A stretch of DNA of 64,000 nt from positions 12,400,001-12,464,000 of the forward strand of contig NC_088813.1 of assembly GCF_011386835.1 (NCBI RefSeq), written 5' to 3'. The position numbers and the translations under genes were made by a program. This DNA comes from Chrysemys picta bellii (lineage: Eukaryota). Numbering within the stretch: the stretch's first letter is position 1; each line of letters begins with the position of its first letter. This document shows positions 1 to 64,000 of this stretch, one piece after another. The notes beneath the pieces are model-generated. The model was given only the letters and a program-made list of their open reading frames with translations. It did not search any database and was not told the DNA's origin.

Positions 1-1302
1 ACTGTTGCTGACAATGGATGTCTGCAACATAATTTTCCTAGTGGAGACAAAGCTACATAGGCTAAACAACTTGCCAGAGAACAGAGAGGGAGTCTCCAAG
101 TCAGAGCCAGAATTAGAACCCAGGAGCTCTAGGCTTCCAGTTCAGGCCACGACTCTCTAGAAAGCAGAGCCCACCATGGCTTAAATGAAATTGCTTTAAA
201 TTCCCCTGAGCAGCATCAGCCGAACAGCCAAAGCTTTGGTTTACCATTGTCTTTCACTATGATCACACCCAGAATATTACATTAGGAATGATGGGTTTCC
301 ACCATAACTCTCAGCATCACTGGGGAAGGACCAGCTGTACCTTCCAGAAACAAGCTCCCTCACCAGACCTATGTTATTTGTTTCACTAACTACAGTCCAT
401 ATCTTGACATAAAAAACAGCCACACACAGAGAATAACTCATCCCAGAGGGGCAGGTATTCCCCTCGGAGTCCATTCTGAAATCCTATTGAATGTATTCCT
501 TGTTTAAGAGTCTTTTTGTAGGACGCAAGTTAGGGGCCCAGATGTCTCCAGAGCCTATTTATCTGGTTAGGGCTTGGATATGGACCCCTTAAAAATATTG
601 CAAGCATACTCAGGAGCGCTGCTACAACTTCCCCACTGCTTGGCACATACTAAACCATTTGTGCATTCAAACACATGTAGCCCACAGAAGGGTCATCCCC
701 AGCAGGACCGCCCCCACTGCGATATCCCCCAGACCCAACTCCTCTCAGTCAGTTCCTCTTCCAAAGCCCCCTTTCCTAGAGCCTTTCCTGGCCCCCTCCC
801 CATATATTCCCTATAGCTCCCCCAGAAGTCTTCTCAGGAGCTGAACCAGCCCCCTTCTCTCAATCCCTTCTCCCCACATCCCCAGCCTGGGTCCCAGGAA
901 GGTGGACCTCCATTGATCCCCTGGGGCCCTGGAATGGGACCCCAGCCCGCCTTCTACCCTCACAGCAGCCCTTAGAGGAGAGCTCAGAAACTGTCCCTCC
1001 CCCGGATCCCTGCCCCCAATGACCCTTGGAATGCCCCCCCCCCGCAACCCTCCCTCTTCTGGATCCCTGACCCCCCTTTGCCCCGTGGCCCTTGGAAGGG
1101 CCCCCCAACCCTCCCGCCCCTGGATCCTCTGACTGGCAGTGGCCCTCGGACGGCCCCTCACTCCCCTGGGTTCGCCTCAGCTCGGGGTATTCGCGGGGGG
1201 CCCGTGCCCTGCCGCCCCGACACGCGCCGGAGGGGGCCCTGGCACTCGCAGCCCCCCAGCCCGCCTCCCGCCCACACTGCCCCCTCCCGTCGGCGCCGTT
1301 AC

Positions 1303-1374
1303 CTTCTTGGGTTCCGAACTGCCCGAGAGTCGCGACTGCAGCTTCCCCACAACTTCCAGCACCGATTCCGCCAT
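1303..1374 (-). CDS. ELOA: Elongin A, first coding exon (MAESVLEVVGKLQSRLSGSSEPKK); rest of the gene lies left of the window
   Basis: 24 codons resembling the human ELOA N-terminus ([23 protein letters not shown]), ATG in AAAATGG context, followed by donor AAG|GTAACG, inside a CpG island, and syntenic with RPL11. Confidence 0.9.
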
Positions 1375-1451
1375 TTTTACTGCTGGAGAGGCCTCCGTGG
1401 CGGAAACGGCTTCACCGCCCACCGACAACACTGAGCTTCCCCGTCCCCCGC

Positions 1452-1672
1452 CGCCATCTTCGCTCCTGGCAGGAAACGGAAACCAGACGTCTGGTCAACA
1501 GCCAGTCGCCATCCTGGGTGCTGGCAAGGAAGCTACTGCGCCGAGAGGGGTCAGCCGCCATTTTGGATACTGGCAATAAGCTTCTGTAGTGACAGGAGAC
1601 GCTGCCATCTTGGATATTGGCAAGAAGCGTCTGTGCTTAGGGGCAATCGCCATTTTGGTTGCTGGCAAGAGG
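1452..1672. repeat. Degenerate 45-55 bp tandem array of five YY1-type motifs (CGCCATYTT...CTGGCA)
   Basis: Cores at 1452, 1507, 1556, 1603 and 1648, each followed by CTGGCA/TTGGCA at fixed spacing; a sixth core overlaps the ELOA ATG. Confidence 0.75.
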
Positions 1673-2027
1673 CTTGTCTACCACCATGGGCCACTGAGAG
1701 CCAGCTACCCCCTTTCTACTGGTTTTTCAGTGGTTCCCTCTCAAACCCAACTGAGTTCACTGGGGACTATAAAGACAGGTGCCATCCCTCATACCCATAT
1801 CGACTGGGGCACCAGGAGGCCCATATCTGCACTGCTGCCCCCGTGCCATGTCAGAGACTGAGTTGCCATGGCACCGCTACATGGTGGCACCCAGGGACCC
1901 CCTTCGAGTTATTCCTGATAATGCGGTTCCCCCCCACACACACAGTCTGAGGAGAGGTGGAGACGGGGGCGTTGTGTAATGTCTCATAATGACCCCATTG
2001 CTCGGCAGGCACAGGGATCACTACACA

Positions 2028-2441
2028 CAGGCTTGGCAGACTTCAATTGTTTTCATCATTTTGACAGAGAGCGTCAATACTCATTTTTAAGCATTTTAAT
2101 TAGATTTTAATCTATTTAAATTTTCACATTTGTGGGAAATTTGGGGGGGAGGGGAAAGGAATATCAGATAGTAATTATTTCCTGACAGTCGGTGCTGAGA
2201 TTCAACAAGTTGAAACTTTATAACTGTTAAAACACAAAGTGTTAACATCGTGTGTCAAAATACACAAAGTAAAGATTCTGAACTCAAACGCTAATAAGCT
2301 CTCAAACGGCATTTTTTCTTACTTGGCCTACCTGTACATTGGAATTTTATCAACAGAAATAGTTTTTCATCGATTTGTGTGTGTATGGTGAAATTGACAT
2401 TTACCAACATTTACTGATAAAAATCTAATCCCTCTAAACCT
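2028..2441. mobile_element. Non-autonomous DNA transposon fragment (turtle MITE-like)
   Basis: Begins AGGCTTGGCAGA and ends CCTCTAAACCTA (degenerate inverted termini) with an AT-rich interior. Family assignment is from recall. Confidence 0.35.
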
Positions 2442-3327
2442 AATTACATAGATATATCAATAGCATTGGGTGCCAGTTACAGAATGATAGGTAGCCAGGA
2501 AACAATCACAGAATTAGAACTATTCAGCCCAATCCTGTCATTGTATGTATCGATGCTCAGACCCAGAATTACACATATTGGGCAGCAGGTTGTTCTAGGA
2601 TTACAGATAATACTGCTCTGGTCCAGCAATTATATTCCCAGACAAAAACCTATGCAAAGAACTAGCCAGGGTTAAGATTATATATCAATAGCTAAAGGGT
2701 AAAAATAGATTGGAATTATCGCAAAATCAAAATTTTAAAACCCATGAAATTCGGAGTTAAGGTTACCCTTAAAAAAACTCTAAACATGTTAAGGTCAGAA
2801 ATACACAGTTAAGGCATAATACACAGTTAACAAATTTAACTCAGCCTAATAATGACCCCATGAACAGTACAATTTACAATTAAGGGATTTTAAAAGCAAA
2901 TTCATTTTTTTCATATTTCCCTCATGGTATTAATAATCATTAATAAAGTATCTTAATTACACACTTAATTTCTTCAAGTACAGCCTATGCACAAGATTTC
3001 GGATAATCTTAACTATATGACAAGTTTGAAGAGTCTGCTTTATTCCATTGTTAAGATCATTCAGGACAAAGAAAAGTCTGACACAGATGTAACATTTCTT
3101 AACAAAACATATTTTAATTAATGTTAACTCTTAAACTAATAACATTACTGACTTGTAAATTCTCACAGAAATAATTCCGCACTCATAAAGTACATACTGT
3201 AAGACTGGGGAGAATACATTGTGGTTTTTATACAAAACAAGTTGATCCCTGCTTTAAGTACAAAATGGAACTCAATCTTAACAATTGAGTTGCAACCACT
3301 GAGACACAGATCCTCAATGGGAGTTAG

Positions 3328-3758
3328 TAGGGTTGCCAACCCTCCAGAATTGTCCTGGAACCTCCAGGAATTAAAGATTAATCCAGGGGTAGGCAATCTA
3401 TGGCACGGCACGTGAGCTGATTTTCAATGGCACTCACACTGCCCGGGTCCTGGCCACCGGTCCGGGGGGCTCTGCATTTTAATTTAATTTTAAAATGAAG
3501 TTTCTTAAACATTTTTAAAACCTTTTTTTACTTTACATACAACAATAATTTAGTTATCTATTATAGATTTATAGAAAGAGACCTTCTAAAAACATTAAAA
3601 TGTATTACTGGCACGCAAAACCTTAAATAAGAGTGAATAAATGAAGACTCGGCACACCACTTCTGAAAGGTTGCCGAACCCTGGATTAATCTGTAATTAA
3701 AGCTTATGTCTTGTGATGAAACCTCCAGGAATACGTCCAACCAAAATAGGCAACTCTA
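3328..3758. mobile_element. hAT-type MITE (outer element, interrupted)
   Basis: TIRs TAGGGTTGCC / GGCAACTCTA; flanks GGAGTTAG / GGAGCCAG look like a decayed 8-bp TSD. Confidence 0.6.
3384..3683. mobile_element. hAT MITE nested in the previous element
   Basis: Termini CAGGGGTAGGCAA / TTGCCGAACCCTG with a perfect 8-bp TSD GATTAATC on both sides. Confidence 0.85.
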
Positions 3759-6700
3759 GGAGCCAGGCACACCCGACTCCATAATGTATAGGTATTCATT
3801 TGCTAGTATTGTACATATCAATGTTCATTATACGTATTGAAAGAGAAGACCCTATTCTACAATGTCTCAAGTTACTTATGGCATTGTATGTGCGCTGTAC
3901 ACAGCACTCCATTTTCAGCTAACAATGTAGATTTTCTTAATGCTTTTAACAGCATCCACCCAGGCTGTATTCAAGATTTCTTACAGTTCTCAAGCTCATA
4001 ATGATGCTAAGGTCATTTCCAAGAGAATTCCAGGCCCCTTTGCCACTGTTTAGACTTTGCAGAAGAGTGTAGATTCTTTGCTGAGCTCTGCACTGGCCTA
4101 TGCAGCATTTTCAGGTATCTTATTATAAGGCAGATCCCACCAGTCTTGAAATTATTCTAATTGCCCAAGAAAGCCCTCACAATTCTAAATGTTACCTTTT
4201 TATTTAATTCACGCATCTACAAAGTAGATAAAAAAGCTACTGTTCCTATGGGACTTTTACTCTTTCTCTATTAGCTACTGCACAGCAATTTAACAAATAC
4301 TAGTACCTGAACTGCATAGTGCTGGGATGAGTACAATGAAATTGTTAAAACAACCACGTTACTTTTAGCTCCACTAAAACACAGGGAAGAAAGTAGTTGG
4401 AAAAATGGAAAATAGAAAAAAGGACACAATCTTTCAAAAACTGTGTTTTCAAGCTTCCTTTATATTGCAAACAATAACGTGAAATAAGATGGTTATAAAT
4501 GACCTCACACTGGATTTAACAACCAAGTGATGGTCCAAGTTACACAAAGCATGACCAAAAAGAAATGCATTCAGAAAGGGAAGGCTGATACTTTCTGCCT
4601 TTCAACCATCCCGGTCTTTCACCTCAAAATTCACTGCTGGCCTAGCATTGTCATGCCACTGCCGTAGCACCTATCACTGCTGCTTTGCTCTGGTTCATAT
4701 ACATTACCACAACTAAATCCACCACTACATTGTCTTAGATTGTCACCAGATTTAGAATGCCAGAAACATAGTCATAATCCAATGAGAGGAATATATTGAG
4801 GTAAATCTTTGCTCAGAAGTCGAAACACTGGGCAATGTAACATACCAATAGGTAAATACAGTTCCCGCTGCTGTAGTTGGGAGTTATGGTGGAATATAGT
4901 GAGAAAAATAATGACATTGGAGGAATAATATAAATACCCCTTAGTATGAATATTCTTGACAATAGTTGATACCATCCAATGATTAAGAGAAGGTCTGATC
5001 ATTGGAAAACGGTTCTGAAGAATCCCTGGGCACTAATTCTGTTGCTCATTTACCTCATTCATTTAAGGGGGTCAGATTCACTCCTGTGCAAAGGACAATG
5101 CCTTTGCATGTGTCCCACTTGAAGTCTCAAAACAGGGCTTAAGTAGGATTTTAGTGATACATAGGCCTCAGGCCTGAATCACGGGGCTGAATTTCAACCC
5201 AGAACTGCCTGGGCTTCAAAGGGACATTATAAACTCTAACAGATAAAACACTCATCCCTAGAGCTAAGAAAATAGCATAAAAATGGTCTGGATAATCTCT
5301 GTTTGAACCTGGAAACAAATTTCAGCCTCTTTTCCAATTTGTTTTAAGCATCCAAGCATCCAAATGTGGCTGGTGCAAACACATGTGAAAAGCAGGTTTT
5401 TAAAGAGTTGCCAAAAGCCAGTTTTAATTCGATTTGTAACCTCGCTGGCTCAGGGGCTGTCATTTTGGTCTGTGTTTGCACTGCATACAATGGCGTCCTG
5501 GCTCATGACTGGGGCTCCTAGATATTGTTATTATCAATAATAATTCATAATAATGTTAATAGTCCAAGTCACAGTTCATGTCCACCACCCTGATGCAAAC
5601 TGTGATTTGTTTATTCCGTTCCTGCTAATCTGTCTATGAGATTATTGGGCCAGATTCTCAGATGGTGCAAATCAGAGGCGCACCACTGAGGAGCCGTCCT
5701 CCTCCTTCCCCTGTCCTCAAATGGTCTCTGTCCTTGATCAGTCCCTTTTGGAGTCACCGCCACTCACTTTCACTCGGGGCAGGTGGCAGATTAGAGAACA
5801 ATCTGAACTTGTTTGGAAGCACATCCAGTTTATTTGCTACCTCTAGATTCTGGCAGCCACTGTCACGCTGAACTTGGCTGGAACTGAGCTCCCCCTCTTC
5901 CTGACTCTAGCCAGGTCTCTCAGGCCTGTGCTGAGGACAGCTGTCACCACCAGAAGGCTGCTGTAAATGCTAACGTGATAAGAACACTCAGCTGGCCTAG
6001 CAGGGTTGGGGGAGGGGTGGGTAGAATGTTTCATTTGGAAAGTTTGAGGGTCTCTCAATGTCTCTTGATGTGCAGAGCGCAGAGCCTCTGCCCTGGCCAC
6101 AGTCCCCATTGGACTAACCCGTCTTACCACCAAGGTAAGGAGCAGAGAGAACTTCGTCTGAATGGATCCGGAAAGTCAATATTTGCCCTTTCAAGTTCAA
6201 TATTTACAGAGAGATTTTCGTGTGTGGGTCATTTGAAATGTTTAATTTGATTGCAGATGGCAAAGAATAGCACAGGGAATGTGTCCCTGTGGCGGTGGTG
6301 GTGGGGTTTAAAAAGTGGGTCAAGACAATTTATTGGCATTTAAATTAAACCTGGAGTTTTGACTTCCAAATAGTTTGCCAGGAAAGTATGTTTATTTTGT
6401 AAATCACATTGTTTTGTGTTATTAGACCAGGCTGAAACACAGCTCGGTGGTATTAATACTAGTTGACAGTGACACGGGCAATTTGATCAGACAACAAGGA
6501 AAATAATCCAAACAAAATACCTAAGCGGGAGGAAGAGTATATTAACCAACTACAGGTGAATCTTTGCTGTTAACCTGGTAATGCTCTTGGTCAGCTCCTT
6601 ATACTGGTACAGAGATTAGGTTAGCAAAATTTTGAGTGGAGGGATTACTGATTTAAAAATAAAATAAAATATCCTTACTTCATTTTCTATCGGTGCCCTT

Positions 6701-9700
6701 TTAAATCTAATCAGGCCATTCAAGCTTCACGTAGCCAGGGATTAGTCTGTAAAAAAAAAATTCTTTTTAAAATAATCTCAGTAATAATCTGACCAGAAAC
6801 AGCAAAACTGTCCTGCTCTGAATTAACCGTATTTTAAAAAGGTTGCTCTTCCCTTTTGCAGTTGGACACCTGAGCAACATTAACCCAGTCTTTTAAACTG
6901 GGATTTTTCAAAGACAACGGAGTGAGGGGCCCCACCTTGCTGTAATTTAGTAGACGCTGTTGCTCAAAGTCCTTCAGGGTCCTTTGAAAATCCCAGCTTC
7001 ACTTTATCTCTGTAAAGTTTAATGTAACTCAGAAATATCCTATCAGGACACAGGTTAGGTCCTGAGAGTTTTGGACTCTGGGACGAAGGGGAAATTGACA
7101 GCCATAGCTTTTCTCAAATAACTGTTCCACTATAGCTATTCCGGAATAACTCACTGTGTGAACACTCTTATTCTGGAATAGTTATGGTGCTAAATTCACA
7201 CCCTAACTTGTTCTGGAATAACTTTGCAGTGTAGACACCAAAACAGATATGTCAATGAAACACTTTGTTAGAGATATCCTGATACATGGGAGATTAGAGA
7301 ATGACAGAAACCAGGTCAGTTCCCACAGCTGGTAAAGCACATTCTCCCTCTCATTTAAATAAAATGCAACATATATATATGAAAAATAAATCAAAACTCA
7401 ATGAAGTCAATGGAGTTGCACCAGGGATGAAATACAGGTTAATATACCAAGATATGGGGTGCAGTCATGTATGTATCTAGTTATTTATGTATTTAGCTAC
7501 TGAGACAGTCCAAAGGAGCATAATCACTGTGAGAGAGAGAGATAGCGTGCAAGCAACCAATACTCATACTACACACACAAGGGATCAGCAAGACTTCTGG
7601 GGTTCGATTTTCTAAAGATCCAGTTGGATGCTGAGCTCTTCGGAAAACCTGGGCCCACCTGTGGGAAAATCTGGCCCTTGGGAGTCCAGTGAGACCAGCT
7701 CTTCCTCCAGGAGTCTGAGTTTAAAATGAGGGTCAGGAAAATGTGCAAATATCATGCTGCTGTGGCCTGCCAGTCATCTAGGTGGGTTTGCAGTGGACGC
7801 ATAGGTCCAGGCTCCAGCCTCCGTAGGGGCCTCTTCATGCAATGCCCCCATCCTGTCATGCACTGCAGCAGTGTTGATCTAGGCCAGGCCCTTCACAGGG
7901 TTAACCTCTAGCATCCAGTTTCAAATCAATTGCATGTATTTATTTAAGTTATTGAATTTAGTATTGGTGAAGGGGGTCAGATTCACAGCCTTGGGTACTG
8001 CAGTCCTATCTACACACAGGGGAGGAATAGCACATGTGGTGACCATGCTGTCCACAGAAGGTACTCAGATACCACAGTGATGGGCATAAGACCCTAAACA
8101 GAACATAAGAGTGCAAGCTTCCTCCACTCTGACCTGGGGTGATCATCTATAGAGGTGAGACACTAATTAATTCCTTGGCCTCCTGCTGAGACTGTCAACC
8201 AGGAATCTAAACAGTGCCTTTGCTGGGGAGGGCAGTTATGATGATTTGTTAGTGCAGATAATGTGCTTGTCCCTGTATAAAAGTCAAAAGTGAAGGCAGT
8301 CCCTGCCCCAAAGAATGTACAGCATAAAAGACAGACCCAGAGATACAAAATATCCAGGAAGGATTTTTTTGAATATCGTTATTATTAAGAACTCTCACCT
8401 TAGAAATGTCTTGCATAATGGCACTTGGAATTTAGCCACTACTACGGAACAGCACCCTTAAAACCAGAAACACTCTACTAAACTCCTTTACTACAAGGAA
8501 GCTGAAATGATAGGGACAGAGCCTCAGCTGCAGTGAATCAGCATAGCTACATTTATTCCACTGGATTACACCATTTTACACCAGCTGCATGTCATAATAG
8601 CTACAGACTCCAAACTAGGTGTTAGTCATGCTGAACTTGAGACACAAAATACAAGAGGCAGGAAATTCAAGTTAACTCCAAGTGAAATCTGGATGCTCCG
8701 TCCTTTGTTTATGCAGCAGAGAGGCATACCTTCCCTGTACCATAGGAGCAAAGGTACTGATGCTGTAAGGAGCTGAGTAAAGTTGGTTAGAAAACGGACT
8801 TTTGTTCCATGGGAAATTCCAACATTTTGAAATGTGTTTTCACTGAATCAGAATGAAAAGCTGAAATGTCAACAGTTCCCCTGGAACAGAAATTCTGAAA
8901 AATTTCAATTTGGAACCATCAGAACGTTTTGTTTTGAGAAGTAAAACTGTTTTATTTAGACAAAGTTGAAACATTATAATATAATGTAACTATTATATAT
9001 ATATGATTAAATAGAATATACTGTCTATAAAATGATATAATATTAAAATTAATTTGTACTAAAAGTCAAATGAATTGAAACGATAAAGTGGAAACTAAAT
9101 GTTTTTACCTTATCGAAACATTTTGACAGTGACAAAATGAAACGAGAATATCAGCTGGGGTCAAACTCTTACTACTTAGAGGTGAATGAAAATGCTCATC
9201 ACCTTGGGACTAACCCTGAAGTCAATGGCAAAACTCCCATTTAGTTCCATGGGGGCCAGAATTTCACCCTTTGGGTTTGGACTGAAAGAAGCAGGTGAGT
9301 AGCAGAGCCCGACTGGATTCTCTATCCACATGGACACAACAGTGGAAGAAGCGCACACTACCGTTATTTCTCTGATTATAGTTTTGCAGCAGGATCACTT
9401 AAATGGCTGAACTCTTTTAAACCCAGATTTGATTAGATGTAAGCACCATGCAAATCACTTTCCTCTGTTCACCTTAAAGAGGCATACCATCCCTGCAGCC
9501 CCCCGCCCCCCTTCCCAGCATTACCACGCCAGGGATTCATGAACTAGGCACACAGCACCTTTCCCTTGCTTCCCGACTAGCCTCTACATATGTCCTAAAG
9601 GGAACATGCAGCCAGGCACAAGAACAGTCAGAAAGCTCCATCTGCCTCACATTGGTCCCCTCCTCCTGCCCCAGTGGTTGGCACAGGAGAGCAGCAGGTT

Positions 9701-11193
9701 AGGAAATGCAACAATAATACCCTGTTGCAGTTCCATGTTATCTTTCTCAGCAGAGGCTTTCACTAAACTTTTCCCTCTCTGTTTATGTGCTAAATGTGAG
9801 TCGAATCCCTAACTGTCTGGAACGATAGCATCCATCTCCCCAGTTCTAAATATAACCCAATTGCTCAACCCTCCAGAAACCTGAACTTATGTCTAAGTGG
9901 AATAAACAGCCCTGCGGTATGTGTGAGACATAGATGCTGCAGCTATTTCTGGCCTGTAACACATCTGTAACCCAAGCATATGGGTCTCTCTCTGCTCACC
10001 GAGTAGGAGCTGGACAGAAATAGCCAGGGTACTGCAGGGTCTCTAACTGGCATGCAAGTTAAATTTTGTCTGGGAACAATTCACAGGGTTTGGGTTTTGT
10101 TTGTTTGTTTTGCTTTGGCCTATATTCTAAAAATTACTTTAGTCAAGGAAATGTGTGGTAACAGGTTGGTCTTATCAAAACACTCCCTGTTATAATCTAG
10201 TCCCCCAGCCCCACTGTTTTTCTACTGTAGATGGCCAATTCATTACTACTAACGCAGAATAAAAGTGGCTTCCAAATGTTCCTTCGGTGTCCACAGGGTG
10301 TGTTTAAGGTCTATCCCAGCATTTAATTTAGAACAGGAATAAAGATCAAAATCCTCAACGCTATTTATGTCCTAAATCCCACTGAAATCAATGGGAGTTA
10401 GGTGTCTAAATATCTCGAAAGGCCTGGGCTAATGAGACTATGGACTTCTCTGCTGTAGCACCTTCTACCCAAAGCATTCACAGTGGTTTAGAAATATTTA
10501 TTAAGTTTCTCAACCCTGTGAGGTACTTAAATATTATTACCCTATTTTGTAAAGGGAGACATGGAGGAACAGGGGGATAAGGCCTTAGTTTTCAAAAGTG
10601 GCCACTGATTTTGGGTGTCCGGATGGAGACACCTTGGAAGTAATTTTCATTGGTGCTGAGGAGTCACAACTCTGCTGTGAGCTGTGGGTGCTCAGCGCCT
10701 CTCAAAATCAAGCCCAATTTGTCCAAGGCTGGGCATTCAACATTACTGGCCATTTTGACCATTTGGGCCTTGATGTTTCAAGTTAGGCTCCCAAAACCAG
10801 AGGCACTCAAAATTAGTTGAAGATGTAGGCCTAAGTGACTTGCCTTAGGTCAGGAAATCAGTGGCAGAGTTGGGAGTGGAGCCCAGGTGTCCTGACTCCC
10901 AGCCCCAGGCAGGGCCAGCCCACAACATTTTGGCACCTGAGGCGGGGAGCTCAAATGACGCCCCCACATCCCCTCACTTGGGCCAAAACTTTGAAAGGTC
11001 TCAATTCTGCCTTCTTCCTGTTCTACTCCTCTCATGGTACTGCTCTGCTACCTACACCAATAATGGAGAACTAACAACTTAAAATGCCTTGTTAAAAAAT
11101 TTTAAGTAACACTTAACTTTCAAACGCCTGAACAGCAAATGTAACTTTTCTCGTCTGCATAGTAAACACTGGCATTTTTATCTGTTTGAATAA

Positions 11194-12056
11194 TCAAAGT
11201 GGTGCTTTCTGTGCCTTCTTGGTCGCAAAGATTTGAACTGCTTCCTGAAGGTCCATAGTATGGGCCAGCTCATGCTCTATTGAGATTGTTGCAAGGCCGA
11301 CCAGCTTCTCCTGTGTCATTGTAGAGCATAGATGTGTTTTTATTAACTTCAGCTTGGAGAATCTGCGTTCTCCACTGGTAACTGTTACAGGAAGTGTTAG
11401 AAGGATGCATAGAGCAACAAAAGCATTTGGAAAGAGGGTGGTCATCTTATTTGTGCACATATATTCCAGAACAGCCTTTGGAGTTGATCCTGCTGAAATG
11501 TATCTTAAAAGAGCTTTCAGTTCATCACCTAAATCAATCGCATCAATATCGCGCATGTCATCATGTGTCAACACTGTCTCTAGTGCCCTGCATTGCTGGT
11601 GTAGGTCTTCTTCAGGTATAGTGAGGAGTTTTGGAATATCAGACAACATCCCAAATATACTGCTGTGTTCCTTGAGCCGCATAAAACTTTCTTCAACTGA
11701 CTGTATTGCACAATCTAGCACCCGGTTAAAGAATTCAACTTTTAATTGTTGTTTGGGGTCTCTTATGGGATTATCCCGTGCCTCGGAATCAAAATGTCTT
11801 CTTCTTCGGTGACTCTTGTATTCTTGAATGGGTGGGAAAATAGCTTCAGTGTGAAGTTCCTCTGCCAACTTCTGTGCACTCTTCAGAACGTTTTGAAATC
11901 CCTCATCTGACCGGTAAGACCGTAGGTATGACTTTGCTTTATCCAGTTGTTCCATTGCTCCAGATATATCAAGGTCAGCACCTTGGAGTCTCTTGCTTAC
12001 AACATTTATTTCAAACAGTATGTCATGCCACAACACTAAGACACACAGAAATTTGA
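11194..12056 (-). mobile_element. 5'-truncated hAT transposase remnant (ZMYM1-like, C-terminal dimerisation domain)
   Basis: 280-aa open frame with LLTLPVT..SGERRFSKLKLIKT.L.STMTQEKL.GLA.ISIE, the hAT dimerisation-domain signature. It stops abruptly at a Penelope fragment. Confidence 0.85.
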
Positions 12057-12152
12057 AAAAGCAACAGAGGGTCCTGTGGCACCTTTGCGACTAACAGAAG
12101 TATTGGGAGCATAAGCTTTCGTGGGTAAGAACCTCACTTCTTCAGATGCAAG
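12057..12152 (-). mobile_element. Penelope-like (Neptune-type) pLTR fragment containing a hammerhead core
   Basis: Minus strand reads GCAT CTGAAGA AGTGAGG TTCTTA CCCAC GAAA GCTT ATGC...GGTGCCACAGGACCCTCTGTTGC; homologous to copies at 29984, 48015 and 48857. Confidence 0.7.
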
Positions 12153-12533
12153 ATTCATTCAGATTCTTGTATGTAAAATAAAGTAAATGTCTAAACAAAA
12201 AAGTCAGTTTGAAATGAAACATCAAATCTTTTCATTCTGAACATGTCTAAACAATGTTTTCAATTTTTCCCCTCAATTTTTTTCATTCAATTTTTTTTGT
12301 CAAAATCTATATGATTTTGAGGAAGAAAAATTTTTCACCAAAATGGAATTTTCGGATGGAAAATTGTTCTGACAAAAATTTCTAACCAGCTCCACCCTTT
12401 GCCTACTCCTGTAGTATAGCAATTGCTTAGCGATATGTCTTACATAGCAAGACATCTACAGTACCTCTTGCTACAGTGTCTTCTAACTTTTCCTGTCTCT
12501 GTAGATCACCATCTGACGCCAACCTCCACTGAG

Positions 12534-15500
12534 ATGGCACCCAAGAAGAAAAATCCCAAGAAGAACAAAGTGGACAAGGGCGAGGATCCCCCGGCCCATG
12601 TGATGGAGGAGGACACTTTGCTGGATATCGATCACCTCAACCACGTGAACGGTCTGTATGAAAATGTCTCCAATGGTTTCCGCTGCACTGCCACAGAGGT
12701 CAGGAACCCCAACCATGGAGGCAGCCTCCTGGAGGAGATGAGTCAAATGCAACAAAAGCAGTTCCTCTGTGACCTCACCATTGCCACCAAAACCAAGTCC
12801 TTCGATGTCCATAAGCTCGTCATGGCTTCATGCAGCGAGTATTTCCACAGCCTGCTGAAGAGAGATCCCAACTTGCCACAAGTAGAATTCAACGATGTCT
12901 CCCCTCTGGGCTTGACCACCGTTATCACTTACGCCTACACCGGTAAGCTGAATCTCTCCCTGTACACCATTGGCAGCACCATCTCAACCGCCAGCCGCCT
13001 ACAAATACATGCTTTGCTCAACATGTGCAGTGACTTCCTCATTCAGGAGATAAATGTAGAGAACTGCATGTATATCGCCAACATCTCGGAGACGTACAAC
13101 CTCAACCAGACCAAGGACGCCACTCGAAAGTTCATCCAGGAAAACTTCCTGGAGTTCTCGGAGACTGAGCAGTTCATGAAACTCACCTTTGACCAGCTGA
13201 AGGAGCTGCTGATTGATGATGGTCTGCAGATCCCAAATGAGGTCATTGCCTTCCAGATTGCCATGAAATGGCTCGAGTTTGACCCTAAGCGAGTCACATA
13301 TGCTGCCAACCTCCTGAGCAACATTAGATTTGGCACCATATCAGCTCCCGATTTGGTCAACCATGTGCAACCAGTACCACGGATGATGCAAGATCCTGAG
13401 TGCCACAGGCTGCTGGTGGAGGCTATGAATTACCATCTGCTCCCTTACCAGCAAAATACCCTTCAGTCCAGAAGAACCAAAATCCGTGGAGGCCAAAGGG
13501 TGCTAGTCACAGTTGGTGGCCGTCCAGCTTTGACCGAGAAAGCTCTTAGCAGAGAGATTAGCTACAGGGACCCGGATGGAAACTGGAACAAGATGGCTGA
13601 GATGCCAGCAAAAAGTTTCAACCAGTGTGTCATTGTGATGGATGGGTTCCTCTATGTGGCAGGAGGGGAAGATCAAAACGATGCTAGGAACCAGGCTAAG
13701 CATGCAGTCAACAGTCTGTGCAGGTAACAAGAATTTCCTCAAGGCAAGACAGTTCCCATGAGAGTGCATTTCAAGTACTCAGTTTACAAGCCTGTGGCTG
13801 CATACATACCTGCCACAATCATCAATGGGGTTTGAACCTGAGATCTCAAATGCAGGCCTCTATCACATAAGCTAAAGGAGAACTCCTTTTGCTGTGCATG
13901 AGTAGTAGGTTGTTATAATCTTTGGGCCCGGCCATTAGGGACAGATAGGATTACACGCATTAAGCAACAGCATATTCTGTCATCATTTTTTCTGAGGATA
14001 TTTTTCACAAGGGTAAATGAGCAGGAGGAAAATACAGGCTAAACCAATCAGAAATATCTATTATACACATATAGCTCCAAGAGCAGATAGAGTGAAATAC
14101 TGCTACGTTAAGGACTATCCCATCAGAGAAGCAGTGTAGACCAGCAGAGTGGGCACTGGAGTGGGTGACAAAAGACCTGAAATCTGTCCCCAGCTCTGCC
14201 ATTGATCTGCAGTGTGACTTGGCCGAGTCACATTGCCTCTGTTTTTCCTCCCACCCTTTGTCTGTCTTATCTATTTAGATTGTAAGCTCTGTGGTGCAGG
14301 GAACGTCTCTTACTATGGGTATGTACAGCTCCTAGCACAACTGGGGCCCTGATCTCAGCTGAAGCCTCCAGGCTCTACCATAATTCAAATAAATAATAAG
14401 AACATCTGTTATTTAGTCAGACAGTTAATGATACAGGTCCAGAAAGCAAGAGCAGCTTTCATGTAATTTCTCTGCCTTTTTGTGGCCCTTCAAGGTTATC
14501 TTTTCTATTCTGGCTAGAGATTGCTCAAATCTCTATATAAATTATCAGTTTCCATTCTTTAGCTGATTCCGAGTTTGGCAGAATTAGCTTAAAAAAACCC
14601 TAAATTCACCCTCTGTATAATTTCTATTGTTTGTCTTCTTTCTTTCTTCTTTGTTGCATAGCTTAAGTGGAGGGTTTGGGTTTCTGGAAAGTTCTTATGA
14701 AACATGTCATTGGACTGTGCGGGGATTATTGTTAACAGAGGAGAAATGTAACCCTGGCAACACCAAGTGGAGAATGTTGTTGAAAATCCAGACACACAGT
14801 TGGGGTTGGGCTTGCACCCAGCGATTCCGAATAAAGAACGTGGATGCTACGAAGGAAAACCAGCACAGTTAATAGCATTTTGCCTCCCAGAAATCTGTGT
14901 TCAAGTTTGCCTTCCTGACAGGAGTTTATTAGTCTCAGTCTAATCCCTCTGAGACACTGTCCCCAGATCACCAAACCATCACAGAGTTCGGACCAGTTAC
15001 TAGCCTCTGCCAGGGAGAGAATGTGAGAAAGAACCCCCTCACGGGACAGATGTCAATCGTGTCTTCATGCACTACTAGCAGGCTTTCAAATACTACAGGG
15101 ATGAGGACAGAACCACCCCTCTAGAATAGAATAGGTTTAAGGATTGGCTTGGAAGGGCTTCTTATAGGTAAAGATACAGTGCTAGAAGCTTTTGGGGCTC
15201 AGGATTGGGAGGGCAGGCTAGCCTAGGTCAGGAATACACAGGGGATACACTGCAGGGCAAGCAGCATGTTCAGAGCCTGCCTGGCCCAGGCCATTCACGA
15301 CCACTGAATTCATTCAAAAGTCAATAAAACGGGACCATGTATTTTTCCTGCAGCTGAGAAAGGCCTCAGGATTCCACCCGTCAGGTCTCCTCCTTTCTAT
15401 TTCTAGCCTGTATCTTATTCAGCATTTCTGGCATTGCCAGACTGCCCCGGGATTGCTTTCCGGGTACAGTAACAGCAATGCCATCTGCCAGCGGGGGCTC

Positions 15501-16464
15501 AGGGTCGCACGGCAGCCGTTTGCCTTGCAGCATGTGCTCAGCTTTGCGCTGCAGGGGCCCGAGGGGGATGTGATGTAGGATCTGTGGCTTGAGAGATGCA
15601 GGAAGATCAGTAACTTGTCGTTGTCAAGCAGGGGTAGACGGGAGAGATCATATGTCCCCAGGGCAGGTTCAGAGCAGCCCTCCGCAGCATGGGATCAGAG
15701 GCTAGGTGACAGCTCTTCCTTCTCTCCGCAGGTATGATGCTCGCTTCAACGCCTGGCTGCATTTGGCCAGCATGCTGCACAAGAGGACTCACTTCAGTCT
15801 GAGCGCCTACAATGGTCTCCTCTACGCCATCGGCGGGCGCAACGCCGAGGGGGTCCTGGCCTCCATCGACTGCTACATCCCTTCCACCAACAGCTGGCAG
15901 AGCAAGGCCAGCATGGAGATCCCTCGCTGCTGCCACGCCAGCACGGTCATTGACGGCAAGATCCTAGTCACCGGGGGCTACGTCAACAACTGTTACTCGC
16001 GCACCGTGTGCAGCTACGAGCCCAGCACAGACACCTGGAGAGACCGGGCTGGGCTCAGCACCCCCCGGGGCTGGCACTGCACTGCCACCTGGGCTGATCG
16101 TGCGTATGTCCTAGGGGGCAGCCAGCTGGGCCCCCGAGGTGAGCGGGTGGATGTGATCCCCGTGGAGTGCTACAATCCTGACACAGGCCAGTGGAGCTAT
16201 GTGGCGCCCGTGCCCACTGGGGTCAGCACGGCCGGGGTAACGATCCTCGACGGGCGCATCTGCCTAGTGGGAGGCTGGAATGAGAGTGGGAAGAAATACC
16301 AGAAGTGTGTGCAGAGCTACAACCCGGAGATGAACGAATGGGCAGAGGAGGAGGATCTCCCCGAGGCCACCGTGGGTGTGTCCTGCTGCACCATCACCCT
16401 CCCGCACCACGGCAGCAAGGGATCCAGGACTAGCTCAGCGGCATCGGCAGCGGTCAGCATCTAA
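12534..16464 (+). CDS. Kelch-like BTB-BACK-Kelch protein, KLHL31 paralogue (probably the fish klhl43 lineage), 640 aa; join(12534..13723,15732..16464)
   Basis: MAPKKK start, BTB ([28 protein letters not shown]), BACK, Kelch GG repeats and C-terminal SAAVSI match KLHL31 collinearly. The AG|GT..AG|G phase-2 intron gives 1923 nt in frame. An acceptor at 12504 implies an unlocated upstream non-coding exon. Confidence 0.92.
14140..14400 (+). mobile_element. MIR/CORE-type SINE in the KLHL intron
   Basis: Core CTGTGTGACTTGGCCGAGTCAC-like motif followed by an L2-like tail TTAGATTGTAAGCTC...CCTAGCACA and an A-rich end. Confidence 0.5.
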
Positions 16465-19400
16465 TGGAGGAGCCGGGGGCTAGCATTTCCGCCTGCAGCT
16501 GGGGACGCAGACAGAGCTCAAACCTTGCCTCAGATTGCAGGGGAGCTGAGATCAGAAAGCACCGAGAGCTGGGAACTAAGCAATGGCTCGTTTCACAGCG
16601 GTAGGAGAGCGTGTGGAGCAGCACGATCTAGCGGTTAGAGCAGTGTTTGGCGATCTTTGACGCACAATCTAATGGTTAGCACAGGGCCCTGGGAGCTAGA
16701 AACGCCTGGATTCTTATTCCAGCTGTGAAACGAAAGCCCTCTATGGCCTTAGGCAGGTCACTAGCCCCCCTACACCATGGGTAAAATGACACTGACCGCC
16801 ACTGGGAGGAACCACTTCAAAGCTAAGAAGCCCTATGGACATGCTCAGCTTTAGCATGGTCTCTGCTCATCTCTAGGTCTGATCCCCTCCCTCCTCAAGT
16901 CAGAGGCCTCCCATCTCTTCTCCAGCCCACCTGCACTGCAGTCAGGTGGGGAATGATGTGTGGCTGGTGAGGGTGGGTCCTTATCTGACCAATTAGGTGG
17001 CCGAGAGCTGCGGCCACCACTGGCAAAGCAACCTTAACGTCTAACCCCCGTGTTACCCAGCTAGACGTTGGCCTCCTGCGATGGACTGGTCCGTGAAGCC
17101 ACTGCAGGGTTTTCTCCTGCACCACAGGGCAGGGTGGATGGCACATGGAACATCCCAGTGTGGCCAGAAAAGCCCATATTCCTTTCAGTGACATGGGTAG
17201 GCTCCATCCTCTGTCACACACCTCCCCACTATGGACTGCAGATCAACCCAATCACAAGCAACCCCACCACCCTCAAGCAAGCCAAGCCCTAGCAAGACAA
17301 TAGAGAGAGAACAATAGAGTCCCTATGCATACGGCCAGGGTCGCCAGATTCTTTTCATTCTCGCCCTGGTCTTGTCTCCCATCTAACCAGGGAAGTCAGT
17401 GAGATCTGACAATGGGTCACAGCACATCCAGATCCTGCTGACGGTATCAGGTAATGATCAGAATATGTGACTCAACACAGGGCAGGCAAAGCCCCGCCGC
17501 CCCTCACCGGCTTCAACTAGAGCTTCAGGTGTCCCAGGAACATGGTCTGGCTCATTGTAGCCAGTCTGATGTCAGAAGAGAAGTTTCCCAAATCTGGTCA
17601 TTGTTTAACCAAATTTATTCCCAACATTATGGATAAGGGAAGACACCTAATTCTTTAGGTAGCGGCATTTCAGATTGACGTGAGACCCCTGAACAAGGCA
17701 CCTTTTAGCTGCAGACAATGGCTTAATTCCTTCATGCTGCAGGATGTAACAAGGAGACAAAGTGGTTCCGTGGTTACAGTTGGCAGTCAGGAAATGTAAC
17801 TGCTGTTGGGACTCAGTGAGTGACTTTGGGCCAGTCACTTCACTCTCCTCCTCCTGTTTCCCCTTCCGTAAAAGGGGGATCGTGGGAAGAATGACCCTCC
17901 CCCAGAAAGCAGTTGGAGATCTTCAGCTGGAAGATGGCATAGAAATGCAAATTGCCATCCCCTCCTCCCAGCAATCAACCCTGCAACTCATGTCACCCCC
18001 TAACACAGCTAAAAGGTAAATAGGGTTTCCTCCCCTTCTTTCAACCTGTCATTTTTAGGAGTGGGTTTTTTTTTTTTTTTTTGCTTTGTCAGGGTCAGAG
18101 TTAAGGTTAGAATGCCACTGCACCAACTCTGTCATTTCAGTTTGGAGGCATTCCACGGTCTCCTCAAATCTCCTTGTTCTATCAAGGCAAGTTTTGAGCT
18201 CTAGGGAAGCATTTGATGGACTGTCTGCATTTCAGGCTGTGTGTCAAGGTGCCTATGAACGCCCGTAACTTTAACTCCAAACCACAGCTGCTAAGCAGGG
18301 CATGAGGCACTGAAGCATCCAGGAAGGAAAGGAGGATTTTGATCACCAATCTGGTTGCAGTATAGACTGTACCAGAGCTGGGTAAAAGAAAAACAAACAA
18401 CAAAAGAAAACATACAAATAAACTGGAGTCACTTACAGAGAGATCCTATTACAGGGACCAGAGCTCAGAGAGCCGAGAAGCGTAAAAATGATGAGACACT
18501 CATAAAAATTACAGTAGTTACACCCTTCTACGTTAGCTAGAAGAAATAAATAAGCCTAAGAAAGAACACTGTGACCCTTGACATGTACCTGTTAAATCTG
18601 AGAAAATGTATTTATTTTAATAGTGGCAAGGGAAGTGAGTTGCTAGGGCACCAGACAATTAGAATAGATGTAAACAGACCTGTAATTACAGGGATACAAA
18701 CCCTTTCCCTCCTCACACACACGGCGAGTTATAGTCACAGGCAGCCGTCAAGGGTTGCTTACCCTCGACCTAGCAACCTACACCCGGCCTCAGCCACTGC
18801 TCCCATTGTTAACACAACACCAGAGAACCTGGACTATGGAAAATTCTTAGAAATCAAAAGGAAGAAACATTTGGGTAGGACAATGGCACGGGGGGGGGGG
18901 GGGAGATTTTAATGGACGAGAAGTTTGCATTGTTGGATGAGAGGGTCTGTATATTGTGAAGGTGTTTGGGAATGAGGGGGCAGGGTGTGGTTTAAAGGGC
19001 TGTACTGTGCTAACTCCTTGGTCGAGTTGTCACATTTCAGTTAAAAGCACAGAATTCACCCCCTACTAGAACTGTAATAGCCCCATAGTCCATTAAGCCA
19101 TGCGGCCTACCAGAGAGCTGCAATGCAATTAGAAGAGCTGTAAGCTGGAGAGAGGGGCAACTTTCCACCCTCCTTCTATTAAGTAGCACTTGGAGTAGTG
19201 CAAGTGGAGCACTGGAACAGTAATTAAGGTGTGACGTGCAGCAGCACTGAGACGAGATTGATGCCTATTTCCTGGTCCCGGTCTAGGACGTGGATCATCC
19301 TGTAGACTTAGCTACTGCCTCTCAGGGAAGTGGATTACTTCCGCCGACAGAGAATGTCCCAGCGGCCTAGGTTGCGTCTACACTGAAGTACTGCTGCTGT

Positions 19401-21716
19401 GCCACTGCAGCATTTCTACTGTAGACAAGCCCCATGTCTCTACTTAAAATGGTACAGCAGAACAGCTGCAGTGCTTCAGTGTAGACACTTGCTACAGTGA
19501 CTTCTCCCATCACTGTAGTTAATCCACCTCCCTGCGAGGCAGTAGCTAAGTCGACAGAAGAATTCTTCTATCAACCTAGCACTGTCTACACCAAGGGTTA
19601 GGTCAGCTTCACTGTCTCTTGGGGTGTAGATTTTTCACACCCTTGAGACACACACATGCTGATGTAAGTTTTCAGTGTAGACTAGCCTTGAATCTTGGGT
19701 CCTGTCTATACAACCATACAACCCATGGGGCAGCCAGCAAACGGCTCTGCGCCAGCCATTCTAAGTTTGGTCTTGTTTGTTCAGGCAGGCTGAAACCACG
19801 TTTAATGAACCACATTACACTCCTAAACCCTGGCCAGCCCTTTAAGGGAGTGCTGCTGTATTAAATGACACAGAGGGAAGTGTGGGTCAGGGAAGGGACA
19901 GCCAAGATAGACACGCAGAATAGTAAATTTAACTGTCCTTGGTTGTTTTTTCAACTCTAGCTGCCAGATGGTGCGGGTGCCTCTGATGGGTTTTCAGTGG
20001 AATTTACACTTCAGTTAAGAAATGCATTGATTGCCAATAAGAATTGATTATTTCAGGTAGAGTTCACTCTAACAGCATAAACCTATTTAAGGATAGTGGA
20101 AGCTCCAGCGCCGTAACTTCAGTTGAAGAACAGCTAAATCACTTACCATACGTTTGTTTCTCTATCAACCAAACAAGCCACTCCACATTTTTCCTTTCAC
20201 AACTCTGTTGCTGCCAGCATTGGCTCAGTTCACTAGTTAGAACACTGACGACAATGCTTTCCATGGTACGTAGAAAGACAATCTTCCAAAGGATCTGATG
20301 GGCGTCAAGCCAATGTATTTGATAAGCATTGAGCCAATGTATTAGTTACCAGTAGTACAGAGCAAGTGGTGCCCGGGAGTCCGAGTCAAGCGTTTGCCTC
20401 ATTTGTGAACCATTCACTGTTTCGGGGGCACTAGAGCTGGGAAAGAATTTGTTATGGGTACAGAGAAGCTGCAAATAGGCATCAGGGAGCGTTTGACTCT
20501 ACCTGTCTGAACTGCATTGTCTTGAAGAGAACGGTATCTATGAAATAGAATAAAAGATTAACACCTCAAGGAGTAACTTGTCTGGTACATGCATTACTGT
20601 ACTGAGAGGCTGTTATATTCCCAGTACACGGGAGAGAAGAAAAAAAAAAAAACTGGCCAAAACACCCATTTGAGACACTGAGGATTCTTTCCTCCTAAAT
20701 ATTTGTACATTTTAAAGCCCATATAAGAGTAATCGCTCTCTTGCCAAGCATATAGAACATTTTATCTGGGGCCTGTCAGAATACCAAAAACAGGTTGCCT
20801 GGTGCACAAGTACCAGGCAGAACCCCTCGATTCTATTCCAGCAGCTGTGCACCAGGTGAGGGATGCTGGATTCTCAGACCAGCTGAAATAAGCTCCAGCT
20901 ATTGCTGTCTGGGTCTTCAGCACCCTCTGGTGGTAACTAACAGCATCGGATGCTGGTTCTCGACTCAGTGCACAAGTTAGCAAACAGCTCCAGAGAGCAA
21001 GCTCTTAGCCACCCCTTTTGTGGGGCTTATAAGCACTTGATAGGGGATGTACTAGCTCCTCTAAGCAGAGTCCCAGTTAAGAATATATTATGGTTGTTTA
21101 GTCCCCAAGCCTCAGCCACCTTTAGTCCCTACCACTTGCGTTCTTGCCACTTTGGACAGAGGCAAATCCACCACGTCTCATTTGGTCTCCCCATTGCCTT
21201 TGTATTGAAATGGACGTTTTGGTCCATGAGCAGAGAAACTATTCATGGTTTCATCCAGTGGTCGAGAGTCCCAAGTGGCACTAACCTCAACAGCACATGC
21301 TAGGAGGTCTTTTGGAATCAGATCATGTAGGTTAGATTTTATTTTGTCCCTACTTGGAGCTATAGCTCAGTCCCTAAATGCTTCACAAATCTTGCTCTAG
21401 TTCTACTTTCACATTGTCTAGTTGCCCATCAAACTAGGTTTTAAATTTTATCCGTAGCTTCCCCTCTTGGCCAGCACAGAAATGGAGGGGAGTTCTCTTC
21501 ATTCACACCGTGGTTCTACCATCTGCTCCTTATGGACAGGAACTCCCATTCCACGAGCACAGCACTGACTGGCCATCTCTGCTGCACACTGCATCCGCAC
21601 CCGTGGGGGGGTCTGCTCTCCTCTCCAGTTTGATCGGCTTCAAGTTCCAGCAGCTGATGGTGAGGAGGGGCGAGGAGCCAGCCACAAAATGCACAACAAG
21701 TTAAATGTTAGAAAAT

Positions 21717-21722
21717 TTTATT
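21717..21722 (-). terminator. RPL11 polyadenylation signal AATAAA
   Basis: TTTATT on + strand, 25 nt past the stop codon. Confidence 0.8.
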
Positions 21723-21746
21723 AGCATTTTTGGTAACTGGAACTGC

Positions 21747-29614
<7,868 letters not shown>

Positions 29615-29983
29615 GATGGAGGCGTGGAAGAGATCGCGAGAGCGCCGGAACGGGATCTTATTCGGCAGCCCCGGCCGGCTGCCCCATAGAGGCGGCAGGC
29701 GGGAGAGACGCCCAGGCCGAGGGGCAGCTGCTGCCCCCTGCGGCCGGAGGGCGGCCCTGCACCCGGCTCTGAGCAACTCCCCTCTCCGCCCCTAAGCCCA
29801 GATCTGGTTGATCCCAGGCCCTTCTGTGATGGGCACTAACTTAAACACAACACACTCTCCAAACTCATAGGCCGTTCCCCCTACAGCCCGGGCAGGAAGA
29901 GAGAGAATGTTGTTGTTACTTTTAAATCCTTGACAGGTAGTGGGTGGCAATTGGCGTGATACAAGCACAGGTCGTGTGTAGCT

Positions 29984-30053
29984 GTAGCCCACGGAAGCTT
30001 ATGCTCTAATAAATTTGTTAGTCTCTAAGGTGCCACAAGTACTCCTGTTCTTT
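29984..30053 (+). mobile_element. Degenerate Penelope-like pLTR fragment
   Basis: GCCCACGGAAGCTTATGC...TTAGTCTCTAAGGTGCCACAAGTACTCC; same family as the 12057 and 48857 copies. Confidence 0.6.
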
Positions 30054-30558
30054 AAGCACAGGTAGATTACTGGAGAGAACAGTATCATTGTTGTCTTGAC
30101 ATCATCCAGGCAACTCAGGGTGGAACATGTCAAACGTTTGTTTCCATTTTTATTTTTCATTTTCAGGAAATTACAAGGAAAACCTTCAGGACAGATCGAG
30201 AGAAGTGACACAGGTGCTGGGCTGGGAGCATGACAGCACAGCCCGGCCAAGAAAGGGTCAGAGGCCAAACATCAGCCTGACAACGAGCCCTTTACATTAC
30301 ATCACATCACACACCCGTTCTGGAGTCATTCTCAGTATTTCTGTTACTGAAGTGGAAAAAATAGGGTGGCTAAATTACTTTTCAGCTTTTGTGACTAAAG
30401 AGAGTGTCGGCTAGTGCACAAAATGCCAGCTTTGTGTTTCAAATCCTGTCGAGGTTGGGTTATGAGATTTGGTGATTCCACAGTACCGGCAGCTGGACAG
30501 GGAGTGGCAGAGACTTGGAGAAATGCAGCTGGTGAATTTTGCGTGTAGACTAGTAAGC

Positions 30559-30787
30559 CCTGCTCTACACTACAAAGCCACACCCCTGAGCGACGCAGTT
30601 ATTCCAACTGGAATCCAGATGTAGACAGTGCTACGGGAGAGCTTCTCCCATGGACATAGCTACCGCTTCTTGGGGAGGGGGAGTACCTACGCTGATGGGA
30701 GAAGCTTTCCCGTTGGCGTAAGTAGTGTCTTCACCCAGCAGTGCAGCTGCACCGGTGCTGCAGCACTGTAAGTGTAGACAAGACCTA
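30559..30787. mobile_element. Harbinger-type MITE between the cGAS-like gene and RPL11
   Basis: Termini ..CTCTACACT / AGTGTAGACAAGACC with internal palindromic GGGAGAAG / CTTCTCCC motifs. Confidence 0.5.
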
Positions 30788-30872
30788 CCTCGGGGAGGAC
30801 AGAACACACAAAGCAACATCTGCTTATTGTGTTTTAAAATAATATACTGTATTGGATTCATTGGCAAGCAGA

Positions 30873-30878
30873 TTTATT
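30873..30878 (-). terminator. Candidate polyadenylation signal of the cGAS-like gene
   Basis: First AATAAA on the minus strand, about 365 nt after the stop codon. Confidence 0.45.
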
Positions 30879-31242
30879 TAGAGCGTAGCTAAGCTATCCA
30901 AAGCGCCCACATTGCAGGACTGCGTTACAGCACAGTTAAAACCTGGTTTAGTCTTGTAGCATAGACAGGATGGAATTGTGTTATTACCATACTCCTGAAC
31001 CCGGCTAGATCCCTGCAAAGTTCAGGTGCGTGATTCAGGCGCACAGTTTAAACACGCTTTGATCCTAGCTACGTTACAGAGTGTGTTTTTATCATGTCTG
31101 AGGAACAGCGGTGTTATAACTGGGTCCTGCAATGTGGTCGATTGTGCAGCTCCTAGGCCCCCTCCTGCCACCCTCACTAACAATTAACGTCCCAGCAGAC
31201 TCCTTCAGTCCTTACAAATGGAAAGGTAGACGCTCAGAATCT

Positions 31243-34200
31243 TTATGACCCAAAGTGGGAGAGTCCAATCGACACCAGAACCATCAGACCCACAGTGATC
31301 ATTAGAGGCCAGCTCACAGCAGCAGCCAGCAGTGGCGGGGCTGCGACCTTCTTCTTTCGGGACACAGCGGTTGACGGCTTCTTTTTTTGCTTCTCTCTTA
31401 AGCACTCCAGCAGAAACGTCAAGTTATTGGGCGGAAAGAATTTGGTGCCAAACAGGTTGCATTTGGGAATGAAAAAATGAGGCAGATGAGCGGTTGCCAC
31501 CTGCTGAATGAAATTGGCCCGGACCCTTTCGAAACAGTGAGCAACGCTGGAGGGGTTCCCATCCTGGGCCTGCTTCCATTGCAGCAGCGTGTGAAAGAAA
31601 GACGTCTCAGCATGGTAGGAACTCAAAGGAGCCAGTTCCAAGGGGTGCTCTGTCTTCAGGGCTCCCAAAAGACTTTCCAGCATCTGCAGACATTCTGGCC
31701 TAGAGAGGAGAAAGCCACATTCTTGGCATTAGCAATTTCTGTTGCTATTGGGTCAAATCCCAAGCTCCTTACCGTTTTAATTCAGGCTGTGACCTCGGTG
31801 GGAATTTTGCCTAAGTAAGGGCCTGGGGGCCACAGTGTGGTAGGCATTTGACCTACGAGAATGTAAAAAAAGGGGACAAATGCTGCTCCTACAGAGTAAG
31901 TCAACGAAGTTAAATATAGCAACATTGGATTTATGCAGGTGTAACTGAGAGCAGACTCTATCCCAAGGTCCCTGCCCTAGAGAGCTGACAATCAATGGGC
32001 CCAATCTTGCAAATGCTGACTGCCAGGCATACCGTGAGCAGTCTCATTGACAGATGGGATTACTCAGAAAAGTAAGCATTACGCTCAGTAATAGTGTTTG
32101 GAGGATTGGGCTCTAATTAATGAGGTCTGCCTGGAGAAGGGGGAGGGGGGGTAATGCAGCTGAAGCAAGTGACAGAGTATTGATTTCAGTCTAGGTCTTA
32201 TTAGCTCCCTAGTTGTTGTTTGTTGTTGTTTTTAAATCACTATTAAAGTCTCAGCTATTTTACTTTCGCTAGAAGTTGAGCATGGATCACGCCTGGCTAG
32301 CGCTAAAGGGAAATGAATATACTCAAATGCATCATCATGTTCATTAATAATACTCTATACTTCGTTTGCACCTTCCGGCTGAGGATCCCAAAGCACTTCC
32401 CACAAATCAGGATCATTGCCCCCATTTTATGGGTGTGTGTGTGTGGGGGGGGAAACTGAGGCACAGACTGGTGCTGTGACTTGCCCAAGGCCCCACAGTG
32501 AGCCAGTGGCAGAGTGAGGAATAGAATCCAGGAGTCTAGATTCCCAACCCTGTGCTCTAGACACTCAGACTCCCAGCTGATAGCAATCAATGCTTTACAT
32601 TTCCATAGCACCTTCTCTGCAAGGATCTCAAAGTGCTTAACAAAAGAGGGTCCAGGTTCAAGTCAGGGTTTCCAGGGCAAAGAAAGTAAACTATGTCCAA
32701 CAAAACATGAAGTTACAGCACTGATGCTAGTCTGGCCTGTCTCGACCCGGGCTGGGGGATACAAAGACCTCTGGCCCAGCCCTGGCTTTCCAGACTTGCA
32801 GACATACTTGGTGTGGCAGTGGTTTGCCACATGCACGTACCTGCGGCACGTGGTCGTCTGACACTTCCGGGTGCTGGTGTGGCTTTTCAAAATCTCCTTT
32901 TCCACATGAGAGAAAGACATTTTCCAGGTCTCTGAAATAACAGCAACCCCAGTGTCAGCCTACACCTCCCTCAGCTGGGCACAGAAGCCAGGCAGCAGAG
33001 GACACTGTACAGGTGATGTGGAAATCATTTGTAATGTATTTTTGATTCCAGTATTGCCTGAGAAGTCACCCCTAACTGTGAAGCTCATAAAACAGCCCCA
33101 GGCCACTGGCTCACCCTCATCCCTCTCTCGTTCCCAGGGCTTCTTCACTCTTCCCTGTGCTATCCCTCCCCAGTTCGGAGTCCCCCCTCTCCTCCCATGC
33201 CTGCCACTCTCCTGGGAACACCTCCTGCTTCCTTGTGGGGTAGCTCTAGGTCGAGGACTTGAACTGAAGGGAAAAGGGGGAGACATCATTCCCCTCAATA
33301 CATGTTATGTATGGGCTCCACCGAGGTCTCCAGAACACACAAGCCCTGTCTCAGCATGGCATACCCCACCAGAGGCTAGAGATACTCTCTGCTGACTCTC
33401 TGCAGCTTTTCTTCTGGGAGACTAGCTTAAGGCCAGTGCATTTACCACAGTGGGATACAGAGAATGTGGGGGCGGCTTTGGCAGTGCTATGAAAAGAGAG
33501 GAGGGGGCATTGGCCCTGTGGGCTGTGTGGGTTCCTTCCCCTGAGGGGGTGTTCATTGTCCCAGCTCTGCACACTACTACACCCTTCTCCAAGCCTCAGC
33601 CTGACAACTCAATCCCTAAGCACTTTCCCAGGAGAACATGCTGTGGTGAGGGAGTTACCTTTGTTATCTTGACCAGGGGCCTGTTTAGCAATGAAATAGA
33701 GGGTCTTCCTCAGATATGGCTCCTTCTCCCCCAACAACTGCTTGACATCCATCCCTTCGTCATTTGAACTGGGCCATTGGCCAGAGATCTCCAGAGCAAG
33801 GACCAGGTCAATAGACATGAATGTGTCACCTCGGTTGTCCACCATCACTAGGGGCACCGCTGGGCTGTTCTGCTTTTTCCTCTCCAGCCTCATCTGCCAT
33901 CCAGGAAAAGGCACTGAGACACCAGACAGACAGTGGACAGACCAATGGGAGAGCTTAGAAAGAGGCAGTAATTCATCAAGGGGCTTGTTTGTGTTTAGAT
34001 CAATGTCAGCCAAAGAAACCAAACCAAACAGAAACTCAACCAAATCCCTTAGGGAAGGACTCCTAGTGGGGAACCCACAGCTTTCCCCAGAAGAGGGATG
34101 TGGGGGGAGGGATAGCTCAGTGGTTTGAGCATTGGCCTACTAAACCCAGCATTGTGAGCTCAGTCCCTGAGGGGGCCACTTAGGGATCTGGGGCAAAATC

Positions 34201-36764
34201 AGTACTTGGTCCTGCTAGTGAAGGCAGAGGGCTGGACTCAATGACCTTTCAAGGTCCCTTCCAGTTCTAGGAGATGGGATATCTCCATAAATGTATTTAT
34301 TTAGATGGAGTCCAGCTCACTCAGCTCTGTGTAGTGTGAAGGATCCCAACTTCAAGGGCCTAATACCTCAGCCTTTCACCTCTGGTGACCTGGGTTCAAA
34401 TCCTACTTGAGATCACGTGAAAATGAGCTTGTGGGTCTCAGCCTAGCCCCTACCTGAGCTACGCTGCAGCTGCTGCTATTTTAAGAATGACTTAGGCCTG
34501 GACGAGCAGGAGATGTCACAGGTCAGGATGGAAGGGGTGATCTGGGTAGCTCCAGCACGGGGACACTCACCTGAGTAGAACACTTTGATGAACTGATCCA
34601 AGTGCTGCCGGAACTCCGCCATGATGCTCCCTGGGGACACAGTCTGCCCGTCCTCCAGCAGGAAGGCGGCTGGAAAGCTGCGGGACTTTCTCAGCAGAGT
34701 CAGGGTGTAGAAGAGCCCATCGTACCCCTCCACCTCAGCGTACTGAATATAATCTGGAATCGGCAGGCTCAGCAGCACGTCAAAGTTATTCGGGTGCAAG
34801 GGCTGTAGACAGAGTCTCCTACTGGAGATGCTGCTGAATTCTTTTCAGGCGAATCCCCACTTCTCCTTTCCTCCACTCATCCCCTTGATCCCATCCCTTC
34901 TCACCCCTCCTTCCTGCTTTCATTCCCTCCCTGATCCAAACTCTCTAATGACCGCCTACCTCCCCTTTTCGCTGCTGCTGTCGCCCTAGAAGGCTCTGAC
35001 TGCTCCCACCACCTACCCTCCCTCTCCTTGTTACCTGGTAGCTGCTCCCCGACGTCAGTTCTCTCACATCCCTGAAGTAGGGTCTCTCGGGACACTCATT
35101 CAGGTAGCTAAAGAACTGTCGGAAGAAGGCATGGAGAAGATCGACTGCGTTGGCCCCATCCAGCTGTTTCAGGCGGAGGGACTTTGCCCTCTCTTTAATC
35201 CGGGTGAGGTTGTCTTTCTTCCAGTCTTGAAAGGTTCGCATTGCAGCTGAGGTCCCTGGTTTCTCACTCAGATCAGCGGAGGCATCTTGGGAATAGACCT
35301 GCCCCAGGTCTCCTAAAGGGAAACATTAGAGATGAGAGATCCCTGGCACTTCAGCCAGCTTCCTCCATATCAAACCATGCTGCTACTGCTTCTCCAATGC
35401 AAGTTTAGGTCCCGATCCTTCTTCCCTTGCTAAACTCCAATAGGGGGAGGAGCTGGGCCTCGTTTTGTGCAGCATCAGTCTTACAAACTGTCGTAAACGA
35501 TTTTGGCGGAAAGAGAAATTAAGGAGTGAAAGAGAAAGGAGACTTGAAATGTGATGGAGGAGTTGGAGACGTGGGGAAGCAGTTCCAGACAGCGGGTAAT
35601 GCAGAGGAGAACGCTCCCATGCAGTCAGTGGGAAGATTGCGAAAAGGAACAGCGGGAGTTGGCTGAGCAGAGGGAGCGGGAAAGAGGAGTAAAACGAGAT
35701 CAGATCTGTGAGGTCAGCTGGAGTAAACAGTGTCAGAGATGCCTTTATCTCAGTCTAAGGGAAGGCTGATGTGTGTGTTTTGTACTGCGAGATGCTGCAC
35801 CTCTGTTAATTCAGACCAATCATAAAAGAAGCCATGCTGGCATGGCTGATATCCACCTTCATTGCGGCTGCAGTGCCTAGCGTACTTACAGGACACTGCT
35901 AATGACAAGGAGAAGGTCCATGGTTTTGAGGTAATAGGATACTCTCCTCCCATAGTGCTGGATTCATCAGGAATTTAGGGATTACCGTATTATGGGGGTG
36001 GGGGACATCTAACCCAGTACCCTGTCTCTGACAGTAGATACTTCCAAAAAAGCATCACTCCATTCCCACCTACCGTAGACTCAGCTATTGTGCAGTATTT
36101 TACCACAGAAGGTAATTTCCTCCTGACCTCAGCCAGTGAGCAGTTTATACCCTGAAGCCTGAGGATCATTGGCCTGGAAAACTTTTAGCTGAATTAGTGT
36201 AAGTGCAGGTGCTATTCTTAATCAGCCAAATGCTTGCACTTTTAAAAGTCCAATTTGGGGTCCCACAGCCGACTCACCCACCCAACTCCCTCGAATCCCA
36301 AAGAGTGGGGAGAGGGGAGGACAATAACCCGTGTCATCTAGCTACCCCACCACATGCTGTGAGATCATCAAACTGAAAAACAGTGAAGCCTGGAGCATTT
36401 CTGAATGGCCATTTACAACCAGTGAAGGTCCAATAGAGATTCCCTGACCTGCAGCTTCCCTGTGGAGCTTGTCCAACTCCACCTTCCACCGGCTCTGGGT
36501 GCCAAGGCTCCGGAGCTGCTGGGAGGTCTCCGGAGGATGGGAGCCTAAACTGTCTAGGTTCCACTGCTTCCTTGCCCTGAGGTTTGAAGATTCGGCTGCT
36601 TCCAATGGGGACAGGGCTCGCTGGCTGGCTGTTCCCTCTGTGTCTCCTGGCTCTTTGCTTCTGCCGGCTCTGCCCTTCCTCTGAAGACCCTTCCATACCC
36701 TACGGTTCTTGGCCGGCGTAACATTGAGGGGCGGAGAGCTTGCACTTAGAGTCGGACCTGCCAT
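31243..36764 (-). CDS. Cyclic GMP-AMP synthase-like (cGAS/Mab-21 family) paralogue with C-terminal hydrophobic tail, 542 aa; complement join(36449..36764,35035..35312,34571..34802,33659..33913,32841..32931,31243..31699)
   Basis: Exons of 316/278/232/255/91/457 nt, all GT-AG with compatible phases 1,0,1,1,2, give 1629 nt with no internal stop. Motifs GSSYQ|PLHPNNFDV, SPAVPL, SIDLVLALE..QWPSS..EG, YFIAK, ETWKMSFSHVEKEIL, SSYHAETSFFH and HFFIPKCNLF match human cGAS in order. Exon 1 is inferred from phase match and Kozak context and is less certain than exons 2-6. Confidence 0.88.
34105..34301 (+). mobile_element. Tortoise polIII/SINE (tRNA-derived head, CR1-like tail)
   Basis: GGGATAGCTCAGTGGTTTGAGCATTGGCC A-box head; tail GGACTCAATGACCTTTCAAGGTCCCTTCCAGTTCTA; AT-rich end. 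Confidence 0.85.
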
Positions 36765-36909
36765 CTTGCATTTGGACCCTATGAGATTCAAAGAGAATCC
36801 AGGTGTTTATTGTGATTCCAGGTTTCTTTTCTGATCTCCGCCTCAGCCACCTCTGTGTCAGGAGAGAGGGATGCTGCCCTTAGTCATAAAAAAAATAATA
36901 ATGCAGGGC

Positions 36910-37020
36910 CAAGGCCGGCTCTACCATTTTTGCCGATCCAAGCAAAAAAAAAAAAAAAAAGCCGCCCGAACTGCCGCCCCAGGCACGTGCTTCCTCCGCT
37001 GGTGCCTGGAGCCGGCCCTG
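36910..37020. mobile_element. Short hAT MITE just upstream of the cGAS-like ATG
   Basis: TIRs CAAGGCCGGCTC / GAGCCGGCCCTG; 8-bp TSD TGCAGGGC. Confidence 0.85.
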
Positions 37021-39584
37021 TGCAGGGCCATGAAGCAATGTGTTCATTTCATTTTCCTCTTAGGAAATGGGCAAAGGGAACCCAAAGCAGCCGGCAGGAG
37101 AATTGCCTCACTGCATCCTACTCATGGCAACAATTAGCATTTCCACCATGCTTATCTTTAAAGAGCTGTACAGACATTAACCGGGGGATCCTCCCAGCAG
37201 CCTGTGACACAGATACATTATTAGCCCCGCTTTGGACCCTGGGAACCAGCCAGCCAAAGAGGTGAAGAGACTTGCCCAAGGCCACCCAGCAAGGCAGTGG
37301 TAGAACAGGACCTAGCCCTCAAGGAGCTCCTGGGTTCCAAATGTGTTGCCTCAGTCTCTACGCTGTTAGGGATATGGCTTTCTGTCCTGGCTAGGGGAAG
37401 CAAAGATACAAAACAGCCTTCAAACCCAGGCAGCTCTCACATGCTGCCCCCGATAGCAAAGTCACAGGAAATGATCACGTGACCTGGCCAAGAGAACAGG
37501 TTAGGGGACAGGCCAAGTCCATGATACGGGGCACCTTGGGGTCATTGTTAAATATTTCAGTGTGGGCTGTACAGGTGGGCACGTGCACGTAGCAAAACCA
37601 TAGGATGGTCAGAAAGGGGACAAGACCTTTGAGGCGCAAGCCGGGCAGATAAATGCCTCCCACATCCAATGACCGGACTGAACGTTGTGGCTTGCAGAAA
37701 ATCAGCATCACGCTGTGGTCTCCTAGTGGCCTGCTGAATGGCATAATTTGACAACCAAACAATGTGGGGCTTGGATGCTGATCCATAAGAGGACCCCTGG
37801 CTGACAAGGGGATCTGCTGTAATTGTTGGATGACCACTGGCATCCTCCCTTCTTCCCAGCTCTGACACACCTGCTTGCCCGTGGGATTCATGAAGAGTGC
37901 CTGCTCTTCCATTCTTTAATACCAGTTCACTCCTCCTTGCTCCCATGTCATATACCGTCTAGGCAGGGTAGTGGAGCTATAACCTTTTCACCTTCTCCAG
38001 CTGAGATCCAGCCAGCCACAAAGACCTCATCCAGCACCTTTCCGGCCAGAGGGCACATCTCAGCCCTCATGTGCCCAGCGGTCTCATCTGTCTCTTAAGA
38101 AGAGCATTCAGTTGTGCATTGGACTCATCTACAAGACATTCCAGGGGGCCCCTACATTGCTTTCAACAGGCAGCTGCTTCTTGTCAGGGCTAGATTTCTA
38201 GCAGGATCAGCAGACAGCTGGAGTTTCTGACTTCAGGACACATCCTAGGGCATTGCTGTCCTGTTTCATCCATGGGACAGTCTTTTGTAAGAGAACCATA
38301 GAGTTCAGCCTAGCCTACACTAGAAAGGGTTTTCTAGTACAGACATGCTTATAGCAGAAACTTCCCTGAACAGAATAAGCTACATTGGCAAAAGAACTTT
38401 TCTTTTTTTGCCGGTATAACTGCATATAGACTGGGGGCTTTTTGCCAGCATTAATATGTCAAAGCATCACCCCACTTAACTGACACTATTACACTGGCAA
38501 AAGTTTCTAGTGTAGACCTGGTCTTCCAGCCTGAGGACGCAGATGGGTTTGTGTCAGCGCTAGATTGCTCATTAGCAGTCAGTTGAAGCAATTGGATTAA
38601 TAATTTCATAGCCATCTGTCCAGACAGGGCCCAGCCACAGCCGTGGTGGAACGCCATTGACTGAGTTCCAGCAGGGCTGCCTTTGGCCCACCCTCGTGTA
38701 GGATTGCTCTTTTCAGAGATCAGCTGCAACCAGCGTCACTTTTGAAAAAAAAATTCTCAGCTACCACCTTTGTCTCTGGAGTCATTAATAAATTCTCAGT
38801 CACAGCCGGCTAATTTATTGTCCTGATTTTCTTCCTGCCTCAGGAAGAAAAGCAGCCAGTAGGGCCATTTAGTTGTTAGAGGGACAGTCAAAATTGGACA
38901 GACTAAGCTGGAGCCTTTCCATGCATTTGGTTCCCTGTACAAACCTATGCAAGTGTCCTCATGCCAGAGAGGAGTAACCCTCAAGAGAACACAGGCTGTC
39001 CTCATTTTCACGTAGCATCCCGAGAGTTGGGAGCAGAAGGACTTTCAGATTAGAAGACATGAGGCAAGTTCTGCCTTGAGGTATGTGCAGCTCTCTCTAC
39101 CCGTTACAGAAGCTGTCCCATGCACACAGGGACATTGGGTCTACCCCTCAGAAGTCCACAGGTGGGGGAGGTTTCTGCTGGGAGGGGTCCTAGGCTACAG
39201 ATACCTGGCTCCCCAAAATCCAGAATTGCTAGCTCTAGAGTGGCCCTCTGTGTCACTGCTCTATGAGAGGGACTACCCCCCCCCCCCACTTCACTTGAGG
39301 TTATGCACTGAGCCTGGACTGGACCCTCAGACCTAGAGAGCTCCTTAGCAAGGGCCAGCATCACCCATGGGAGTGTGAATGTGTGGCATTTAATAAAGGC
39401 ATGTTGCTACCATTTCTGTTCCTGCTGGAGTGACCCAAGATAGGAGGCAACGAACGAGGGAAGTATCTCAAGGGGAAAGAGGCCATAAAGAACCTTAAAA
39501 CATGGCTTAGAAGGAGCCATGGCACCATTTTAGCTAGCAGTACTAGATCTAGACACCACAAACCCATTTTATGCTATGAGCAGA

Positions 39585-39840
39585 TTCATCGATTTCAAGG
39601 CCAGAAGGGACCATTGTGATCTAGTCTGACCACCTGTGTAACATGGGCCAGAGACTTGTCCCAAAATAATTCCAAAAGCAGATCTTGATTGAAAAGTGGT
39701 CAGTGATGGATAATCCACTGTGACCCTGGGTAAGTTGTTCCAATGGTGAGTTGCCCTCACTACTAGAGATGTATGCTTTTCAGGCTGAATTTGTTTAGAT
39801 TCAGCTTCCAGCCCTTGGATTGTGGTCTTTCTCTGCAAGA
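39585..39840 (-). mobile_element. CR1 LINE 3' fragment
   Basis: GGCCAGAAGGGACCATTGTGATCTAGTCTGACC...GTAAGTTGTTCCAATGG is the reverse complement of a CR1 3' end. Confidence 0.6.
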
Positions 39841-40797
39841 TAGAGAGCTCATGACAGGGAAAAATGAATATGTAGTAGCTACTTAGCAGAAGGTGAAGGG
39901 GTGATATGATCAGTCTAAGGTGAGTGGATAGAGCCATCTCCTGCCAGAGGAGAGTGACCTGTACCTAGAAGGTAACTCAGATCTCTTAGAATCAAATGGC
40001 CAGTTTTTGGCCATCTTCTGCTAACCCTTCCCTGTTGGAAAATCCCACACTCTAGCATCAGTTCCTCTCATCACAGGTGTGTCAGTTGAAGCCCAGTGAT
40101 CTATGCCAGCCAAGATATTGCTTTTGTTTTAACAGCCTCTTTCATTACCCTCCCATCAGAAGCACCAGCTAGGGGCTCCAGGTTAAGCATCCAGCTTGGA
40201 GGGAGTAGTGACTGGCATGGAGGGTGCCTCACCCTAACTTGAACCCTCCCCCTCCATTTTCCAGCCCACATGTCCTCACAGGCACATGGTCTCCTCTGAA
40301 GGATTTTCTCCACCAAGAACTCCAAGCAATTCAAACCCACAATACCAGGAGATGCTCAGGGTCTTTTGATGGTGTTTCTCCAGCTTTGTGCTTACCCTCC
40401 CCTCCTGCTCTACTTCTCATCAGTCCTGCTTGTGAGCGTCTGATGCTGTTCTTCCTCCACTAGAGCCCTGCTACTGCTTGCGCCAGCGCCCACCAACTGC
40501 CCCCTTCAAACTGCCACTTGGAACCACACGGTCCACGTATTCCTGGGTGAGGAGGCTGAAGCCAAGACATTCTACTTGCTGGCTGAATGGTAGTGCGGGA
40601 GCAGCATATTTCTACCCCTTCTTCCATGGGAGAGTTGATAGGATCTATTGCCCCTCCAGCACTGGTTTGTCGTTAGGGGGCCTCTCCACCCAATCCTGGC
40701 TCCTGACATAGCCAAGAGGGCTGACAGATCACCCCAGCACACCCTCCAGAGGACGGGGTTACAGACACAGAGCCATGGTCATTTTTTAAATGGGCAG

Positions 40798-40803
40798 TTT
40801 ATT
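40798..40803 (-). terminator. Polyadenylation signal of eEF1A copy A
   Basis: AATAAA about 150 nt after the TGA. Confidence 0.75.
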
Positions 40804-40953
40804 CAGTGAGGACAGTTAGAAAAGTTAAAGTGCAAGGGGTCAGGCAGACCCATCCCACCCATGGCTTGGCCAGTGCCACTTGCTGAGGCTCAGTGCTGTA
40901 CAAGTCAGTCCAGATGGTGATTTTGCTTGTTGGGTTTTGGTGCTGCCCAGTCT

Positions 40954-46493
<5,540 letters not shown>

Positions 46494-47350
46494 TCAGCTC
46501 TGTCCCACCCAGAGCCACCTCAAGCTAGTAAGGATGTAGGTTTATTGCCAAGTACAGGTTTAATTGGGGACCAGGTTTCTAACTGAACAAGGAAGGTAGA
46601 GTGAGCAGAGTTGCTGGGAGGTCACTGGTCCCCACAAACATAGGTACCAGAGGCAATTAGGCTAGGAGAGTTTTTGGTCACTGACCAGGCCACCTGAGCA
46701 TTGTTGGCTACAAGACAGCTCCTGGAGGAAGTTGTATCACACACACACCTCTGAATGGTCACCCTACTACTGTGTGTGTGTGTGTGGGTATTAGAAGCCT
46801 ATATAAGAAAGAGACCCCAAAATCAGGACTGTCCCTATAAAATAGGAACATCTGGTCACCCTACCCAGCAGCAACCAGGCCCTCTGAACTGCCAAGTAGC
46901 CAGCACAGAATGCCATCTAGCAAGCAATCCTGCAAGAACAGTAGCCTCCTGTGACTGCCCTTCAGCCCAATTCACAGCACCTGCATCATTGTGGGAGGGC
47001 CCCTGTCTGAGCTCCGGGCAGTGCCAGTACAGGAGAGCTAAGAGGGGAGGGGTGAAGGGAACAGCTGTAGTCCCTCACTCAGGAAGTCAATGAGCAGGTG
47101 TCAGGCCACAATTAGCCTGTTCCTAGCCCAGACGGGCTACTAGGTCTGGGAAGAAAGCACCCTCCTGCCAGAGGTATCCTAGCAGGTACTTCCCTCTCCC
47201 CACCCACGGGAGAGTGGAAATCGCCCATCTCTAGCCCGTGGAGGAGGGAAAAGCCCAGGATCCCAGGGGAGCTCAGAACTGGACATGGACAAGCCCAGCT
47301 ATGAGCCCCAAGCACAGCAGAGACACAACCCCTACAGGGCCGGTACTTAC

Positions 47351-47586
47351 CTGAGTCACAGCCCAGGGAGAACAGCAGCTACGCTACTCAAGCGGCCCCT
47401 CCCAGTCCATTTAAACCTGGCCCGGGAGCGGGTACCAACCTGACCACGCCCCCTTCCGAATGCCCAGCACCAATCATTGACTCCGGGCTGGTTAGCTACG
47501 CCCCCTTGGAGCCACATGGAGAGAAACACGTGGAAGGGATAAACAAGGCAGATTAACAACACGTGGAAGGGATAAACAAGGCAGAT
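47351..47586 (-). promoter_or_regulatory. Promoter and non-coding exon 1 of eEF1A copy A
   Basis: Donor CAG|GTAAGT at 47351/47350; TATA-like TTTAAAT at 47415-47409; 33-bp-period direct repeat with CACGTG and ATAAACA at 47525-47586. The exon 2 acceptor is at 46427. Confidence 0.7.
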
Positions 47587-48014
47587 CCCTCCCCTTCACC
47601 TACTGTCAGGGTGCTAGGGAGCCAGCAGGGGGCCCCGGGTTTGGGGAGGGGCTGAGAGGTGAATAAACGATCAGCAGAGGGTTGAATACCAATTAACGGA
47701 GATAAAGGCTAATGGGAGTACAGTCAGGGCTGAAATCAACAGAGCCTGAACTCGTCTGTAAAGCCAGAGAAAGATACATAATGGGGTCTAATCAATATAG
47801 GGTAATAAAGAGAGAGGATGAGAAAATGAGGAAGAATAGTAAATAGCTAGGGTTATATAAATAAATACAAATAAATTATAATAATAAAGAATATTCCAGA
47901 ATAATAACAGGCCAGTAAGGACTCAGATAGGTGAAGAAATCAACAGAGATAAATCAATAGAGAAAGAAGGAGAAAGAATGGGGTGTAATAAATAGCTTCA
48001 GACCCTGATCCTGC

Positions 48015-48149
48015 AAAAAGCAACAGAGGGTCCTATGGCACCTTTAAGACTAACAGAAGTATTGGGAGCATCTGTTAGTCTTAAAGGTGCCACAGGACCC
48101 TCTGTTGCTTTTTACAGATTCAGACTAACACAGCTCCCCCTCTGATACT
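48015..48149. mobile_element. Penelope-like pLTR fragments in inverted (palindromic) arrangement
   Basis: 43-bp arms at 48015-48057 and 48071-48113 with one mismatch; flanked by a TGATCCTGC(AAA) direct repeat. Confidence 0.75.
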
Positions 48150-48856
48150 TGATCCTGCAAACTCATCCATGTATCCCAGAGGGCACCATTGACTTTATTG
48201 GGTCTTCACAGGGGCCTGCCTATGCAGAGGGCCCCCCTATTTCCGTTTTTACTGATTTGAGAAGCCCCGTGAACCTGCTTCTGAAAGCTGTTCCCTAGGG
48301 GTGCTGGAGTGTCTGCTTGCATGGAGCAGCTTGCAGGGTCAAGGCCAGTGGGCTTCTTGTGAATAAGGGCTGCCGGACTGGGCCCTTTGACTTCAGGCCA
48401 GGGATTCTTTGTAGTGGCTTGGCATGTCTTTCCCATTCTACATATGCAAAGATCTATAAGTAGTTAGCCATGATCATAAATAAACTCAGACTAATAAAGG
48501 CTATAGAATAACAATAAACACATACATACCTAGGCTCAGGTTCACAAAGGTATTTAGGTGCCTCACTCCTAATAGCCATGAACCATCTAAATACCTTTGA
48601 GGATCTGGGCCCTAACTCGCTGAGCTTTGTACTGTTCCTCCAAGCATGAGATCACTGCTAACACAGCCAGCTGCTGTTCCATGGGGCCTTCAGTTCTCCA
48701 GGGCCCTCAGCGGAGGTAGTGTAGTTTTCATGATCTTGGCAGGAAGTATGAAGGCCTCTGCTTCATGTAGGACCCAGTGTGATCTGAGGCTAGCTGTGAA
48801 AGAGACAGATACAGGGAAATTAAGTTTAGTCCCTTAGCACTAATTGTGTTAGGCAG

Positions 48857-48984
48857 AGTATCAGATGGGTAGCCGTGTTAGTCTGAATCTGTAAAAAGCA
48901 ACAGAGGGTCCTGTGGCACCTTTAAGACTAACAGAAGTACTGGAGCATAAGCTTTCGTGGGTGAATGCCCCCTTCATCAGACAC
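48857..48984 (-). mobile_element. Penelope-like pLTR fragment with hammerhead core
   Basis: Minus strand reads GTGT CTGATGA AGGGGG CATTCA CCCAC GAAA GCTT ATGC. Confidence 0.7.
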
Positions 48985-49719
48985 TTTTTCATAGTCATTG
49001 GCAGACACATAACACTGAAATCAGTTGCCAAGCAGTGTTAGGAAACATACCATAGTGTTACTCCAGAGAACAGGCTTGCTTTATTACTGACCACTTATAA
49101 CTGGCTCCAGAGGTGCTATTAGTTTGCAGCTATTTCCCCTTTGGCTAGACTTGTCACAGATTTTATACCAGCTCAGCAGAGAGGTGTGTGCTCTGTATAT
49201 GGATAGGAAACCTTCTGTGAACACAGAGGTGCCGGTGTTCCAGTAGGGGGTGCTCTTCCCTTTAAGAAAGTACTAAAACAATCGCTAAATTGCCATCGTT
49301 AAACAAGTGGGGGCAAATGCTAGATATATTGCCACTTACAGTGCCTCATTTTGGACTGGGTGGTTGTGAGTTTGGGAGAAGTGATCCCATATGGAAAGAA
49401 AGAGAATGAGGGGCCTGGTTGGGCAAGTCACCGCTTCTCTGTGCCTCGGTTTCCCCATCTGTAACACTGGAATAAAGATATTGACCACCTTTTTAAAGTG
49501 CTTTGAGATCTATGGATGAAAACTTTCCCCCATTTTTAACCCTGGTGTCCTGGCCAACTTCCAGTGTGGGTAAATATACTCTCAACTCTCCTGCCAGTTT
49601 CAGATAGAAACTTACTTTCCTAGCACATGGCACTTTCTGTAGACTATACAGCAGCACTTAGCCAATACATGGAGAAATACCAATATCTCATTAGAAGATT
49701 GCTGGGAATGGGCAACAGG

Positions 49720-49853
49720 GGATAGATCACTTGCTGATTCCCTGTTCTGTTCATTCCCTCTGGCGCACCTGGTATTGGCCAATGTCGGAAGACAGGATAC
49801 TGGGCTAGATGGACCTTTAGTCTGACCCAGTCTGGCCTTTCTTATGTTCTTAT
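49720..49853 (+). mobile_element. CR1 3' end
   Basis: ...GGCTAGATGGACCTTTAGTCTGACCCAG...TTCTTATGTTCTTATG octamer tail. Confidence 0.7.
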
Positions 49854-50075
49854 GATTTTGCTAAGATGCTTGACATAAAAATGCCTTTGCCCACCCCTGT
49901 CCTGGCCTCACAACACCAGCTTGGCCACCCACAGGTCAAAACTGGAGCCACTGTGAGCAATACCAGGCAATACCAGGGGGTTGATTGCGGCCCAGGGCTC
50001 TTTCCCTGTAGGTTGGTGGTGTGACTCCAGCATTCCAGGAGTTCCTGAATTTTGTTACCATGGCCATTCAGTGGC

Positions 50076-50296
50076 CAGGGCCGGCTCCAGGGTTTTGGCC
50101 GCCCCAAGCAGCCAAAAAAAAAAAAAAAAAGCTGCGATCGCGATCTGCGGCGGCAATTCGGTGGAAGGCCCTTCGCTCCGAGCGAGAGTGAGGGACCATC
50201 CGCCGAATTGCCACCGAATAGCTGGACCTGCTGCCTCTGTCCAGAGTGGCCGCCCCAAGCACCAGCTTGCCAAGCTGGTGCCTGGAGCCGGCCCTG
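50076..50296. mobile_element. hAT MITE
   Basis: TIRs CAGGGCCGGCTCCAGG / CCTGGAGCCGGCCCTG; 8-bp TSD TCAGTGGC. Confidence 0.9.
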
Positions 50297-50628
50297 TCAG
50301 TGGCTCATGTCAGACAAGTGGCTCGCTCCAGCCCCAGTGATCAGGTGTTGTTCAAGATGGGACCAAATCCCAATGTTTTATCTCTGTGAAGGGCAGAACC
50401 AGTGCTTGGACCCAAATATTCATAAATCTGGGCCTGTAGCCAAGTGCCATGAGGTTCAGATTTGGCCCATTATACAGAGATATTCTAGCAGCAATCTGAG
50501 CCTAGATCCAAGTCGGTACCAGGAGGCCGCTCCCAGGCCTAACTCAACAGAGTGACCCCCGAACACGGTCCTCTTTAGCAGCGCTTCAGGGGGTATCCCA
50601 AAGCCTGGAGTTGCTGGGGGAAGATTAA

Positions 50629-50632
<4 letters not shown>

Positions 50633-50701
<69 letters not shown>

Positions 50702-50714
50702 GCACGCACGCACG
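50633..50714. repeat. Compound microsatellite (CT)n(CA)n(CACG)n
   Basis: Directly visible in the sequence. Confidence 0.95.
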
Positions 50715-52904
50715 CTCTGGCAATTGCTATACAGATTAGAGAGAGACATTGCAGGGGGGCTCCAGTGGTCTGCTTGAGAGAGACAGGGGAGAGTGGTTGC
50801 TAGTGGCAGTGGGGAAGCAAGAGAAGGGCTGATAAACTCTCTAATCACATCAAAGGGGGAGATCAGCTTCAAATAGAGCCCATTCCTTGCTTTTCACAAC
50901 CCTGCATGCACCTCTCCCCACCACTCATGAACAAAGCCTTGTTAAAATGAACCAGCCCCTGCCCACTGTCACTTTGCAGGCACTCCCTGGCCAAGGAAGT
51001 GCTGTGGCTTTTAACCCCTTGGGTCATAAACCTGAAGCCGTTTAAATGAGATCTCCAAGCGTCACTGAGCAACATCCATGTGACGTGAATTCACTCCAAT
51101 GTCTAGTCCAGCACCATCAACCACAGTGCACAGCCCCCCTGCCATTCTCCTCTCGGAGGCGGATTGGTGGGTGTGAGGAGTCATCTCTTCAGATCCCCCA
51201 ACCCCACTCTTTGATTTGAAAGTGAAGGCAGAGCTGGGGCCAGAAGTGCAGCCCTCTGGAACCAGTGGCAAGACAGCTGAACTGTGCTGTTGCACAGGGC
51301 CCTCTGCATCCAAGGAGACACACGGCCAGCCCACATTGCCACTGACAGCGGGGGAAGTGAGGGGCCAGGTCAGAGATGGGGAGGAGACTGGCGAGGGCCC
51401 TGCATGTATCCTTTACCATATACCCCTGTAAAAATTAGGAGCAGAGATTGAAGTCCTGTTTATCTCCAGCACGGGCAGAACAATGGTCAGGCAAGCTTCC
51501 CCACACTTCAGGCTTGGCCTCTAGCCATCTATATTAGGCACTTGTATGGCTCCCATTTTTGTAGTATCTGAGAACTGCTGTCATGCCGTTGTACAGGCGG
51601 GGAACTGAGGCAGCGAGAAACGATGTGACTTGCCCAAGGTCACACCGGAGTTCTGTGGCAGAGCAGGGTCTGGCGAATCCCAGGCACCCGATCATCTTTT
51701 CCTCTCCATGGCCCATTCAGTCATTGGCCCCTCTGAAGAGGGAGGAGGTGAACTGCGATACGGGTCCCTGTCTGCTGAGAAATGTACCGAGACCCCCGGA
51801 CAGCACATTTCCCAGAACCCATTCCAAAGGCACTGTACAGCCACAAAGCTTATGTCTGCCACTGCCCTGAGCCAGACTCAAACCACTGACCCAAAGGTTA
51901 GGTCCCACCCAGCTGGGATCTGAGATACTGTGAGGCAAAAAGAGGGTGTGTGTGCAGACGGGGGACTCGCAGCAGGGGGACGATGGGGGAGAGTGGGGGA
52001 GACTGGCTAGGTAGCCTAATAGCGTAAACAATGGCGCAACAGTGGTTTAATATTGGCTAGAGAACCCCCCCCCCCGCACAAAACTAGGGCTTTGCTGTCC
52101 CCTGGGGAGGGACAAGGGGCAGTGCCGGGCTGAAATCCCCAAAATCAAATCGCTCATGGAACAGCCAGGCACTTACAGCTTTGCACCTTGCAGCCTGTCC
52201 ACAGAAAAATGCATTAGGCAGGAATGTACTCACCCTGGAGCTGCACATTAGCGAGGTGACCAGCAGGGAAGGAGTTAACTCTGCTGCCACTTCTGGATGA
52301 TGCTAGTTAGGTGAGAAAGTTCATACCCAGTGGAGGTGAATGGGGCATTTCACACTTCTCTGAGTGTCTTCCAAGACCTCTGGCTCAATCACAGGCTGAA
52401 GGGACCTTTGTTTAATTTGAAACTTGGATTCTCCAGAAAACATTGCGGGGGAGAAGACCTCAAAACTCCACGTGGAGATCCTGAAGCCTTAGGTTGTGGG
52501 GCGATCCTAGACACACATATTCCAGCATCTGCTCATTTCCAGCCCCTGAGCCAGCCTTTTCTCTCACGCCTCACTGCAGCGCTGGGAATAAAACAAATCT
52601 AAAAAGGAAACTAGGCTGAAGAAATGAAATAAAATTTCTTGCCGTTAATTCTTCCAGAGGCACAATGTGCTGGGTGGGAGGGGAAAGGAATCGCTTCTGA
52701 AAAGTGTCAGTGTTCGGAGATTTTACTCTTGGTTTAGTCTGGTTGATTTTTTTGACCCGCTCGCCCAGTGTTCTGGGCTCATTCGCATGTAGGGCAATAT
52801 GTTTAAGCCTGAATTCCTCAAGGACAGAGTCACTGAGTACCAATAGCCCCCCAGTACACAATGGAGACAGGGTTGCCTAGTGGATACTGACTGTTACACT
52901 AGCC

Positions 52905-53060
52905 TGTTGGGTGACCTTAGACAAGTCATTACCTTGCGTTGGGCCTCAGTTTCCCCGTCTGTAATGGGGGCGGGGGGTAATGGTACTGATCTCCTTTGCA
53001 AAGTGCTTTGAGATCTATGGATGAAACGTGCTATAAGAACTAGATATTAATTATTTATGA
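52905..53060 (+). mobile_element. MIR/CORE-type SINE (similar copy at about 49415-49520)
   Basis: GTGACCTTAGACAAGTCA...CCTCAGTTTCCCC.TCTGTAA core and AAGTGCTTTGAGATCTATGGATGAAA tail. Confidence 0.55.
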
Positions 53061-54479
53061 GAGCTTTGAGTGCCCAGATCTCTGAAAATCAGGCCAATAT
53101 AATCAGGTGCCTAAATACAGACTATGTTGCCTAAGAGGAGGAACCGCGGTTTGTAAATGTTGCCTCCTTGTAAAGTAGCAATTAGGTAGTGGGATCAATG
53201 TCCAAGGTGATCCCATGAGAGCAACAGGAATTTTGCCATTGACTTTTCTCAGCCTGATGGCCTTGATTGTATCCAGTATAGTGAGAAAACCAACCAAGCC
53301 TGAACTAACCAGATATTCCAGCCCACCTAACGTTCAGAAAGGGACTGATGTACAAACTTCACATCTAGGCCCAATTCTGAACTTCCTCAAGCTTAAGGGC
53401 TACTGGCTTCTGGACTTTAGGTTCCAGCTTGTTGCAGAGATTGCAATACATTTGTATTTGAATATCCCTAAAATACAGGGGAATTAGCTGTGGGATTGCA
53501 GCTCGGGCCTATCTCTTTGTGTCATATTCTTTCCATGATTTCCTATCACTCAAGTAAATGTTTCCCATCGACAGAGAGGTATTTTTTCTTGGGTTTGTTT
53601 CTACTAATGTGACTGTGTTTTAATATCCCTGGTCCAGATCTTTAAAGGAATTTAAATTCCTATCTCCCATTGAACTCAATGGAGACCCTGGGCCTCTGTC
53701 TTTCCATGGGAGCAGGGAGTGCAGGTACAGAGACCTGTATCCCTCTGGAGGATGGAGTTCAAATATGAATTTGATCATAAGTTACTTATGGTGTGAACAC
53801 AGCTCCATGGCCAGGAGAGGGAAAGAAGCCAACCCCAAACCGCACAATAGAGCCAGGACTGGCTGTTGTGTTCAGCATTTGAATCCAGGCTTAGCACAGA
53901 AGGGGTCCTGGGGGTGAGGAGGGGCACAGCGGTGCATGGGGAAGCCCAAGGCTACAAAAAGCAGGGTCCAGGGCAGGTCTGATCTGTGAAACATTAGCAA
54001 AGCCCAGGAGTGAACAGCAAGGGCAGGGGTCCTGCAAGTGGAGAGGAGTGTGCACCGGCAGAGCAGACCCATGGGGAGAGGGAACTGGGTCAGCACTGGA
54101 CTTGCAGCTGCTGCTGGGGGTCATGAGTGGGGGAGCATTGGCAGAGCTGTGAGGGGGGGGGGATGTCCCCAAGAGCTGGACTAGCCAGAGATGGGTTGGG
54201 GCAGCAGAGAAGAGCAGGGCTGATTTCGGCAGGGCTGGAGGGTCATTGCCAGGGCCAGGTGGATGGGGGAGGGTTTACACACCTGCCAAACCCTCCCCGT
54301 GTTTGGCTCTGCAAACAGGGGCCCAAGCCCTGCAGCTCCGAGAGCCCGATTCCCCCAGAGCCTGGGGACGGGTGGTTGCTGGGAAGGGGTCCGGTTCTGG
54401 CCCAGAATTGGGGGGGGGGATCCCTGTCTGTAGTGCCCCCCGCCGCAGGGGCCCGGCTAGGTACTGGAGTCTAATTGAA

Positions 54480-58376
<3,897 letters not shown>

Positions 58377-58597
58377 ATTCTCCTCCAACGTCGCCGTGTG
58401 CTCAGAGGCACCAACAGTGGGTGCCCAGCCCCCCCAATCACAGATCAGTGTCTGGACTCGCTTATCCAGGACTGGCTCCTGGGCAGAAAAACACACTGGA
58501 AGAGCTTCCGAAGGAAAGGAAGCTGAGAGGACTCTCTCTCTTGTTTATTGGGCTGCACATGTGGGGTGGTTTTCTTGACTTGCTCACTGGTGGTGTG

Positions 58598-58603
58598 AAT
58601 AAA
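58598..58603 (+). terminator. Polyadenylation signal of eEF1A copy B
   Basis: AATAAA about 220 nt after the TGA. Confidence 0.75.
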
Positions 58604-61600
58604 CGAGGATTTCTGCTTCAGTGGTTTGGTCTAATTCAGCTGAGTCCCTCTCTGCATGCAGAGTGTAATGTAAGGAGTAAGCACTACGCTTGTCTTCAGA
58701 GTAGCCTATCAATCTAGTTCTTGTGTCAACCAGATGGCTGACCACCAACGGCCAGGGCTGCTTTGCCATCTAATTTGTTCTAGTCCATTTTAAAGATTCA
58801 ACACAACTCAGTCTCTTAAGCAGGGAGACTGGAACTTGGGCTGCCAATGCCCTGGGACTGTCTACTCTGTTTGATCATTAACTGGCCCAGGAGGGCCCCA
58901 TTCTTGATTAGCCCTTAGCCACTCTTCTCTTAACCAGTAAAGATATAAGGCTAAACTGACAGAGTGGGTGGCAGATGTCAAAACTCTTCAGCGAGATGCT
59001 AAGTGTGCCTGTTCGTTCTCTTAGAACTAAGCTGTTTCTCCAACTTATAGCTATTCCATAGCTTCTCAAGCATTATAAAAGTGCCTCTAACTTCCACAGA
59101 GAAATGCATCACAGGTAAGGCGTGGTATCAGTCTACAGCAGTGACCAAGACTGAGCCTCCCTGAAAAGAGTTTACTCTTTCCTTTGAGGTTGTAACCACA
59201 AAGTTTTAGTGACTTACTCAGGAAACCTAAGCTGCCACACTCTCTGGGAGTAAGTTACACTAACAGGTATATAGTTAAACAGCAATATTTAAAAAAAAAA
59301 AAAAATCAAGCTTCACCTCTGATTCCTAGTGGGGTCAGGCCTAACACAGTGAGTGGCGAATGCAGTGCTGTCTGCTACCTAAGTTTCTAGACCAGCTGTT
59401 CCAGGAAGGGAGTTGGTAGAGGGCTGGGATACATACGCTCTTAACACCAGTCAGTTTAGTGGCAGGGCAAGGCATTGGCAGCTCCTCCAATAATGCTGTG
59501 GGTCAGTGGGCTGTGCTCTTTGAACATAAACTTTTGGGCTAAGATCATCAAAAGTGACTGTGGGGGCCTCTGTCTTCTGCGTGCTTAAGTTGGCTCAAGT
59601 CAAAGGGGACGGACTTCACGAAGTGCTGAAAATCTGGCTTTCCTGTGTCTCGAGTAGGACACGCAGCCTCTGGAGTCACTTGAAAATCTCGGCCCTGGGC
59701 TTTACTCTGTTCCCAGCTAAAAGTCCACATGTGCCAGGACACCAATGAGAGCGGATATTCCTCACTGGAGGGGCTAACTGGCTAGCTGACCGTTTCTGTG
59801 GCAGTAGAGGGGCTAGACAAGCAGTGGGGCTCAGGGGACAGTTAATTTTAAGCACTGGGCTTCAAAGAGTGCAGCGCTGCAGGTATTTGTGATTTTCACC
59901 CCATTAAGCTGTACAGGGCCCTCTCAGGCACTTGGCTCTGGCTAAGTGCCATCCCTCCTCTTTCTTAAAACTACATTTCTCACAGCAGGGGAGGAGCAAT
60001 TGAGTTAAGAATCCCCCCTGCCCCCACCCAGAGGCCATTTGCCTTCTTCCAGCACCCATGACTCTGGTAGGACCATTACCAGTCTCACAGTGGTTACAGG
60101 GTCTAATCGTCACACCTTTCCCTTAGGGGCCTGAGTTCTCAACCTGGGGGTGATGAGCAGCTTTCAGGGGGTCACAACCAGCCTCCTCTAGTGAGAGGGG
60201 AGGGGGATAATCCTGTAGCTTTGCTCAGTTGGAGCATAGCATCAAGGTCAAGAAAAGACCTGCCCCTGATGGCTCTGCATGGTTTCCAGCCCAGGGGTAA
60301 GTCTCTGCAGGGCTGAGGCACAAGGCAGTGTCACTCAGGCTGGCATTTAATTCTCTGCCTCTTTAAAATGTGAAAGTTATTTTTGAAGCAATCCCTTCCT
60401 GCAGCAGCATGGTTTAGGGGGTATATTGTCCCTTGACACAGTGCCTGATCTAGGAGTTGTAGATACCTAGACTCCCAGGCCAGAAGAGATGATTGCGATC
60501 ATCTAGTCTGACCTCCTGTGTACACAGGCCACAGAATTCCACCCAATGATTTTTTGCCTTGAGCCCATCATTTCTGTACAGGATTAGCAGGGATTGTCTC
60601 ACACCACAATCAACACCCACAGGTGTCTCCTATAGCAATAGGACCTCCATTGGCTTTTACAAATGCCTCCTGAAAACACGGGGGTTGCATAAAGCACAAG
60701 GAGGTTGGTCCTGGTGGCCCTGGCTCCAGCTGCTTGTAGAGGTCTGACTTGCTGGCTCTCCTGTCAAAGCCATGTACGCAGAACTAGGATTGGAACAGCA
60801 GTAGGCACTAGAGGGTGGGATTGGGGGTGCAGTGACAGAAGATGGGAGGGGGTCAGACTGCAATAGTAAGAGATGGTACAGATCAGGATAACGGGGGTAT
60901 TGGAAGAGCTGGGTGCTGTGGGCCAGAAATGAATTGCATAGCTGGACGTGGGGCAGGAGTCTTTAGGTCAGGACTGGAGGGACAGTGGCAGAACCAAGTG
61001 AAAGGGGGGCTGGGGAGAAATTTGCACACCTACTAGTTTCCATTGTGCATCGAGATGGGCCAAGCCTTGGAGTTTAGAGACAGTTCTGATCTCCTGCAGA
61101 GGGTGGAGCTGGGGTGGGAACTGGCCAGACAACCAGCTAATAATAATATTACAACAGGGACAAATATTTGGATACTGGCTGGGAATCAGGACACTTATTC
61201 TATCAGGAATGGTTCAGTTCCATGTGACAGCCAGTCCCCCAAAAATCACACATCTCACACCAGGCAAGGATTATAGATTTAACCCTTGCAGCCCTGTACA
61301 TGGAACAAGCCCCTGCACTGGAGAAACATTAGCTGGCTGCTTCAGCCACGCCAAGGTGATCAGCAGCGGGAAAGAGTTAACTGTTGAAATGGGGCTCTTT
61401 GCAGTCATGCCCCATTGAGTTGAATGGGGCTGTTCACTTCACTGGGGGCGTGAACTCAAACATCAACAGCATCATTTAAAAGGTGCTATTGTTTTGTTTT
61501 CCGCTCCCAGCAAACTCAGTTACAGGCTGAGGGGACCTTCACAGCCCCAAGGGGGGAGAAAATCCTTCTTTCCTGAATTAAACTTCAGTTCTGCAAGCGA

Positions 61601-62032
61601 CAGGGGGACTCCAGAGCCCCACAGGGAGACCCCGAATCCTTAGACATTTCTATGGGAATGGGATTGACATTGTGCAATCGCCCAGACAGCTATTTCTCTC
61701 ATGATCCTAGGTCTGTTATTGGTTTTATGGTGGCACCTGGATGCCCTATCCAAGATCCTGATTTTTACTACTTGTTTACTTTGATTTATTGAAGTAAACA
61801 CTGTGGGCCCATGTACCCAGTACATCCTACAACAACAACAACAACTAGATCCAGTGTCCAGGCACCATCCCAATCCCATAAAGCCAATGGACTATGAATA
61901 AAGAGCTGGATCAGGCTCAGATCCTCTCAATGCAGGAGAGCAGGGAGGGCTGGATGCAGCCACATCCCCATTTGGAGGATGGCACTGAACTATGAATTTA
62001 ACCACAACTCACTCGTGATGTGACTATAACTC

Positions 62033-62714
62033 CAAGTCTGGAGATGCCGCCTTCGTTCCGACGGTCCCTGGCAAACCCATGTGTGTGGAGAGTTTCTCAG
62101 AGTACCCACCTCTTGGTAAAATCTCTTGATTACTTTCCCTTTTTAAAAACTTTAATACTAGTATTTGGTTGTAGGAATGCAAAGATTTCCTGTGTATAGT
62201 GCAGGGGGAAGGTAACCAGTAAGGGATCATTTCTCCATCTACTTCTGCAAATAAGTTTTCAGACAGCCCCCCTCAAGCCTCAAAGTTTCCATAGCATGGG
62301 TAGCAAAACACTTACTTCAAGCTGTTATTCCAACACTGCAGTCCGTGCATGACCTAGAACGCCTGTCCAGTCTAATGGCGTTCCTATTCTGGCAGGTCGC
62401 TTTGCTGTTTGTGACGTGAGGCAGACAAGGCTGTCAAGAAGGTTGGTGATCCTGCTGAGGTCACAAAGTCGGCAGTGAAGGCTACTAAGAAGTGAATTCT
62501 CCTGCTACTTCTCCACTTGCCAGCTTGCTCAGAGGTACCAACAACAGCGAGTGCCCAAAGCTGTCTGATCACAGCTCTGTCTGGACTCGCTTATCCAGGA
62601 CTGGGTCATGAGCAGTAAAAAACACACTGGAAGAGCATCCACAGGGAATGGGACTTTCACTCTGGTTTTTGGGCTGGACGTGTGGGGTTTCCTGACCTTT
62701 TTGGTGTGAATAAA
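62033..62714 (+). pseudogene. Partial eEF1A pseudogene (3' half of exon 7, intron, exon 8 and 3'UTR of a copy-B duplicate)
   Basis: [27 protein letters not shown]|GT at 62115; acceptor at 62395; exon 8 has a 19-nt frameshifting deletion; the 3'UTR aligns to copy B; AATAAA at 62709. Confidence 0.85.
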
Positions 62715-64000
62715 ACATTTCCATGACAGTCTGTCTAACCATTTCTGGTGTAAATAAAATCTGAACTTTATTTCCAGGGCTCACATTCTAACGACAGAAA
62801 CTGGAAGTCAGAATTCCAAGCCAGAGGGCTAACCATAAATTTGGCTGGAACTCCAGCAAAGGGATTGTAAAACTAGAAGAAACCTCAAAGCTCACTCATG
62901 CCCTGAGCAGTTTAGCAACCTACTCAAATGCCTCTATGGAGGGGGACAAGTGAAGACTTTGCATTCTCTTCTGATTTTTATTTTTTTTAAATTGACATTC
63001 CCAACTAGGTTTCAAAAAACAAAACCAGCTCTTTCGAAAAGGGAAATTCGGTCACTTACCCCAGTTTCAATCTAATTATAACTTCCCGATGAATCTTAAA
63101 CTGCAGCTTTTGCTACAAGCCATCACTCAACTGTGCTGGATTAAGTACATCTAGAAAAAGCAGAGATTAAGCTTCAAACCAGGTTTAAAGGCAATGTATG
63201 AGGCAGTGTTCTCAGAGTAAGGCACGGGTAAATGAGATACTCATTTTCTGCAGCGATTATCAGCTAAATGAGCTAGGCCTTACCTCTTGACACAGACGGT
63301 CACATATTCTCCCTTCTAGGGGCAGGGTTATCAACATTTCTGCCTCCCCCGCCCCTTATCCACTGCAAATTGCAGGCAGCTAATCCAGGAGTGCTTCATT
63401 TAGCAGAAGACAGGCTCATGTAAGAGTCCCCTGGACAAGACTCACCATTGCAGAACTCCCCTCCTGAGGTAGTGGGGCATCACAGCCACTTTGCCTTGAT
63501 TTCCCCACAAGGTCTTTGGCCTTCTCCTGTTGTAGATGTGACCTGGCCTTCCTACCAGGCCCCTTTGGCCTCATCCAAAAACAACATCAAAAGAATCTTT
63601 GGCTCTTTATAGGTGGGGTCCCAGCAGCAACAGCCAGTCTAACCCCAGCTCCTGGTCCACCTTCCAGCCAAGGGCCTCTGGCAGGCGTCAGTCAGTTCCA
63701 GACCTCAGCTGCTAGGCTTCGTCCTTCTAAGTCCCTCCCACACCTGGCACAGGTGTAGCAGGGCTAACTGAAGAGGGCTGACTTGCCCCCCATCTCCGAG
63801 CCGTTAAAGGGGCATTCCTCCTGCTACAACCACTTGTAGCTATTACAGATCAGCTGGTATAATCATTGAACAAGGACCTAGCAGCTGTTATTCCAGTAGT
63901 GCTTAATCTCCTTAGGCAGGGCCTGCTAGATTGCAGAGGACCATCCAATTTAATACATGAATGCTCCTCGACTTCACCTCTTCCGCTGGATGGCCCATTA

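Follow-up and report, generated by a model that had tools for sequence, protein, structure and literature searches.

The 64,000-nucleotide stretch of Chrysemys picta bellii DNA analysed here (contig NC_088813.1, positions 12,400,001 to 12,464,000; hereafter the window) contains a real, spliced and expressed cGAS-like gene which falls in the second, non-canonical of two clades of vertebrate cGAS. On balance we favour the reading that it represents, in turtles, an ancient second lineage of cGAS found across jawed vertebrates, with a product that would act as a membrane-bound, catalytically dead or crippled regulator or scaffold in STING and/or MAVS signalling.

The gene model was rebuilt from six dispersed ORF pieces and agrees with the first-pass annotation of this DNA. 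Joining six minus-strand exons, from the ATG at 36764 to the stop codon ending at 31243, gives a 542-aa ORF with no stops, and the introns are all GT..AG with phases 1,0,1,1,2 (Table 1). The product of exon 1 is a basic, low-complexity N-terminal region. All five junctions are carried exactly by RNA-like contigs (runs X1, X3 and X4) from three closely related organisms, the joints being 31698/9 to 32840/1, 32931 to 33659, 33913 to 34571, 34802 to 35035 and 35311/2 to 36448/9, with CT..AC ends on the plus strand; none of the five was present in DNA run X15. The spliced transcript whose absence had been named as a sign against the gene was thus found in all three organisms. The contig of organism A is identical to the window over 34605-34802 (exon 3), and that of organism C has 6 additional in-frame nucleotides separating codons 382 and 383 (position 32866), in the zinc thumb of exon 5.

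Table 1. Coding exons and selected protein features of the cGAS-like gene (positions are those of the window)
Feature	Position	Strand	Remarks
Coding exon 1	36449..36764	-	Met1 to first base of codon 106; joined to exon 2 in RNA contigs
Coding exon 2	35035..35312	-	aa 106-198; 3' end carries the G194-S195 motif
G194-S195 codons	35044-35049	-	exon 2
Coding exon 3	34571..34802	-	aa 199-275; first two catalytic-acid positions
N204	34785-34787	-	first catalytic-acid position; E in canonical cGAS
D206	34779-34781	-	second catalytic-acid position; exon 3
Coding exon 4	33659..33913	-	aa 276-360; Mab-21 match
D311	33807-33809	-	third catalytic acid; exon 4
Coding exon 5	32841..32931	-	aa 361-390; K364 (R376 in cGAS) and shortened zinc thumb
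Coding exon 6	31243..31699	-	aa 391-542 and stop; Mab-21_C domain
E399	31675-31677	-	K414 in cGAS; exon 6
E422	31606-31608	-	K439 in cGAS; exon 6
Basic cluster S504-R-K-K-K508	31348..31362	-	upstream of the putative anchor; from comparison of C-terminal sequences
Hydrophobic helix W521-F540	31252..31311	-	tail-anchor-like, predicted transmembrane segment; followed by 2 residues, then the C-terminus

In single-exon searches, exon 6 matched Pfam Mab-21_C (PF20266; E 6.5e-15) and exon 4 matched Mab-21 (PF03281; E 2e-6), while exon 3 alone gave a weak Mab-21 match (E 0.013). A sequence search of the PDB returned cGAS chains only (E 7.5e-14 and 1.4e-7), and the family signal as a whole lies far above chance. 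Fold comparison used the AF2 model of the Mauremys orthologue P0110, 91% identical to the window protein, as a proxy. The top 50 PDB fold matches of this model are all cGAS (TM 0.78-0.87 by target length, 28-30% identity), and the best of them are human and mouse cGAS, on which it superposes with TM 0.82-0.87. Its pLDDT is >90 over most of the core and <50 at residues 1-126, where the N-terminus is disordered, polar and free of any hydrophobic segment. Pfam, PDB sequence matches and proxy-model superposition agree on a Mab-21/cGAS nucleotidyltransferase fold. Intron positions were compared with a turtle canonical CGAS (Carettochelys), not with the human gene. The reference has five coding exons with phases 0,1,1,2 and introns between YYERVK and ISAP, SMT and KIKV, VLK and EDTW, and KCC and RKSC; introns 2-5 of the window gene match these motifs and phases, which bears out the earlier claim on the last four introns. 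Together with the Pfam and PDB matches, these positions identify a true cGAS-family gene.

Canonical cGAS (CGAS/MB21D1), at 28-32% identity, shares with the window gene the fold, the four catalytic-domain introns with their phases and a disordered, basic N-terminus. The window gene differs from it in clade and locus, in having one more intron near the N-terminus, in its putative tail anchor and in changed catalytic and DNA-binding residues. In the tree, vertebrate cGAS forms two clades (split 100/100), each with representatives from cartilaginous fish, ray-finned fish and tetrapods. The second unites the window gene with shark, sturgeon, teleost, lungfish, platypus, crocodilian and squamate genes; its amniote node has 100/100 support, and grass carp cGASL ('cGAS-like protein', Ctenopharyngodon idella, P0240) is nested within it, also at 100/100. 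The window protein shares 97% identity with the Trachemys 'cGAS-like' protein and 80% with that of Pelodiscus. It lies outside the clade that holds the cGAS of mammals, birds and amphibians, and orthology to canonical CGAS was rejected. The gene sits between eEF1A on one side and RPL11/KLHL on the other, an arrangement shared with Trachemys, Caretta and Anolis; canonical turtle CGAS is flanked by MTO1 and DDX43 (locus shown for Carettochelys CGAS), and that locus was likewise rejected. The separate clade and the separate locus confirm that the gene is distinct from canonical CGAS.

The second lineage in amniotes split into two sub-branches, which we name IIa and IIb. IIb, the faster-evolving one, is that of the window gene and comprises turtle and squamate members, probably with platypus; no bird or therian member of it was found in the sequence searches run here. 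The IIb branch in the tree is ~2.4 times the length of IIa, which evolves correspondingly more slowly. IIa is represented by turtle and crocodilian 'cGAS-like' proteins of ~587 aa (for example Chrysemys XP_042711040.1, P0003), sister paralogues with 46% identity to the window protein that also have extra N-terminal intron(s). In contrast to the window gene, IIa keeps an E-D-D triad and a complete zinc thumb, its core has a charge of +15, and its gene is on a different, large chromosome. Turtle IIa proteins are without a tail as annotated, whereas Crocodylus IIa keeps it.

The hydrophobic tail noted in the first-pass annotation is present at W521-F540. Its best 19-residue segment has a mean Kyte-Doolittle hydropathy of 2.17, and the model of the Mauremys orthologue forms a helix at 521-540 (pLDDT ~78-86). 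By hydropathy and model, the protein has the predicted features of a tail-anchored protein, namely one hydrophobic helix no more than ~30 residues from the C-terminus and no signal peptide; W521-F540 would insert into a membrane and leave most of the protein in the cytosol. The pattern WPLMIT.GL..L.S..L is found in turtles and lizards alike, and the (T/A)VSRK(K/R) motif at the basic cluster occurs in squamate orthologues as well. A C-terminal hydrophobic 19-mer occurs in 126 of 153 second-clade proteins vs 2 of 65 canonical ones; the putative tail anchor is ancestral to the second lineage as a whole and no novelty of the window gene.

MiD49/MiD51 (MIEF2/MIEF1) are membrane-anchored Mab-21-fold scaffolds without nucleotidyltransferase activity, which sit in the mitochondrial outer membrane and recruit other machinery. 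That the window protein is a membrane scaffold of this kind, recruiting other machinery outside STING/MAVS, seems to us unlikely. A membrane anchor on a degenerate nucleotidyltransferase fold would suit such a role, and the conserved sequence of the transmembrane helix between turtles and lizards suggests a specific intramembrane partner. The anchor of MiD49/MiD51 is N-terminal, however, and that of the window protein C-terminal; they are distant sequence relatives, absent from its sequence matches and top fold matches, which are limited to cGAS, and the only functional data for the lineage, those from fish, indicate interferon regulation. Membership of the MiD49/MiD51 family itself was rejected on the position of the anchor and on the cGAS matches.

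The catalytic residues are altered, as the first-pass annotation had stated: the triad reads N-D-D, with N204 in place of the first acid E and D206 and D311 retained, as are the GS motif, S418 and Y419 (Y436 in cGAS). The Mauremys and Pelodiscus orthologues have an intact E-D-D triad, so the loss of the first acid is recent and lineage-specific. Elsewhere in IIb the triad reads E-E-S/N in squamates and E-S-R in platypus; catalysis is evidently dispensable for retention of the gene, since these members lack the third acid. Of 59 alignment columns with >=92% conservation across 37 other cGAS proteins, 20 differ in the window protein, among them R376K, K407P, K414E, K439E, C397 deleted and C405R. 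K414 and K439 are conserved lysines that we take, from cGAS structures, to line the nucleotide pocket. The core has a net charge of +5 vs +14 to +16 in other groups, or ~10 positive charges fewer. Testudinoid turtles have a 3-aa deletion right after the GS motif vs Caretta, Pelodiscus and all other clades. The zinc thumb, earlier described as broken, is shortened and degenerate but not gone: a 3-aa deletion with CC reduced to C leaves H378-x5-C384-x4-C389 in place of the canonical H-x5-CC-x6-C flanked by lysines (397-398 equivalents deleted, C405=R, K407=P, K411=Q), and His378, Cys384, Cys389 and Cys394 are retained.

The IIb sub-branch has lost residues predicted to be needed for metal/NTP and dsDNA binding, and because of this loss the window protein is most likely not a cGAMP synthase; we infer from its sequence that enzymatic activity has been lost. 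For the IIb turtle proteins as a whole, the case for inactivity would rest on K414E/K439E. The opposite reading, an active membrane-tethered cGLR with a non-canonical metal site (Asn for Glu) that answers a non-dsDNA ligand with cGAMP or another nucleotide signal, is in our view improbable. It would accommodate the retained residues, the E-D-D triad of sister turtles, the intact predicted fold of the orthologue model and the purifying selection on the core, and many cGLRs seem inactive merely for want of a known ligand (PMC9980059). Yet the motif of active cGLRs, h[QT]GS-x8-20-[DE]h[DE]h-x50-90-h[DE]h (Li et al., PMC9980059), fails at its first acid in the window protein, which reads SGS...N204-F-D206-V...I-D311-L, with Ser also preceding GS. 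The charge reversal at the two pocket lysines, Lys for R376, the third acid lost within the sub-branch and the reduced core charge also speak against activity.

The core is under purifying selection (dN/dS 0.305, or ~0.31, window vs Caretta; binomial test p=5e-5) and not near the value of 1 that would have spoken for decay. Between the window and Trachemys, dN/dS is 0.6-0.8 on only 15-25 substitutions, not distinguishable from 1 and compatible with recent relaxation. Frameshifted orthologues had also been named as a sign of decay, and here the outcome is divided: in Caretta two deletions, one of 4 nt and one of 20 nt, disrupt exon 1, but the core ORF is intact. Every splice site is intact in Trachemys, as in the window. 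A transcribed gene turning into a pseudogene, its constraint relaxed after duplication and its function gone, would fit the gradual decay of the catalytic site and the zinc thumb, the thumb indel among close relatives, the Caretta exon 1, the long IIb branch and the Trachemys ratio, but is very improbable against an intact 542-codon ORF, the constrained core, orthologues retained in turtles and squamates, a conserved transmembrane helix with its flanking motif and spliced transcripts in three species.

The gene is not as undescribed as it had looked: RefSeq already labels orthologues in Trachemys, Mauremys, Pelodiscus, Anolis and others 'cyclic GMP-AMP synthase-like', and its lineage is that of the studied fish cGASL and, by inference, cGASb. 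The deep cGAS paralogy, the lineage-wide tail anchor and the reptile pseudo-enzyme branch were not described in the open literature searched. Killifish and zebrafish cGASb are placed in the second clade by length and naming, the sequence placement being that of grass carp cGASL (UniProt A0A7H1J..., P0240), which resembles the window gene in clade, tail and cGAS fold. Killifish cGASb does not produce cGAMP or switch on immune genes (PMC13694710), and in grass carp cGASb/cGASL binds to STING and reduces the interferon response (PMC11264591, PMC7582293). The fish relatives are reported as catalytically silent negative regulators that make no or minimal cGAMP and dampen interferon signalling via STING/MAVS (PMC13694710, PMC11264591, PMC7582293). 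Unlike the turtle gene (N-D-D, K414E, K439E, short thumb, +5), the fish proteins keep E-D-D, an HGxxKTCCE..KCCRK zinc thumb and a strongly basic core (+16), so the reason for the inactivity reported for them may be a different one. The transmembrane sequences of fish and turtle proteins are unrelated, and function in fish need not transfer to the turtle gene across a separation of >400 My.

In the reading we prefer, that of a membrane-bound regulator or scaffold, the C-terminal anchor would hold the cGAS-fold domain on the cytosolic side of an ER or mitochondrial outer membrane, where the protein, if it resembles fish cGASL/cGASb, may influence STING and/or MAVS signalling. The decoy or regulator idea is plausible for the window protein by its homology to the fish members of the lineage, with STING/MAVS as the putative target. 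More speculatively, jawed vertebrates may have begun with a soluble and an organelle-anchored cGAS gene, and one anchored copy in amniotes may have become a pseudo-enzyme (in turtles, squamates and perhaps platypus) whose conserved transmembrane helix docks by STING or MAVS as an inbuilt brake or co-receptor; we hold this wider scenario only tentatively.

Current understanding of cGAS-STING biology rests almost wholly on one soluble mammalian enzyme. A second, predicted membrane-tethered cGAS lineage is kept by most of the non-therian jawed vertebrates sampled, and one reptile copy is expressed and under selection despite its decayed catalytic and DNA-binding features. The reports from fish are contradictory, some of them describing 'cGAS' as a negative regulator, and this may in part come from two ancient paralogues being labelled 'cGAS' alike in databases. 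If the proposed reading is true, a natural membrane-anchored pseudo-cGAS would help in studying how STING/MAVS signalling is kept in check, and the gene would be a clean case of an innate immune sensor that turned from enzyme into regulator.

The first-pass annotation had placed a six-exon gene with GT-AG introns and a 542-aa product at 36764-31243, and this model was reproduced in full (see the table of features below): six open stretches join in one frame with no internal stops, and every intron is GT..AG, with phases 1,0,1,1,2. In certain public runs, roughly 0.14-0.27 of the words sampled from the 5.8-kb stretch holding the gene were present; with exons occupying 28% of that stretch, such a share fits coverage of the exons only. 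Contigs were aligned to it from three RNA-like runs with exon-like coverage, X1, X3 and X4, and from one DNA run, X15. All five junctions of the model are carried by RNA-like contigs from three organisms, the introns being skipped exactly (CT..AC ends on the plus strand); in X15 the introns are covered and none of the five splice joints is present. The X3 contigs show hardly any differences from the window, and those of X1 and X4, with mismatches at a few percent of positions, come from close relatives. The RNA contigs back the 542-aa form, as against a Trachemys RefSeq isoform of 548 aa whose donor is placed 18 nt further on.

On the minus strand, the match of the RNA contigs ends at 36779 (36779-36781), right after an AG, with 8-28 extra letters beyond. 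As the contigs run past this acceptor, a further 5' exon exists upstream, for which a search up to 41 kb found no exact donor. A promoter scan returned a single ISRE core (37056) and, close to 36820, an IRF-like AAAAGAAAC; since transcripts extend past 36779 into the upstream exon, both are probably intronic and an interferon-responsive promoter was dropped from consideration. Very high-copy interspersed repeats in the region are covered about 1e6 deep in the DNA run and thousands deep in the RNA-like runs, and numerous false joints and loose ends among the aligned reads trace back to the copy in intron 3. Another repeat, with a long poly-T/poly-A tract, is present in two copies with near-identical ORF translations.

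Features of the window and their coordinates
Feature	Position	Strand	Remarks
cGAS-like gene, exons 1-6	36764-36449, 35312-35035, 34802-34571, 33913-33659, 32931-32841, 31699-31243	minus	spliced ORF
RPL11 gene, multi-exon	c. 22300-29600, e.g. exon ORF 27238-27567	minus	directly downstream of cGAS-like gene
GC-rich stretch	28-30 kb		RPL11 region
eEF1A genes, two, head-to-head	c. 41800-46600; 54900-58400	minus; plus	
BTB-BACK-Kelch (KLHL31-like) gene, long ORFs	12420-13724, 15706-16461	plus	
hAT/ZBED-type transposase-like fragment	11197-12090	minus	298-aa open stretch; resemblance by eye
High-copy interspersed repeats	34010-34400, 32264-32651, 35950-36143		first lies in intron 3 of cGAS-like gene
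Repeat with poly-T/poly-A tract	c. 36816-37262, c. 49853-50337		upstream of cGAS-like gene; between eEF1A genes

Membership of the cGAS family is borne out by domain matches, PDB sequence matches, fold and intron positions. Single-exon queries matched the Pfam families Mab-21 (E 2e-6) and Mab-21_C (E 6.5e-15), and a search of all PDB sequences returned cGAS chains only (exon 6, E 7.5e-14; exon 4, E 1.4e-7); exon 3 as sole query gave no PDB matches, which says little given how short and divergent it is. The fold was taken from an AlphaFold2 prediction for the Mauremys orthologue P0110, which has 542 aa and shares 91% identity with the Trachemys orthologue P0111; as a near relative it stood in for the window protein. 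Its core is confidently modelled, residues 1-126 and 504-519 are disordered and a terminal helix spans 521-540; the 50 PDB structures closest to it in fold are without exception cGAS from human, mouse or pig (best TM 0.82-0.87). Annotated proteins were also mapped back to their loci for intron comparison. The canonical turtle CGAS has five coding exons, with introns of phases 0,1,1,2 after ..GSYYERVK, ..KSMT, ..GRVLK and ..GVKCC, and introns 2-5 of the window gene align with these in identical phases, as the first-pass annotation had proposed for its last four introns. An additional phase-1 intron in the N-terminal region is common to the gene, its Anolis counterpart and the second turtle paralogue described below. 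Membership among the MiD49/51 proteins was rejected, both the end of the protein that carries the anchor and the similarity results speaking against it.

A phmmer search with exon 6 against 1.8 billion representatives recovered an Anolis 'cGAS-like' protein, with the alignment extending through the tail, and word-based searches then yielded orthologues under the RefSeq name 'cyclic GMP-AMP synthase-like' in Trachemys (97% identical in the tree alignment), Mauremys reevesii (542 aa), Caretta, Pelodiscus (80%) and many squamates. The same searches returned a second turtle and crocodilian paralogue of about 587 aa (46% identical) as well as canonical turtle cGAS (about 32%). In an unrooted IQ-TREE tree of 46 proteins, vertebrate cGAS falls into two clades separated at 100/100. 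Clade I holds canonical cGAS of mammals, birds, turtles, gecko, amphibians, bichir, teleosts, catshark and ray, and clade II comprises proteins of a Mustelus shark, sturgeon, teleosts including grass carp cGASL (P0240), lungfish, platypus and crocodilians, both turtle 'cGAS-like' genes and squamate genes. As cartilaginous fish, ray-finned fish and tetrapods occur in both, the duplication most simply predates the jawed-vertebrate split, with the caveat that no root was set for the tree. Among amniotes, sub-branch IIa (the 587-aa genes) is sister to platypus plus IIb, the turtle and squamate sub-branch that includes the window gene, and the placement of platypus outside a sauropsid IIa+IIb clade was not rejected (AU test, p=0.08). 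Measured from the amniote node, the window protein lies at the end of a path about 2.4 times longer than that leading to the Chrysemys IIa protein.

The neighbouring genes agree with the tree in setting the window gene apart from canonical CGAS, and identity as the canonical orthologue was rejected on both. In Carettochelys, the genes on either side of the canonical one encode a GIDA-domain protein (MTO1) and a KH-DEAD helicase (DDX43), the same order as in human. The window gene instead has an eEF1A gene on one side and RPL11 on the other, the BTB-Kelch gene being farther out beyond RPL11, and the order eEF1A / cGAS-like / RPL11 recurs in Trachemys, Caretta and Anolis. Looking at single neighbours, RPL11 adjoins the cGAS-like gene in all three, the eEF1A gene is upstream in Trachemys and Caretta, and the Anolis BTB-Kelch gene has the same relative place beyond RPL11. 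The cGAS-like gene and RPL11 have been wrongly joined in the Crotalus horridus protein P0002. Exons of both window eEF1A genes differ from EEF1A1 at several positions, and these are presumably copies of another eEF1A paralogue.

The hydrophobic tail reported at first pass is present: the last 22 residues consist of a hydrophobic helix (W521-F540) and two further residues, with a basic SRKKK cluster in front of the helix, and the best 19-residue window of the tail has a mean hydropathy of 2.17. Among clade II proteins 400 aa or longer, 126/153 carry such a tail, grass carp cGASL included, and it is thus not peculiar to the window gene; in clade I it occurs in 2 of 65 proteins, and one of these two is a low-quality model. 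As annotated, the turtle IIa and colubroid snake IIb proteins are missing it. The helix sequence WPLMIT.GL..L.S..L is kept between turtles and lizards, but the preceding linker is not.

The altered catalytic residues and broken zinc thumb were likewise found, the first acid of the window protein being changed from E to N and its thumb being shortened (see the following table). Testudinoid turtles have a further 3-aa deletion directly after the GS motif. Zinc-thumb length is variable among close relatives of the window species; the organism of run X4 carries an in-frame 6-nt (2-codon) insertion in the thumb loop at window 32866, between codons R382 and K383.

Catalytic triad and zinc thumb across the cGAS lineages
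Group	Triad	Zinc thumb
Clade I, fish clade II, IIa	E-D-D	HGxxKTCCE..KCCRK
IIb, window protein and Trachemys	N-D-D	H-x5-C-x4-C, 3-aa deletion
IIb, Caretta	G-D-D	H-x5-C-x4-C, 3-aa deletion
IIb, Mauremys	E-D-D	H-x5-C-x4-C, 3-aa deletion
IIb, Pelodiscus	E-D-D	without deletion; first CC pair is C-R
IIb, squamates	E-E-S/N	first CC pair is C-R or C-Y
Platypus	E-S-R	His and first Cys lost

At 59 columns conserved in at least 92% of 37 non-IIb proteins, the window protein differs at 20, among them R376K, C397 deleted, C405R, K407P, K414E and K439E (numbered as in bat cGAS P0120, whose numbering agrees with that of human cGAS from about residue 300). In cGAS structures, the nucleotide pocket is lined by K414, K439 and R376, and DNA is contacted by K407 and K411. 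IIb turtles have a core net charge of +4 to +7, and the means for the other groups are +14 (clade I), +15 (IIa) and +16 (fish clade II). Against the published cGLR active-site motif, the window protein fails at the first acid (PMC9980059).

Coding sequences were rebuilt from the Trachemys and Caretta loci, and dN/dS rests on these two, the Trachemys pair having too few changes to inform on constraint. Against Caretta, dN/dS is 0.39 over exons 2-6, exon 1 being omitted because it is frameshifted there, and 0.305 over the core (aa 141-497), where 30 of 56 changes are non-synonymous, far below the neutral expectation (binomial p=5e-5). In Caretta exon 1 (L002:4221-4512, against window 36449-36764), 4-nt and 20-nt deletions shift the frame and the annotated protein begins in another exon, resembling window 37560-37958 (minus strand); the N-terminal region is therefore dispensable in this species.

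The gene is real and less novel than it first appeared: the first-pass description as undescribed-looking did not hold, since its orthologues already bear the name cGAS-like in RefSeq and fish cGASL is a member of the same lineage. Grass carp cGASL was placed in clade II by sequence, and fish cGASb presumably belongs there too. Killifish cGASb (472 aa) gave no detectable cGAMP in HEK293T cells and left immune genes uninduced, and the activity of zebrafish cGASb is minimal (PMC13694710). In grass carp, cGASb and cGASa compete for STING, with cGASb lowering the interferon response, and cGASL targets MITA/STING and MAVS (PMC11264591 / PMC7582293). The zebrafish duplicate was taken as species-specific in an early evolutionary study (PMC4117786). 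Searches of the open literature for tail-anchored cGAS, 'cGAS2', C-terminal transmembrane cGAS and reptile cGAS-like genes found none described. Within that literature, the ancient age of the paralogy, the tail anchor as a hallmark of clade II and the turning of an amniote sub-branch into a probable pseudo-enzyme that is still expressed and constrained all seem to be undescribed.

Most teleost clade II tail-anchored proteins (P0016, P0106, P0145-P0259) bear the plain RefSeq name 'cyclic GMP-AMP synthase', as do clade I proteins of the same species, Astyanax having both (P0032 and P0245), and this shared name may confuse the fish cGAS literature. For the window protein, whose sub-branch is probably a pseudo-enzyme, the fish data and its architecture suggest that it may act as a membrane-located brake or scaffold on STING/MAVS.

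What the first reader, a model, noticed from the sequence alone, without database searches (positions are those of the whole stretch)
31243..31398. Tail-anchor-like C-terminus on the cGAS paralogue
Where human cGAS ends, this protein continues REKQKKKPSTAVSRKKK-VAAPP-LLAAAVSWPLMITVGLMVLVSIGL-SHFGS*. That is a polybasic patch, about 24 uncharged hydrophobic residues (514-537) and a 5-residue neutral tail, the classic tail-anchored topology with the NTase fold in the cytosol. The lack of basic residues after the helix favours ER targeting, where STING resides (inference). Canonical cGAS has no TM segment, and the human Mab-21-fold proteins I recall with one (MiD49/51, ITPRIP family) carry it at the N-terminus.
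Basis: partly seen in the sequence, partly recalled or inferred. Interest (0 to 1): 0.85.

Follow-up and report, generated by a model that had tools for sequence, protein, structure and literature searches.

The report
Tail-anchored cGAS paralogue in a turtle
The hydrophobic C-terminus is real, transcribed and conserved: it is the membrane anchor of an old vertebrate cGAS paralogue (the fish "cGASL/cGASb" lineage), which carries such a tail from sharks to platypus, so this is a reptile member of a known gene family, not a one-off.

Summary
Window 31398-31243 (minus strand) encodes R492-S542 plus the stop of a six-exon, 542-aa Mab-21/cGAS-like gene. It holds a polybasic stretch, an uncharged hydrophobic run at 514-537, and the end SHFGS.

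Spliced transcript contigs from three runs in three studies and two coded species labels use all five predicted introns and read through the tail.

The tail is not a species-specific read-on. Turtle orthologues (Trachemys, Mauremys, Caretta, Pelodiscus) end in the same SWPLMITVGLMVLVSIGLSHF core. Lizards and a python share the motif WPLMITxGLxxLVSxxL.

The wider paralogue clade separates from canonical cGAS with 100/100 support and includes grass carp cGASL. Nearly all its members carry a hydrophobic segment of about 21 residues within 0-10 residues of the C-terminus, and almost none has another such segment.

An AlphaFold model of the Pelodiscus orthologue shows the Mab-21 core, a disordered linker, then a terminal helix.

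Best reading: a tail anchor that holds the NTase fold on the cytosolic face of an endomembrane. ER is the likeliest membrane, but that is inference.

The scan noted this only on this same window, not on other DNA.

I found no open paper that describes the anchor. Verdict: new member of a known kind, moderately interesting.

The parts
31243..31245 (-). Stop codon TAA
   Evidence: The position is shared by the turtle orthologues.
31246..31260 (-). C-terminal extension SHFGS (538-542), neutral. G541R occurs in some transcripts and in Trachemys.
31261..31332 (-).
   Evidence: Kyte-Doolittle 19-residue maximum 2.17, against 0.87 elsewhere in the protein.
31252..31314 (-). Conserved transmembrane core, about 520-540 (SWPLMITVGLMVLVSIGLSHF)
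   Evidence: Identical in Mauremys, Trachemys and Caretta, and near-identical in Pelodiscus. Lizards and a python share the motif. Residues 520-537 (31261-31314) show 0 differences in 54 nt against Caretta. Pelodiscus residues 526-546 are predicted as a helix, which corresponds to window 521-541.
31333..31398 (-). Polybasic juxtamembrane linker 492-513 (REKQKKKPSTAVSRKKKVAAPP). 9 basic and 1 acidic residue in its first 17.
   Evidence: The equivalent stretch is disordered in the orthologue model. It evolves fast against Caretta, with dN 0.12 above dS 0.05.
31399..31699 (-). Rest of the last exon: Mab-21 C-terminal (HhH/H2TH-like) domain
   Evidence: Pfam PF20266, E 3.5e-13. Best solved match is mouse cGAS, E 7.5e-14.
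32841..32931 (-). Exon 5 (remnant of the zinc thumb)
   Evidence: Model. Both joints are present in spliced contigs.
33659..33913 (-). Exon 4 (NTase core, holds the SIDLV aspartate)
34571..34802 (-). Exon 3 (holds NNFDV, where the family has [DE]FD)
35035..35312 (-). Exon 2 (start of the Mab-21 fold, GS motif)
36449..36764 (-). Coding part of exon 1, ATG at 36764-36762. The exon itself starts at about 36779, downstream of a non-coding 5' exon.
   Evidence: Contigs reach 36779 and then run on with unlike sequence (tables 7 and 8).
30873..30878 (-). First AATAAA after the stop (candidate poly(A) signal)
   Evidence: Transcript contigs cover the 3'UTR down to at least 31000.

Best explanation
The last 51 codons encode a tail-anchor module belonging to a turtle orthologue of the vertebrate cGAS paralogue known in fish as cGASL/cGASb. 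I call the turtle copy cGASL1.

Proposed mechanism:
- The single hydrophobic helix (about 520-541) leaves the ribosome only after termination. It is therefore inserted post-translationally. This step is inferred.
- The polybasic linker stays on the cytosolic side, following the positive-inside rule. The Mab-21 nucleotidyltransferase fold is then held on a roughly 20-residue flexible tether at the cytosolic face of an endomembrane.
- The short neutral end after the helix makes the ER the likeliest membrane. This is inference; I give it about 0.5-0.6 if the anchor is real.
- Tethering would place the protein beside membrane-resident signalling adaptors. Fish cGASL/cGASb is reported to bind STING (MITA) and to act on MAVS.
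- In this species the first catalytic acidic residue is Asn (N204). The tethered protein may therefore act as a binder or regulator rather than as a cyclase. This is also inferred.
For: Sequence: hydrophobic maximum 2.17 at the extreme C-terminus, with no other candidate segment. Charge is +8 before the run and 0 after it.

Expression: spliced contigs in runs X2, X3 and X7 carry all five joints at the modelled introns and run through the tail and the stop. The only indels are in the 3'UTR. The only change inside the hydrophobic run is V519M, and no variant was listed in the 520-540 core.

Orthologues: Trachemys is 95.8% identical, Mauremys 92%, Caretta 90% and Pelodiscus 80%. All keep the tail. 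The motif is shared with lizards and a python. The Caretta locus has the same order, eEF1A - gene - RPL11.

Selection: 0 of 54 nt differ in the core against Caretta, while the 3'UTR is 87% identical and the linker has 8 differences in 84 nt.

Family:
- The paralogue clade, including grass carp cGASL, splits from canonical cGAS with 100/100 support.
- 109 of 112 further clade proteins from the fish-profile search (teleosts, sturgeons, one shark) have a C-terminal hydrophobic segment.
- In 126 members the median uncharged segment is 21 aa and the median extension after it is 1 aa. The net charge of that extension is 0 in 71 and +1 in 43. Only 2 have another hydrophobic segment.

Structure: in the AF2 model of the Pelodiscus orthologue the core spans 127-504, residues 507-527 are disordered, and 526-546 form a helix with pLDDT about 76-84.

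Against: - No experiment or dedicated TM predictor was available. Kyte-Doolittle scores and AF2 are indirect.
- The conserved core is only moderately hydrophobic, with Pro, two Gly, two Ser and one Thr. A simple sum on the Hessa scale is about +0.5 to +1.2 kcal/mol.
- The anchor is dispensable in some lineages. Colubroid snakes lost it. The second turtle paralogue ends at a stop before it.
- ER versus mitochondrial or other targeting is undecided. The G541R variant adds a basic residue after the helix.
- The functional link to STING is taken from fish papers cited second-hand, not from reptiles.
Confidence: 0.82

Rival explanations
1. The tail is a membrane anchor, but it targets the mitochondrial outer membrane, MAM or peroxisomes rather than the bulk ER. 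The Mab-21 domain would then sit next to MAVS rather than STING.
For: - The core is moderately hydrophobic: GRAVY 1.9-2.2 in turtles and 1.7-2.3 in squamates.
- The upstream flank is strongly basic.
- G541R adds a basic residue after the helix in some animals and in Trachemys.
- 43 of 126 family members have a +1 extension after the helix.
- A paper on grass carp cGASL driving autophagic degradation of MAVS appears in the reference list of PMC9945316. I know it by title only.
Against: - The extension after the helix is neutral in the window, Mauremys, Caretta, Pelodiscus and all the lizards.
- From general knowledge, mitochondrial and peroxisomal tail anchors usually need basic residues after the helix.
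- Fish and crocodile members are much more hydrophobic, 2.5-3.3, which is ER-like.
Confidence: 0.2
2. The hydrophobic C-terminus is not inserted in a membrane. It acts as a soluble hydrophobic element, such as a degron, an oligomerisation helix, or an autoinhibitory helix that packs on the Mab-21 domain.
For: - Hydrophobicity is borderline on the Hessa scale.
- The helix N-terminus carries Pro and Trp.
- Several lineages lost the segment without losing the gene.
Against: - Across the clade the sequence of the segment is unrelated (turtle, crocodile, platypus, shark, teleost). Its length, its hydrophobicity, its position 0-10 residues from the end and its lack of charge are kept. That is the pattern of a lipid-facing helix, not of a protein-protein interface.
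- AF2 places it away from the core, behind a disordered linker.
Confidence: 0.06
3. The tail is a lineage-specific read-on or an annotation artefact with no function.
For: About 0.5-5% of random ORF tails in this window are equally hydrophobic.
Against: - It is conserved in sequence across turtles and squamates, and in kind across jawed vertebrates.
- It is present in spliced transcripts.
- There are no nucleotide differences in the core against Caretta, despite 13% divergence in the 3'UTR.
Confidence: 0.01
4. The hydrophobic end is a GPI-attachment signal or a signal-anchor for a secretory-pathway topology, with the Mab-21 domain in the lumen.
For: GPI signals are also C-terminal hydrophobic stretches.
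Against: - There is no N-terminal signal peptide or other hydrophobic segment. The N-terminal 126 residues are polar and disordered.
- A strongly basic flank lies directly upstream of the hydrophobic run.
- All related NTase folds are cytosolic.
Confidence: 0.01

Closest known systems
Fish cGASL / cGASb (grass carp cGAS-like protein, P0213; zebrafish and grass carp cGASb)
   Same: Same paralogue clade, split from canonical cGAS with 100/100 support. Same architecture: disordered N-terminus, Mab-21 core, linker, C-terminal hydrophobic segment. P0213 ends ...YAWLVVVIVCVGIGCVFV.
   Different: - The tail sequences are unrelated.
- The fish tails are more hydrophobic (2.6-2.9 against 2.2) and follow a Pro-rich acidic or neutral linker, not a polybasic one.
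- Fish keep the E-F-D catalytic motif, whereas the window has N-F-D.
- Function has been studied only in fish.
NCBI 'cyclic GMP-AMP synthase-like' models of turtles and squamates (Trachemys P0236, Mauremys P0235, Pelodiscus P0102, Anolis P0001)
   Same: Direct orthologues, 48-96% identical, with the same tail motif. The synteny is the same in Caretta, the one orthologue locus fetched.
   Different: These are automatic predictions without described function. The Trachemys model uses a donor 18 nt further on, which adds VTRRGR. The transcript contigs here do not support that donor.
Canonical cGAS (human, mouse)
   Same: Mab-21 NTase fold and Mab-21_C domain. The last exon matches mouse cGAS at E 7.5e-14. 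Both genes sit beside an eEF1A gene; for human CGAS-EEF1A1 this is from my own knowledge.
   Different: Canonical cGAS is soluble and ends in ...ERNNGFPxF with no hydrophobic tail; 46 of 48 cGAS-side representatives lack one. It has an intact E-D-D triad and a full zinc thumb.
MiD49/MiD51 and the ITPRIP family (Mab-21-fold proteins with an N-terminal membrane anchor; from general knowledge)
   Same: A Mab-21 fold tethered to an organelle membrane and facing the cytosol. In MiD49/51 the fold is catalytically inactive.
   Different: Their anchor is N-terminal and inserted differently. They belong to a different branch of the Mab-21 family.
Tail-anchored or lipid-anchored components of nucleic-acid sensing: MAVS, TREX1, prenylated OAS1 p46 (from general knowledge)
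   Same: A cytosolic domain held on an endomembrane by a C-terminal anchor. OAS1 p46 is a related NTase-fold sensor whose membrane targeting changes what it detects.
   Different: These are unrelated proteins or anchor chemistries. The MAVS and TREX1 tails are not homologous to this one.

Membership tests
Tail-anchored (type IV) membrane proteins | A single hydrophobic transmembrane segment within about 30-40 residues of the C-terminus | tested here: met
   The run at 514-537 and the core at 520-541 end 1-5 residues from the C-terminus. Kyte-Doolittle 19-residue mean 2.17. A helix is predicted in the 80%-identical orthologue.
Tail-anchored (type IV) membrane proteins | No N-terminal signal sequence and no other transmembrane segment | tested here: met
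   The next best 19-residue window scores 0.87. The N-terminus is polar and disordered. 124 of 126 relatives have no second segment.
Tail-anchored (type IV) membrane proteins | Charge distribution compatible with an N-terminus in the cytosol | tested here: met
   Net +8 in the 15 residues before the hydrophobic run and 0 after it.
Tail-anchored (type IV) membrane proteins | Post-translational insertion (GET/TRC40, EMC or spontaneous) and integral membrane association | not testable with these tools
   Needs cell fractionation, carbonate extraction and GET/EMC knock-outs.
Vertebrate cGASL/cGASb paralogue clade | Phylogenetic placement with fish cGASL, apart from canonical cGAS | tested here: met
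   In the careful IQ-TREE run, with tails largely trimmed (the trim missed platypus and over-cut four rows), 23 paralogue rows including grass carp cGASL separate from 22 others at 100/100. The quick tree of 81 rows gave 97.
Vertebrate cGASL/cGASb paralogue clade | Co-existence with a canonical cGAS in the same lineage (true paralogy) | tested here: met
   Gymnothorax javanicus has both (P0028 and P0198). Among turtles, Carettochelys has a canonical cGAS (P0027) as well as cGAS-like genes. The window's own genome could not be searched.
Vertebrate cGASL/cGASb paralogue clade | Binds STING/MITA and modulates interferon induction | not testable with these tools
   Reported for fish only, and read second-hand (PMC9945316, PMC11264591).
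cGAS-like receptors (active cGLR enzymes) | Mab-21 NTase and Mab-21_C domains | tested here: met
   PF03281 and PF20266. Matches to solved cGAS structures.
cGAS-like receptors (active cGLR enzymes) | Complete active-site motif h[QT]GS ... [DE]h[DE]h ... h[DE]h (as defined in PMC9980059) | tested here: not met
   GS is present and the third Asp is present (SIDLV). The first acidic residue is Asn, giving NNFDV. Mauremys and Pelodiscus have NEFDV and Caretta has NGFDV. So I do not file this as an active cGLR.
GPI-anchored proteins | N-terminal signal peptide together with a C-terminal hydrophobic signal | tested here: not met
   No N-terminal hydrophobic segment.

The most novel reading that the evidence does not exclude
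The tail anchor may be the defining, ancestral feature of a second, membrane-resident cGAS lineage. That lineage arose with the eEF1A-linked duplication at the base of jawed vertebrates. It persists in sharks, ray-finned fishes, amphibian-grade lineages, reptiles and monotremes. No therian or bird member turned up in any search here, so it was probably lost in those groups. It has not been described as a membrane protein. If so, most vertebrates would run a tethered cGAS-like sensor or regulator at the same membrane system as STING, and lineages that shed the anchor (colubroid snakes, turtle cGASL2) would be natural experiments.
Probability: 0.35. Interest if true: 0.7.

Novelty: new member of a known kind. 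Interest (0 to 1): 0.5.

Why it matters
Work on cGAS-STING is dominated by mammals, where cGAS is soluble and is regulated by nuclear and plasma-membrane tethering. A conserved, tail-anchored paralogue would show a different arrangement in most other vertebrates: a cGAS-fold protein held permanently on an endomembrane, within reach of STING or MAVS.

It also explains in structural terms why fish cGASL/cGASb is reported to associate with STING.

It gives a simple, testable handle. Deleting or swapping the tail would separate localisation from catalysis.

For genome annotation, it shows that the reptile "cGAS-like" models are real, expressed genes, and that the hydrophobic C-terminus should be annotated as a transmembrane anchor.

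Tried and rejected
- Species-specific stop loss: rejected. Orthologues keep the tail.
- Chance hydrophobicity: 3 of 553 random ORF tails in the window match it, so the score alone is weak evidence. I rely on conservation instead.
- GPI signal or secretory topology: rejected for lack of any N-terminal signal.
- Alternative splicing that removes the tail: none seen in the contigs of four runs. Contigs cannot exclude rare isoforms.
- Pelodiscus DNA for a codon comparison: two look-ups found no record. Caretta was used instead. With only 54 nt in the core, the dN/dS contrast has low power.
- The idea that the hard-shell turtle cGAS-like proteins of 586-588 aa are orthologues whose tail exon was missed: rejected. 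The Chrysemys locus has an in-frame stop right after ...AAHEE, with a decayed remnant of the crocodile tail behind it. It also lies in a different genomic context.
- Literature: eight full-text searches and several papers gave no description of a transmembrane anchor on cGASL/cGASb or on a reptile cGAS paralogue. The primary fish papers (Ge 2015, Zhou 2019 and 2021, Liu 2020, Xu 2021) are not in the library. Prior description therefore cannot be excluded.
- DeepTMHMM, Phobius and the full delta-G predictor were not available.
- No complex prediction with STING was run, because no STING of this genome was in hand.
Full report
**1. What is at the coordinates**

The window is vertebrate DNA. On the minus strand an ORF ends with TAA at 31245-31243. 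I traced reading frames and splice signals by hand and assembled six coding exons:
- 36764-36449
- 35312-35035
- 34802-34571
- 33913-33659
- 32931-32841
- 31699-31243

Every intron is GT..AG.

The finding's span, 31398-31243, is exactly R492 to S542 plus the stop. It reads REKQKKKPSTAVSRKKK / VAAPP / LLAAAVSWPLMITVGLMVLVSIGL / SHFGS.

Pfam finds Mab-21_C in the last exon (E 3.5e-13) and the Mab-21 nucleotidyltransferase domain in exon 4. The best solved relatives of the last exon are mouse and human cGAS (E 7.5e-14). The alignment stops at residue 98-100 of that exon, which is protein residue 489-491 and about 16 residues short of the end of the mouse chain.

The best Kyte-Doolittle 19-residue mean in the whole protein is 2.17, at residue 515. 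The next best outside the tail is 0.87. A plain sum on the Hessa scale is about +0.5 to +1.2 kcal/mol, which is moderately hydrophobic.

Among 553 random ORF tails from the six frames of this window, 3 reach 2.17 and 27 reach 1.6. Hydrophobicity alone would therefore be weak evidence.

**2. The gene is expressed and the tail is in the mRNA**

Small runs of two coded species labels hold the stretch. I laid four of them on 31000-36900. They gave contigs with joints at 31698/32840, 32931/33659, 33913/34571, 34802/35035 and 35311/36448. All read CT..AC on the plus strand, which is GT..AG on the gene's strand, and all match my five introns.
- Single contigs of 1732 nt (X3) and 1652 nt (X7) run from exon 1 through the tail.
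- X2 shows four of the joints on two contigs.
- X1 gave an unspliced piece only.

So three runs from three studies show the spliced form.

No insertion or deletion lies in the coding sequence. The only ones are in the 3'UTR, at 31206 and 31220.

Variants in the tail are V519M, G541R, A502T, T501A and P499Q. The one change inside the hydrophobic run keeps it hydrophobic.

The contigs run on past 36779 with unlike sequence, which points to a non-coding 5' exon. The first AATAAA after the stop is at 30878.

**3. The tail is conserved in orthologues**

I searched 1.84 billion cluster representatives with the last exon. The best hit (Anolis, 528 aa) aligned over residues 2-149 of 151, that is, through the tail.

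Names came from cluster look-ups and two word-indexed searches. Identity to the window protein:

| Species | Protein | Identity |
|---|---|---|
| Trachemys scripta | P0236 | 95.8% |
| Mauremys reevesii | P0235 | 92% |
| Caretta caretta | P0237 | 90% |
| Pelodiscus sinensis | P0102 | 80% |
| Lizards and a python | several | about 47-51% |

. The window is therefore a turtle close to Trachemys.

All four turtle orthologues end in SWPLMITVGLM(V/I)LV(S/L)IGLSHF(G/R)(S/T). Anolis, Sceloporus, Phrynosoma, Rhineura, Zootoca and Podarcis end in ...TVSRKR...PDM(T/A)WPLM(I/V/T)T(L/F)GL..L(V/F)S..LP...., and the python Liasis in a more divergent form of the same motif...MTWPHMIPLGLLGLLSVVLPNTAV.

Mauremys and Caretta have LLDADM, and Pelodiscus LLNSDM, where the window has LLAAAV. 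The conserved core therefore starts at about S520/W521.

The Caretta locus has the same gene order as the window: eEF1A, this gene, then RPL11 (window RPL11 pieces).

Codon by codon against Caretta:

| Region | Differences |
|---|---|
| Core, residues 520-537 | 0 of 54 nt |
| Linker, residues 492-519 | 8 of 84 nt (dN 0.12, dS 0.05) |
| Mab-21_C part of the exon | 16 of 300 nt |
| First 200 nt of the 3'UTR | 87% identical |

At the UTR rate about seven differences would be expected in the core.

**4. The tail is the hallmark of a whole paralogue lineage**

In a quick tree of 81 representatives, 16 of the 18 proteins with a hydrophobic C-terminus fell in one clade of 30 (support 97). The cGAS side of the tree had 2 of 48.

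A careful tree, with tails largely trimmed (the trim missed the platypus row and over-cut four others), split 23 paralogue rows from 22 others with 100/100 support. Inside the paralogue clade the order follows the species tree: sharks first, then lungfish, ray-finned fishes and tetrapods. The UniProt entry named "Cyclic GMP-AMP synthase-like protein" of grass carp (P0213) nests among the teleosts.

The other side of the tree holds canonical cGAS of mammals, a bird, a turtle (Carettochelys), lizards and teleosts. One moray species appears on both sides. This is true paralogy.

Of 112 further clade proteins found with a fish profile (teleosts, sturgeons, one shark), 109 have a C-terminal segment scoring at least 1.6. 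Grass carp cGASL is among them, ending ...YAWLVVVIVCVGIGCVFV.

Over 126 tail-bearing members:
- The uncharged segment has a median length of 21 residues.
- A median of 1 residue follows it (range 0-10).
- The net charge of that extension is 0 in 71 proteins and +1 in 43.
- Only 2 proteins have any other hydrophobic segment.

The tail sequences of turtle, crocodile, platypus, shark and teleost are unrelated to one another. What is conserved is position, length and hydrophobicity. That is what a lipid-embedded helix predicts and a protein-binding helix does not.

**5. Structure**

I ran AlphaFold2 on the Pelodiscus orthologue with a 59-sequence family alignment. The result:

| Residues | Prediction |
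|---|---|
| 1-126 | disordered |
| 127-504 | confident Mab-21 fold |
| 507-527 | pLDDT below 50 |
| 526-546 | helix, block pLDDT 84 and 76 |

Shifted by the five-residue offset, the helix is 521-541 in the window protein. It is separated from the domain by the basic linker.

**6. How it most likely works**

Shown here:
- A single C-terminal hydrophobic helix.
- No signal peptide.
- Strong positive charge on the N-terminal side only.
- Transcription of the tail.
- Purifying conservation of the core.
- Family-wide retention of the feature.

Inferred:
- The helix emerges from the ribosome only at termination. Insertion must therefore be post-translational, by a tail-anchor route, with the Mab-21 domain in the cytosol.
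- The short neutral end favours the ER under the usual targeting rules.
- The moderate hydrophobicity of the turtle and lizard core, and the G541R variant, keep mitochondrial or MAM targeting open. I give that rival 0.2.

[quoted passage not shown] A paper on cGASL-driven autophagic degradation of MAVS is listed in PMC9945316's references (PMC9945316, PMC11264591). An anchor in the same membrane system would explain such contacts.

In the window and in Trachemys the first catalytic acidic residue is Asn (NNFDV). Mauremys and Pelodiscus keep Glu, and Caretta has Gly. In this species the tethered protein may therefore work without cyclase activity.

**7. Comparison with what is known, and novelty**

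- The gene is a reptile member of the cGASL/cGASb lineage. Close relatives are already in NCBI as "cyclic GMP-AMP synthase-like".
- It meets the sequence-level definition of a tail-anchored protein.
- It does not meet the active-site definition of an active cGLR.
- Its anchor sits at the opposite end from those of MiD49/51 and ITPRIP (my own knowledge).
- Eight literature searches found no open paper that describes the anchor. The primary fish papers are not held, so I cannot say it is undescribed.
- The earlier notes of this scan on the same gene come from this same window. Nothing was found on other DNA.

Noticed in passing
window 34787-34789 (codon N204, exon 3): The first catalytic acidic residue of the NTase motif is Asn (NNFDV) in the window and in Trachemys. 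It is Glu in Mauremys and Pelodiscus and Gly in Caretta. The active site is therefore decaying independently within turtles.
   Followed up: partly
L001:20642-20700 (Chrysemys picta, second cGAS-like gene): Hard-shell turtles carry a second paralogue of 586-588 aa. It ends at an in-frame stop right after ...GLQAFAAHEE, and a decayed remnant of the crocodile TM tail follows the stop. It lies at a different locus, with no RPL11 or eEF1A within 10 kb and only exon-level similarity of 67-81% to the window.
   Followed up: yes
P0097, P0101, P0103 (Crotalus, Pantherophis, Erythrolamprus): Colubroid snakes have lost the hydrophobic core; their proteins end ...TWPHWAALSCSP. The python Liasis keeps it. 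This is a natural loss of the anchor.
   Followed up: partly
window 31249-31251 (codon 541): G541R is seen in the contig of run X2 (coded organism A) and in one of two contigs of run X3 (organism B), and is the state in the Trachemys protein. It puts a basic residue after the helix and could shift targeting.
   Followed up: partly
window 35017-35034: The NCBI Trachemys model reads 18 nt into the intron after exon 2, adding VTRRGR. All spliced contigs here use the donor at 35035 instead.
   Followed up: yes
window 36779 and upstream: Transcript contigs stop matching at 36779 and continue for up to 97 nt of other sequence. This implies a non-coding 5' exon upstream of the window's exon 1 (tables 7 and 8).
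   Followed up: no
window 34100-34290: An intronic repeat with a tRNA-like end has enormous summed depth in all four runs (tens of thousands), with many loose ends. It looks like an abundant SINE-type element.
   Followed up: no
window 27238-28500 (-), 41900-45800 (-), 54900-57100 (+), 12420-16461 (+): The neighbours are an RPL11 gene just downstream, two eEF1A-like genes upstream, and a BTB/kelch gene. Caretta shows the same eEF1A - cGAS-like - RPL11 order. Human CGAS also lies near EEF1A1 (my own knowledge). That fits a paired duplication of cGAS and eEF1A.
   Followed up: partly
window 28923-29123 (-): A tandem repeat encodes PSPALVK / NPHLLWL units in two frames, in a GC-rich stretch near the 5' end of the RPL11 gene.
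   Followed up: no
P0064 (Leptobrachium leishanense): One frog protein on the canonical-cGAS side of the tree also ends in a hydrophobic segment. This may be an independent gain, or a misplacement in the tree.
   Followed up: no

What the first reader, a model, noticed from the sequence alone, without database searches (positions are those of the whole stretch)
31560..35060. Four coordinated changes in the nucleotidyltransferase active site
Against human cGAS numbering (from memory): GSYYEHVK|ISAPNEFD becomes GSSYQ|PLHPNNFD (3-aa shorter loop, E225->N204). K414->E399 (CLQMLE) and K439->E422 (SSYHAE) reverse the charge of two triphosphate-binding lysines, and R376->K364. In contrast G212/S213, D227 (D206), D319 (D311), K362, Y436 and the NLF motif are kept. 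The pattern suggests loss of two-metal catalysis with a preserved pocket, or a switched ligand. The 3-aa deletion depends on my choice of the exon 2/3 junction (35035/34802), the only phase-compatible GT-AG pair I found.
Basis: partly seen in the sequence, partly recalled or inferred. Interest (0 to 1): 0.75.

Follow-up and report, generated by a model that had tools for sequence, protein, structure and literature searches.

The report
Turtle cGAS paralogue with decayed active site
This turtle gene encodes a membrane-anchored relative of the DNA sensor cGAS that selection keeps intact and that is expressed, but its catalytic pocket has been dismantled step by step, so it most likely works as a non-enzymatic immune regulator, not as a cyclic-dinucleotide synthase.

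Summary
Transcript contigs from four runs confirm a six-exon minus-strand gene (36764-31243, 542 aa), including the disputed 35035|34802 junction. All residue assignments and numbers are right: G194/S195, N204 for E225, D206, D311, K352, K364 for R376, E399 for K414, Y419, E422 for K439.

The 3-aa shorter loop is a real 9-bp genomic deletion in exon 2, not a splice choice.

The changes are not coordinated; they arose at different times. K414E, K439E and R376K occur in all turtles. The loop deletion occurs only in Testudinoidea. E225 became K and then N only in emydids (GAG>AAG>AAC), and independently G in sea turtles.

The gene belongs to amniote clade B of the old tail-anchored cGASL/cGASb lineage. 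The 14 pocket sites are near-invariant in 34 sequences of cGAS, fish cGASL and amniote clade A. They decay only in clade B (turtles, squamates, platypus).

The gene is still under purifying selection (dN/dS 0.3-0.7).

Best reading: a tail-anchored pseudoenzyme, probably a regulator or scaffold like fish cGASL. Loss of catalysis is inferred, not assayed. The scan's other notes on this window already flagged the same gene.

The parts
36448..36764 (-). Exon 1: start codon at 36764; basic, low-complexity N-terminal region (aa 1-106)
   Evidence: Joint 36448|35311 in 4 runs; translation; pLDDT below 50 in the orthologue model
35035..35311 (-). Exon 2 (aa 106-198): spine helix, ending in G194-S195-S-Y-Q. 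The 9-bp (EFG) deletion lies between 35038 and 35037
   Evidence: Joint 35035|34802 in all 4 runs; DNA alignment with Lepidochelys, Chelonoidis, Emys and Malaclemys loci
35017..35034 (-). Intronic 18 nt that would add VTRRGR if the alternative in-phase donor AGG|GTAGGT were used
   Evidence: used in RefSeq models P0117, P0149 and P0150; absent from transcript contigs
34571..34802 (-). Exon 3 (aa 199-276): strand with the first two triad positions
   Evidence: Pfam Mab-21 weak hit; aligned to cGAS P223-...
34785..34787 (-). Codon AAC = N204, the position of human cGAS E225 (first metal-binding carboxylate)
   Evidence: codon series GAG (Chelonoidis), AAG (Emys), AAC (Malaclemys, window), GGG (Lepidochelys)
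34779..34781 (-). Codon GAC = D206 (human D227), kept
33659..33913 (-). Exon 4 (aa 276-361): holds D311 (33807-33809, human D319) and K352 (33684-33686, human K362)
   Evidence: Pfam PF03281 28.5 bits
32840..32931 (-). Exon 5 (aa 361-391): TWK(364)MSFSH and E371. K364 (32921-32923) stands for human R376. Shortened, cysteine-poor zinc-thumb remnant
31243..31698 (-). Exon 6 (aa 392-542 plus stop): Mab-21 C-terminal lobe, basic linker and C-terminal hydrophobic tail
   Evidence: Pfam PF20266 55.6 bits; cGAS chains E about 1e-13
31675..31677 (-). Codon GAA = E399, the position of human K414 (ATP-positioning lysine)
   Evidence: role of K414 from PMC4897736
31606..31608 (-). Codon GAG = E422, the position of human K439 (ATP-positioning lysine)
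   Evidence: role of K439 from PMC4897736
31258..31329 (-). Tail anchor (aa 515-538), preceded by KQKKK...RKKK
   Evidence: helix 522-543 in the Emys orthologue model; near-invariant among turtles

Best explanation
The window carries the emydid-turtle copy of an old vertebrate cGAS paralogue. It lies in the tail-anchored cGASL/cGASb lineage, in amniote clade B, between RPL11 and an oocyte-type eEF1A gene. After the A/B duplication in early amniotes, clade B lost the constraint on its nucleotidyltransferase pocket. In sauropsid clade B the two ATP-positioning lysines were replaced first; both are Glu in turtles. A 9-bp deletion then shortened the GS (nucleotide-binding) loop in Testudinoidea. 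Last, the first metal-binding Glu drifted to Lys and then Asn in emydids. The rest of the protein is kept by purifying selection and the gene is transcribed and spliced: the Mab-21 fold, the remaining pocket residues, the basic linker and the C-terminal membrane anchor. The protein is therefore most likely a catalytically inactive, membrane-tethered pseudoenzyme. By analogy with fish cGASL/cGASb, it would act through binding, for example on STING or MAVS at ER or mitochondrial membranes. Shown here: gene model, residue states, their phylogenetic order, selection and fold. Inferred: loss of catalysis. Inferred by analogy only: membrane location, partners and direction of regulation.
For: Splicing and expression. 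Protein and numbering. Phylogeny: the cGAS versus cGASL split has support 100/100; amniote cGASL 100/99; clade A 99/97; clade B turtles plus squamates 100/99, and 95/92 with platypus. Grass-carp cGASL sits inside the teleost cGASL clade. Pocket table: the 14 sites and the 11-aa GS loop are near-invariant in 34 sequences of cGAS, fish/shark/lungfish cGASL and clade A. They decay only in clade B. Turtles have K414E, K439E, R376K and E225 as E/G/K/N. Squamates have D227E, D319S/N, K414E/Q and K439R/Q. Platypus has G212A, D227S and D319R. Column 204 is among the 4 most variable of 436 in turtles. DNA shows the 9-bp deletion, a conserved donor, and single-nucleotide steps GAG>AAG>AAC. Selection: pairwise dN/dS is 0.32-0.67 for the gene and 0.21-0.75 for the core. 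Synonymous versus nonsynonymous change, window against Lepidochelys, gives Fisher p=4e-7. ORFs are intact in the window, Malaclemys, Emys and Chelonoidis. Fold: the Emys orthologue model matches cGAS at TM 0.80-0.87, with a C-terminal helix. Literature: alanine at any triad residue, or E200Q/D202N in pig cGAS, inactivates it, and K414, K439 and E383 position ATP (PMC4897736). The chicken E225 equivalent is needed for signalling (PMC7563795). Killifish cGASb makes no measurable cGAMP in HEK293T cells (PMC13694710). Grass-carp cGASL/cGASb binds STING and lowers the IFN response (PMC7582293 and PMC11264591).
Against: No enzyme assay exists for any clade-B protein. Asn can still ligate Mg2+, and D206, D311, G194/S195, E371, S366/S368 and Y419 are all kept, so residual or altered activity is not excluded. 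Pelodiscus, Mauremys, tortoises and Platysternon keep the full E-D-D triad. Catalytic loss in the turtle ancestor therefore rests on the two Lys>Glu changes and on later repeated triad hits. dN/dS of 0.3-0.7 is only moderate constraint. The functional analogy is to fish proteins that keep an intact site and share only about 35% identity. The structure models are of orthologues (Emys 96% and Pelodiscus 81% identical), not of the window protein. The GS loop has pLDDT below 50 in both, so modelling says nothing about the effect of the deletion.
Confidence: 0.65

Rival explanations
1. The protein is still an enzyme or a nucleotide receptor with a rewired pocket. The new carboxylates E399 and E422 and the Asn at 204 would change metal or substrate chemistry (a 'switched ligand'), so clade B makes or binds a different small molecule.
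For: Most pocket residues and the fold are kept. Both lysines became the same residue, Glu, and stayed Glu in 13 of 14 turtles, which looks more like selection than drift. Several turtles keep the whole triad. MAB21L1 binds nucleotides despite an incomplete triad (PMC4897736).
Against: The triad has been hit independently at least four times in clade B: sea turtles (E>G), emydids (E>K>N), squamates (D319>S/N) and platypus (D227>S, D319>R). Positions 414 and 439 are not uniform across clade B: E/Q/R/K and E/R/Q/K. Column 204 is among the least constrained in turtles. Two added negative charges should repel a triphosphate.
Confidence: 0.17
2. The gene is on its way to becoming a pseudogene, and the active-site changes are part of general decay with no remaining function.
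For: Long stem branches of clade B (0.31, with 0.23-0.35 for its subclades) against 0.15 for clade A. In the partial list of differences among close relatives, nonsynonymous changes outnumber synonymous ones 25 to 8. The exon-1 homologue is broken in Lepidochelys.
Against: ORFs are intact across turtle lineages that include softshells and sea turtles, and in squamates and platypus. dN/dS is clearly below 1 (p=4e-7 and 0.004). The tail anchor and NTase core are highly conserved. Spliced transcripts occur in four runs. Within turtles, clade B evolves no faster than the intact clade A (paths of about 0.20 against 0.29).
Confidence: 0.06
3. The short loop and odd residues are artefacts of a wrong gene model or a wrong assembly.
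For: An alternative in-phase donor exists 18 nt downstream and is used in three RefSeq models.
Against: All four transcript assemblies use 35035|34802. The same 9-bp gap and the AAC or AAG codons are present in independent genome assemblies of Malaclemys, Emys and Chelonoidis. Contigs of organisms A and B show no difference from the window in exon 3.
Confidence: 0.02

Closest known systems
Fish cGASL / cGASb (grass carp cGAS-like protein P0275; killifish and zebrafish cGASb)
   Same: Same ancient lineage, separated from cGAS proper with 100/100 support. Both have a Mab-21 core plus a C-terminal hydrophobic tail. Reported as non-producers or poor producers of cGAMP and as STING-binding negative regulators.
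   Different: The fish proteins keep every pocket residue (GS, E-D-D, K414, K439, R376), the 11-aa loop and an intact zinc thumb. The turtle protein has lost or altered these. Identity is only about 35%.
Canonical cGAS (human, mouse and pig structures; turtle cGAS P0027)
   Same: Same fold (TM 0.80-0.87). Both Pfam Mab-21 domains are present.
   Different: About 28-32% identity. E225N, K414E, K439E, R376K, a 3-aa shorter GS loop, a degenerate zinc thumb and a C-terminal membrane anchor. It is a separate gene: turtles also have true cGAS.
Amniote cGASL clade A (RefSeq 'cGAS-like', e.g. Chrysemys picta bellii XP_042711040.1 = P0003; crocodilian P0105)
   Same: Sister paralogue in the same genomes, 46% identical. 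The Crocodylus copy also has a hydrophobic C-terminus.
   Different: Clade A keeps all 14 pocket sites, the loop length and the zinc-thumb cysteines. The turtle clade-A models end without a hydrophobic tail.
MAB21L1/MAB21L2
   Same: Mab-21 fold proteins with an incomplete triad and no detected NTase activity (PMC4897736).
   Different: MAB21L1 keeps the two first carboxylates and K414/K439 and loses the third Asp. It is soluble and developmental, and only distantly related (E=0.1 to the window's last exon).
MiD49/MiD51 (MIEF2/MIEF1): membrane-anchored, catalytically inactive NTase-fold adaptors (my own knowledge)
   Same: As proposed here, a nucleotidyltransferase fold reused as a membrane-tethered adaptor.
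   Different: They have an N-terminal anchor, not a C-terminal one, and belong to a different branch of the family. No sequence comparison was made here.

Membership tests
Mab-21 / cGAS-type nucleotidyltransferase fold | Pfam Mab-21 (PF03281) and Mab-21_C (PF20266) above the gathering score | tested here: met
   Exon 4 scores 28.5 bits and exon 6 scores 55.6 bits against a cutoff of 24.1.
Mab-21 / cGAS-type nucleotidyltransferase fold | Bilobed cGAS-like structure | tested here: met
   AF2 model of the 96%-identical Emys orthologue has core pLDDT of about 90. The top 50 PDB matches are all cGAS, with target TM 0.80-0.87. The window protein itself was not modelled.
Catalytically competent cGLR/cGAS (motif of Li et al. 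2023, PMC9980059) | h[QT]GS | tested here: inconclusive
   The window has L-T-S-G-S. GS is present, but the residue before G is S, not Q or T.
Catalytically competent cGLR/cGAS (motif of Li et al. 2023, PMC9980059) | X8-20 then [DE]h[DE]h | tested here: not met
   The spacer is 8 aa, the lower limit. The motif reads N-F-D-V, so the first acid is Asn.
Catalytically competent cGLR/cGAS (motif of Li et al. 2023, PMC9980059) | Third acid h[DE]h | tested here: met
   I-D311-L, aligned to human D319.
Canonical cGAS | ATP-positioning K414 and K439, and guanine-reading R376 | tested here: not met
   E399, E422 and K364; roles from PMC4897736.
Canonical cGAS | Zinc thumb H(X5)CC(X6)C | tested here: not met
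   The window has KSH-TST-RKC-QTTTC-RR: shorter, with single cysteines where cGAS has CC pairs.
Canonical cGAS | Orthology (groups with cGAS of other vertebrates) | tested here: not met
   It falls in the other main clade with 100/100 support. Turtles have a separate cGAS.
Vertebrate cGASL/cGASb lineage | Groups with shark, lungfish and teleost cGASL, including grass-carp cGASL | tested here: met
   Careful ML tree, 100/100; P0275 identified by its UniProt name.
Vertebrate cGASL/cGASb lineage | C-terminal hydrophobic tail | tested here: met
   aa 515-538. Tails are also present in shark, teleosts, Crocodylus, squamates and platypus.
Tail-anchored membrane protein | Single TM segment within about 30 aa of the C-terminus, no N-terminal signal, post-translational insertion | not testable with these tools
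   The sequence fits: a 24-aa hydrophobic helix ending 4 aa from the C-terminus and a basic flank. Insertion and target membrane need experiments.
cGAMP synthase activity | Makes 2'3'-cGAMP or another nucleotide product | not testable with these tools

The most novel reading that the evidence does not exclude
Clade-B cGASL proteins of reptiles and monotremes are not dead. Their pocket would be re-purposed: the lysine-to-glutamate swaps create a new metal or cation site, so the protein senses or makes a ligand other than ATP/GTP-derived cGAMP at a membrane surface. The emydid N204 form would be one state of an evolving specificity.
Probability: 0.1. Interest if true: 0.8.

Novelty: new variant of a known kind. 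Interest (0 to 1): 0.45.

Why it matters
cGAS is a central innate immune sensor, yet its vertebrate paralogues are barely studied outside a few fish papers. This locus shows that reptiles and platypus keep a second, membrane-anchored cGAS lineage that therian mammals were not found to have. One of its two amniote branches has given up the catalytic pocket while staying under selection. That gives a natural series for separating the enzymatic from the scaffolding roles of the cGAS fold: intact clade A, then Pelodiscus clade B with an intact triad, then sea-turtle and emydid clade B with a broken triad. It may also show how reptiles tune STING or MAVS signalling. For annotation, 'cyclic GMP-AMP synthase-like' should not be read as an active synthase in these species.

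Tried and rejected
1. The word-indexed protein search could not take the spliced protein, which has no single reference, and an exon query would only see short proteins. I therefore ran the exhaustive representative search with the last exon and continued with the full-length hits.

2. Exact-sequence contig look-ups failed for Pelodiscus and both Mauremys proteins. No softshell or geoemydid DNA was available for the codon analysis.

3. I compared AF2 models of the short-loop (Emys) and full-loop (Pelodiscus) orthologues to see whether the deletion disorders the GS loop. Both loops have pLDDT below 50. A short helix at 196-202 appears only in Pelodiscus. This is too weak to use.

4. A syn/nonsyn count from the transcript-contig difference table gave 8:25, or omega of about 0.9. 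That table is truncated (46 rows hidden) and dominated by the disordered ends, so I replaced it with the full codon alignments.

5. The grass-carp cGASL and zebrafish cGASa/b primary papers are not held in the library. Their content is cited only through reviews and later papers.

6. Literature searches for a reptile or turtle cGAS paralogue, or a cGAS pseudoenzyme, found nothing specific.

7. Rejected: that the window gene is the turtle cGAS orthologue (tree), and that the short loop is a splice artefact.


Full report
**Gene model.** The finding lies in a minus-strand, multi-exon vertebrate gene. Transcript contigs from four public runs (four studies, three coded species labels) were laid on 31243-36764. 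They skip exactly five introns: 36448|35311, 35035|34802, 34571|33913, 33659|32931 and 32840|31698. Joining the six exons gives a 1629-nt ORF of 542 aa with GT-AG at every intron. A second in-phase donor 18 nt downstream (exon end 35017) would add VTRRGR. No assembled transcript uses it, although contigs can hide a minor isoform.

**Residue mapping.** The mapping to human cGAS was checked against the ranges reported for the 522-residue human chain 9l69_A and the 507-residue mouse chain 7bum_A.
- N204 = E225 and D206 = D227.
- K352 = K362; D311 = D319 follows from the aligned SID/SVD motif.
- E399 = K414.
- E422 = K439, K364 = R376 and Y419 = Y436 follow from the aligned SSYHxK and TWRxSFSH motifs.

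Pfam finds both Mab-21 domains. The nearest solved structures are all cGAS.

**What the gene is.** The exhaustive protein search with the last exon found only 85 related representatives. Names from cluster look-ups and word searches and a careful ML tree (quick version) give a clear picture.
- Jawed vertebrates have two old lineages, split with 100/100 support: cGAS proper, and a second one here called cGASL.
- cGASL holds a shark protein, lungfish, and teleosts including the grass-carp 'cGAS-like protein' P0275.
- It also holds an amniote group (100/99) that splits into clade A (crocodilians and turtles, 99/97) and clade B.
- Clade B holds turtles plus squamates (100/99). Platypus attaches outside them (95/92) on a long branch, so its place is less sure.

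The window protein sits in clade B. It is 97.6% identical to Malaclemys and 96.9% to Trachemys, so the genome is an emydid turtle. It is 81% identical to Pelodiscus, about 48-50% to squamate clade B, 46% to the clade-A paralogue of Chrysemys (P0003) and about 32% to turtle cGAS.

Many cGASL proteins end in a hydrophobic tail, as this one does at aa 515-538: shark, teleosts, Crocodylus, squamates and platypus.

The gene lies between RPL11 (about 24680-28470, minus strand) and two head-to-head oocyte-type eEF1A genes (40957-46415 minus, 54964-58373 plus). The Lepidochelys locus has the same neighbours, and RPL11 also follows the gene in Emys and Malaclemys.

**The active site in comparison.** I tabulated 14 pocket positions and the GS-loop length in 58 sequences. 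In the 34 sequences of cGAS proper, fish/shark/lungfish cGASL and clade A, the pattern G-S...E-x-D...D...K...R-x-S-x-S...K...S-Y-x-x-K is all but invariant. The loop is 11 aa wherever that region is complete and well modelled. Only clade B departs from this.
- All 14 turtle clade-B proteins have K439E and R376K.
- 13 of the 14 have K414E; Mauremys mutica has K again.
- Position E225 is E in Pelodiscus, Mauremys, Chelonoidis, Gopherus and Platysternon.
- It is G in three sea turtles, K in Emys and Terrapene, and N in Trachemys, Malaclemys and the window.
- Squamates have D227E, D319S/N, K414E/Q and K439R/Q. Some also have S213G/D and K362E.
- Platypus has G212A, D227S, D319R, R376Q, S380F and Y436F.

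The triad has thus been hit independently at least four times within clade B. Among the turtles, column 204 is one of only 4 of 436 columns with four states.

**DNA level.** Genome loci of Lepidochelys, Chelonoidis, Emys and Malaclemys were aligned to the window.
- The shorter loop is a 9-bp genomic deletion (GAGTTTGGG, coding E-F-G) just before the last codon of exon 2.
- It is present in Chelonoidis, Emys, Malaclemys and the window, and absent in Lepidochelys.
- The protein models show it in Mauremys, Gopherus and Platysternon too, but not in Pelodiscus or sea turtles. It is therefore a Testudinoidea character.
- The donor AG|GTAACA is conserved in all, so the deletion is not a splice shift.
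- The codon at position 204 reads GAG (Chelonoidis), AAG (Emys), AAC (Malaclemys and window) and GGG (Lepidochelys). Each step is a single nucleotide.

The four changes therefore have at least three different ages and are not coordinated. The lysine swaps and R376K came first (all turtles; the lysine positions are also replaced in squamates). The loop deletion came next, and E>K>N came last.

**Selection.** Codon alignments give pairwise dN/dS of 0.32-0.67 for the whole gene and 0.21-0.75 for the Mab-21 core. The excess of synonymous change is significant: p=4e-7 against Lepidochelys and p=0.004 against Chelonoidis. ORFs are intact in the window, Malaclemys, Emys and Chelonoidis. Within turtles, clade B changes no faster than the intact clade A. 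The stems leading to clade B are long: 0.31, plus 0.23 for turtles and 0.35 for squamates, against 0.15 for clade A. This is a maintained gene with a released active site, not a dying one.

**Structure.** An AF2 model of the Emys orthologue (short loop, K at 204, 96% identical) has a confident core and a disordered N-terminus (1-137). It has low-confidence GS-loop (193-200) and zinc-thumb (381-388) regions and a C-terminal helix at 522-543. Its top 50 PDB matches are all cGAS, with target TM 0.80-0.87. A Pelodiscus model with the full loop is equally unsure in the loop, so modelling does not show what the deletion does. The window protein itself could not be submitted, because a spliced product has no single reference.

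**What the residues mean.**
- De Oliveira Mann et al. 2016 (PMC4897736) state that alanine at any triad residue, or E200Q/D202N in pig cGAS, gives inactive protein.
- The same paper states that E383, K414 and K439 are essential for positioning ATP, and that T211, S378, R376 and S380 read the guanine.
- The chicken equivalent of E225 is needed for signalling (PMC7563795).
- The cGLR search motif h[QT]GS-X8-20-[DE]h[DE]h-...-h[DE]h (PMC9980059) fails here at the first acid.
- In fish, the cGASL lineage already looks non-canonical despite an intact site. Killifish cGASb makes no measurable cGAMP in HEK293T cells, and zebrafish cGASb is described as minimally active (PMC13694710).
- Grass-carp cGASL/cGASb binds STING and lowers the interferon response (PMC7582293 and PMC11264591).

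**Reading.** The most economical account has three steps.
- The cGASL lineage was already doing something other than bulk cGAMP synthesis.
- After the amniote A/B duplication, clade B lost selection on the pocket altogether.
- The emydid state (N204, short loop, E399, E422, K364, degenerate zinc thumb) is a late stage of that decay.

What remains conserved is the fold, the linker and the tail anchor. This points to a binding or scaffolding role at a membrane. Catalytic loss is inferred from comparative data and from mutagenesis of homologues. The partners and the direction of regulation are inferred only by analogy.

The main rival is a rewired pocket with a new ligand. It draws some support from the uniform Lys>Glu swaps in turtles, and it cannot be excluded without biochemistry.

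**Novelty.** The gene is annotated in RefSeq as 'cyclic GMP-AMP synthase-like' in many reptiles, and its fish relatives are published. I found no paper on the reptile or monotreme clade or on its active-site decay. Other notes of this scan on the same window had already flagged the gene, its tail anchor and its zinc thumb. I tested the lineage and tail claims independently.

No human contig was handled; human cGAS entered only through PDB chain numbering.

Noticed in passing
window 32840-32931 (exon 5): The zinc-thumb region is shortened and has lost cysteines in hard-shelled turtles (KSH..RKC..TTC.RR against NNH..TCC......KCC.RK in cGAS, cGASL and clade A). Pelodiscus keeps a longer version. 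One run (X4, organism C) has a 6-nt insertion after 32866, the same 2-aa insertion (RS) as in Emys and Terrapene.
   Followed up: partly
window 40957-46415 (minus) and 54964-58373 (plus): Two head-to-head eEF1A genes of the 'oocyte form' type lie upstream of the cGAS-like gene. RPL11 lies downstream at about 24680-28470 (minus). Lepidochelys has eEF1A and RPL11 on either side of the gene, and RPL11 also follows it in Emys and Malaclemys.
   Followed up: partly
protein clusters of P0116 and P0118; P0160, P0090, P0002: Fused gene models in public annotations have merged unrelated proteins into single 90% clusters, so eEF1A sequences appear as 'members' of cGAS-like clusters. Examples are a 922-aa Caretta model in the same cluster, presumably an eEF1A plus cGAS-like fusion (not inspected), and Crotalus cGAS-like plus RPL11.
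   Followed up: no
L001:4181-4547 (Lepidochelys olivacea): The homologue of exon 1 has 30 nt of gaps, and the Lepidochelys CDS built on the window's exons reads with three in-frame stops; I take these to lie in exon 1 but did not locate them. Sea-turtle models start from a different first exon, so the basic N-terminal region seems lost or replaced there.
   Followed up: partly
P0144 / P0143 (Mauremys mutica), P0138 (Platysternon): M. mutica has Lys again at the K414 position (CLQMLK), whereas M. reevesii has Glu. Platysternon has Ser at the base-stacking Tyr (Y436 position).
   Followed up: no
P0104 (Pelodiscus isoform X2): A predicted isoform skips exon 4 entirely, removing the third catalytic Asp and much of the central sheet. 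No transcript evidence was examined.
   Followed up: no
window 34100-34390 (intron 3): A tRNA-like SINE copy in the intron attracts very deep, heterogeneous RNA contigs with loose ends at about 34101-34106. This reflects many genomic copies of the repeat, not expression of this intron.
   Followed up: no
(database searches): No bird or therian member of the cGASL lineage (clade A or B) appeared among the hits. Only their canonical cGAS did. This suggests loss in those groups, but absence was not tested on genomes.
   Followed up: no
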